Assembly (NCBI GenBank): GCA_964016885.1 | Contig: OZ024741.1 | Location: 47,740,001-47,804,000, forward strand | DNA: 64,000 nt | Origin: Eledone cirrhosa | Taxonomy: Eukaryota | Direction: 5' to 3' | Part shown: piece after piece, positions 1 to 64,000 of the stretch | Numbering within the stretch: the stretch's first letter is position 1 | Layout of the letters: each line of letters begins with the position of its first letter | Position numbers and translations under genes: made by a program | The notes under the pieces: generated by a model | The model's database searches: none | Seen by the model: only the letters and a program-made list of their open reading frames with translations | What the model was told of the DNA's origin: nothing

Positions 1-201
1 TGTGCCTTGGGACCATGAGGCGGACAAACCCTTAAACAGCGAGATGTTAAAACATGTTTATCTGTGGAAGTGGATAATGGAATTACTTCAGAAGACAAGG
101 GTTGTGGTGCATGCGATGATGATGTTGATGAAGAAGTTGAAATTAGTGAAACTATAGTGATAACATGATAGATTTGTTAAGTATTTGATTAGAGATATGA
201 T

Positions 202-757
202 GGAGGCACATGGCTTAGTGGTTAGAGCATTGGCCTTGCAATCGAAAGGTTGTGAGTTCAATTCTCAGACTGGGTGATGTGTTGTTTCCTTGAGCAAGAC
301 ACTTTATTTCACATTGCTCCAGTTTACTCAGCTGTAGAAATGAGATGATAGGGACTGGGGTCCCTATCATTCCACTGCAAAGTGGTTGTGTAGGTGCCAT
401 GGCAAAAATGCACCCAGCACTCACTGTAAATGAGGTTGGTGTTAGGAAGGGCATCCAGCTGTAGAAATCAAGCCAGAATCAGTTCCTGTCCCACCCTTGC
501 AAGCAGGGAAAAAGCGGACGTAAAATGAAATGAAAATGATGATGAAATGATATGATGTAGGTGTCATGACAAAAAGCACCCAGCACATTCTGTAAATGTG
601 GTTGGTGTTAGGAAGGGCACCCAGCTGTAGAAATCTAGCTAGAAACAGTTCTATATGAGCAGGACACGGTCACCTAACCCAGGTTGCCTCAAATGAGAGA
701 ACCCATCTAACCCATGCTAGCATGGAAAGTGGACGTTAAACGATGATGATAATGATC
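202..757 (+). mobile_element. tRNA-derived SINE with RTE-type 3' tail, followed by a second tail module
   Basis: A/B-box-like head (tggcttagtggttagagc ... gagttcaattc), body ggttggtgttaggaagggcatccagctgtagaaa, tail cccacccttgcaagcaggg...ggacgtaaaatga(tga)n shared with the RTE 3' ends at ~13680 and ~55730; near-identical copy at 23793-24143. Confidence 0.8.
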
Positions 758-1931
758 ACGAAAGGGTTTAGAAATATTAGGCAAGTAAAACCTTATTAAT
801 TCAAAATTTCATATTTAATTGTATTTGTTTATAAACAGGGAAAAGAGAATAAAAAAAGGGAGGATATTGGGGGAAAAAAAAAAAAAAAAAAAAAAAAAAG
901 AGGGTGGAGGCAAAAACTAGACCCTTAGCTGGATGGTACACCTCAGCTGTCTATCAGTAGTTCTCAAGCTTCAAAACAAATAAAAACATTTTGGCCCACT
1001 TTGTACCTAAATTAGACAATTTATTCATGATGGAAGGATTTATTTATATAATTAATTTCGTCTAACCCATGCTAGTGTGGGAAATGGAGGTTATATGGTG
1101 ATGATGATGATAAATACTTTACAATAAACAGCTATGTATCATAGAGCCAGGGCAGTTTGGTATCAAATTTAGATTAAAACATGCCCTGATTTTGTACCTA
1201 AATTCGAAAATTTATTCAAAAGTGGTTTTTATATACAAGGTTTGTCCCAAAAGTAAGGGTACTGATGTTTTATTTAAATGTATATTAGATGCACATGAAA
1301 TTACAAATTATTTCCTTCAAAATACGGCCCTTGGGAAGTCACACATTGGTTCTAACGTTTTTTCGATTGATCGTAGCAGTGCTGGAAGTCATTTTCTGTG
1401 AGTGTCCTTAGCTCATCAGTTACAATTCTTTGTATATTTTCCAGTCTTAAAATGATGACACTTTGACTTTGATTTCAACTTAGGGAAGAGGTAGAAATCA
1501 CACGTATCTAAATCTGAGCTGAAGGGAGGATGAGGAAGAGTGGGAATGTTTTTTTTTCACCAGAAATTTTCTAATTGAAAGTTCTGTGTGAGCAAGTGTG
1601 TTATCGTGGACCTGTTTTCAAAGTTGTTCCAAGACATCTTTGTAGAAGGTGCGATTAACTGCCTGCCCTGGAGGTAAAAACTCTTTACTCTTCAGTGCCA
1701 CTCTCAAATCTCCTAATATCTATGAATTTTTGTGTATACGACAAGATTCCATCTCCCAAATTCACTCAAAAGGTATTGGTTGGTCTAGGGTCATGGTGGT
1801 AGTCACCTGTTTAAGGTGCCATACATTAGGGTTAATCCTAAAACCATATGGTTCCAAATCAAACATTTTCACCAGTCAGCCATGCTTACACCTATGTCAT
1901 TAACAGTATGTTTCTTTTTCTTTTATTTCAG

Positions 1932-2033
1932 ACTTTAACAAATGCCTTCCAAATGCACGACAGAGATCGCGATGGTGTTATTCATATTTCATATGAAGAT
2001 TTCCTTGCACTTGTATTCAGCCTTCGTACTTAA
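1932..2033 (+). CDS. PDCD6: Terminal coding exon of a penta-EF-hand calcium-binding protein (PDCD6/ALG-2-like)
   Basis: Polypyrimidine tract and acceptor ttttatttcag ending at 1931, then TLTNAFQMHDRDRDGVIHISYEDFLALVFSLRT*, matching the EF5 hand and C-terminus of ALG-2/peflin proteins; AATAAA at 2265-2270. Upstream exons lie outside the window; peflin or sorcin not excluded. Confidence 0.75.
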   Translation, partial: TLTNAFQMHDRDRDGVIHISYEDFLALVFSLRT

Positions 2034-2521
2034 GCCACTTTGTCAAATCTATATTCATGTTACAAATATTGTAAATGATATTGTAATGATAATAATAATA
2101 ATGAAACCAAACCTTTCTTGTTGAATCTGTCTGAAACTACATCAGATTATCAACGTGGTGGAGAAGAGGAAATAGCTTTCGTTTATATAAAAGAAAAAAA
2201 AAATTCATATTGTTGTAAAAAATTTTTTAAATACAAAATAATTTAGATGGAAAATATTTGTTACAATAAAACTATGGAGTGTAATTTTAAAAAAAAATAT
2301 ATTAAATTTATTCAAATTTAAATATTTTCATACCACATGCCTCCAGATATATAAATATTTTACATACAAATTTTTTTTCTCTCCCCCTTCCTTTATATCT
2401 CTGTAAAAGCAATATTGACATTCATTAAAATTGTTTTTATTTTCATTAGAATATAATCATATATATCTCTGTGTATGGATGTATGTGTGTGTATGTATGT
2501 ATGTATGTATGTATGTATGTA

Positions 2522-2560
<39 letters not shown>

Positions 2561-2646
2561 GTGCTTACAAAACAAAAATTAAAAGTCCAAGGCATTTAAT
2601 AAACCTAGGAAATGAGTAAAATTTACTCATTAATATTACTATTATG

Positions 2647-2689
<43 letters not shown>

Positions 2690-3114
2690 GTTTTTATGTC
2701 TGCTTAAAAGCAATGAAAAATTCTAAATCTGTAATATTAACATTCGATTGAAGAAATATCAGGCTAGCTCTATTCAGAATATCAGATTTTATGAAAAGAT
2801 CAAATTGTATGGTTTGTACAGAAATATTTGATTGTGTAAAAGTTTGAAATTTGAAAGTAAAAATGTAAGTATTAATTTCTTAAGTCTATCTCTGTTACAC
2901 AAGAAATGTGGCATTTTTAGGTGGACTGAAAGTGAAGGAACATTTTAACCTTTTCCTTACCATATTTCTAATGAAAAAAGAACTCCCTATGGTTTTCAAA
3001 TAATCAAGAATTTGAAAAGATTTAGTAAATTAACTGGTATTTAGGGTAAAATTTAACAAAGGTTCTTAGATAAAATTATGATGGAACATTTTAATATAAA
3101 TTTAAATACTTTAA

Positions 3115-3318
3115 TCCTTTACCATTTACATTACTCTATATATACTATTGTATTTTCATGGTAAAGGCTCTATCTCACATAATATCGAATCTATGAGATT
3201 TTGATATTTATATTGAGAATAATACCTTACATCAGTATGAGCGGCCATTTACAGCCGGTTTGAACAGAAAGAGGTGAGAGAATTCTGGCTGGATACAGCC
3301 GGTTTAAATGCTAAAGGG
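3115..3318. mobile_element. TTAA-CCC (piggyBac-like) MITE, family A
   Basis: ttaa|tcctttaccatttac ... ttaaatgctaaaggg|tta; body homologous to 4410-4610, 56322-56529 and 56763-56933. Confidence 0.7.
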
Positions 3319-3620
3319 TTATTAAAGCAAGCTGGAATAATTCATAAAACCAGGATATGAAAATTGTTAAATGTTTTAAATAGATATATATAGTCAGGCT
3401 AATGCTGTTGGAGAATGTTTTAGAGTTTATACAAAAACTAAGTAAAGTTCAAAATGTTTAATATTGAGCTTGTGTTAGTTCATGAAAAACATTTTAATGA
3501 ACTGATAAATGTTGGAATAGTTCTAGCTATTTTGAATTACATCTGAGTTGTTCTGAAGCAGTATCTAAAGTTTAATACCATACAAGTGTGAAACAATCAC
3601 AAATGAACAGAAGACATTTA

Positions 3621-3821
3621 ACCCTTTCGTTATTGTATTTCTAATGAAAAACACTGCCTATGATTTTGAAAATAATAAAGAACTTAGAGGGAGTAATATG
3701 ACTTTCACATTAAGTTGGTGTTTGGAACAACAAAAGTTCTTACATAAAAGTATGATAGAAGTTATTTAGATAAATATAAAATTAGAACCAGTTTTAGTTG
3801 GTTTGATATCAAAAGGGTTAG
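3621..3821. mobile_element. TTAA-CCC MITE, family B (degenerate)
   Basis: ttaaccctttcgttattgtatttc ... gatatcaaaagggttag; related copies near 2947-3110, 5613-5831 and inverted at 40598-40815. Confidence 0.55.
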
Positions 3822-4409
3822 TCTGCTGGAGGAGTTATTTGCTTTGAACATTTTTTGATAATGCATAAAATACTAGATATCACATAAGCTTATTATTTTT
3901 AAATCTTTATTTCAATTTTTATGAAATCAAAGCCGTTGTATTTATTGGGATTTTGTCAAAAAATACAATGCAACAACAAACATTTTAAGGCCAAAGTTAG
4001 GGTTAGACTTGTAGGTCCCATAAGATGGGGTCCTTTTTCACAATATTTTACAGTCAGATGCATTCCTGGCACCATCCCTTTGTCACCTCTAAAAATACAA
4101 TCAAAATCTTAAATAAAAAGTCTTCATACTTGGGTAACAATGTTTAATCAATTTAAGTGGAACCCATTAGAAATTTTCAGATTCATGAATGAGATATTTG
4201 GGGGGTTTTTTCTCCATATAAGCCACTGGTATAAGTAGAATATAGATTTGTCAAGTAGTTGTTTCTGTCAGTGTTTGTAATTTATTTTATTCAAAAGTCT
4301 TTGCTCCATAATACTTGGTCAATTTATTGATAATTACCAAGGGGCTTTTAACATTGCTTTAAAATAATGAACTAAATTAAGTACATTCTAAGCAAACAAA
4401 AGCCTTTAA

Positions 4410-4610
4410 CCCTTTAGGATTTACATTATATACACTATTGCATTTTCATGGTAAAGGCTTCATCTCACATAATATCAAATCTGAGATTTTGATATTATGT
4501 ATTTTGAGAACAATACCTTAACGTCAGTATGAGCAGCCAGTTATGGCTGGTTTGAATAGAAAGGGGTGAGAGAATTCTGGCCGGATATGACCGGTTTAAA
4601 TGCTAAAGGG
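4410..4610. mobile_element. TTAA-CCC (piggyBac-like) MITE, family A
   Basis: TTAA|ccctttaggattta ... taaatgctaaaggg|TTAA: terminal inverted repeats with TTAA target duplication. Confidence 0.8.
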
Positions 4611-6748
4611 TTAAAATGAGTATTTGAGGTTTTAAATATTTCATTTACAAAATTACTTGACAATAATTTATAATTAAAAAAATTAAAATTAATAGAATCC
4701 CATTTGCACCAAAGTAACCAAAGAATAGTTCCAATTTTTGCAAAAGTAAGATAAAGGCATTGATTTTTATTATTGATGTCTAATACTTTGAGCAGCTGAA
4801 ATTGGTCATGTCATTTTTTCTTTATATATGTTTTAATCTCATAAATCATATATATTGTTATTTATTTCATTCTTGGGCAATGAGATAATTTGGCTAGTTG
4901 GGAAAATTTATGAATTCAAAGTAAACAATGTGAGTAATTGTTAATTCCATTTAAAGGCAATAAATATTTGAATTATTGTCTGTAAAATTCTATGTCCTCT
5001 CAAAATGACGTTTATAACTTTCTATGTTGTATTTTTAATAAAATTTCTACAAAAATTACAATGCATTCATGTAAGACAACTGCTTTTACACATGTGCTAC
5101 TTGAAATGAAGTTTCTTCAAAATATTTGATTAAAATCAAAATTAGGCAAAACCAGAGTAGTTTATTGAATGTGTGAAATTATTTTCTTTGGTATAATTAT
5201 TGCAGTTCAAAATGAGTAGACTTGCTGCAGCTCAGAGTCCATATCATCTCTGTGTAGTTTTTATACAGTTACATTTCAAAATGGTTGCCTTCATTGCAGC
5301 TCCGAGTCCATCTCTGTGTAGTTTTTATTCAGTTACGGTTCTAGATGTGAAATAATCTACATTCGTGTGTGAAATTATACAAACATTCATAAAATTGTAT
5401 AAAAAATGTAATTTGAGCATCTTTCAATGTTACAAATGCACAATTACATTTATTTCTTACAAACTTTACCATGAAAATTATGTACCAAAAGTTATATTCT
5501 GTATGAAACACTTTGGAGGCTTAACTCTGAGAAGTACAAAACCAAAGTATGCAGCTTTGGTTGAGATATTTATAAAGTACACAGGTTCTAAGTAAACTAA
5601 TAATGATCTGTGTTAACCCTTTCATTACTGTATTTATAATAAAATATATTCTCTTTCAATTAATTAATGCAGAATTTTGAAGGATTTACTCAAATGATTA
5701 ATTATTTTGTTCCTAATATAATCACTTAAAATATTGTTCCTGTATATGTTGCAAGATATAAATTTATGGAGGAATTGTTTGAAATGGGTGGTTTTCTTTC
5801 ATAGAACCAGGGTTGGTATCAAAAGGGTTAACAAATAGTTGAGTATAAACAGTTTAATAGGGGAATAAATTGGTTTGGCACAAAGGATGGGGTCTAATAT
5901 TTTGGACAGAATCATTTGTTGTAGGGTAATTAGCAGACATCTGTCTCACACTGCCAAACTCTTACTGGATTATATGAACTCTATATATGAATCTCTACAA
6001 TTTATAAAGAAAAGGAACCCCTTCAATCATGAATGGGTATGGGTTTAGCAACCATGACAAACTGACCATAGGTTTACCCCTGAGGCACAAGTCTTGGCAA
6101 ACAATTCATTATGGAGAAGAAAACTAATATACACTGTTTCAACTCTAAACATCCTCTAGGTTTTATTTAGTGCACTATGGCGTCAAGTTAGAACCTTGAT
6201 AACCATCAATATAATAATTGTCGTTTTTCCATAGCTTCATGTCAATCAAAGCTGTGCGAGTGAAAGTTGATAAATGGAAACTAGAAGCCTATTGAAAAAA
6301 CCATTCCTGTTTTAGGTAGCAGACTTAATTTGTTGTTTAATTTAATACCCTCACCTAACACTTAGGAATCTACTCTGAGGATATCTTACCCTCACCAGTC
6401 CCAAAGATCCTATGAGAAAATCATTAAAAAAAAGTAGGTTATGACTTAAAAACGTACAAGTTATGAAGTGATAGAATGCAATAGGAAATATATAATTGTC
6501 TGGAAACCAAGTATATGTTTCATCTGTAGAGATATCTGTATCATGACAAATTATTTGACCAATGGAAGTTCCAGTTGTGACCATCGTATCTTTTTTTTCT
6601 AGCATAATATATTCCAAAATTGTATCCAATATGTCTTTCCCTTTTCAAGACACTATAATTTGAAGGCAAATTTGTGCTACTTTTAGATGTCTGAAACCTC
6701 AGTCCTTTACACTTTTAAAATTATTCACAAGCATTCTAGATCATTTTT

Positions 6749-6930
6749 GGCAGTATCGGTAGAGTGTCAGACGCCATGCTTTCCAGCATAGTTACGTCCC
6801 TTTACGATCTGAGTTCAAATCCCGCTGAGGTTGACTTTGCCTTTCATCCTTACGGGGTCGATAAAATAAAGTACCAGTAATGCACTGCGATAATTGCTGG
6901 CCTTGTGCTTAAAGTAGAAACAATTATTAT
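6749..6930 (+). mobile_element. SINE, second family
   Basis: B-box-like gagttcaaatccc and core gactttgcctttcatcct...ggggtcgataaaataaagtaccagt; related copies at ~29100-29225, ~39495-39575 and ~39580-39800. Confidence 0.65.
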
Positions 6931-7552
6931 AAGGCCATATTTTTAAGAGCAGTATCACTTCTAGGTGCATTTTGTCATGACACCTGCACTACCTCTTTAG
7001 AGAGAGTACTGGGTAAATTGTATTATGCTACCTACACTAGCACTACATAGTGTGTTGGGTGAATTTTACCATTACACTAGCACTACCACTTTTATAGAGC
7101 ATACTGGGTGAATTTTATAGTGCCACTACTAACCCCACTGTCTTCAAGGTGGATAAAACCTCATCCTGTTTACATCTGCTTTTCCCTGCTTGCATGTGTT
7201 GGACAAATTAGTGAATTTAAGTTGTACTTTACATAATTTTCCTGCCTTTCCTATCACCAATCACTTTCCAGGATGGGTTGGGAACATTTTATGACACCAG
7301 TACTAGAAAGGTTGTCTGACGACAAAGGTCCTCTTTACATTGTATCAATTTTCATTCAGAGTAACTGCTCTCTATGACAGGTTTTCTTTGCTATGATTTA
7401 TCGATCTTATGCCTACTCTGTATAGTCTTATTCATTCTGATGAGTGCCTTCCTCAAGGTTTCTGGAGTCACGTCAACTCTGAGACAAATGTAAGAAACAC
7501 TAGCTGATCACAATTTGAATATCAGTAAATGATGTCAGTTTGTTGTAGAATT

Positions 7553-7778
7553 CTGTATATACTCGAATATAAGCCGACCCACTATTTTATGTCTGAAGAA
7601 TGGGTAGAAGTCTAAACCTTATTTATGTAGAATTTGAAGTTGGTGAACATGGTGAAAATATTGACCTCAAATATAAGCCGACCCCCTCCTCCACCCCCCT
7701 TTTTTTTTACCATCGATTTGTTTTTTTTTGTATTTTTTTTTGTTACATATTCCTCGGCTTATATTCAAATATATACTG
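7553..7778. mobile_element. Tc1/mariner (pogo/Tc2-like) MITE
   Basis: TIRs ctgtatatactcgaatataagccga ... tcggcttatattcaaatatatactg|ta; a lone copy of the TIR is at ~41050. Confidence 0.7.
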
Positions 7779-8261
7779 TATTTTTCCTTTCATGTGATGT
7801 AAACCACAAAACACATGAACGTTGAGTTTTTTGAAATATTTACAGAAATGCAATCAAACAACTCCACAAAAATATACCAGATTACAGAAATAATATCACT
7901 GACAAGAAATACCATTATTATCTCCCTTTGAAACATTTCAAGTCTGCACTATACAAAACCAACACTACTTTGTCTCCGGTCTTGAATAATCCCCCCATCC
8001 TTTTATCTATCAAATTTTACTAATGTATTGCCAGGGAAATTTTATTTTAAGTGGTGGCATTGCTGCGACAATTAATTTTCTTCAGACATTAAAATACATA
8101 CATGACAAAAAACAGTACGGTTATCTAGTAGTTGCCTGCATTAAATTATTTTTTTTTTTTTTTTGTAATTAAGTAAGAAAGTTCTTAATTAAATTTTAAA
8201 TTATTTAATTTTTTTGTTAATTTCTATTTTTTTTTAAAAATAATTTTAAGAAAAGTAAATT

Positions 8262-8520
8262 GGAAGGTATCGAGAAGGTCAGTGAGTTCTTGGTATGGTG
8301 GAGCAAGATAGCAATGTGACAATGAGGGTACCTGTGGACAAACGAGATGCAGCGACCCTTTTACCCATCATTGCTCAGTACGTTCGTCCAGGTACTCGCA
8401 TTGTAACCGATGGCTAGCAGTCATACAATGCCCTCTCGCAACATGCAGTTGTAAACCATCGTTACAACTTTGTGGACCCTAAGGACCCCACAATCCACAC
8501 AAAATCCGTGTGGAAGGCAG
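8262..8520 (+). pseudogene. Merlin / IS1016 (ISXO2-like) DDE transposase fragment
   Basis: Manual translation [71 protein letters not shown] matches the Merlin motifs R.A.TL.PII, PGT.I.TDGW..Y..L and H..VNH..NFVDP..HT; two Trp codons are now stops. Confidence 0.75.
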
Positions 8521-9682
8521 GTTGGGGCTTTCCCTTTCCTTTATATTAAATTTGTTTGTGCTTTCGTTCTGTAAGCATTGTATTATTATATTTCTTTTTA
8601 TACAACATGAATAAAAGTTACCTTCAGAATATATTTTTTAAAAAAATTTGTAAACATGACAAAAAATGTTAAAATATATACCTGTAGATATTGCTTTGCA
8701 ATCACAGGGTTATGGATTCAGTACCACTGCATGTCGCCTGGGGCTAGTGTTTTCTACTATAGCCACTCTACCGATTCTGCCAATCCACTGCCCTGTTCCT
8801 GATCAATAAAGAAGACAAATGCCTACCACAGAAAAGAAGGAATACACTGGAAAATTGTGTTCCAATTTCAGGTCTATATTAAATTACTATGAGGCTTAAG
8901 TTGGTTGAATTGGTGGAGTTACTATGTTGGATAGCTGTTCTATAAAAAATCCTCATATATTTTGAGAGGATATGTGAAAACAAAATAAATAGGTAACAAC
9001 ACCACATGAGACATGTAAAATGCAGCAACATGAAGTACATTAACAATAACTATTTATATATTACTGTCATACCAGGTAATATATCTCCAATTTAAACACT
9101 TATGTAATCTCACTAACACCATAACTGGAGTAGATTTTAAAACATTTTGATACTAAAACTGCCTCTAGTTCTGATACAAGACCGTTTGTGTTAAAGTGTT
9201 TATATTTATCTAAACAAAAATTTCTATCATTTTACACAAGAAACCTTGTTAAGTTAGGTTTCAAACACCAAGTAAATAATGAGAGAAGTTATATTACTAA
9301 TCCATCCAGATCAGTTTCAATATTATTTTGGCTTAACGTCCATTTTTCCACATTAGCAAGGGTTAAATGAGTTGTCCCAATGTGAACAAGTCAGATCAGA
9401 TGACCACGTCTTGCTTGTACAGAACTATTTCCGGCTTGGTTTCTACTCTGGATGCCCTTCCTAAGGCCAACCATATTTACAGTGTGGACTGGGTGCTTTT
9501 CGTCGCAACAATAACACGACCACTAAAATCATAATCATAGTCAGTGTCTTTCATTAGAAATATAGTAATGAAAGAATCAAAGTGCTCAATATGTCTTAGT
9601 TTTTAAATAGTACAGAAATGGTAACATCACAACTAAACTCCCTTTATATTGTAAACAACATAAATATATCTCACCTCCTTAC

Positions 9683-9990
9683 TATGAGGGTCAACTGAAA
9701 AGTTCATAGGCTGACCAAGATACTCTCATGGAATGACCAAATGAGGTTTATTTTTCAACATAGTCTCTGGAAAGAAACAATGCAGTGATTAATAAGAAGA
9801 GTTGAAATTAATGCATGCAAGATTTGACAGCTTTAACATCACTCACTCCTTCATAGGCTGACCAAGATACTTTCAAAGAATGACCAAATGAGGTTTATTT
9901 TCCAACATAGTCCCTAGAAAGAAACAATGCAGTTATTAATAAGAAGAGTTGAAATTAATGCATGCAAGATTTCACAACTTTAAACATCAT
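9683..9990 (+). mobile_element. Mariner-like non-autonomous fragment with internal duplication
   Basis: ta-tgagggtcaactgaaaagttcataggctgacc end; ~140-bp duplicated block; related sequence at 39210-39450. Confidence 0.45.
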
Positions 9991-11199
9991 TCCCTTCATA
10001 GTCAGCCTTCTTTCATACATTACATTCTGTTTCATTTACCCAACTATCATAAGTACTTGGTAAACAATCCCCTAACTATCCTCAAATACCTACTAATTAT
10101 TGCCACAACACACTTGCGCAACAATGAAGAAAGAAAAACTTTTTTACAAGCTTAACAAATTTTCAGTGGAATGATTCCACAAAAAAAAAAGCAGAATCAA
10201 GGTTTTTCGACTTCAACAACATCACAATCACTAACTGCAGTATTTACCATTCAATGAAATAATTATAGGAACATCTAAAAAATATATCCCACAAAACAAT
10301 ATAAGGATGTTCCTACAATGTATTGATGCTCCTACAATAGCAGTATAAATATAAATGTACATATTGTATGTTGAATAATATACGTGATATTTATGAAAAA
10401 CAGTTGAAGGCCTTTTGTTATGAATTTTTAAGGTTGTAACCATTGTTACATATCTCGCTTCAGCAAAAGCAGGAGGAAGTAATTGACAAGGCCATCGTTT
10501 CTCACTTATTAACAGTTATCTAGACCACAGGTTCTCAACCCATTTAGGCCAAATGCCCCCTTTTTGCCCCTCGAAATCACGAAACGCCCCCCCCCCCCCC
10601 TATTTTTCCATTTTTCGATATACTACTGATTTTGATATCAGTAGATTACAAAAAATTTGATTAACAATATTCCAAAGATACCATTACAGGCAGCTGAGAG
10701 TATAAATACATTCCTTGAAAGGAAATATATAAATTTAAAAAAAAGGAACATAAATGTTCTTTTTTATGAATAAGGACCATTTGAATTTGTTATATTCCCA
10801 CCAGGCGATAGCTATTTTGAACATTTATACAAGAACAACTCTGTCTATCCAAAGAGTGCTCTTATCTGGAAGAAAGTGGCAATTATATCATTTCAAAGCT
10901 TTCCAATTTTTCCTTTAATGAAACAGACAGAATAAATGTTGATATCTAACTTGATGTCCCCTCTGCCCTCTGCTTTGTGAGCTTAGAGACCACGGAAGAG
11001 GGTTTTCATGACCACGCTGGAGGGTATATTTATTAATAAATGGTAAAATATATACAACAAATGAGTAATTGAATTGTAGTAGATGGTTTCCAGTCCAGTC
11101 AGACTGCAACTACAAATAAAAAAATTGTTAGTTTGCTTTGTAACAATAGCATATCCAAGTTTTCAGATAAATCAACTTACTTTAACTTTGATTCATTTC

Positions 11200-12250
11200 A
11201 ATGTCGACCCTTGAGCTTCATGGAGTCTAGCTAACTCTTTGATGTGAGGCTCAATTTTCCTAAGATGTAGCCAGAGATCTCCACGTGTAATTACATTGTA
11301 GCAGTTGCGAGCCTTACTGTGCAGTCTGGAAACGGCACCAAACCTCCTCTCGACTAAGTATGAGCTTGAAAAAGGCAGAGCAAATCTCTTAGCCTCTGCA
11401 TATAGGTGTGGAAATCAACGCTGAATTTCCTCTTGCATTCCAAAAAGGGGTTCACCTATTTTGGGAAATCTAATGCTTGAAGTTCAATGAATTCTTCCTG
11501 AAATTTAACGTCCAAATCGTTGACGTTAGCTATGAAAGGATCTGCTATCCACATTGGGATGTCCATCGGCAAAAGGTCGACAAACCATTCTCTCATGTTG
11601 TCGTGTAGCGCAAGGAGGTGAGTGGTATAAATTTGGAGTTGGTCATCGCTTACAATGTTTTGAACATTGGCGACACTAGGAAAATTATAGAATTCCTGTC
11701 AACAAAGATTCCTTTCGATGACATTCAATTTGGCCAGGAATGTTTTCACAGGATTCCTTGCTTTAAGCAAGGTGATCTTCTTCCCCTGCAAAGCCAAAAT
11801 GATGCTATTGCATTTGTCGAAGATGTCAGTGAGGTAGGCGCAGTCTTGCCTCACATCGAGGGTTTTATTGTACAGTTCTGTGTTGCGTCCTCACAGAAAC
11901 TCAATGATAGAGTCGAAGAGTTCAAAGAAGTGAGTAAAGCACTTGCCCTTTGAAAGCCACCTCACTTCAGTATGAAGGAGTAACTTGACGAATTCTTCGT
12001 CATTATCTTGGCACAGTTGCCAGAAAATTCGTTCATTGAGGGAATGCCGTTTGATAAAATTGATGACATCAATGGCCACCTGCAAGGATTTGCTCAGCGG
12101 CTTGCTGAGTTTCTTTGCAGCCAAGTGTTGTCGATGAATGACACAATGAACAGCAAATACAGATAGATTTTCTCTCTTCAGGAGAGTGACGAAGCCCTTA
12201 TGTTGGCCGACCATTGCTCTTGTGTCGTCCGTAGCACATGATACAATGTG
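11200..12250 (-). pseudogene. hAT Buster-type transposase, C-terminal remnant
   Basis: HCVIHRQHLAAKKL and LLLHTEVRWLSKG motifs (ORF 11891-12214); disrupted continuation toward the dimerisation region. Confidence 0.85.
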
Positions 12251-12385
12251 TGTTGTATGTGGTCCTAGATGTATGTATTACCTGCCTGTGTGTTGTATGT
12301 AGTCCTAGATGTATGTATTGCATGTGGTCCTAGATGTGTGTATTACCTGCTTATGTGTTGTATGTGGTCCTAGATGTGTGTGCTA
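12247..12385. repeat. ~40-bp minisatellite inside the hAT element
   Basis: About three copies of gtgtgttgtatgtggtcctagatgtatgtattacctgc at the transposase deletion breakpoint. Confidence 0.7.
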
Positions 12386-12894
12386 CCCGCTTCTGTTTTT
12401 TCTTTTCTTTTTTTTTATTTGTAATATTATTTATACAATAGGGAATAAAATAGATCTATATAGTGTTAACTCGTTACGGTTGAGTCAATAATTTCAGACA
12501 TGAAATACATTGTTATCGGTGAAGGTAAGATAAGATTCTAACTGCCTGCGCTCAAAGTGCCCTTGACCCAGAGACTGTGTTTTTTTCCATTTTTAGGATC
12601 TCAATTACCAGACACGCCTGCACACAGGTCAGACTATAGTTATGCTGTCTGCAAGCTCATTCAAATGCATTCACACTGGCTGTCTCAAAGACATACAAAT
12701 ATGGCTTATAAAACTTACCAAAGTAAAGAGCCCTCCAGCTCCAAATGCCCCCCCCCCCCCCCCGGATTTCCTAAACGCCCTCCGGGGGTGCGTATGCCCC
12801 CTGTTGAGAACCTTTGATCTAGACTACATATCTCCCTGCTTTCACTGAAGCTAAAATAAGCTAGAATCTTATAGATTTATGTTTATCAAATAAG

Positions 12895-13735
12895 GAACCT
12901 GGGAAGAGTACAACAGATGCCCTCTTCTTGGTGAGACAATTACAAGAGAGGTTCTTAGAGAAAAATAAGCCACTATACTTAGCACAATGCAGATCCTGGG
13001 TACACAAGAGATGTAGTGGAATAGCAAGCAAACTACTAACAGGTAGGGAGAAATACGTATGCAGTAGATGTACAGGGAAATTAGACAGTAGAAGTCGCAT
13101 TGATAGACACATTTTTCAAATGCAGGCGGGTGCTATAGAAGTGATCGATAGCTTCCGGTACCTAGGAGATCAGATTAGCATGGGGGGGGGGGTTTCCGAG
13201 GCCATAGTATCTAGAATAAGGCTGGGTTGGAATAAGTTTAGGGAGCTGCTTCCCTGCGTACGAAAGGCCGGTTATATGATGCCTGTGTGAGGAGCGCGAT
13301 GTTGCATGGTAGTGAGACATGGGCAGCAACTGCAGAGGATATGCGACGGCTGGAGAGAAATGAGGCAAGCATGCTCCGTTGGATGTGCAATGTCAATGTG
13401 TGTGAACGACCCAGCATAAATGTGTTGAGAGAGAAACTGTGTCTGAGAGGGATAGAATGTAGTGTGCGAGAGAGGAGACTGAGGGGCTATGGACATGTGA
13501 TGTGCATGGAGGATGACTGATGGGTGAAGAAGTGCCAGGAAATGCCAGTTGAAGAAAGACGTGGTAGAGGTAGACCACGAAAAACATGGGCGGAGGTGAT
13601 GAGAACAGACCTCAGATTGCTGAAGCTCACGGTGGAGATGACGAAGGACTGTGACAAGTGGAGAGATGCTGAATAAGGCCCGTCCCACTCTTGCAAGCAG
13701 AGAAAAGCGGACGTAAAATAATGATGATGATGAAC
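12895..13735 (+). mobile_element. RTE LINE fragment (family 1, internally deleted)
   Basis: [50 protein letters not shown]; (gat)n tail. Confidence 0.85.
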
Positions 13736-13799
13736 CATAATTGTTAAACTCCCACAGTATTAAAAAGTTCATTTTCTAGGTATAAAAAAATGCCTGATT

Positions 13800-14900
13800 G
13801 TCAACGACAGTCTCATTTATCATAAGACTAGATTCTTCATTCTGGAACTTTTTCATTCTCACATTTCATACACAACACTCATGAAAGTTCAGCAAACTCC
13901 CTGGAAAAGGGTTTGTTATTTGGTGGCCATATATTTCACACTATGTGTATCACTTTGTTGGAATTTGTGGGGGGGGCTGAACAAAACGATTTCATGGCAG
14001 AGAGTTTATATTAATTGGGGGTCAGACATTCCGAAAATTGGTCCATTGTTAATCACAGTTAATGCCTACAACACATGGATTAAGGCCTGTCAAATTAAGG
14101 ATCACTCATTAAAAATGATGAAAGGTAATTTGATGCTAATATTCTCATGATTTGGAGTTCTGGAATGTTTAGTTTAAATAATAATGAAATATTGTGTACA
14201 GTGCTCAGGTGCACTACAACTCATCAAAAAATGCATGTATAGTACATAGGGTAATGTACAAACGTCAGGAAACTGAACAGTGCATGAGTTATGATATACA
14301 CATGTGTGCATGTGTATGGGAGGGGTACATCAGGTGTAGTTTTGGCGTATCTCGGGAAGCATGAGTGTCTTAAAGGATGCAGTGTCTCAGCAGCTAACAA
14401 CTGACGCAGGCAGTTTGTTCCATGCTTCAGCAACTCTGAGCGTGAAAAAATGTCTACGAAAGTCATGGGAGCTGTGCTGTTTTCTGATTTTGTAGGCATG
14501 TCTACGTGTATTAGACACATGGAGATCAAAAAGGTGCTCAGAGTTGTTGTTGGCAAGATGGTTAATAACTTTGTGGATGTTTACCAAGTCCATTGCCAGA
14601 CGTCGGAGCTTCAATGAATCCATGCCCAGGGAAGCAAGGCGTTCAGAGTATGGTAGGTGTCTGATGGAGGGTATGCGCTTGGTTGCACGTCTCTGAACAG
14701 TTTCCAGGAGGCTCACAATAAACTAGAATTTGTTCATCTCATTAAATGATTGAGTTAAATGGGATGTTAAGAAGATTGAAATACCCGCATATAAACAGTC
14801 ACCAAACAGAGCAGCTGAAAGAACAGTTCAAACCATAAAGTCTGCTCTTAGTATAATACCAATTTGATTACTATCTGCACAAGATATTCAATCAAAGGTC
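13800..14900 (+). pseudogene. Degenerate retroviral-type integrase (Gypsy or Ginger), split by a CR1 fragment
   Basis: SWQRVYINWG..LLITVNAYNTWIKA and IFS*FGVLECLV before 14177; PAYKQSPNRAAERTVQTIKSAL after 14713, resembling the rve core. Confidence 0.6.
14177..14712 (-). mobile_element. CR1 LINE 3' fragment
   Basis: LLETVQRRATKRIP...RHFFTLRVAEAWNKLP; near-identical to the 3' end of the CR1 at 47471-52558; (att)n tail. Confidence 0.9.
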
Positions 14901-15119
14901 TGCTTCCAGAAGATGCACCCTTTACACCCTTAAAGCCATAAACTTTTCAGCACCTCCTTGTTACATCGTACAACTGACATTAACTGAACAATTGTCATGA
15001 AAATGAGATATCACACTTACCTCTCACCAAGCATGTTGTTCCAAATTAAAAAAAAATCTGTCACCTTCTATGTTCTCCAAAGGATGAAAATAATGTAAAT
15101 GGTCATGAAACAGTTATTG

Positions 15120-15760
15120 ATGAAGAAGATAATGCCCCTCTCTCTGTCGAAAACAGCCCCTGGTGCCTTGCTCATGTGCAGAGTTATAATTAGTAGACTG
15201 CTACTTTCCATGTTTTGCCTCCTCGAGGAAGCAATGCTGGAATGACCTCTCCAGGGCACAGGCCTGAACAGGGTTTATGGGAGATCAGTAGTTACCCATG
15301 CAGCATGTCTCCCCTTTCCACGTTACCAATGTTGTCCGAGGGAAGGGCAGAGGCCAATACAACTTGGCATCGGTTGGGCCACAGGAGTTGCCAGAATGAG
15401 GTTGGATAAAACATTGAACTGCCTTAGGGAGTCAGGCTCTGGATTTACTATTGAAGCCTTTCCCATAAGTGGGGATAGCTGCAAGGCAGTGGAAGTTTAA
15501 TTTCAGAGTCTGCCTTCTCTTAGATGCACTAACATCCTAGGGAGACAAGTTCCATCTACCCGAAGAACTGGTTTGAAGGTGCCAGAACCAGCATATGTCC
15601 CTTCTATCAGTAGGGACAGTTCTGCTTGGCTTGCTACACAAGAAGGCCAGGAATTGGACTTGGTTGTCAGAGGTTATTTGAGGCGCATACCATTAGGGGC
15701 ATTTTTTAAGCAGTGTGAGCTCATCCACATTTCCACTCCTCGGCCTATCAACCTTGCAAC
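15120..15760 (-). mobile_element. Probable non-autonomous RTE-derived element
   Basis: GC-richer island resembling RTE/BovB-type UTR sequence; no ORF support. Confidence 0.3.
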
Positions 15761-15980
15761 TATTTACTACTATAATTAAATATTATTTTGTATGCTTCAT
15801 TGAGAGGTCATATACAGGAGTTCAGATTACTAGCATAGATAATTTTCTTCTGTGATTAGGATTTTCCTATGAGAAATGCAGCCTATGGACTCCAGTATGC
15901 ATGGTAGATTTTTGAGAATTATTTTAGGAAAAAAAAAATAGTGTCTTCAATGCTGGGAAATACTATATATATATATATAT

Positions 15981-16755
15981 CATCATCACCAGCATCACCG
16001 TTTTACGTCCAATCTTCCACGCTAGCATGGGTTAGATGGGTTGTCTGGTTGTTGGCAGTGTCCAGTCGGCTGACCTTGTCTTACTCATACGGGAACTGAT
16101 TGTGGCTTGATTTCTACAGCTGGATGCCCTTCCTAATACCAACCTCATTTACAGTGTGGGCTGGGTGCTTTTTTCCCATGGCACCTCCACTACATATATA
16201 TGATAATAATAATAATAATAATAATAAATGGCAACAAAGAATCAGTATTACATCATATATATATTTAATTACATATTACATATGTCTCACTGCTGATCAG
16301 CTCGAGGAACGATCAAATAATGTTCAATCCTGACTCTGAAATTGGGAGCTCCTCAGATATGTGTTCTCACATGTTAACGCACGATCAAGTGCTCATCTTG
16401 GCATATCGCCTATGAACGCAATTCTATTGCACCTCTACTACTAAGCTGAAGCTGAAGCATATATACAATATGCCCCCACCCCTCCCACTGCAACGTGGTC
16501 GTGGAGGTGCCACAGTAAAAAAGCACTCAGCCCACACTGCAAAGTGGACGTGTAGGCGCCACGGAAAAAAAGGACCCAGCACTCACTGTAAATGAGGTTG
16601 GTGTTAGGAAGGGCATCCAGCTGTAGAAATCAAGCCAGAATCAGTTCCCGTATGAGCAAGACATGGTCAGCCGACCGGCTACTGCCCACAACAGGACAAC
16701 CCGTCAAACCTATGCTAGAGTGGAAGAACGGACGTAAAACGGTGATGATGATGAT
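15981..16755. mobile_element. Two RTE 3'-UTR/SINE-tail fragments in opposite orientation (15981-16190 minus, 16441-16755 plus)
   Basis: Both carry the ggttggtgttaggaagggcatccagctgtagaaatcaagcc module and a (gat)n tail; 16441-16755 matches the UTR of the RTE at 41449-41760. Confidence 0.7.
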
Positions 16756-17111
16756 ATATATATATGTATATATATATATATATGGCATACGTCAAAACGG
16801 CCGGTCTCAAAAGTGAAACTAATTTTTGACAGTACACGTTATAAGAGTTATTTAAATTTATATATATAAAATAAAGGAGCAAATATGAAGTCAGTCATGT
16901 GTGTGTGTGTGTAAACGAATGTAAAAGAATATATGTAGGGCATAGATAAGGTTTCCTAGAATTTTACACACACACACATATATACACACACACGTGTATA
17001 TTATAGTGTGTATGTGTGCATATATAAGTGTATATGTGTGTGTACTTTTACATTCGTTTACACACACACACACATATACACACACACATGACTGACTTCA
17101 TATCATGCTCT

Positions 17112-17513
17112 TGTAGTGACCTACATTCCGCGGGCTCACATGCATTCTCTGTGCGTGATTTCGCTCAGCTCAGCCAATCAGCGCCAGTAGAAGAGGATGT
17201 ATCCCTACGCGTCCTGAGAGAGAAATTACCCGCGAAGATTTGAAGAAAATCTCTCTCTCGCACCTGGGACTTTGAACCAGCAACACGTACATGTGACGGT
17301 GAGATTTTGCACCTTAACCTGCCGACTTTCCGGCGCAATGACACATTCCCTTTTGTAACCTCATTTTTTATGTGTAACTTCAATCATACAAGTTAACCAA
17401 CATTATTTGTGCTACAACAAAAATAAACATACATTTCATCTCTAATTTCTGCTGTTGACATCATTATTATGTTACTCGTGTCTCAATAACATTTAATTTA
17501 CCATGCTGCTAAA
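17112..17513 (+). repeat. 5' LTR
   Basis: Starts TGTAGTGACC, ends catgctgctaaa; about 5 differences from the 3' LTR by eye. Confidence 0.92.
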
Positions 17514-17514
17514 T

Positions 17515-17530
17515 TGGTGACCCCTCGACG
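17515..17530 (+). promoter_or_regulatory. Primer-binding site, tRNA-Trp-like
   Basis: TGGTGACCCC(TC)GACG just after the LTR; complementary to the ...CGUCGGGGUCACCA 3' end of animal tRNA-Trp. Confidence 0.65.
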
Positions 17531-17878
17531 ATTAAGTATGAAAACGCAGCCTATTTGAATTCGCCATTCGTTTTAACGGCAATGTGGAGTGGCTTAACAT
17601 TTGGAATGTTCGAATCGGGTAGCTAGACTCACTTAGCGTAAGTCCATAAAATTCATAATATTCCATTTGGTGAAGCACGCGGTCTGCACAATATTTCTGT
17701 CATAACTTTCATGGAAAATGATTTTTTTTTTTTTTTAATCAAATTTTCTTTAGAATTTTTTTTTTAAAGAAAAAAAATTAGCAGTATTTCAAAACGGCTA
17801 CCACCAAGTACCAGCCATCAGCAGCAACACCTGGCTAACTATTAACCAACACCAAAAATTCATCAAATACGTGGCACC

Positions 17879-19240
17879 ATGAGTCAACATCATTTGCCGT
17901 CCTTCGCAGGCGACATCAAGTTGTGGTTTGCGCAGCTGGAATGTTTCTTTGAATTAACACAGACAAAAGAACAGCATAAACTGAAGGTCCTGATCAATGG
18001 CCTACCTGTTTCCTTGGCATTCTCGGTGAAGGACGTTGTGACGGATTTGGACGCCGACGTTACCTACGGCTCATTAAAAAACGAAATTCTTCGTCGAAAT
18101 ACCAAGTCGGTAGAGAGTCGTTTTCAGGAGTTGTTGGACGATGCTCAAATGGGTGACAGGAAGCCGAGCTCCTATTTGCGGGAGTTGAGCGACTCCCAGG
18201 GGATTGACACCCCCTTCATAAAGCAGCTCTTTTTCTCACGTTTACCGCCAAGTGCGCAAAGGATTTTGGTTAATAGTTTGGAGAGGGAGTCGTTAGAGCA
18301 ACTTGCCGCGTCCGCGGATAGAATACTTGAGGTGGACTCGAACAGCAATCGGCATAATCCTTATATGGCTTCAGCTTGCGTCTCCCCACGCAATTCTTCT
18401 GTGGCCGACAGCAAGCTGTTGGAGTTGATTGAAGCTCTCACCAAAAAGGTAGAAGATTTGACTGTACAACATAGAGAGCCTTCTCAACGTTTAAGGTACC
18501 GTTCGCCTCCGTCTGCTATTCCTCGAAACCGCTACGAGTACCGTTCGCCACCGTCTTCTGTTCCTCGCCAACACTACACTTCAGGCAGCAGTAATTCTTC
18601 GATTTGTTGGTATCATGTTAACTTTGGCAGTCGGGCGCCTTGCAACTATAGGAGTTCCGAAAAACGCCAATCAGAGCCACTAGGGGCGACTAGTGAACTC
18701 TGGGAAACTCGACCAAACCGTCATCTTTTTGTGTACGATCTGCAGTCAAAAAAAATTTTTCTTGTCGACACTGGCGCGTCACTAAGTATTTGGCCAGTCA
18801 GTTATCTTAAAAGAACCCCATCTGAATCAAATATCAATTTACGAGCAATCAACAACACGGCCATTCGAACGTACGGGCAAATTTCGCTTCCTCTTCGGTT
18901 TAAAAATTTCCGTCGTGAATTGAAGTGGAAGTTTACTATCGCCGACTTGCCATACGCCATTTTGAGAGCGGATTTCCTCCACCATTTTTCCTTGTCGATT
19001 GACATCTGCAGACAACGACTTTTTGATGCTAATACAGGCCTATCGTTCGAGGGTTCAAAGCCGGAGATCGCCACAGTAAGCCCTGCTTTTTTTTTCTTGG
19101 CTGAAGTGAGCAACCAGTATCACAGTTTGTTAAAATCATTCCCACAGCTGACGCAAGGAAGATTACGAATTGCTAGTCCGGATCATGTGATTGAACACTT
19201 TATATCCACTACAGGTCCACCTGTTTTCTCACGTCCTTGA
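17879..19240 (+). CDS. Gypsy gag plus aspartic protease (fused in this copy; premature TGA at the end)
   Basis: WFAQLE gag motif, GDRKPS, degenerate knuckle CWYH..FG, protease FLVDTGASLS; TGA in the RP*RL context is probably a decayed CGA. Confidence 0.85.
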   Translation: MSQHHLPSFAGDIKLWFAQLECFFELTQTKEQHKLKVLINGLPVSLAFSVKDVVTDLDADVTYGSLKNEILRRNTKSVESRFQELLDDAQMGDRKPSSYLRELSDSQGIDTPFIKQLFFSRLPPSAQRILVNSLERESLEQLAASADRILEVDSNSNRHNPYMASACVSPRNSSVADSKLLELIEALTKKVEDLTVQHREPSQRLRYRSPPSAIPRNRYEYRSPPSSVPRQHYTSGSSNSSICWYHVNFGSRAPCNYRSSEKRQSEPLGATSELWETRPNRHLFVYDLQSKKIFLVDTGASLSIWPVSYLKRTPSESNINLRAINNTAIRTYGQISLPLRFKNFRRELKWKFTIADLPYAILRADFLHHFSLSIDICRQRLFDANTGLSFEGSKPEIATVSPAFFFLAEVSNQYHSLLKSFPQLTQGRLRIASPDHVIEHFISTTGPPVFSRP

Positions 19241-19258
19241 AGATTATCTGCAGAGAAA

Positions 19259-21807
19259 TTGAAAGCTGCACGTCTTGAATTCGACCACATGCTGGAATTA
19301 GGAATAATTCGGTGTTCCACAAGTCCTTGGGCATCGCCTCTGGATATGGTACTTAAATCTTCTGGTGATTGGAGACCGACGGGTGACTACCGACGCTTAA
19401 ACGCGATTACTGTGCCTGACCGTTATCCAATCCCACATTTACAGGATTTTGCATCGTCATTGCAGGGTTGCAGAATCTTTTCTAAGCTTGATTTGATCCG
19501 CGCTTATAATCAAATTCCGGTTAAAAAGGAGGATATTCCAAAGACTGCTATTGCCACTCATTTCGGATCATTTGTGTTCCTCACTATGCCTTTCGGACTT
19601 AGAAATGCTGCAAGTACTTTCCAACGATTCATGGATGATGTCACTCGTGGTCTCGATTTTGTTTACACGTATATCGATGATGTACTGATTGCTAGTTCTT
19701 CTCCTGAACAACATTCCAAACATTTGGATATCTTATTTCGGCGGTTACAGAAATATAATGTTCGTGTTAATGCCGCTAAGTGTGTTTTCGGCTCGACATC
19801 GCTAACATTTTTGGGCCATCTTATTGATGCTGATGGTATTCGGCCCCTTCCGGAAAAAGTTAAGGCAATCTTGGATTTGCCTCCGCCAAGTTCGCTTCGA
19901 CAATTACGGCAATTCTTGGGCCTTGTGAATTTTTATAGGCGATTCGTGCCTAATTGTTCCAGCTTACTGTCCTCGTTGACAGACATTTTAAAAAACTTTC
20001 GACAGAAGAATATGAACATTTCATTAAATGCAACGCACCTGGCGGATTTTGAGAAAGTGAAGAAAGCGTTAGCGACTGCATCTTTGCTCGCCCACCCTAT
20101 GCCCAACGCCGAGCTGTCGCTCTGTGTTGATGCTTCGGATAGCGCCGTGGGCGCAGTCTTACAGCAGAAGTGTGAGGGGTTACAGCAACCACTCGAGTTC
20201 TTTTCGAGAAAGTTAAAGCCTGCCGAAACTCGCTATAGCACCTTTGGCAGGGAGCTATTAGCAATTTATTTATCAGTGAAACATTTTGCTCATGTACTTG
20301 AAGGTAGAATGTTCACTATTTTCACTGATCATAAACCTTTGACGTTTGCTCAAGCAAACAAATACTCGCCCAGAGAAACGAGACATCTGGACTTCATCTC
20401 ACAGTTCACGAACGACATTCAACATATTCCGGGTTCTTTGAATACAGCGGCCGATGCGCTGTCTCGCCTGCCGATCGCATCGATTTCGTCTTCCGAGGAG
20501 ATAGATTTACATCGAATGGCAGCTGCTCAACCCACTCTCGAATCGTTGGATGTTACATCGCCAGAGTTTGTACATTGCAAACTGAAATACATTCCGATCT
20601 CAACGGCTGACGGACAAATACTGTGTGATGTTTCGTTGGACTCACCACCACCTCTAGTCCCAGTGGAACATCGACGAACTGTGTTTCTTGCTTTACATGG
20701 CATTTCTCACCCTGGAGTATCAGCCTCAGTAAAACTCATAACAGCCAGATTTTTCTGGCCTGATATGAGACGTGACATTGTTGTTTGGTGCCGTTCCTGT
20801 GTCGCTTGCCAAAAGTCAAAAGTTCATAAGCACGTTAAAACTCCTCTCGGAACTTTCACCTGTCCTGATGCCAGATTTCGTCACATTCATGTGGACATCG
20901 TCGGCCCGTGGCCAATTAGTCGTGGTTATTCGTATATTTTGACGATCGTTGACCGTTTTTCGCGTTGGCCTGAAGCCATCCCTATGACAGATATCACTGC
21001 TGAAACGACAGCGCGTACTCTCGTATCCGCATCGATCGCTCGTTTTGGAGTACCAACCACAATAACAACAGACCGCGGTCGTCAATTTGAATCAAACCTC
21101 TTCCGTGAATTAACACAAATTATTGGCGCCATTCGCATAAGAACCACGGCATATCATCCAGCATCAAACGGAATGGTGGAAAGATTCCACAGGCAACTCA
21201 AAGCCTCCTTAAGGGCTTCCATGAACTCTTCACGTTGGAGCGAGAACCTACCTATTGTGTTGTTGGGTATTCGGTCGACGGTAAAGGTGGACCTTGGGTT
21301 CTCCTCTGCCGAATTAGTTTATGGTACTCCTCTGGCGTTACCGGGGCAAATGCTGGCCCCTTTGACCTGACTTCGCAGGACCCCGCTTCATACGTGTCCC
21401 GGCTTCACTCTTATTTCAAGGATCTACCACCGATGGGCACTAGGAAGCAGACTGTAAAAACTGCCGTCCCAAGGGATATTGCCTTGTGGACACATGTGTT
21501 CGTTAGAGACGACGCCGTGCAACCCCCTCTTCGACGGCCGTACTCTGGACCCTATCGTGTGCTTGCTCGAACAGACAAACATTTCACACTGGACATTCGG
21601 GGTTCCAGGGAAACGGTTTCCGTTGATCGTCTCAAACGAGCAAACCTGGACAATGACACAATGACACTTGAAACTCAAATGCCCCCTTCTTTTTCTTTGC
21701 CACATTCGCCTATTTCTCCCCCCCCCTCCCAATCAACATACAGAACTACGACCCGTTCTGGGCGAAGGGTGCATTGGCCTCGTAAGCTATGCAGTAATAT
21801 AAACTGA
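19259..21807 (+). CDS. Gypsy pol (RT, RNase H, integrase) with a frameshift near 21355
   Basis: [64 protein letters not shown], and GPY motif RPYSGPYRV in the next frame. Confidence 0.92.
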
Positions 21808-22166
21808 ATTGTATTCTTTTCTTCTTCCAATTGTTTTTGCTGTATATTTCATTGTGTTGCTTTTTGATTCTTGACTGCCTACGGCAGTATCAATATATGT
21901 TATTTTTCGTAACATTACGACTGTTGTCAATTTTGACACAGTCCATCTTTTTTAGTGCATTTTTATAGCTATGCTACATGTGGCATTTTCAATGCCTAGC
22001 AAAAAAATTATTTGTGTTTATCGCATTTGGGGCCCCTTTATTGCGAAGAGTGTTACCTTTTCATGCATTTTGCATCTTTTGCTGTACATTTTTTTCTTTC
22101 TGTGTTAATGCTTGCAGACATGAACCTTTTTCTTGCTGATTCAATAATCTGTATCGACTTCCGTCT

Positions 22167-22176
22167 AGAAGGGGGG
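22167..22176 (+). promoter_or_regulatory. Polypurine tract
   Basis: agaagggggg 3 nt upstream of the 3' LTR. Confidence 0.8.
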
Positions 22177-22179
22177 TAT

Positions 22180-22582
22180 TGTAGTGACCTACATTCCACG
22201 GGCTCACATGCATTCTCTGTGCGTGATTTGGCTCAGCTCAGCCAATCAGCGCCAGCAGAAGAGGATGTATCCCTACGCGTCCTGAGAGAGAAATTACCCG
22301 CGAAGATTTGAAGAAAATCTCTCTCTCGCACCTGGGACTTTGAACCAGCAACACGTACATGTGACGGTGAGATTTTGCACCTTAACCTGCCGACTTTCCG
22401 GCGCAATGACACATTCCCTTTTGTAACCTCAATTTTTTATGTGTAACTTCAATCATACAAGTTAACCAACATTATTTGTGCTACAACAAAAATAAACATA
22501 CATTTCATCTCTAATTTCTGCTGTTGACATCATTATTATGTTACTCGTGTCTCAATAACATTTAATTTACCATGCTGCTAGA
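22180..22582 (+). repeat. 3' LTR
   Basis: Direct repeat of 17112-17513; ends catgctgctaga|CTCT. Confidence 0.92.
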
Positions 22583-23119
22583 CTCTTATTTGCTCCTTTA
22601 TTTTATATATATAAATTTAAATAACTCTTATAACGTGTACGTAACTGTCAAAAATTAGTTTCACTTTTGAGACCGGCCGTTTTGACGTATGCCTATATAT
22701 ATATCGAGAATGATACTTTCTTTATACTATTACACTCCCTTACCTCTTTTTCTTCCGCATATAAGTGTACGTGCGTGTGTGTGTGTTTATACGCGTGCCT
22801 TCATATTCTTATAATGTATCTAATACCCTGTTTTTCTGTGTACCTGCCAAACGGACAATCATGTCTGTCTGTAGTTACAGATACACTTGCCCTAACACAT
22901 ATATTTACGCACACTTTTTCACTATACGTACACATTTGTACATACACACATATGTACATCTGTGAGCGTATATACATACATACATATACACACACCTAAC
23001 TATATTTATTGAAAGATTTTTATATATTTCATATGGCTAATGTAATTCCTTTATCTATATTTAGATAATTTTTTTTGCTTTTCTTGATGAGACTTACCAA
23101 GTATTTAGCCATGTTTTAT

Positions 23120-23197
23120 ATTGCCTCGTCTGACGAACGAATGAAGACGTTTCTTTCGTATTCGCCTCATTTGGGAAACCTCTGGTAATGAGGTAAT
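23120..23197 (+). ncRNA. Type I hammerhead ribozyme (Penelope/retrozyme-type)
   Basis: Stem I attgcctcgt/atgaggtaat, core CTGACGA, stem II cgaatga/tcatttg, GAAAC-ctctg-GTA cleavage triplet; imperfect closing pair of stem II. Confidence 0.6.
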
Positions 23198-23296
23198 TAT
23201 ATTGTATTGATTTTTATACATTAAATGTTGCTCTGGTACTTACATAGAGCACTCTTCACTTCTATGACCTTTTCTGTTTTCAACGGAAATTTCAAT

Positions 23297-23334
<38 letters not shown>

Positions 23335-23792
23335 GAATGAAGTATTTCCGTCGGGAAGGTACAGGAAAAAAGAGTGCTCTATGTAGGCTACGGAGCTTAT
23401 TAGTTATGTAATAAACAACATAAGATAATTATTTCATTTATTTGAAAATAAAATTTAGGAAATATGAAAGTGAGGCTGAAAAAAACGGGCGAAAAGGAAA
23501 TAGGGGGAAAAAAATATATATATATAAGAATAAAAATATAAATATCCAGAACGTAAACATACACACAATCAACTACGTGCATAGACTAAAAAGTATGTAG
23601 ACATAAACTCACACAAACGTATTAGCGTCTACAAAGAAATATGGACAGGAACATAAATACATACACATACATATACAAAAATACATACACATACATATAC
23701 ACAGATATATACACTCAAATTTGGGAAGTAGTAAGCAAGCAGAAATAACTAAATAAAAAATATAAATAAGAGCAAAAAAAAATATATATATA

Positions 23793-24143
23793 TGGCCTTG
23801 CAATCGAAAGGTTGTGAGTTCAATTCTCAGACCGGGTGATGTGTTGTTTCCTTGAGCAAGACACTTTATTTCACATTGGTCCAGTTTACTCAGCTGTAGA
23901 AATGAGATGATAGGGACTGGGGTCCCTATCATTCCACTGCAAAGTGGACGTGGAGGTGCCACAGCAAAAAAGCACCCAGCCCACACTGTAAAGTGGACGT
24001 GTAGGCGCCACAAAAAAAAAAGCACCCAGCACTCACTGTAAAATGAGGTTGGTGTTAGGAAGGGCATCCAGCTGTAGAAATCAAGCTAGAATCAGTTCCT
24101 GTCCCACCCTTGCAAGCAGGGAAAAGCGGACGTAAAATGATGA
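23793..24143 (+). mobile_element. SINE, 5'-truncated, same family as 202-555
   Basis: Near-identical to 231-540 with extra internal tail modules. Confidence 0.8.
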
Positions 24144-24149
24144 TATATA

Positions 24150-24707
24150 CATATATATAAACAAAATAAAGTAAAGAAGGGGGGGGGGGATATTGACAAC
24201 GATAGGTGTGTGTGTGTGGGGGATAAAAACAACTTAGATATAAACAAATACACAAGATATGTATATACATACATACACACATACATATATACCTATACAC
24301 ACATGCAAATACACACGCATATATGTGTATATATATATAAAATAGATATACGTACACATACACACACATGTGCATGCATATACATATATATACACATATA
24401 TAAACACATATACACACACATATAAACACATACATACATACAAAAACACACATCCACATACAAAATAACCTACAATCAATAAATGAATTTCAAAGGTACA
24501 TAACCCAAGTACATACGTACACATACGGATACACTCACGCATTAAGACATTAACGCATGTATACAAATAAACATATATGTAAGTCCATACACGCATATAT
24601 AAACATATATACAAAAATATATATATACACAAACACATGCATACATAAATACAAATGCATATAACACATATATACATACATATCTATAAATACATATATA
24701 CACACAA

Positions 24708-24772
<65 letters not shown>
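24150..24772. repeat. Compound (TA/CA/TACA)n microsatellite region
   Basis: Directly visible low-complexity tract. Confidence 0.9.
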
Positions 24773-24773
24773 T

Positions 24774-24818
24774 ATACGAGCTGAGGATCCGCTAAGGTGA
24801 AACAATTGTTCTCGGTAT
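24774..24818 (+). ncRNA. Minimal hammerhead ribozyme motif
   Basis: cgag CTGAGGA tcc-gctaa-ggt GAAAC aatt GTT ctcg: stem I cgag/ctcg and palindromic stem III AACAATTGTT, typical of minimal dimer-acting HHRs. Confidence 0.55.
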
Positions 24819-24909
24819 GGTGAACTAACTGTTGTGTAACCACTTCTACCTAACTTGTCCCATGGACTGAGTGCTCTACCACTACGGATATTACCTTCCA
24901 GTGTTCTAC

Positions 24910-24940
<31 letters not shown>

Positions 24941-25984
24941 CTATATATAGAGTTATAAACTCAGTCTTTTACAATTAAATAACTCAAAGAAAGAGATATT
25001 TCTGAGCCGTGAAATACAAATTAATATATGATAAACACTAATACAAGTATATAAGTGTTTGTATTGCAAATGACCAAGTTAGCTAGATTGAAAAATACTA
25101 ATTAAATTAATACAGTTTGCCTGTCTCGATTTAAAATAATAAATCAATAAAAACAAACCCATATTGGCAATAGCCGTGATACCTGGACAAATTTAAATTT
25201 CAAAACTCAAATCTGTTTCGCAACAATAAGTGAAAATTCCATTTCTGTGCTCAGCTATTTAACGAAGGGTTTTAATGAATGAGAAGTTATATCTGGTTAT
25301 TAGAAATGATTATAACAATCATAATAATGAATAAATGTAATAACGAGAATATGAAAAATATAAAGATATAAGAATAATTGATTTGGTTATATATAGTTTA
25401 CTTCATGTGAATCAATTAAAAGGTACAATAAACAAGTTACCATAAGTTGCAAAGATTGACAATATTACTTTGTTGTTGATGTGTAGGCTGTTGTAGTCTG
25501 TTGTTGGTGTGAAAACAGCGAGCGATAGATAATTGTTGTTGTTGTTGTTGTTGGAATTTGGAGACCGTGGTAGTAGTTGTTAGACCGTGTTAGTAAGAGA
25601 AAGAGATAATGTATGTATATCTCTGAATGGTCTGTAGTACTGTGAATGGTCTGTAATAAATGTGAATCTTCCACATTTGTGTTCTGTAGTAACTGGGTTC
25701 CAATCGCTCTGGGTGTATCTGTAGACCATATGGAGTCTGTTGAATAGTGGTGAATCTTTACATAGCTTGTTCTGTAGTGGGGTGCTCCGATGTCTCTGGG
25801 GGTCTATTGATAGCAGTAAATCCTTACATAGCTTGTTATTTGGTGAGGTGCTCCAATGTATCTCCTTGATTGGGATGATAGCATGGCTTTATATAACTAT
25901 CGCTTCCTGTCCCCCTCCTTGAGGGGACAGTCAAAACATCAACCTGTTAACACAATAAATGTGGTTGACCTAGAATTTGATCTT

Positions 25985-28210
25985 TAGGTATTTTGCTACA
26001 TATATGACGCTGATAAGAAGGTAGCTTGGAAGTGTTACTACGAAAGGCTACTAAATGAGGAGAATAAATGGGAGAAAGACAGTCTCCCCCACATCGACCT
26101 AATAGAGGGACCAGCAGTGTTAGTCGAAGGTAGTATAATAAGTAAGGCAATCAAAGATATGAAGACGGGTAAGGCGGCTGGGCCTTCGGAAATAGTTGCT
26201 GAACTGCTGAAAGCTTCTGGAACAGTGGGACACACCATGGTCACCCGGATAATAAACCAAGTCATACAGAATGGGGTTGTTCCGAAGGACTGGCGTAGCA
26301 GCATCATCATTAACTGCTACAAGGGTAAAGGAGATGCCCTAGATAGGAGTAACTATAGAGGCATTAAATTAATCGACCAGGTCATGAAGGTCACATAAAA
26401 AGTAATAGCGCAACTAATCAGAGAGAGAATTGATCTAGATGAAATGCAGTTCGGGTTTGTGTCAGGTAAAAGTACCACAGACGCTCTTTTCATTGTACAA
26501 CAACTACAGGAGAAGTACCTAGCTAAAAGTAAACCCCTATACTTAGCTTTTGTCGACTTGGAGAAAGCCTTCGACAGAGTCCCTGTTCCATTATCTGGTG
26601 GGCTCTTAGAAAACTAGGTGTTGATGAATGGCTTGTGAGAGCTATACAAGCCATGTATAAAGAAACAGTCAGTAAGGTTAGAATTAACAACGAATATAGT
26701 GAAGAGTTTAGCGTAAAAGTTGGTGTTCATCAGGGCTCCGTTCTTAGCCCCCTACTATTTATTATTGCCCTTCAGGCTATAGAAGTGGAGTTCAAGACCG
26801 GCTGCCCATGGGAACTCCTAACGCTCATAGCTGAATCAATGGCTGAACTAGAGAAGAAATTCCAAACATGGAAGCATGGCCTAGAATCAAAAGGCCTTAA
26901 TATTAACCTGTCTAAGACTAAAGTTCTAGTTTGTAGGAAGGAAAATAGGGCACCGGTCCCATCCGGGAAATGGCCATGCTCAGTGTGTAGGAAAGGAGTA
27001 GGTAGAAACTCCATTTTATGTCCCAAATGCAAAGTATGAGTGCATAAAAGATGTAGTGGGATCACAGGTAAGCTAACTAAGAATATAGATTTTATATGTG
27101 GCCGGTGCTCTGGTGCAATAAGTAGCAGCAAGTGCCCACAGAACACTAGCTCATTCTATTGCACAGATGGTTCTATAGAAATAGTGGACAGCTTCCGTTA
27201 CTTGGGTGACAAAATCAGCAGTGGGGGAGGGTGCTCTGAAAGTACAGTAGCTAGAGTCAGAACTGGATGGAAAAAGTTCAGAGAGCTTATACCACTATTA
27301 ACCGCTAAAGGGTTCTCCCTAAAAATGAAAGGCAGGCTGTATGATGCCTGCATACGAACAGCAATGTTACATGGCAGTGAGACCTGGGCATTGTGTGCAG
27401 AGGATATACGCAGACTGGAGAGGAACGAAGTAATATATGTGAACGGCAAAGCATAAACGAACTAAGGGAAAAATTAGAAATAAGAGGGATCAGATGTTGC
27501 TTACTCGAGAGAAGACTACGTTGGTATGGTCACGTGATGCGCATGAAAGACGACAGCTGTATAAAAAAGTGCAGGGCAATAAAAATCGACGGTAGCCACG
27601 GAGTAGGCAGACCCAGAAAAACCTGGGACGACTTACACACTTACACCTCTCCAAGACAATGTCACTGGACTGAGATCTTTGGCGCTACACAGTAATACAG
27701 AAGACCCGCCTTGCCTAAGTACAAAGTGAAACCTACAGTCAGTAGGCACCTCTAACAAAAACACACCCCCGCCCCATCCACACCACCCCTTTCGATGTAA
27801 AGTTATGTTGGTACCACAACATCCAGTCCGAAACAAATGAGGTCGTGTAGGTGTCACGACAAAAAAAAACACACAGTCCATGCTGTAATGTGGCCATGTA
27901 GGTAACACAGTAAAAACCTCCCAGTCCACACTGTAAACGTGGTTGGTGTTGGGAAGGGCACCCAGCCGTAGAAAACCCGCCAGACGTGTAGGTGTCACAA
28001 CAAAAAAACACACAGTCCACGCTGTAATGTGGCCGTGTAGGTAACACGGTAAAAACCTCCCAGTCCACACCGTAAACGTAGTTGGTGTTAGGAAGGGCAT
28101 CCAGCCGTAGAAAACCCGCCAGACAGTCCTATATGAGCAGGACAACCAATCTTGCCTCAAGTGGGAAAACTCCCGTCCAAACCCATGCAAGCGTGGAAGA
28201 TGGACGTTAA
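25985..28210 (+). mobile_element. RTE LINE (family 1), 5'-truncated and degenerate
   Basis: GKAAGPSEI, NYRGIKL, VHQGSVLSPLLF, C4HC3 insert, DSFRYLGD, HGSETW; 3' UTR with tandem ggaagggcatccagccgtag modules and (gat)n tail. Confidence 0.9.
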
Positions 28211-28520
28211 ACGATGATGATGATGATGATATATATGTTGAAATGTTCCTGCATATATTACTGGGTAAAGTGCCAATAAATCTCATTGGATGAAAACTGT
28301 AGTAGAGGAAGACCTGTGTGGTGTGAAGGGAATGAGGGCTGATTAGAAATTGCTGAATTTCACAAAGAAGATGACAAAGGAACACAAGTAGAGAGATGCT
28401 GTGCTGGAAAAGACCTGTCTAACCCATGCAAGTATGGAAAACTGGATGTAAAATGATGATATATATACAAACATATGTAATTATACACAATATATATATT
28501 GTATTGCAACAAACATATAG

Positions 28521-28790
28521 TGGAGGCATGTAGCCTAGTTGTAAGGATGTTGGACGTACAATCATAATGTTGTGTGTTTGATTCTGAGACAGGGTTGTGT
28601 GTTGTGTTCTTGAGTAAAACATTTCATTTCACACTGCTCCAGTATACTCAGCTGAAAATGAGTACGAGCAGTGGTTGGTGGTTTAATCCTGCAATAGACT
28701 ATTCTGTCCAGAGGGAAGTCTTGTATTTTCATTCGCTTCACCCCACGGAAACTGGGACAAGCAGCGACCTGATGAGCCACCAGGCTTGAG
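28521..28790 (+). mobile_element. tRNA-derived SINE (diverged)
   Basis: tggaggcatgtagcctagttg head and cttgagtaaaacatttcatttcacactgctccag core; similar heads at 40115-40230 and 57499-57810. Confidence 0.6.
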
Positions 28791-28814
28791 ATAAACTTTC
28801 CAAATATAACGGCT

Positions 28815-29100
28815 CCCATGACTTTTGGAAAAATCTTTTCACGGTCAGAGTTGCTGAAGCATAGAACAAATTACCTGCATTGGTTGTTAGCTGTCAGGAC
28901 ACTGCATCCTTCAAAACTACCATGCTTCCCAAAATTCGCCAACACTACACCTTATATTCCCCCTCCATACACACGCATGCATGTATCTGTGTGTATATCA
29001 TGACTCATACACTGTTCACTTTCCTGACATTTGTGCATTATTATATGTACTATACATGCACCTTGAGCACTGTAAACAATAATTTTCATTATCATTATTA
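28815..29100 (+). mobile_element. CR1 LINE 3' fragment
   Basis: Reverse-complement match to the CR1 tails at 14177 and 29580; (att)n end. Confidence 0.8.
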
Positions 29101-29579
29101 CGGGGTCGATAAAATAAAGCACCAGTCACACACAGGGAGGAGGGGGGGATTTAATCGACTTTCCCCTCCCACAAAATTACTGGCCTTGTGCCTATATAAG
29201 AAACCATTATTATATTATTATTAATGATGATGATGATGATATTAAGAAAACCAAGGGTTTAGGATGTGGAAATCGGTCTCAAAGGAGATGACAAAGAAAA
29301 GATACAAGTGAAGAAGAATCATGTAACTTATAAAAGCATGGAACTATAGATATTAAAAATGATGATGATGATGAAGTTGGTATATAATTAATTAATCTAA
29401 AATTGGATTATGTTGTCATATAACAAACATTTTAATGTTATTCAATTATCTTAATTATCTAATTAAATAATAGCTGGTTATTGTTCTATGAATTCAAAAA
29501 ATATTATTTCTTGGAAAATCTGAATAATCTTTTGCCTATGTCCGTGCAGTAGTTCTTCGAAATGTGCAAAATTTTTTTT

Positions 29580-32500
29580 AATAATAATGAAATTATTGTG
29601 TAGTGCTCAGGTGCACTACAACTCGTCAAAGGTGCATGTATAGTACATAGAATAATATACAAATGTCAGGGAAGTGAATAGTGTATGAGTCATGATATAC
29701 GTGTGTATGGAGGAGGAATATTAGGTGTAGTGTTGGTGAATCTCAGGAAGCATGGAGGTTTTAAAGGATGTCTTGACAGCTAATAACTGATGCAGGTAGT
29801 TTGTTCCATGCTTCAGCAACTCTGAGCATGAAAAAATGTTTTCAAAAGTCATGGAAGCTGTGCTGTTTTCTGACTTTGTGGGCATGCCCACGTGTGTTAG
29901 ACACATGGAAATCAAAAAGGTACTCAGGGTTGTTGGCAAGATGGTTAATAATTTTGTGGGTGTTTACTAAGTCAGTTGCCAGACATTGGAGCTTCAATGT
30001 ATCCATGCCCAGGGAAGCAAGGCGTTCAGAGTATGGTAGATGCCTGATGGAGGGTATTTGCTTGGTTGCACGTCTCTGAACAGTTTCCAGGCGGTCAATG
30101 TTCTGAGCAAGATAGGGGTTCCAGACTGGTGATGCAAATTCTAAGTGTGGCCACACCATAGCCATGTACAACCTTAAATAGATAGCTGGAGAGCGGCTGA
30201 CAAAGGTCTTGCTGAGTGATGCTAAGACACCCTCGGCCTTCTTGACAATTTTAGAGACGTGCTTCGTCCAACGCAAATCGCTGCTGACCGTAATGCCCAG
30301 GTCACGTTCACAAGAATACTTCTTGATATTAGTGTTGTGGAGGCAGTATGTGGACGCTGGGTTTTTACTCCCAAAATGCATGGTGGTACACTTGTCCACA
30401 GCCAACTTGAGTTGCCAGCCTGAGATCCATTGTTGCATTGTGTCCAGGTCAGATTGCAGGCAAGATCTATAGTGTTCAGGATCTGTCCTGTTTATCTCAA
30501 GGTACAGCATGATATCATTTGCATATTTCAGTACTGTGGCATTCTTTAAGTTGGCATCTATGTCATTAATATATGCCACAAACAAAAGGGGACCAAGAAC
30601 AGATCCCTGTGGTAGACCAGGTGACATTTCATATGGTGAAGAATGCTGTCTTAGAACCATGACTAACTCTCTTCGACTGAGAATGAAGGACTTCAACCAG
30701 TTAAAAAGATCATCCTTCACACCCATTGCAGAGAGTTTTGCCATAAGTCTTTTGTGTGGCACAGAATTGAAAGCTTTAGCAAAGTCAAGGTAAACAACAT
30801 CCACCCATGAGCCGCCATCAGTGATCCGGGTGATGTCTTCAAGAAATCCGATAAGTTGATCACAGCAGCTGGAGTTAGAGATAAATCCAAATTGCAAGGG
30901 CCGGATAAGACTATGAGAGTTCCAGAAGTTCCAAAGCGTTTCTCTGACACAGGATTCCATCAGTTTGGCAATGCAGCTAGTAAGACTGACTGGACGATAG
31001 TTCACAGGTGATATGCGGTCACCCTTTTTGAACAGAGGAATGACACTGGCAGTTTTCCACTGTTCTGGAGTAGCACTGTTGTTCAAACAGAATGGGAAGA
31101 AGCGTGATAGCTGGTGCAGAAGGAAGTACTCACCACGTTTGAGAAGCAGGTACGTAACACCATCAAGACCAGGAGAGGCATGGTTGCGTTTATTTTTAAG
31201 GTGACGTCGCAGCATTGCAGGTGTAAATTCCATACTTGTAATAGAATCCGAAGTCGGAGGTGGTGGAGACGATATACTCTGGTCTTTAATAGTGAAAATG
31301 TCTGCATAGCATTCAGCAATGAGTTCTGCACATTTCTTGGAGTCGTCAGTAACCTGGCTTGTGTGGGGATTGCGAAGAGGACCAACTGGAGAGTGAGGCC
31401 TCTGCTTTGAGTGAACATACTTCCAGAACACTTTACTGTCAAATTGAAGCACTGCCTTTCTTGTCACCTGTTTGAGATGGTTGGATGATTTATTTCGCTT
31501 TTTCCTATTGATATCTGATTTATGCAGTTTGTACTCACGTTCAGCATTACAACGTTCCTTTCTGGCAAGACGGACTGCTGCAGTCTCCCAAATTGCACTT
31601 TTGGGATGTTTTTTCTGCTTATGTGGCACCGATGCTGTACATGCTGTCCATATTGAGCTCAGGATGTTCTGGAGTACAGTGTTAACATCTCCAGAGTTGT
31701 AGAACTCAAGCCAGTTTGGCCGTTGCAACTCGGTGCAGTAACAGTTCCAGTCTGCTTTATTCCAGTGAAAGTGAGCAGCTTGGAGATGGTTGTGGTTTTT
31801 GTTACTGCCCATGAGGGATAGATTGGCAATGATCATAGCATGATCAAAGTCACTTAAAGGTTCCTCAGTAGTAACACTAATAACCGTTTCAGGAGTAGTG
31901 GTGAAGAGTAGATCCAAAGTGTTATCACCTCTTGTTGGGGAGTGACTACTTGGGACCAATTCGAGTCCAGCACTAGCTCAATGAAGTCATTTGCACTTTG
32001 CGGCCAATGAAAGGTTTCCCAGTCAATCTGAAGGTGATTGAAGTCCCCTGCAATAAAAACATAAGTAGTGGTTTCCTGGCAGCAACTCTGAGGATATCAC
32101 AAAGTTAGTGTCTTGATAGTAATTTGGGGGACGGTAAACAACTCCAAGTAGCAGTGTTGACATGGTCATATGTATATCACAGAAAAATACTTCTTGCTGC
32201 GCTTGGTTCAAATCAACACAAGGAATTGGCGAAAAATTTGACCAAACGTAGACCATTACACCATCACTATGACGATTAATGCGGTCTTTACGAAATAAGT
32301 TGTAGCCAGTTATGTTGAAAACTCCATCACAGAGTAAGGAATGTGCCTATGTTTCCGTGACTGTAATGAAGTCAGGTTTGATACTTTTGACGTAGGAGTC
32401 AAAAAGATGTATCTTATTACATTGACTACGTGCATTCAAGGACAACAATTTGTACCTTGATTCCAGTCTAGGATTATGTGCAGGGGATGGCAGGTTGTTC

Positions 32501-34112
32501 TGATTTAGTTTCCCAGCCTTAATAAACTTCCATATCTGCCCATCATCACGTAGGCTGAAGCTTTCATGTTCTACCGAGCTGCGGTTTAAGGAAGCTACAG
32601 CACAAAGCTTTGGGTGGACATCAGGTGGAGGACCAGGGCGTGTTCGGAAGGCAATCCGACTTTCACGCCTAGCTTTATCAGAGGCCAAAAGATATGAATG
32701 TGCCTCAGTTGAGTTTGAAAAAGACAGTCTAATTAGTCTGGGTTTCGGACCTGGTTGGCCAAGGCGTAGAGCACCCTTCAGGGGAGCACAACCCTTGTCA
32801 TTGGATGAACTGGCAGCAAATGCCTGAAGATCAACTATGTCTTCTGGTACACCAATGGCAATCACTTCATGGTTTACAGATTCAGTGGCATTCTCAATGC
32901 GTCTAGATTCGGCAAGAGGTACGTGGAGATTTTTTAACAAGGCACTCCAGTAAGATCCCTCATTGTGAGGTTCTACACGAACGCTTGATTTTATACCCGC
33001 TATTTCTCGGCTTAAAGCGAAAATCATTTGCCGTATTTCCTCAAACTCCGTCTTGACGGTCGATTTTGTTGTTATTCTTCTTCTTCAACAGGCATGGTAG
33101 GGGAAGACACAGTCGTCGGTTGTAGTTGCTGAAAAGTAACTGGGGAGGAAGACATGAGTTGCTGCTGTTGATGAATGAAGTCCTTCAACAGGGGTAGTAG
33201 CAGAAGCTACGGTCGTTGGTTTTTGCTGTTGTTCAGGAACAATGGTAGAGGAAGACACGATCTTCAGTTTTTGTTGTTGTTGTTCAGCAGCAATGGTAGA
33301 GGCAGACATACAAGCCAGGCACTGAAAGGACCAATTTGTTAGCTGGACCATTTCCATCATAGAAGTATGGCGTCTCTTTTTCTGACCCAGGATCTTTCGA
33401 AAGTTTGTGGCACATTGAAGGCAAACAGAAACACGACATTTGTCACATTCGACTCATCGATTTCGGAAGGAGTTCTCTGGTTCTGTACATAGATGACAGA
33501 CGTGATTTTCTGGGCAATGTTATATTTTGTTCTATCTACATCGCCCAGTTTTGTGGTACACTTCATCCATGGTTGTCACAATAGCTATTTTGTCCTGTCT
33601 GTCTATCCGTACAGTAGAACAAGATGTAAATGTAAACAAATAAATATGCTGCGTAAGTTTAGCAAATTTGTTAACGAGATGAATGTTTGTTTATGTTTTG
33701 TTTTTGTATTTCTGTTTTCCTATGTATTGTGTGTGTGTATGCCAAAAGATCTGCACACGAATATATAATTAAAAGGTGTATGTGGGTTAGAAGCGAAGTC
33801 AATGCTCAGAAAGAATTTACAAATGTACGTAAGATTGGTCGGTATAGTGTCTCACATAAAATAGTGTGGTTTCTTTTTACTTGTGTGTATATGCGTGTGG
33901 TATGTATCTGTATAGATCTGTGTGTATATTGTTGTTTATAGATTTTGTGAAGTACTTACTGCGATCCCTAAGGGATGTAGTGATTTATTTATTTTTTCCC
34001 CGTTCATGTCCACATGTGGTTTGTTGGGGAAAATCAAATATACTTCGTTAAAATAATTTTATGTTGAAGCTGGTACTAGTAGTCAGGGAACAGTCAAAGT
34101 ATTTGTAATAAT
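29580..34112 (-). mobile_element. CR1 LINE, full-length but degenerate (copy A)
   Basis: 5' UTR (33760-34112) homologous to 52180-52558; ORF1 remnants 32500-33570; APE YKLLSLNARS..ITVTET; RT ORF 29842-31959 with NYRPVSLTS, YLDFAKAF, PQGSVLGPLLF, YAND. Confidence 0.9.
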
Positions 34113-34254
34113 GAATATTGTAATCCATCTGACATGTGTTAAAAGAGCAGTTTTTGGTGATAATATTATATTTTGTTTGGGAAGACGTGTTCAAATGCCC
34201 TTCTTTACCGCCATTTTCTTAACTATATTTTACTTTAACTAATCAACGTGTCAA

Positions 34255-34637
34255 TATTTTTACACGATTGTATGTAAAATCTCTGGCATGTGTCTTTGTT
34301 TTGTCCCCTTTTGGCAAATAAAGAAATCTATCTATCTATCTATCTATCTATCTATTGGGGAAAATCGACTAACTTTTTAAATTCCATTTGTGATAACATT
34401 TTATACGTTTTTATTGTATGTAAACTTCCCCCTTTGTATTTGTCCCCTTCTTTTGTGCCCCTGTGGCTAATAAAGAAATATATCTATCTATCTATTGGGG
34501 GAAATCGACTAACTTTTTAAATTCCATTTGAGATAACATTTTACACGTTTTTATTGTATGTAAACTTCCCCCTTTGTATTTGTCCCCTTCTTTTGTGCCC
34601 CTGTGGCTAATAAAGAAATCTATCTATCTATCTATCT
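34255..34637 (+). repeat. Three tandem Tx1-type 3' tails
   Basis: Each ends ...aataaagaaat(atct)n; the first resembles the tail at 38940-39044, and the second and third are ~143-bp duplicates of each other. Confidence 0.75.
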
Positions 34638-34767
34638 TCCGAAAGATATCTTTAAGGGAAGATTCATATTAGTAGGTTCCCATTGACTCAGTGAACTGTG
34701 ACAGTGGTAGATGCAGAAAAACAGGAAATAATACAGTTTTTCAAAGAAATAGTATTTGGAATTCCAG
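34638..34767 (+). repeat. 130-bp direct repeat, left copy (candidate long TSD)
   Basis: Matches 39045-39174 with 4 substitutions. Confidence 0.9.
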
Positions 34768-37700
34768 GAAATTCATCGTCAGACGAGGCTATTTCTCCAT
34801 CCCCAAATGAAGATGGAGAGCCTCGGAAAAAAAAAAAAAAAAAAAAAAGAGACACCGCAAAGTCACAAAAACAACAATCACCAACACGAACACACAACCA
34901 CCAACACAAACAACAAAACAAACACCACCACAATCACCCCCGTCCTACCAGCAAAACAAACACCACCCCAAACACAAATGCCCATCATAAAAAGAAAACT
35001 ACAAAATGAACAACAAACCAAAACAACACAACAAAAAAACAAACAATACAACATACATTAACACAAACAACAAAAACCTAATGGAGGTCATCTCCCAAGA
35101 CCACAAAGTAGAAACTGAGGGGAAAACTTTTGTCAAGGCAGACTCAACCACCTAAAACTGATAAGGGTTTCGATAGAAACCTATCAGAAATTAAAAGAAC
35201 AATTTTCACAGGACGTTGGCAACACCGTCAAAAGCCCATTAACCGCGTCCTATTAAAATGTTTCCTCACCCCACTCAACACCCCCACCAGCACCCAAATA
35301 GAGATTGAACAACCCAATCTCCAGGAAACGAAAAGGTAAGTGCATCTTTTCGTCCTTTTTCACCAACTCTTCTCCACCAACATGGCTAATTTACGAGCTG
35401 GAAGTGTAAATGTGCGTGGCCTAGGGATGTCCTGGAAACAGGGCCAACTTTTAAACGACCTTATGTCACATGGTATGGATGTGATAGCCATCACCGAGTC
35501 CAAGATCCACAACAGGCAGCAACTAACCCCATCTTTAATGACTTTGAGATCTACGCATCTCTCTGTCAGCCAGGAGATGGAGGGGGAGTGGCTGTCATGT
35601 TTCGGAAAAACCTGGACCTCGAAATACAGCAAGTACACTTGGACCCGGAGGGTAGACTGGTAGTCCTAGACGTGAACAGTCTTGGAGGTGGAGCCCTCAG
35701 ACTGGTGGCCGTTTATGCCCCAACTGGGCAATCACGGCCAGACTTCTTTAAACATCTAGAGTCTTTTCTGGGAACGTCTCGCTCCTTGCTTTTAATGGGG
35801 GACTGGAATGGTATCCTAGACACACGCTGGGACTATGTAGGATCATGTCTCAGTAGAAGGGGGTGCAACAGCCTCAAAAATTTAATCAGCCAATTCCAAC
35901 TGGCCGATAGGTATCGACTAGATTTCCCGACTGCACCACAGTGGATGTGGACAAACCACAGCGGGACATCTAGATCGTATTTAGACAGGTTCTTTATTAG
36001 AGAGAGAGAGAGACAAGAAGATGTTAAGCTGTCCACAAATGCACATGGTTGCCTATTCAGACCACAAACTAGTCATCTGTATAGTCAACCGTGATAGAAT
36101 ACATAGACAAGGACCTGGATACTGGAAGCTGAACGTGTCGCTACCGACATGTAAAGCCTACAGTGAACAGATTAGTAGATTAGTTAAGCAACAGTTGACG
36201 GGAGCCATCGTTAACAACAGATGGTGGTACTCTCTCAAGAGAGCAACTAGAGTAGAGTCGATAGACTTTAGCAGAGAATTAGCCTTAGAGAAAAAGAAAA
36301 CAGAAACGGGACTAGTAGCCAAGGTAGAGGAGGCGCTTAGGTGTGGCAACGTAGCTAGAGTGCTAGCAACGAGGACGGCACTGGACCAGTTCTTCGACGC
36401 AAAACATGAAGGCTGCGTGATCAGAAGTAAATCACATGCTCTAGGAAATGAGGGAGCAAAAGTGGCAACAAGTCCATGATTCGGTCTGTGAAAGCACAAA
36501 ACGGACGCATGCTGCTTGACCCCAAGCGGATATGCGCGGTCTTTCAGTGGCACTTTGCGCAACTGTTCGAGCAGAGTGGTGGTGTGTCGAACGGGACAAT
36601 GGATTTCAGTTCATACCTCGACGGCCTGCCACATCTCTCGAGCATGGACGCCGAGTTCTGCGGAAGACCGATCACAGCCACTGAGATACGGAACGCTCTG
36701 GGCCGCTGCGGGAAATGCAAATCACCCAGTCTAGATGGTCTAACCTATGAGTTTTACATAGGCATGCCGGACTTGTTTTCTGGCGTCCTCGAAGCTGTCT
36801 ACTGCAACTGGAAGCAGAATTGGAGAATTCCCAGTTCTGCAGGCAGGGGCGTAGTAATGCTGTTCAGGAAAGACAAGAACAAGGGGGACGAACTAAGCTA
36901 CTTTAGGCCCATAACTCTGGTCAACACAGAGTTAAAGATTTTGGCCAAGGTGTTGGCAACGAGGTTGGCGCTTGTCGTTGGGAACCTGGTAGGCAAGGCG
37001 CAAACATGTGCAATCCTGACCAGGTTCATATACGACAACCTCCACCTCAGGCGATACATCATAGAGAGGGTGGGGTGTAAACCTGGCTTTGGTGGGGCTC
37101 TGATCAATTTAGATCAGTCTAAGGCGTCCGATAGGGTCGACCATCGATACTTGGAAGCGGTTCTCAAGGCGGCCGGTTTCGGACCCATCTTCAGGGGCTG
37201 GATCGCCGCAATGCACACCAACATCTGCTTGATGGTCAAGGAGAACAGCTACCTATCGGAGCCATTCGCAATCATGCGTTCCATCCAACAGGGATGCCCT
37301 CTCTTCTCCATTCTGTACGTACTGACTCTAGAGCCACTACTGCAGAAGTTGGAGCTGCTGCAGGGCATCCCATTGGAACCGGGACTGCGGAAAGCGGCGT
37401 CGGCTTATGCCGATGACGTGACAGTAATGGTGTCGGAAACCTCGGAAATCGGGGTGATCAGCAACTTACTGCAGGAATACGAAAGTCTCGCAGGCGCAAA
37501 ACTGAACCCAGACAAGTCTGTCGGTTTGCAACTCGGAACGTGGAGAGGCAAACCGATGCCGTCCGACAGCATTGTCGGACGCTAGACGGACCGGTGAAAT
37601 TGCTCGGGGTCTGGTTCGGTCCGGACCTCCAGGTGGAGAAAAACTGGAATGAGGTCACGGCCAAGGTATTTGCGCTCACTCAGAAGTGGGCAGAGTGCAA

Positions 37701-39044
37701 ACTATCCTTGAAAGGTCGAGCGGAGGTGGCGAACACTTTCATAGCATCCGTTATCTACTACCGCTTGACCGTCGTGCCTTGTCCCCATGAACACCTCACC
37801 AAGATGGAACGCATGCTCTTCCAGTACTTTGGAAGAAGCAGGCTCCACTGGTGAGAAGATCCATCTGCTGTCAGCACCCTTCCAACGGAGGGCTGGGAAT
37901 GCCGTGGCTGATGATGTGCAAACATGCGCTGAGGCTACGGCATCTACAGGTATTCCTCACCGATCCCCAACTGGTGTGGGCACCGTTTGTGAGACAGGCC
38001 TTCCCGCAACTTGTCTCGCTGACGGAGTGCAGTCCTGGGTCAAGCGGAGACCGAAGAAGATGGGTGCCTGGCACATAGAATGCGCTCAGGCGCTCACAGT
38101 CCTCTGTCAAGCGGGCACGGCAATCAGTGGAGACTCCACTTCGATATTCTATAGAGGGTTAGTATGTTACAAGGGCGACGACGTGCTCGGTGAGACTCTA
38201 GGCATCGAAGACGACAAACTCACCAGTCTGTTTGGTAGAACTTTCCATGCGGGTCCTATGGACAACTTCCAGAGGTCCCTGGCCTGGCAGTGCTACCAAG
38301 GAGCTCTACCAGTTCACCAGTTCGTGACAAGATCAACAGGCACGGATGCCCCAGCAGGGATCCTTTCAAGAGGACACACCCAAAATGCGGGCAGGACATT
38401 GAAACTGTCTTGCACGCAATTGTACACTGCCCGGGCATAACCGACCTGTGGAACTATGCAGAACAACTGCTGTCGCGTATGGGACAAATCCAGTTGACTG
38501 CCGAGTCCATAGTAAGGATCAAACTGCCAACTTCTTTCAAAAACGAAAGAGAGGCGGTTTTCCTCTGTATAGTGGCTATGGTGAAAGAGGTTATATGGTG
38601 GACGAGATTGAGGGGACTGAGGACAGATGCCTTTCTCTCCGGACAACAACTAATTCCCTTCTTTAAGTATCACTTTAGAAGGAGAATCAGAGTGGAGAGA
38701 GAGGCACTGCACCCCAGTAAATTTATGAAAGGTGGGTGAATGTGGCAAAAATGGCCCAAGTGATTGGGCCTTCTCTGTATATAAACCTGTAGGTTGAAGA
38801 AGAGAGCAAAAGGAAGAAAGGAGCACTTGCACATCACGTTCCTGAAGTTGAGAGTTGTTCTATCGACGGGGTATTAAACAACCCATTTGCGGCGCCTCCC
38901 CCCTATTGGGATTTCGATTGTTATATTTGTTTGTTTCATATTTTTACACGATTGTATGTAAAATCCCTGGCATGTGTCTTTGTTTTGTCCCCTTTTCTTG
39001 TGTGCCCTTGTGGCTAATAAAGAAATATATCTATCTATCTATCT
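34768..39044 (+). mobile_element. Tx1/L1-clade non-LTR retrotransposon, 5'-truncated and frameshifted
   Basis: ORF1 tail; APE GSVNVRGL..ITESK, VYAP, GDWN, SYLDR, SDH, GYWKLN; RT FRPITLVN, DQSKA.DRV, QGCP, YADD; GGLG; zinc knuckle PKCGQDIETVLHAIVHC; (ATCT)n tail. Confidence 0.9.
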
Positions 39045-39174
39045 TCTGAAAGATATCTTTAAGGGAAGATGCATATTAGTAGGTTCCCATTGACTCAGTG
39101 AACTGTGACAGTGGTAGATGCAGAAAAACAGGAAATAATACAATTTTTCAAAGAAATAGTATTTAGAATTCCAG
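39045..39174 (+). repeat. 130-bp direct repeat, right copy
   Basis: Matches 34638-34767. Confidence 0.9.
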
Positions 39175-41448
39175 ATATAACCTGCTATATTTTATTAATT
39201 AGGTTATCAATACAAGGGTGGGCTGAAAAGTCAATGGCTGATTATGAAAGAGTGATGCTAAAGCTGTGAAATCTTGCATGCATTAATTTCAACTCTTATT
39301 TATAACTGCATTATTTCTTTCCAGGGATTATGTTGAAAAATAAACCTCATTTAGTTATTCCATGAGAGTATCTTGGTCAGCCTATGAAGGAGTGATGCTA
39401 GAGCTGTTAAATCTTGCATGCATTAATTTCAACTCTTATTAAAAACTGCAGTCCACACTATTTATCTAGGTTGATTTATGTTAATTTGATTATGGGGGTT
39501 GATAAAATAAAGTACCAGTAAAACACTGGGTATTTGCTGGCCTTGTGCCAAAAGTAGAAACAATTATTATTATTATGATTGGCGGTGCATTAGCAGTAAT
39601 CAGTAGAGAATCAGACAACACGCTTTGCAGCATAGAGTTACGTCCCTTTATGTTCTGAGCTCAAATCCTGCCTAAGTTAACTTTGTCTTTCATCTTTATG
39701 GGGTCAATAAAATAAAGTACCAGTAATGCACTGGGTTGATTTAATCAACTTTCCTCTTCCCCAATGGCCTTGTGCCTAAATCAGAAGCCATTATTATTTT
39801 TAACTTTTTCAGTTTTTGAACCAATTCTTGGAATTCTTTCTTTTCAGCAATTTTCGTTATTATTGTTAACATTGCTGTTATCAAATTGTTGTTCTTTGTT
39901 AAATAATTTTGTTTATATAGGGATGGGCTCCATTGCCTTTGTGGCACTTTGCATGAGTAAGATAATTTTTTACAAGGCATTTTTGCAATTGTGTGAGGGA
40001 GATGAATAATTGTTGCTCTTGTTATTGTAAACTAATTCTTCAATCCTATTAGCTTTGTAATTGTGATTGAGACCAGCATACTCTTAATTAGTAAATCTTG
40101 GAAATGTTTGTGAAGGCAAATGGCTTAGTGGCTAGAGAATTGGATTTGCAATTGTGATGTTGTGAGTTCAATTCCCAGGCCTGATGATGTATTGTGTCCT
40201 TGAGCAAGACATTTTATTTCACATTGCTCTTTCTGTCAGGAACTGCAACCAGTAGATAGTATTAACAAAGGAAAGACCAATGGAAACATTGTTTCCTTTG
40301 TCCAATTTGACAAGTTCCACCCCACTTGGTAAGTAACTGTGGTCTGGGATCTTGTTAATTGTTTCCTTTTTTTATACTAGTTCACATGTTTTCTTGGAAC
40401 TAATGTTGTTAGGACTATTTGACTTTATGGAGTTGACTTCCATTTGAGTTAGACAAAAGTAAAACAAGAAAAGTAAAATACACAGAAGACAGGCATTGAA
40501 AATATCAGTGTTTTAATAAATGGCCTCAAAACATTAAGATAGGGAAACTAAGAATATAGCCTCAACACCTTAAACCAATAATGAAAAACTCAGCATTTTA
40601 ACCCTTTTGTTACCAACCTGGTCAAAACCAGCTCTGGATCTATGAAATAAAACAACCTGTTTTAAAAGTTTCCAATTTGAGTTAAAATCTTCAAACATAA
40701 TTTTATAAAAGAACCTTACATTAAGTTACCATCTTAGTAATGAAATAATTAATGATTTAACTGTAAATCCATAAAAATTCTACATTTTCTTAGAAATGTA
40801 GTCATAGAAGAGTTAGATCTATGACAGAATCCTCAAATTCCCAAACCAATTCCATAGCAGCACATTATGATCAAACTTTTATTATGATCAATATTTTATT
40901 AATTCTAAAACTACAACTAATTACATTTCATCAACCTCCATGATACTTTCAATAGAAATAACATTCCAAGAACCAAAAAAGCATATTTATCAGATCTATT
41001 GATAATAGGCCATCATCACTATATATGTATAAAAGAGAACTGCGAATATTACCGTATATACTTGAATATAAGCTGAGGAATATGGGACCCAAAAATTCGA
41101 TTTCATGAGTTCCACTCCACTTGATAAGCGAATGAGGTCTAAATATATATGAGCAAGACATGGTCACCTGGCCCAACTTGCCTCTAATGGGACAAACCCG
41201 TATAAAACATGCAAGCGTGGAAAATAGTTGTTAAATGATGATGATGAGAATAGGGTGGGTTTTTACTAAGATCCATGGATGAGTTCTCCCTAGCGGTCTC
41301 TGTCCTTCAACATCGCTGGTATGTCCCGCATCTCCCAGAGACCAAAGGGGTCTGTGTAGGGACTCCCACAGGATCACTGAGTGCAGTGTCAACTCTGAAT
41401 GTAAGTGAGCATTTCCAGCTAACCTCAATCACCTGTGTCAGCTTATAT

Positions 41449-43122
41449 CATCATCATCACCATTTTACGTCTGTTCTTCCACGCTAGCATGGGTTAGACA
41501 GATTGTCCTGTTGTGGGCAGTGTCCGGTTGGCTGACCTTGTCTTGCTCATACGAGAACTGATTCTGGCTTGATTTCTACAGCTGGATGCCCTTCCTAACA
41601 CCAACCTCATTTACAATGAGTGCTGGGTGCTTTTTTGCCGTGGCACCTCCAGAACCACTTTGCAGTGGGAGGGGGTGGGGGTATATTGTCTATATGCTTC
41701 AGCTTCGGCTTGTACCCGTGGGAAGTAGGGTCTTCTGTATTACTGTGTGACGCCAGAGGTCATGGTCATCTGTCATCACCTTTGAGAGGTGCAATTGGGT
41801 AAGGTCGACTTCCATCGACTTCTACTGCTCTGCACCTTTTTATGCAGCTGTCCTCCTTCATATGCATCACATGTCCATACCAACACAACCTCCTCTCCTG
41901 CACACAGCATTTGACTCCTCTTATGCTCAGTCCCTCTCTCAATTTGTTTATGCTTTGCCGTTCGCATATGATGATGATGATGATGATGTATATTACTATT
42001 ACACATCTGTTGGAGCATGCAGGCTTCGTTTCTTTCTAATCTATGCAAGTCTTCCACAGACAGCGCCCAGGTCTCACTACCATGTAACATTGCTGTTTGT
42101 ATACACGCATCATACAGTCTGCCTTTCATTTTGAAGGAAAAGCCTTTTGCAGCTAGCAGTGGCAGTAGCTCCCTGAACTTCTTCCATCCCGTTCTTACCC
42201 TAGTTATTGTACTTTCGGAACACCCACCTCCACTGCTAATTTGGTCACCTAGGTGGCAGAGGCTGTCTACTGTTTCTACAGAGGTCTCCCAAAGTTTGGT
42301 GGTACTTGTTTCCTGTGGTCATTTGTTGCTTGCTGCCCAGTGCAGCTGCTACATGTGAAGCCTACAATCTTAGTTAAGCTTCCTGAGATCCCACTACATC
42401 TCTTGTGTACCCATTTTTTGCATTTGGGGCAGAGGATGGAGTTCCTACCTACACATTTCCTACATACTGAGCAAGGCCATTTCCCTGAGGGGATCTGGAT
42501 TCTGTTTTCTCGCCTACTTATGAGGACCTAAGTCTTTGTCAGGTTGACTTTGAGACCCTTTCTTTCTACTCCCTGCTTCCATGTTTGGAATTTCTTCTCT
42601 AGTTCTATCATAGATTCAGCTATAAGTGTGAGGTCATCCGCATATAGGAGTTCCCACGGGCATCCGGTCTTAAACTCCTCCATTATTGCCTGCAAAACTA
42701 TAATGAACAGGAGAGGGCTAAGAACAGAGTCCTGGTGGACACCGACTTGTATGCTAAATTCCTCGCTATAGTCATTGCTAACCTTAACTTTACTGACTGC
42801 TCCCCTATACATGGCTTGTACAGCTTTCACAAGCCATTCATCTACTCCTAGTTTTCTAAGAGCCCACCAAATTATAGCGTGAGGGGCTCTTTCAAAGGCT
42901 TTTTCCAGATCGACGAATGCCAGTTAGAGTGGCTTACTTTTAGCTCGGTACTTTTCCTGTAACTGCCTCACAAGAAAGAGGGCATCAGTGGTGCCTTTTC
43001 TTGGCACAAACCAAAATTGCATCTCATCTAGTTTTACCCAGTCCCTAATCAACTGTGCTGTAACTCTTTCTGTTACTTTCATGACCTGGTCCATCAGCTT
43101 TATACCTCTATAGTTTCCTCTA
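41449..43122 (-). mobile_element. RTE LINE fragment (family 1)
   Basis: VHQDSVLSPLLF, LLYADD, C4HC3 insert remnant, HGSETW; 5' end abuts a (TA)n tract. Confidence 0.85.
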
Positions 43123-43199
43123 TCTATATATCTTATATATCTCTAAATATCTTATATATATATATATATATCTTATATATATATATATATATACACACA

Positions 43200-44220
43200 T
43201 TAGCAAGTAAATTTATGACTTCGTATAAAATAACATGGTTCATGTTTTAATTATATTCTTAAGATAAACATTTAAAAAAATTTTTAACTTTTTAACTTTA
43301 TAACATTTAATCCTTAGAGTCATCTGAGTTCTTAAAAAATCACTTATAACTTCCTTTACGCTCCCTTACTGTTTTTATAATATAACTAAGTGGTTATTCT
43401 TTTGTAAACTCTCGAAAATTTTTCATAAATTTAGAATTATTTGGATGTTTTAAATTTTTGACTTACAACTTTTAATAAAATAAACTATACTAGATTTGCT
43501 CTAATGTAAAATACTATATATTTATTTAAATAATTTATAATCCTTAACATACACATTTAAACTAATTATTAAATTATTAAATTAAATCTTTAATATTAAG
43601 GTAAATCTTAATCTTTAATTTTGATTTCTAATTTTTTAATTTTAATTTTAATCTAATTTTTCAACCTATCATTATAAATATTATAATCAAAACATAATGA
43701 ATCCTGCATTATAAATATTATTCTTCCACGTTATTCTCATTTCTTCATTTCTTCTCTCACTTAAATATACTTACGCTGTATTTATCCTTTGAAACTTATC
43801 TCTTCATGCACGCTATTTTCACTGTCAATATATATAATTCGTTCTTTCTTTCCTCTTCTATCTTTCTCATTTCTTTCTTCATTTTTTCTTTTTTTTCTCT
43901 CTCCCTCACATATCACCTTCTTCCAACAATTTAATTTAAATAAACCGTTTTCTTTTCAACCCTTTGGACACTCATTTGCATACTCACTCATAATTTTGTA
44001 TCACCCTCAATAAATGTAATATCTCCACTATCCAGGAAGCTCCAACGGTTAAGGTTGTCATTTTTTTTTTTTTTTTCCGGGTATGTCAATATTTATTTAT
44101 AAAACAAATCTGTATTTTATCTGATGAAAGCGCACCATAATTTGCCTTGGTGGCCCTTGAAATGTGTATAATAAAATAAATATGGTTTTATAAATATAGT
44201 TTCCATTTATTAGTATATTG
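43200..44220 (+). mobile_element. Penelope-like 3' UTR/pLTR fragment, G-poor and apparently unedited
   Basis: Strongly G-depleted plus strand, CT-rich block, then a hammerhead and tail aaatatggttttataaatatagtttccattta shared with 46700-46740 and 63595-63630. Confidence 0.65.
44113..44178 (+). ncRNA. Type I hammerhead ribozyme
   Basis: tattttat CTGATGA aag..cacca/tggtg..ctt GAAA tgtgt ATA ataaaata. Confidence 0.7.
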
Positions 44221-44237
44221 TATATATATATATATAT

Positions 44238-45535
44238 ATCATCATCATCATCATCATCGTTTAATGTCCATCTTCCACGCTTGCATGGGTTTGGACGGGA
44301 GTTTTCCCACTTGAGGCAAGAGTGGTTGTCTTGCTCGCATAGGACTGTCTGGCGGGTTTTCTACGGCTGGATGCCCTTCCTAACACCAACCACGTTTACA
44401 GTGTGGACTGGGAGGTTTTTACCGTGTTACCTACACAGCCACATTACAGCGTGGACTGTGTGTTTTTTTGTCGTGACACCTACATGACCTCATTTGTTTC
44501 GGACTGGATGTTGTGGTACCAACATAACTTTACATTGAAAGGGATGGATGGGGTGGGGGTAGTGGGACGGGGATGTATTTTTGTTAGAGGTGCCTACTGA
44601 CTGTAGTAGGTTTCACTTTGTACTTAGGCAAAGCGGGTCTTCTGTATTACTGTGTAGCGCCAAAGATCTCGGTCCAGTGACATTGTCTTGGAGAGGTGTA
44701 AGTGTGTGAGGTCGGAATTTATCAAGTCGTCCCAGGTTTTTTGGGGTCTGCCTATTCCGTGGCTACCGTCTATTTTTATTGCCCTGCACTTTTTTATGCA
44801 ACTGTCGTCTTTCATGCGCATCATGTGACCATACCAACGTAGTCTTCTCTCGAGTAAACAACATCTGATCCCTCTTATTTCTAATTTTTCCCTTAGTTTG
44901 TTTATGCTTTGCCGTTCATGTATATTACTATTACACATCCAACGGAGCATGCAAGCTTCGTTCCTCTCCAGTCTGCGTATATCCTCTACACACAATGCCC
45001 AGGTTTCACTGCCATGTAACATTGCTGTTCGTATGCAGGCATCATACAGCCTGCCTTTCATTTTTAGAGAGAACCCTTTAGCGGCTAATAGTGGTATAAG
45101 CTCTCTGAACTTTTTCCATCCAGTTCTGACTCTAGCTACTGTACTTTCAGAGCACCCTCCCCCACTGCTGATTTTGTCACCCAGGTAACGGAAGCTGTCC
45201 ACTATTTCTATAGAACCCTCTGCGCAATTGAAAGAGCTAGTATTTTGTGGGCACTTGCTGCTACTTATTGCACCAGAGCACCGGCCACATGTACCAGAGC
45301 ACCGGCCACATGTAAAATCTATGTTCTTAGTTAGATTACCTATGATCCCACTACATCTTTTATGCACCCATACTTTGCATTTGGGACATAAAATGGAGTT
45401 TCTACCTACACCTTTCCTACACACTGAGCATGGCCATTTCCCGGAAGGGACCGGCGCCTTATTTTCTTTCCTACAAACTAGAACTTTAGTCTTAGCCAGG
45501 TTAATTTTAAGGCCTTTTGATTCTAGGCCGTGCTT

Positions 45536-45540
<5 letters not shown>
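44238..45540 (-). mobile_element. RTE LINE fragment (family 1)
   Basis: Open frame WKHGLESKGLKINLAKTKV..KWPCSVC..WVHKRC..CGRC..DSFRYLGD..HGSETW..RLRWYGH; 3' UTR and (gat)n tail; 5' end at (TA)n. Confidence 0.9.
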
Positions 45541-45577
<37 letters not shown>

Positions 45578-46047
45578 TGGCTGCCAACTCATTTTCGAGT
45601 ACGGCCACTACTTTATATCCATGTACGAGAACCCCTACCGATGTGCTGACCGAGTGTGACTTTTTAGTCAAGCCAGCGACTTGAAAACTCTGGTACAAAC
45701 ACTACACCACTACACCTGTGACAATTATTGACACATAGTGCTGGGCCCATGGTACCATGTGACGACAAGTGCAGAGAGATCTCCAGATATAAAGCAATGC
45801 CTGTGCCGTGAAGCTTTTAGAGTGAGCAAAGGCACTGCACAAAGCCAGTCCCACTCTCTTAACCAAGATGATATTTACTAAAAAGAAGAACAAGTCAACA
45901 TCATTGGACACCATCAGGGTTGCAGGTGTTGGATACATGTTACCAGTAGCACCAACTGGTGACCTGACATAATATATATACATACATGATGATGATGGCT
46001 GCCCCCTCGTTATCGAGTATGGCCATTGCAAGAGAAAAAAAAAAAAA

Positions 46048-46078
<31 letters not shown>

Positions 46079-46176
46079 CATATATATATACACATATATT
46101 AATAACAATAATAATAATATTACTAACAATAATAATAATATTAATAACAATAACGACAACAACAACAACAATAATA

Positions 46177-46220
<44 letters not shown>

Positions 46221-46289
46221 GCACACACATAAACATACCTATACACACACACACACGATAGCAACTAACAGCGCAGCGATCGAATGTGG

Positions 46290-46346
<57 letters not shown>

Positions 46347-46474
46347 AAAGTTCTATTTAAAATTGTTGGGATACAACAAGTAAATATTTTTATAACTGAT
46401 ATAAAGCACTCGACAAGTATTTGGAGTAGATATACAATATTAATAAATGGAAACTATATTTATTAAACCATATT

Positions 46475-46539
46475 TATTTCATTATACATATTTCAGGGAT
46501 ACCAAATTAAATTATGGTATGCCTTCATCAGACAAAATA
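46475..46539 (-). ncRNA. Type I hammerhead ribozyme
   Basis: Reverse complement of the HHR at 46637-46701. Confidence 0.75.
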
Positions 46540-46636
46540 CAATATATAACAGTTTTACAAATAAGCTTTGACGTACCCTTTTAAAATGCAACCATTATTT
46601 TTGGAAGCCATCTGGATGGCTTCCAAAAATATATTG

Positions 46637-46701
46637 TATTTTGTCTGATGAAGGCATACCATAATTTAATTTGGTATCCCTGAAATATGTATAATGAAAT
46701 A
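46637..46701 (+). ncRNA. Type I hammerhead ribozyme
   Basis: Stem I tattttgt/atgaaata, CTGATGA, stem II agg.atacca/tggtat.cct, GAAA, short near-palindromic stem III, cleavage triplet ATA (46691-46693). Confidence 0.75.
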
Positions 46702-46745
46702 AATATGGTTTTATAAATATAGTTTCCATTTATTAATATCGTATA

Positions 46746-47335
<590 letters not shown>

Positions 47336-47470
47336 TAATAATAATAATAATAATAATGAAATTATTGTGTACAGTGCTCAGGTGCACTACAACTCATCAA
47401 AGGTGCATGTATAGTACATAGAATAATGTACAAATGTCAGGAAAATAAACAGTGTATGAGTCATGATATA
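47336..47470 (-). mobile_element. Short CR1 3'-tail copy adjoining copy B
   Basis: Second gaaattattgtgtacagtgctcaggtgcactacaactc tail in tandem with the tail at ~47471. Confidence 0.75.
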
Positions 47471-47624
47471 ATAACAATAACGAAATATTGTGCAGTGCCC
47501 AGGTGCACCACAACTCATCAAAAAAGTGCATGTACAGTACATAGGGCAATGCACAAACATCAGTAAAATTAACAGTGCACGAGTCATGATACACACATGT
47601 GTGCATGTGTATGGAAGGGGTACA

Positions 47625-50455
47625 TCAGGTGTAGTTTTGGCGTATTTTGGGAAGCATGAGTGTCTTAAAGGATGCAGTGTCTCGGCAGCTAACAATTGAC
47701 GCAGGCAGTTTGTTCCATGCTTCAGCAACTCTGAGCGTGAAAAAATGTCTGCGAAAGTCATGGGAGCTGTGCTGTTTTCTTATCTTGTAGGCATGTCCAC
47801 GTGTGTTAGACACATGGAGATCAAAGAGGCGCTCAGGGTTGCAGTTGGCGAGATGGTTAAAAACTTTGTGGGTATTCACCAAGTCCATTGCCAGACGTCG
47901 GAGCTTCAATGAATCCATGCCCAGGGAAGCAAGGCGTTCAGAGTATGGTAGGTGTCTGATGGAGGGTATGCGCTTGGTTGCATGTCTCTGAACAGTTTCC
48001 AGGAGGTCAATGTTCCGAGCAAGATAGGGGTTCCAGACTGATGATGCGAATTCCAAGTGTGGTCGCACCATAGCTGTATACAGTTTTAAATAGATGGCTG
48101 GAGAGCGGCTAACAAAGGTCTTGCTGAGTGATGCCAAGACACCCTCGGCCTTCTTGACAATCTTAGAGACATGCTTTGTCCAACGCAAATCGTTGCTGAC
48201 AGTAATGCCCAGGTCACGTTCACAAGAGGACTTTTTGATGTCAGTGTTGTGGAGGGAGTATGTGGACGCTGGATTTTTCCTTCCAAAATGCATGGTGGTA
48301 CACTTGTCCACAGCCAGCTTCAGTTGCCAGTCTGTGATCCATTGCTGCATTGTGTCCAGGTCTGATTGTAGGAAAGAGTTGTAAATTTCAGGATCAGTCC
48401 TTTTGATTTCAAGGTACAGCTTGATGTCATCTGCATATTTTAGTACCGTGGCATTCTGTAAGTTGGCATCTATGTCATTAATATATGCCACAAACAAAAG
48501 AGGACCAAGAACAGATCCCTGTGGTACACCAGATGACATCTCATATGGTGAAGAATGCTGTCCTAGAACCGTGACTACTTCCTTTCGGCTGAGAATGAAG
48601 GATTTCAGCCAGTCGAAAAGATCATCCCTCACACCCATTGCAGAGAGTTTTGCCATAAGTCTTTTGCGTGGCACAGAATTAAAAGCCTTAGCAAAGTCAA
48701 GGTAAACAACATCCACCCATGAGCCGCTGTCAGTGATCCGGGTGATGTCCTCAAGAAACTCGATAAGCTGATCACAGCAGCTGGAGTTAGGGATAAATCC
48801 AAACTGTGAGGGCCGGATGAGGCTGTGAGAGCTCCAGAAGTTCCAAAGTGTTTCTCTGACACAGGATTCCATCAGTTTGGCCATACAGCTAGTAAGACTG
48901 ACTGGACGATAGTTGACAGGTGACATGCGGTTGCCCTTTTTGAACAGGGGAATGACACTGGCAGTTTTCCACTGCTCCGGTGTAGCACCATTGCTGAGAC
49001 AGTATTGAAAGAAAAAAGAAAGCTGGCGCAAAAGGAAATCCCCGCCACGTTTGAGAAGCAGGTATGTCACACCATCAAGACCAGGGGAGGCATAGTTGCG
49101 CTTATTCTTAAGGTGACGTCGCAACATTGCGGGTGTAAATTCCATAGTTGTTATGGAATTTGATGTTAGAGATGGTGGAGATGGTACATTCTGGTCTTCA
49201 ACAGTAAAAATACTTGCATAGCACTCAGCAATGAGTTCTGCGCATTCCTTGGGATCGTCAGTGATCTGGCTTGTGTGGGGATTGCGAAGAGGACCAACTG
49301 GAGAGTGAGGTCTCTGCTTTGAATGAACATATTTCCAGAACACCTTACTGTCAGGATTGGTTGCGATGCACTGTTCAAATTCAAGCACTGCCTTCTTTGT
49401 CACTTGCTTGAGATGGTTAGAAGATTTATTCCGCTTTTTTCTGTTGGCATCTGATCTATGCAGTTTATATTCCCGTTCAGCGTTCCGACGTTCTTTCCTG
49501 GCAAGTCGGACCGCTGAAGTTTCCCAGATTGCACTTTTGGGGTGGTTATTTTTCCGCTTCCGTGGCACTGATGCTGCACACGCTATCCATATTGAGTCCA
49601 GGATGCTCTGGAGTATAGAGTTCACATCTCCAGAGTTATACATCTCATGCCAGTTTGGGCGCTGTAGCTCAGTGCAGTACAAGTTCCAATCCGCCCTCTT
49701 CCAATCAAAGCAAGCAGATTGGAGATGGCCCTGGTTTTTGTTGCTGCCCTCAAGTGCCAGATTGGCAATGATCATAGCATGATCAGAGTCGCCTAGAGGT
49801 TCCTCAGTAGTACAACTGATAACCACTTCAGGAGTAGTGGTGAAATCAGGTCCAAAGTGTTGTCACCTCTTGTTGGAGAGGTGACTACTTGTGACCAGTT
49901 TGAGTCCAGCACTAGTTCAAGGAAATCGTTTGCACCCTGTGGCCAACGAAAGGTTTCCCAATCGATCTCAGGATGATTGAAGTCACCTGCAATAAACACA
50001 TAAGTGGCTGTTTTCTTGGCAGCAACTCTGAGGATATCGCAAAGCTGTGTGTCCTGATGGTAGTTTGGGGGTCGATAAACAACACCAAGCAGAAGTGTTG
50101 ACATGGTCATACGTATGTTACAGAAAAAAACTTCTTCCTGTGATTCGTTCAAATCAACGCAAGGAATTACCGAAAAGTTTGAACGAACGTAGACCATCAC
50201 ACCACCACCACGGCGGTTAATGCGGTCCTTGCGGAAAAGGTTGTACCCAGTAATGGTGAAAACCCCATCACAGAGTAAGGAATGTGCCCATGTTTCCGTG
50301 ACTGTGATGAAGTCAGGGTCGATGCTTCTGACGTAGGATTCGAACAGATGTATCTTGTTGCATAAACTGCGAGCATTTAAGGACAACAATTTGTACCCTG
50401 CTCGCAGTTTATGATGGTGTGTAGAGGGTGGCAGGTTGTTCTGGTTTAGTTTCCC
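47625..50455 (-). CDS. CR1 ORF2 (APE endonuclease + RT), one frameshift near 49830, no in-frame AUG ahead of the APE domain
   Basis: LNARS, TETW, RGGGV, YRPP, GDFNHP, LDL, SDH; NYRPVSLTS, YLDFAKAF, PQGSVLGPLLF, YADD, ERDLG. Confidence 0.9.
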
Positions 50456-51078
50456 AGAGTTGTAGCAGTTTTTACATTGCCAGTTATTGCGGGTAGATCA
50501 CACTCAGACCAGCTGGTATCTCTCTTCCACGTTTCACCAGCCTTGACAAACCTCCAGATCTGCCCATCATCACGCAGACTGAAACTTTCATCTTGTGCTG
50601 AGTTCCGATTCAAGGAAGCTGCAGCACGTAGTTTTGGACGTACATGGGGTGGTAGGCCTGGGCGTGTTCGGAAGGTAATCCGATTTTCACGCCCAGCTTT
50701 AGCAGAGGCCAGATGATATGAGGTTGCCTCTGCGGGGTCCGAGAAAGACAGCCTGATGAGTCTGGGTTTTGGACCAGGTCGACCAAGGCGGAGGGCACCC
50801 TTTGGGGGAACACAGCCTAGGTCTTTGGCTGAGCTGGCAGCAAATGCCTGAAGATCAGCCTTGTCCTCTGGTACCCCAATGGCAATCACTTCATGGGTAG
50901 CAGATTCCGCAGTCTTTTCAGTCTTTCCAGCAAGAGGTACAGGGAGATTCTTTACCAAGGCATTCCGATAAGACCCCTCATTGTGGGGTCCTACCCGAAT
51001 GCTTGCCTCTATTCCTGCAACTTCCCTTCTCAGAGCAGAAATCATTAGTTGCAGTTCCGCAAAATCTGTACTGGTCGG

Positions 51079-51156
<78 letters not shown>

Positions 51157-51886
51157 TCGTTGTTGGTGATGATGATGTTCCTCCACGGGAATGGCAGGAG
51201 GACACAGTCGCAGGTTGTTGCTGTTGTTGGTGATGATGATGATGTTCCTCCAAGGGAATGGCAGGGGAGGACACAGTCGCAGGTTGTTGCTGTTGTTGTT
51301 GTTGGTGATGATGATGTTCCTCCACGGGAATGGTAGGGGAAGACACAGTCACCAGTTGTTGGTGTCGAGATGTACTGGGAGTGGAAGACATGGGTTGTTG
51401 TTGTTTCTGATGTTCTCCCACAGGAATAACAGTAGAAGCCAGTGTCATAGGTTTTTGCCGTTGTTCAGTAACAATGGTAGAGGAAGACACAGTCATTAGT
51501 TTTTGTTGTTGTTGTTGTTTTTCAATAACATTAATAACATTCGTGGAGGCAGGCACACAGGCCAGACACTGAAAGGACCAGGATTTTAGCTGGACCATCT
51601 CCCATATTCCATCCATCATAGCATTATGATGTCTCTTTTTTTGGCCTGGGATCCTCCGGAAGCCTGTGGCGCATTGAAGGCAGACAGAGATGCGACAGAT
51701 TCCACATTCGACCCAGCGATTACGGAACGAGTTTTCGGGTTCCGCACAGATATGGCAGATGTGATTTTCTGGGCAATGTTCTATCTTGGGACATCGGCCG
51801 GTTTTGTCGCATATTTCATCGATGGTTATCACCATGGCAATTTTGTTATTTCTACCCATCCGTAGAAAAACACAGAATGTAAACAA
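50446..51886 (-). CDS. CR1 ORF1 with PHD-like Cys cluster, His/Gln repeats and C-terminal domain (frameshift near 51190)
   Basis: CHIC..WVECGIC..VCLQC..FQCLAC; repeats of PATVSSP.IP.EEHHHHQQQQQ; IAIGVPE and RLGRPGPKPRLIRL typical of CR1/L2 ORF1; ends TTLGN*. Confidence 0.75.
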
Positions 51887-52559
51887 TATAGGTTTAGCGC
51901 ACTTGATTACGATAGAAATAAAATGTCTGTTTTTTTGTGTATTTTGTTTCCGTTTTCCTAAATGTTGTGTGTGTACAGAAGAGTCTGAATTACATTACAT
52001 GTAAACAAATAAATATGCTGCGTAAGTTAAATGAAACGTACTGTAGAAGGCAGTTGTTTATTAACAGCGAAATAAGGTTTTTTTTTGTTTTTTTTTCCCC
52101 TGATACTGCTTCTTTATAGTAAACTTTCAATAATATTTTTTTTTTCCAAATTATTAACTTTCAGCTGCTAGTATATATATATAATTAAAAGGTGTATGTG
52201 GGTTAGAAGCGAGGTCAATGTTAAGAAATATTTTACCAATGTAAATTGGTAAAATTGGACGGTATAGTGTCTCACACGAAATAGTGTGGTTTCTTTTCAC
52301 GTGTGTGTATATGCATATGGTATGTATCTGTATATAAATCTGTGTGTATATTGTTGTTTATATGTTTTGTGGAGTACTTACTGCGATCCTTAAGGGACGT
52401 AGTGATTTGTTTTGTTTTGTTTTCCTTTTTTCCCCGTCCATGTCCACACGTGGTTTGTTGGCGAAAATCAAGTCAAATTATATATACTTCGTTAAAATAA
52501 TTCTATCTTGAAACTGGTACTAGTTGTCAGGGAACAGTGAAAGTAATTGTGATAATGAT

Positions 52560-52922
<363 letters not shown>

Positions 52923-53733
52923 TTGTACGATGCCTGCACACGAACAGCAATGTTGCATGGCAGTGAGACCTGGGCATTGTGTGCAGAGGATATACGCAGA
53001 CTAGAGAGGAACGAAGCTTGCATGCTCCGCTGGATGTGTAACAGTAATATACGTGAACGGCAAAGCATAAACGAACTAAGGAAAAAATTAGAGATAAGAG
53101 GGATCAGATGTTGTTTACTCGAGAGAAGGCTACGTTGGTATGGACACGTGATGCGCATGAAAGTCGATAGCTGTATAACAAAGTGCAGGGCAATAAAGAT
53201 AGACGGTAGCCACGGAATAGGCAGACCTAGAAAAACCTGGGACGAGCTGATAAACTCCGACCTCACACACTTACACCTCACCAAGACAATGTCACTGGAC
53301 CGAGACCTTTGGCGGTACTCAGTAACAGAGAAGACCCGCCTTACCTAAATACATAGTAAAACCTACTACAGCCAGTAGGCATCTCTAACAAAATACACCC
53401 CGTCCCACCACCACCACCCCCACACCACCCCGTTCTATGTAAAGTTATGTTGGTGCCGCGCCATCCGGGCCGAAACAAATGAGATCGTGTAGGTGTCACG
53501 ACAAAAAAACACACAGTCCACGCTGTAATGTGGCCGTGTAGGCAACACGGTAAAAACCTCCCAGACCCACACTGTAAATGTGGTTGGTGTTAGGAAGGGC
53601 ATCCAACTGTAGAAAACCTGCCAGATAGTCCTATGCGAGCAAGACAATCACTCTTGCCTCAAGTGGGACTACCCCCGTCCAAACCCATGCAAGCGTGGAA
53701 CATGGACGTTAAACGTTGATGATGATGATGATG
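52923..53733 (+). mobile_element. RTE LINE 3' fragment (family 1)
   Basis: [17 protein letters not shown]...RLRWYGH..GRPRKTW; UTR as in 27700-28210 and 44238-44620. Confidence 0.9.
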
Positions 53734-53753
53734 ATATGTATATATATATATAC

Positions 53754-53790
<37 letters not shown>

Positions 53791-53796
<6 letters not shown>

Positions 53797-54627
53797 ATAA
53801 AATGGGGAGAAAAATACTGCTGGTAGCACATGGATAACATGTAATAAAATAAGTCCCTCATCAGTGATTTGCCGACGATCATAGATATTTCATTGCATTA
53901 AAAATCATATACCTCACGTCGGTGCAATAATAACTAAATTAAGTTATTAGGACAATTAAAACGCGTAAAGCGAGTGAGACAAGAAAACAACAAAGAGTAG
54001 AGCTAACCGTAGAAGGAAGGAGACAAGCTTCATAGTTATTCTGTTAGCATAAGCTAGGTGAATATATGAGCGCTTAGAAAAAAGATCTTTCACGAACGAA
54101 TGCAATGTGAGAAAAGAGAGAAATTGCTTTCTTCGCGAACGGAGTGAAGTGAGGAGAGGAGAAACAGTGAGTGAGTGAGTGGAAGTGTGAGGAAGAGTTA
54201 ACTGACATGACAGAGGGGGCGAAAGAAAGTAGGAGAAACAGAGAGAATGGGGGAGCAGTAGGAGAGAGAGAGAGAGAGAAAAACAGAATCGCAGTTTGGG
54301 TAAATATATGTAATAAAATGGGGAGAAAAATACTGCTGGTAGCACATGGATAACATGTAATAAAATAAGTCCCTCATCAGTGATTTGCCGACGATCATAG
54401 ATATTTCATTGCATTAAAAATCATATACCTCACGTCGGTGCAATAATAACTAAATTAAGTTATTAGGACAATTAAAACGCGTAAAGCGAGTGAGACAAGA
54501 AAACAACAAAGAGTAGAGCTAACCGTAGAAGGAAGGAGACAAGCTTCATAGTTATTCTGTTAGCATAAGCTAGGTGAATATATGAGCGCTTAGAAAAAAG
54601 ACCTTTCACGAACGAATGCAATGTGAG
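53791..54627 (-). repeat. Partial tandem repeat, 516-bp unit (about 1.65 copies); possible Penelope pLTR/retrozyme
   Basis: 53791-54111 recurs almost exactly at 54307-54627; the minus strand has a CT-rich block and an atcaCTGATGAggg core, but no intact GAAA partner was found. Confidence 0.6.
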
Positions 54628-55764
54628 GACAGTGCAAACTTTGTACAGAGGTGCTGTCAGTAAAGTGAGAGTAGGAATGGAGTTTAGTGAGGAATTGCAG
54701 ATACAAGTAGGAGTACATCAAGGTTCGGTCCTCAGCCCGCTCTTGTTCATTATAGTCCTCCAAGCCATAACAGAGGAGTTTAAGACTGGCTGTCCATGGG
54801 AACTCCTCTATGCTGACAATCTGGTTCTTATAGCAGAATCAGTAGAGGAGCTAGAGAATAAATTCTGGCTATGGAAACAGCAGTTGGACTCAAGAGGACT
54901 GAGAGTGAACCTAGCTAAGACAAAAGTGTTGTTGAGTAGAAAAGAGGACAAAACTCTGATTTCATCAGGGAAATGGCCATGTTCGATATGCAGAAAAGGA
55001 ACTGGCATAAATTCTATAAAATCTACACAATGCAGATCTTGGGTACACAAGAGATGTAGTGGGATAGCAGGCAAACTAACAGGTAGGGAGAAATACGTAT
55101 ACAGTAGATGTACAGGGAAATTTGACAGTAGAAGTCGCATTGATAGACAAATGCAGGTGGGTACTATAGAAGTGGTTGATAGTTTCTGGTACCTAGCTGA
55201 TCAGATTAGCATGGGAAGGGGTGTTCCGAGGCCATAGTATCTAGAATAAGGATGGGTTGGAAGAAGTTATGGGAGCTGCTTCCTCTGCTGACGAAGAAGG
55301 TTTTCTCCCTGTGTACGAAAGGCCAGTTATATGATGCCTGTGTAAGGAGCGCGATGCTGCATGGTAGTGAGACATGGACAGCAACTGCAGAGGATATGCG
55401 ATGGCTGGAGTAAAATGAGGCAAACATGCTCCGTTGGATGTGCGTGAACGACTGAGCATGGATGTCTCAAGAGAGAAACTGTGTCTGAGAGGGATAGATT
55501 GTAGTGTGCGAGAAAGGAGACTGCGGTGGTATGGACATGTGATGCGAATGGAGGATGACCGATGAGTGAAGAAGTGCCAAGAAATGTCAGTTGAAGTAAG
55601 ACGTAGTAGAGGTAGACCACAAAAAACTTGGGCCGAGGTGGTGAGAGCATACCTCAGATTGCTGAAGCTCACGATGGAGATGACGAAGGACCATGACAAG
55701 TGGAGAGATGCTGTGCTGAATAGGACCCGTCCCACCCTTGCAAGCAGGGAAAAGCGGACGAAAA

Positions 55765-55796
<32 letters not shown>
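54622..55796 (+). mobile_element. RTE LINE fragment (family 1)
   Basis: VHQGSVLSPLLF, LLYADN, KWPCSIC..WVHKRC, HGSETW; (gat)n tail; closely related to 12895-13735. Confidence 0.88.
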
Positions 55797-56321
55797 ATTA
55801 TATATTATACTTTACGTTATAGTTTGACGTTTATAGGCGATTTTTCACTCTTCGTGGGTACTCTAGGAACATAACCCCTGTGAATACCAGGGGACGACTG
55901 TACATATGTGTTTCTGACAGAAAGTTATTTGTCACTAATATACTTGGACATCTCAATGAAAAGAATCAGAGAAGCATTTAAACAGATTATTTAATGCCAA
56001 AACATCAATTGGGGGGAATACAAGCAAGTGAATTTATGTCCAAAATAAGCTGGACAACAAAGGTATGTGACATGTTCAAGATACAGACCAATAAACTTAT
56101 TAGGGATAGCCAGTTGGTTTGGGAGAAGCCAAAAATAGTAAGAGAAATGGCCACATCGTTTGGAGGACTCAGTGGTCAGTGAGATTGCTGGAAGTCAGTA
56201 AACAAGTAGCTGAGATACTTTTGCCAATTTCTGTTATAAGCCCTCCATTCTGAATTTGCTCAGTTCTGATGCCCCTTTTTGGTAGAAAACTGTAACATAA
56301 TGAAGAGTCTTTCCTATTTAA

Positions 56322-56529
56322 CACTTGAGCATTTACTTTACTCTATATTTACTATTATATTTTCATGGTAAAGTCCTTACCTCACATAATATGGAATCTA
56401 TGAGATTTTGATAGTATTTATTTTGAGAACAATACCTTAACATCAGTATGAGTGGCCAGTTACAGCCGGTTTGAGCAGAAAGAGGGGAGGGAATTTTGGC
56501 CAGATATATCTGGTTTAAATGCTAAAGGG
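56322..56529. mobile_element. TTAA-CCC MITE, family A
   Basis: Homologous to 4410-4610; ends taaatgctaaaggg|ttaa. Confidence 0.75.
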
Positions 56530-56762
56530 TTAAACCCCCAAAGTGACCAATTTCTTAACATTTCTGGTCCCAAATACATAGCAGAGATATTTTGGCTGAA
56601 CATGATGAGTTGAAGTTAGAGTCTTATAGTGCGAAGTACCATGTATTGGGAATTTATGAATGAGTTATTGCATCCCTACATGAGGGGCTATCACTACCTT
56701 TAATGTCAACTAGGCAACCACGGAGGATGTAGACCTCAGAGAAACACATTACTGAACCATAA

Positions 56763-56933
56763 CCCTTTAGCATTTACATTACTCTATATACACTAGTGTA
56801 TTTTTGTGGTAAAGGCTTTATCTCACATAATATCGAATCTATGAGATGTTGATGTTATTTATTTTGAGACTAGTTCGAACAGAAAGAGGTGAGAGAATTC
56901 TGGTCAGATATGGCCAGTTTAAATGCTAAAGGG
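56763..56933. mobile_element. TTAA-CCC MITE, family A (internal deletion)
   Basis: ccctttagcattta ... taaatgctaaaggg|ttaa. Confidence 0.75.
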
Positions 56934-58019
56934 TTAAAGGATCATAATTTTATACAATTTTGTATAATTAAATAAAATATATTTCATAATAGAATGTTGT
57001 AGCTTGCTTGAAGCATTGTGTATAGTATATAATGTAGAAAGTGATATATTTAATCTTTAACAAGCTGTCGGTGACATATGGCACTACAGAATAATCTCCC
57101 CTTAATAGATAATGCAGTATCAAGGGAAACAACTCATATAAATTACTAGCGTGCTAAAGATTAAGAAGGCTAAGACAATCTGAAATAGATGGTAAAATGA
57201 AGGCAACAAAAAGCTTATCTGGTATTTCATGTTTTTTTGTTTTTTTTTGTCCTAATATTTCGGGTCTTAAAAATCCCTTCTTCAGAGTGTGGGGAACTCT
57301 CAGAGCAAAATGTTCCAGTTTTATCGCTTAGAAATTTCATTTAAATATCAAATTTCAAAACTGCTTTTGAGCATTGTTTTGAAGTTTGCTGTCATCCACG
57401 AGAAGCAAGAGGATAACGTTAACTGCAATATATTTCCTGTGAATAATAAATAAGTCGCTAAACATCTTTGTTGTATGTACTCTAGAAATATACAGTGAAG
57501 GCACATGGCTCTGTGGTTAGGGTATTTGGCTTACAATCATAAGGTTGTGAGTTTGATTCCTGGTGGTGCATTGTGTCCTTAAACGAGACACTTTATTTCA
57601 TGTTGCTCCAATTAACTAAGCTGGCAAAAGTGAATTTTACCTGTAGTTTGAATGGCCAGCCTTGTCACATTCTATTTCATCTTGAATTTCCCTGAGAACT
57701 ATGTTAAGGGTACGTGTGTCTGTGGAATGCTCAGCATGTTAATTTCATGAGAAGGCTGTTCCGTTGATCAGATCAACTGGAATACTCATCATTGTAGCTG
57801 ACGGAGTGCCTCAGTCAGTAGAAATATCCAGAATGAGGAAGAGGATCATATGGTGTTACTTGATTTAATGTGGGTGAACGTGGCCGGTGTACTGGAAAAT
57901 GCAGGCTTAGTAATTTTCTTAGTGTGGCCAGAGCTAGAATTGTCAAATACTAGGTTTGCTAACTTACTAAACTGTAAGTTGGAATTATTTTATTTGGGAA
58001 AATAGGCTTCTACTGAGAA

Positions 58020-58720
58020 TTAGTGCTGCCAAGACTGAGACACTCATCCTCTCAAGAGACCTTGCACACGATATTCAGCATGTGAGTAGAGTTCCACTGA
58101 AGCAGGTGGAGGAGTTCAAATATCTTGGTGCCATTTTCACAAGTGATGGAAGGCAGGAAGCTGAATTAAGTGTAAAAATTGCAGGAGCTGGCACAGTAAT
58201 GTGCCAGATTTAGAATTTGGTCATCAGAAGAAAGGTAGGTGTAAAAGCCAAACTCACTATCTTCACTTTGGTATTTGTGCCAACCCTTACCTATGATTGT
58301 GAATGTTGGGTAATGACTGAAAGAATATGATCACAAATACAAGCAGCCAAAATGTGGTCCTCCGAAGGGTCATTGGAGTAACATCAATCGATAGAGTGCA
58401 TAGCTTGGAGATCAGAGAGTTGCTCTGGTTAGAGTCACTACTTCTCTGAATTGAAAGATCACAGCTCCTATACTATGGGCATGTGGCCAGAATGTCTTAG
58501 GAAAGAATCACTCGACAGATTTTACAGATAAAACCAACCAGCTCGAGACCCAGAGGTAGACCCCGAGTAAGACGGCTGGATATCATCCATGACCTTGATT
58601 GAACTTGATTGGGGATCCAGGTGGATCAATTGGATACAGTTGCTTCTAATAAGACCCTCTGGATGGTGTATCTGGGGACTCTGCCCCCACGATTCTCCCA
58701 GGAATAAGTGGGCAAAGAAT
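58020..58720 (+). mobile_element. RTE-type LINE fragment (family 2, no PHD insert)
   Basis: Manual translation KTETLILSR..VPLKQVEEFKYLG..FTSDG..PTLTY.CE.W..RPRGRPR; heavily decayed. Confidence 0.7.
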
Positions 58721-59564
58721 TTGAAGGGGTAGTATAGGGCTAGCATAGCATGTTGAATATCCAAGAGTCAGCTCTGTATATAGGGATGTATTTAAGCAGT
58801 TTTTCCAAGCAGTAGATGATCAAGACTTATCTGTGGAATTCTGTGGTAGACGAAATAAAAAACAAAAAACTGGACAATTTAAGCACAAGATGTTTTGCTG
58901 TAACGTACTGAAACAGGAAAATTGCTGTTGAGTAGGATGTAGATATATTCAGCTTTTGTTTTGTATGTTATTCATTTTATCTATTGTCATTTTGTAATTA
59001 AATTGAAAAATGATATTCTTACAGAAACATTTTGTTTCCCTATTTATAATGAAAGGCAATCATAATATAATAAAGGGAGGAGTGCAGGACTGTGTCCTGA
59101 ATATATTTTTTTTATCCCATTAGTAAAATAAGTTAGATTACTTTGAATAAATAATGAATGAATATTACATAATTTATGTACTAAATTTCGTAGCTGTTGA
59201 TTAAACATAAATATTCTTATATATAATGATTGGTGTTAGGAAGGGCATCCAGCCATAGAAAACCTGTGAGACAGTCCTATACTAGCAAGACAACCAATCT
59301 TGCCTCAAGTGGGACAATTCCCGTCTAAACCTATGCTAGCATGGAAGATAGATGTTAAACGATGATGATGATGATGATGATTGCTTATTTTAAGATTCAC
59401 TTCTTTTAAAATTTTCAAATGTCTACACTTCCGGTTAGCGTCCGTACACTATATCACATCACTTATATAAACGTTTATATATTTGCATCGTTATATCATA
59501 ATGTTTACATTTCCTTGCAGAAACAGGGCAGTTTCAGGAAGTTTGGTGTAAAACATTTATCTTT

Positions 59565-60590
59565 CTTCTTCTCCCACTTATTCCTGGAAGGGTCGTTGGA
59601 GAAGAGTTCTCAAATATACATTCCAGCAGGTCCTGGCAGAAGCAACCATATCCAATTGATCCAGCTGGATCTGCAAATGAGCTCATGGATGTTATCCAAC
59701 CATCTTGTTTGCGGTCTAGCCCTGGGACGTCTGCCGGTTAGTTTTGACCATAAAATCTGTCCTGAGACATTCTAACCACATGTTCATAGTGTCAGAGCTG
59801 TGATCTTTCAATTCAGAGAAGTCACTGTTTTACTTGGAGTGACTCTCTGATCTCTAAGCTATGCACTCTATCAAGTAACTTTACTTCAAAGATCCTTCAG
59901 AGGAACCCTTTTCCAGCTGCTCATATTTGCGATCATATTCTTTTTTTTTATCATTACCCAAGATTCATGACCATAAGTAGAATTGGCACGAATACTGACT
60001 TGAAGATGACTAATGCATTACAGTACCAGCTCCTGCAATTGTTGCACTTAATTCAGCCTCCTGCCTTCCATCACTAGTGAAAACAACCTTGAAATACTCA
60101 AACATTTCCACCTGCTTCAGTGGAACTCCATTCACATGTAGGGTGCACTGCGTAGGCTTCCTTGAAAGGATGAGTGTCTCAGTCTTCACGCCACTGATTT
60201 TTATTCCAGCCCATGGCATCAAATCTATCACAGGCAATGTTGGCGATCACCTTCTGTCAAGTTGAGTAATACAAATTGCCTGCAATTTCCAGCTGATTGA
60301 CCTACACCTGCCTGTCTTGATACCATTTCCAACCCCGCTTCGTTTGTCAATACTGTTGTTGAAGATTATGAACAAAAGAGCTGACAGTATGTGCCCATGG
60401 CAGAATCTGACTCCCACATTGAATGATTTTGTCTTAGCATCATTTATCAGAACACAAATACTAGTGCATTCATATAGAGATATCAGGGCAACAAGAAGCT
60501 GTCCATGAATCCCATACTCCTGTAGAATGTTCCCCAATAGGTCCACGGGAACCGGATGCAATCTTGTTCTGCTTTGCAAAACGTCTTTCA
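59565..60590 (-). mobile_element. RTE-type LINE fragment (family 2), tail-to-tail with 58020-58720
   Basis: [48 protein letters not shown]. Confidence 0.7.
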
Positions 60591-60649
60591 GAGATACTGC
60601 GCATATATATATATATATGTATATATATATGTATATATATATATATGTA

Positions 60650-60757
<108 letters not shown>

Positions 60758-60885
60758 CATGGAAAGTTATATTTAAATTGTTGGGTTACAACTAGTAAAT
60801 ATTTATAACTGATATAAAAGCACTCGACAAATATTTGGAGTATATTGACAATATTAAATGGAAACTATATTTATAAAACCATATC

Positions 60886-60951
60886 TATTTCACCATATAT
60901 ATTTCAGGGATATCATATTAACAATATGCTATGCCTTCCTCAGACAAAATA
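60886..60951 (-). ncRNA. Hammerhead ribozyme with mutated cleavage triplet (AUG)
   Basis: Minus strand tattttgt CTGAGGA agg..cct GAAA tatat ATG gtgaaata. Confidence 0.65.
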
Positions 60952-62339
60952 CAATATAAACAGTTTTATAGATAAATAGATTCGACATACCGTAACAACA
61001 TCGACTTGTATTTGAAAAGGTTGATTTGGCAGTGAAAAAATTGTACACAGAGAGAAAGAAAGAGAGAAAAAAAGGAAAGAAAGACAGAAAACGAAGAAAA
61101 AGAAGTAAAAGAAGAAACGCATGGAACAAAATAGAGAGATGGAAAGATAGACAAAGAGAAGAACTCCATGCAAAGAAACAGAAAGAGATCTATATATATA
61201 TAGAGAGAGGAAATAGAGATAGATACATATATATAGAAAACTAGGTAGTGGGACGTCTGTCGAGTAAACGTATCAATGATACACCCACCCATTCACTCAC
61301 CTACTCAGCTCTAGTATCAATGCAAGGGAGACATACGGAGAGAAACCAGCTGTTATACAGAGAGAGAAAAAATATATAGAGAGAAAAAATATAGAGAGAG
61401 AAAAAATTTAAAAATAGCCAGACACAGGCGAGGCGTAAAAAACCCCATGTTTTAATGTAGAGGTATTAGTATTTATAAAAACCAGCCACTATATTGTAAA
61501 TATCAGTATTCCTGAACGGGACATGCATCCACAATGTGTGAAAATCAATGATCCCACGCCTAGTTTTTAAAAAAAAATTCATATGTTTATGTGATAACTA
61601 CAAACATCTATGTGAATCCACATGATCAACTCCGCAAACCCCAAGTTCACGGAAAACACTCCCAATGTGGTATAAAAATCTAAGTATACACACATGTGTA
61701 TATATATACACACAAATACACATAGAGTCAATATTACTATTCCTGTCCCTACTCCACAAGACCATCTATCAAGCAGAAATAGAGAGCAGATTTCAATACA
61801 CCAATAAAAATATATATCAGAAACAAAACTAAAAAATAACAATAATAATAATAAGTAATAATAAAATAGAAAACTAAAAAATATTACGAAAGAATATTAC
61901 ATATTAAAAATATTACATATTAAAAAATTTACATATTAAAAATATTAAAAATAAAAAATATTAGAAAATACTACAATAATAAAAATAAAAATAAACCACA
62001 AAGATCAACCCTCCAAAACCAACCGACAACATACCGCCAAGCTCACCACAAGCATCAGAGTCGAAAAACAGACAAAGCCAAAAACCATCCATCAAATCGC
62101 ATCTAGCAAAGATCACTTCAAAAAGTTTAGGACGCCCAATCTGGTCCACATGTGTTCCTACATTCAATATAGAAGTTCATCCAGTGCAACGCCTATTCGA
62201 AACACTTGGAGCATCAACCTCTAGGGCAGCCCAACTCCCCACGAAGAATGCCTAAATAAAAATAAAATAAAAATAAAAAAGAATAAAAAGAAGGAATCAA
62301 AGATTTATCGGCCAGTTTCCCATATAATCATAAATCAAA

Positions 62340-62888
62340 CTAAACACACCACATCCCAAACCTAAACTTATATCCAAACGTTGAGTTCAATCCATGTCTG
62401 CAACAACCGAACAAATTTGTCCGTAGACCAAGGGAATCCCCAGACCTTAGTATAAAGAACATCTCCCCCGCGCAGAGGCCACATGTCCCAGAGGATGAAC
62501 CAAAAGGAATCCCTCTTGAGACCACACTCCAAGCCGTCGAATATCCAACGCCATCTAGCCCAAGTTGCCAGAGCACGCCTGACAGTGCCGTTGAAGACCC
62601 CCCGCCTGGACCCGCGAAAGAACCCCCGTGGCTACCACAGCGAAGTCCAAACTCCGTCGATGTGGAACCGACGCAGCCAAAAGAATTAGAGTCAGTATCA
62701 ACATCACAATTGCATACCATACCTCTAACCAAGCAGCCGTTATTCAACGGACATCCAGATCCATCTCCACAGCCACATCTGTCAACTTGTACATCACCCA
62801 TGCTATTATCACTAGGTTTTAAGTTCCCATTATCCACTCCATCAACATCCTGTGCCAAATTTTTGGTGGACAAGTAGGTCAATCTCAC
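62340..62888 (-). pseudogene. Penelope-type GIY-YIG endonuclease domain, A->G hypermutated
   Basis: CGC...CPL..CL, MVC, GCVG, FGLRCGSHGGSF, TALS..W.L, CGLC..E and CRH become the Penelope motifs CNC..CPL..CL, IIY, NYIG, FKLRYNNHK.SF, CNLC..E and CRHK when only G->A reversions are applied. Confidence 0.85.
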
Positions 62889-63527
62889 CGTATGTCCATT
62901 GAAAACTGAGCGACACCCAATAGGTTAAAAAACTAGGCGTGGGATCATTGATTTTCACACATTGTGGATGCATGTCCCGTTCAGGAATACTGATATTTAC
63001 AATATAGTGGCTGGTTTTTATAAATACTAATACCTCTACATTAAAACATGGGGTTTTTTACGCCTCGCCTGTGTCTGGCTATTTTTAAATTTTTTCTCTC
63101 TCTATATTTTTTCTCTCTCTGTATAACAGCTGGTTTCTCTCCGTATGTCTCCCTTGCATTGATACTAGAGCTGAGTAGGTGAGTGAATGGGTGGGTGTAT
63201 CATTGATACGTTTACTCGACAGACGTCCCACTACCTAGTTTTCTATATATATGTATCTATCTCTATTTCCTCTCTCTCTATATATATAGATCTCTTTCTG
63301 TTTCTTTGCATGGAGTTCTTCTCTTTGTCTATCTTTCCATCTCTCTATTTTGTTCCATGCGTTTCTTCTTTTTCTTCTTTTTCTTCGTTTTCTGTCTTTC
63401 TTTCCTTTTTTTCTCTCTTTCTTTCTCTCTGTGTACAATTTTTTCACTGCCAAATCAACCTTTTCAAATACAAGTCGATGTTGTTACGGTATGTCGAATC
63501 TATTTATCTATAAAACTGTTTATATTG

Positions 63528-63593
63528 TATTTTGTCTGAGGAAGGCATAGCATATTGTTAATATGATATCCCTGAAATATATATGGTGAAATA
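63528..63593 (+). ncRNA. Hammerhead ribozyme with mutated cleavage triplet (AUG)
   Basis: tattttgt CTGAGGA aggcatagcatattgttaatatgatatccct GAAA tatat ATG gtgaaata; inverted copy of 60886-60951. Confidence 0.65.
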
Positions 63594-63631
63594 GATATGG
63601 TTTTATAAATATAGTTTCCATTTAATATTGT

Positions 63632-64000
<369 letters not shown>

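Follow-up and report, generated by a model that had tools for sequence, protein, structure and literature searches.

A retroelement copy of Eledone cirrhosa that carries the same A-to-G changes in both of its inverted arms

Overview

In the window, that is, the whole stretch of 64,000 nucleotides of the Eledone cirrhosa genome analysed here, positions 60760-63631 read as a 5'-truncated Penelope-like element followed by an inverted second copy of its own 3' end. This copy has the anatomy of its family, a load of A>G changes on one strand in an ADAR-like sequence context, and the same changes in both arms. Very probably, ADAR edited a sense RNA paired to a long antisense partner, and the edited sequence was then inserted in the germline. 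Judging from the changes that they have in common, the two arms would derive from one edited sense RNA or from its cDNA. The copy is of interest for the mechanism that it exposes rather than for the change in its ribozyme.

Structure of the element and family assignment

The studied copy retains the last 188 codons of the coding region, the 3' UTR, the hammerhead and an 81-nt tail, and it sits in a (TA)n repeat, within which no target-site duplication could be read at the left flank. Its features are the following:

60600..60759, no strand: (TA)n microsatellite, left insertion flank (from the sequence)
60760..60840, minus strand: 81-nt tail, present on the left end only, with zero A>G edits (family positions 2036-2116)
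60848..61571, minus strand: left arm, the genuine 3' end (3' UTR / pLTR), with 36 A>G changes, continuous with the body in relatives
60886..60951, minus strand: putative type I hammerhead, left copy, with triplet AUG instead of AUA (G at 60894) and G at 60893 (from motif and fold)
61572..62348, minus strand: unique 3' UTR, edited apart from a T-rich tract (from sequence comparison)
62349..62919, minus strand: coding remnant of the C-terminal GIY-YIG endonuclease, in which about 45% of A is now G (from sequence comparison)
62920..62926, no strand: filler of 5-7 nt at the head-to-head junction, spanned by contigs of runs X1 and X2 without mismatch
62925..63631, plus strand: right arm, the inverted copy of the 3' end, lacking the tail and carrying the A>G set of the left arm and a private 4-nt deletion
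63528..63593, plus strand: putative type I hammerhead, right copy, with core CUGAGGA at 63536-63542, GAAA at 63574-63577 and G17 at 63585
63632..64000, no strand: (TA)n microsatellite, right flank, which extends about 490 nt beyond the window end

On the minus strand the relatives run unbroken from 62917 to 60841, which identifies the left arm as the genuine 3' terminus and the right arm as its inverted copy. The arms (60848-61571 and 62925-63631) are identical in 703 of the 724 aligned columns, and they differ at three bases and in one 17-nt tandem unit.

Concerning the family, an intact relative (L197) has a single open frame of 745 codons with DIANYY, MGS, YRDD, FLD and IAY/YVG motifs, and the full unit is about 3.8 kb long, including a 3' UTR of 1.5 kb. 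Scans of the ORF against Pfam and PDB sequences gave no significant family. PF26215 was present in 24 of 32 protein homologues, and the homologues of this ORF include one from an octopod. The single ORF of the intact relative combines reverse transcriptase (RT) with a GIY-YIG endonuclease at its C-terminus, as in EN+ Penelope-like elements, the window copy corresponding to its last 188 codons. A pLTR with a type I hammerhead, an inverted 5'-truncated copy and a one-ended tail were also found, and these features are described as defining traits of EN+ Penelope-like elements (PMC8557442, PMC4209133).

By its motifs alone, and against the published description, the family can be placed in the Hydra clade as a putative member. 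The family protein presents RWR, DKT, a CNCRDRSKC linker, CDLC and CKH, with one Cys between IAY and YVG. This corresponds to the single RT-EN frame, the RWK-like and DKT motifs, the CxCx5C linker, the absence of CCHH, and the CxxC and CxH near the C-terminus of that clade (PMC8557442). The hammerhead in the pLTR, the (TA)n target, found here on both flanks, the inverted 5'-truncated copy and the one-ended tail are likewise features of the Hydra clade (PMC8557442). However, those elements are generally shorter than 3 kb and have a tail of 30-40 nt, whereas the unit described here has about 3.8 kb and a tail of 81 nt, and the accessible text of that account makes no mention of edited copies such as the studied one (PMC8557442).

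A>G load on the coding strand

The studied copy was compared with close relatives drawn from the same 3.0-Gb genome. Relative to the column majority of 29 of them, 204 of its 210 differences are A>G on the coding (minus) strand. These changes affect 204 of 638 A positions, versus T>C at only 2 of 822 T positions. Taken singly, 28 relatives gave 183-212 A>G changes each, and the 29th (L033) is itself edited.

The changes present the hallmarks of ADAR hyper-editing, since they are clustered A>G on one strand and G is depleted 5' of the changed A. An A with a 5' G was rarely changed (9/78 versus 194/567, Fisher p = 2.3e-5), and the depletion of this 5' G is the conserved ADAR motif (PMC5625713). 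A 3' G was favoured next to the changed A (35/71 versus 168/574, p = 1.0e-3), and a 3' A was favoured too.

Regarding the reliability of the sequence, two runs of one sample yielded contigs that agree with 62528-63009 (482 nt) and 62544-63009 (466 nt) with zero differences, and a contig from a second sample matches 62320-62490. The check with read contigs covers 62320-63030, and runs X1-X3 belong to one sample, which may be the source of the assembly. Because contigs of two samples match, the edited sequence is not an assembly error.

Edits common to both arms

All of the 36 A>G changes of the left arm recur in the right arm. With a stricter filter, in which a panel of 191 unedited segments was used, 31 changes were shared and none was arm-specific. 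The arms also share two private changes other than A>G and the private 4-nt deletion, which is found genome-wide in only one other arm.

Because both arms hold the same sense-strand changes, the inverted arm was made after editing. This agrees with the first-pass annotation, made from the letters of the window, which had proposed editing and an inverted arm copied after it from the same RNA or cDNA; the one-strand load and the ADAR-like context speak for A-to-I editing fixed in DNA, and the sharing of the changes under both filters speaks for the later origin of the inverted arm. The same annotation had argued that the present arms are not the duplex that was edited, and this also held. Had the two arms formed the edited duplex, the A>G changes of one would be matched by T>C changes in its partner; when the arms were aligned to unedited relatives, as had been suggested there, the A>G sites were shared by both arms. 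Moreover, editing is densest in the unpaired body, where 146 of 323 A are changed (62930-62031), the final 400 nt (61130-60731) having 4 of 100, so the present arms are not the edited duplex. As the A>G changes lie on the sense strand, the template was a sense RNA, which rules out an antisense template for the copies with shared edits.

Other edited loci in the genome

Further edited copies were found with targeted, mostly A>G-directed patterns and one DNA search, and their counts are not to be read as frequencies. These copies have overlapping but different edit sets. The studied copy and L095, for example, have 77 edited sites in common and differ at 111 of 304 sites; by this comparison, the edit sets would be particular to each event.

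Ten candidate loci of the shared type were obtained, and the seven with at least three edits in the arm overlap were kept, while L187, L200 and L201 (0-2 edits) were left out. Shared edits account for 31/31 sites in the window copy, 17/17 in L095, 6/6 in L202, 3/3 in L157, 3/3 in L159 and 8/9 in L162, and L199 has 62 shared edits in arms that are otherwise identical over about 1100 nt. Nine arm-specific calls at L199 were discarded as alignment artefacts of an internal repeat, and they vanish on direct alignment. Together, the seven loci have 130 shared sites versus one arm-specific site outside the misaligned part of L199. At four of the seven, neither arm contains the other and the tail is on the shorter arm.

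A different pattern was seen at five hairpin-edited loci (L105, L174, L179, L180 and L148), where both hairpin arms are edited on one strand, one arm having 10-22 A>G changes and its partner 17-25 T>C changes. Since these loci retain opposite-strand differences between their arms, the arms are not homogenised after insertion.

Some other observations were made at these loci. In L108 and L199, which belong to two subfamilies, editing has a sharp onset within the ORF, near family positions -33 and -9 respectively. In L108, 5 of 633 A are edited upstream of this onset versus 121 of 325 downstream, and the onset is close to the truncation point of the window copy. A universal fixed 5' boundary of editing was considered and rejected, as L209 is edited from -513. 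At L195 (4917-6690) there is an edited antisense pLTR end together with upstream host sequence that seems edited over about 1.5 kb, the sense 3' ends being unedited.

Origin of the inverted arms

The sharing of edits makes it likely that both arms were reverse-transcribed from one edited RNA molecule. Twin priming at two fixed start sites is the best fit, and we hold it with moderate confidence, fold-back being its rival. Under twin priming, ADAR would edit a double-stranded sense transcript, probably paired to a presumed antisense partner, and the two cut ends of the (TA)n target would each prime reverse transcription on the same edited RNA. One priming would take place at the tail end and the second 81 nt inward from it; both cDNAs would be truncated and joined head to head.

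The junctions were examined in 69 cases. In 65 of them the tail terminates one arm, while the other stops at family position 2035 or at most 6 nt away, and in 5 the arms have no overlap at all. After dropping 15 repeats of one inherited junction, 54 distinct junctions are left, in which the tail is on the shorter arm (24), on the longer arm (15) or on one of two roughly equal arms (11). With the Penelope protein PAc, both strands of the target were cut and extended in vitro, and reverse transcription began at two sites that delimit the tail (Frangieh et al. 2024, PMC11167929). The studied family would resemble this element in the two tail-bounding RT start sites, in the extension of both strands and in that hammerhead cleavage is dispensable; PAc is a Poseidon element, from another clade, and the accessible text of that work does not state an origin of the arms from one RNA (PMC11167929).

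In the fold-back explanation, which is possible but rather doubtful, the RT would stall on the same edited sense RNA, the cDNA would fold on a short match and copy itself as far as its 5' end, and the endonuclease would afterwards trim one tail. It accounts for the perfect sharing (130 sites versus one), and the shared 4-nt deletion is mildly in its favour: this deletion and the two private changes other than A>G could be first-strand errors that passed into the second arm, or could come from a parent absent from the assembly. About 30 of the 54 distinct junctions have 1-11 nt of overlap, as estimated from crude BLAST ends, and Craig et al. ascribe the tail to endonuclease resolution (PMC8557442). 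Nevertheless, extra exact trimming would be needed at 24 of the 54 distinct junctions, at four of the seven shared-edit loci and at the five junctions without overlap, whereas no trimming is required for the arm ends to coincide with the two start sites seen in vitro (PMC11167929). It is far less probable that an earlier edited genomic copy was re-transcribed, in which case the marks would be shared by descent and the arms might stem from separate RNA molecules. An edited sequence can be passed on, as in the edited palindrome of 27 examined copies of another family (see below). However, no parent or sibling with the G set of the studied copy was found among the best 40 candidates of a DNA search, in which the best non-self match to the body was of 85%, or in searches of the genome with the GG and 4-nt-deletion patterns. 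Besides, an edited parent would have to have been lost for each of seven unrelated loci, and the edits common to L203 and L204 point to a local duplication, as their flanks are also in common.

Self-priming on an antisense RNA template, a model put forward to explain head-to-head repeats (PMC3846280), and gene conversion between the arms after insertion are both highly improbable. If an antisense template had been edited, the coding strand would carry T>C changes, but 204 A>G versus 2 T>C were observed, and 8 of 52 coding segments were A>G-rich and none T>C-rich in a search that was one-sided and hence not symmetric. As for gene conversion, the hairpin-edited loci keep 32-56 unrepaired arm mismatches, and the differences between the arms of the studied element persist.

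Returning to twin priming at fixed sites, it is an evenly balanced proposal that the ADAR marks act as single-molecule barcodes for arms primed in this way, and that edits reach germline DNA so often that they build up, round after round, in a retrotransposon lineage that replicates.

Hammerhead site

Both arms read GAAA-TATAT-ATG-GTGAAATAGATATGG, with G at 63585, 63586 and 63594 in the right arm and at 60894, 60893 and 60885 in the left arm. The first-pass annotation had set this ATG against the GAAA-N5-ATA of the window hammerheads at 46645 and 44121, and the difference was confirmed at the coordinates of both arms. Because the older copies with those two hammerheads are only 87% and 74% similar to the studied element, closer relatives from the same genome were compared, and all 34 aligned close non-self segments read ATAATG at the cleavage site. 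Regarding the three G that had been flagged, two (63585 and 63586) are private, but G63594 is a common subfamily variant, present in 11 of 60 aligned segments. Counts of 20-mers in the genome gave 7055 for A17 and 68 for G17, 3 of these with GG (both studied arms and one other locus), which goes against the alternative, raised in the same annotation, of a subfamily that already read ATGGTG.

The assignment as a ribozyme rests on motif and fold. The CUGANGA and GAAA core, stems I and II and a short palindromic stem III are present, and the constrained hammerhead fold has -2.5 versus -2.6 kcal/mol in an unedited copy, being the minimum-energy fold in neither. A scan with Rfam gave no match to a hammerhead model at E<=1, only microsatellite noise. 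The triplet is AUG in both arms, outside the NUH rule for cleavage, and it likely impairs the self-cleavage of the studied copy. G17 has been proposed to trap C3, and it is strongly detrimental to minimal hammerheads, but four with tertiary stabilisation retained activity (PMC3884650). Animal Penelope hammerheads show weak cleavage, likely as dimers (PMC4209133), and hammerhead mutants had no effect on insertion in vitro (PMC11167929).

The inactivation of self-cleavage, on which the first-pass annotation had centred, was not borne out as the point of the editing. The G17 of the hammerhead is probably a by-product that would lower the self-cleavage of an already dead copy. Since this copy is truncated and 66 of its 188 codons carry non-synonymous changes relative to an intact copy, the loss of the ribozyme is unlikely to matter. 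An explanation in which editing targets the cleavage site, and blocked cleavage let the RNA be copied whole, is improbable, even if the cleavage dinucleotide holds two of the four A>G calls made in the final 400 nt. G17 is found in about 1% of copies (68, where C or T is found in 4 and six other A positions give 38 on average), that is, 1.8x the mean of these positions and 17x C plus T, an excess to which context preference or inheritance could contribute, and 32 of the 68 G17 copies lie in 16 inverted pairs. The T>C control at the hammerhead was unusable, as a subfamily variant adds 1150 matches. Against such targeting, among 16 other edited copies, none of which had been chosen for this site, the A at the cleavage site is changed in 3, whereas the most heavily edited positions nearby reach up to 9 of the 16; moreover, the 7055 copies with an intact site were still copied across it, and cleavage is dispensable in vitro.

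The 16 inverted pairs have G17 in both arms of short, otherwise unedited elements of several subfamily backgrounds, and they may reflect low-level editing of the site or inheritance from G17 parents. As a separate observation, a short element at L205 (1079-1540) has G at hammerhead position 1.1 in both arms and the 4-nt deletion in one arm only.

Inherited edited palindrome in a second family

A hairpin-edited palindrome of the studied family is carried by a second Penelope family within its long 3' UTR; this second family has a near-intact frame and its own intact hammerhead:

L148 8184-8573 and 26 other loci among L141-L177: passenger palindrome

In one arm of this palindrome the hammerhead GAAA core and A17 are changed, and the other arm has T>C. 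Among the 27 copies, 13 of the 15 shared variable sites are A/G on the coding strand of the second family. Further A>G gains in subsets of these copies are consistent with added rounds of editing, hot-site recurrence and descent both being possible sources, and the inherited palindrome suggests repeated rounds of editing in the germline. The amplified edited palindromes were also considered as hammerhead-dead yet mobile elements, and this was rejected, as they are passengers in the 3' UTR of a family with an intact hammerhead of its own.

L105 (4416-4889) is a member of the second family with another edit pattern on the passenger palindrome, and both of its long inverted arms repeat the edits. 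Fold-back into flanking DNA was tried as the source of this long inverted duplication and rejected, the palindrome being a passenger of the second family.

Comparison with known systems

The nearest precedents are LTR copies edited by APOBEC and the hyper-editing of RNA by ADAR. Vertebrate LTR retroelements hyperedited by APOBEC also carry clustered deaminase marks of one strand, frozen at insertion (PMC4866542). In those elements the marks are G>A from C-to-U on the cDNA, whereas here they are A>G from the RNA strand of a Penelope-like element, and Knisbacher and Levanon reported APOBEC-edited LTR copies as absent from 19 invertebrates (PMC4866542). ADAR hyper-editing of repeat dsRNA shows the same clustered A>G and upstream G depletion (Porath et al. 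2017, PMC5625713), but in that case the marks are in RNA reads and here they are in genomic DNA and heritable.

A literature search that covered few subscription journals found no published ADAR-edited copies of Penelope or other retroelements fixed in genomes. A>G hypermutated avian retroviral sequences carry ADAR-type marks captured by reverse transcription; they are retroviral and come mostly from cell culture, and, unlike the studied copy, they are not known to have an inverted-arm barcode. In the twin priming of LINE-1, a single RNA is primed by two ends of the target, and the outcome is a 5' inversion whose junction lies at short matches. The two LINE-1 cDNAs copy separate parts of the RNA, whereas those of the studied element would overlap, with the second start at a fixed site.

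The making of the inverted repeats and the one-sided tail of Penelope elements has been described as still undefined (PMC8557442), and the antisense-template model was left open (PMC3846280). Edited copies record the template strand and the origin of the arms from one or two molecules, which makes these questions testable from genome sequence alone, and they show a route for RNA edits, normally transient, to become heritable. Furthermore, one event changed about one third of the A bases, and a young copy would seem about 10% diverged, which misleads the dating of repeats.

Other features in the window

At 46347-46751 an older subfamily is represented by a short head-to-head palindrome free of edits, with hammerheads at 46645 (plus strand) and 46531 (minus strand) and the tail on the left arm. 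At 44080-44228 there is an older and more diverged 3' end that bears a hammerhead, with 74% similarity to the studied element, followed by a microsatellite and then by other sequence. Two-copy direct repeats about 400-440 nt apart, with 85% identity, are found at 56319-56938, and a weak tRNA-like match (29.9 bits) at 209-272 is possibly the head of a SINE.
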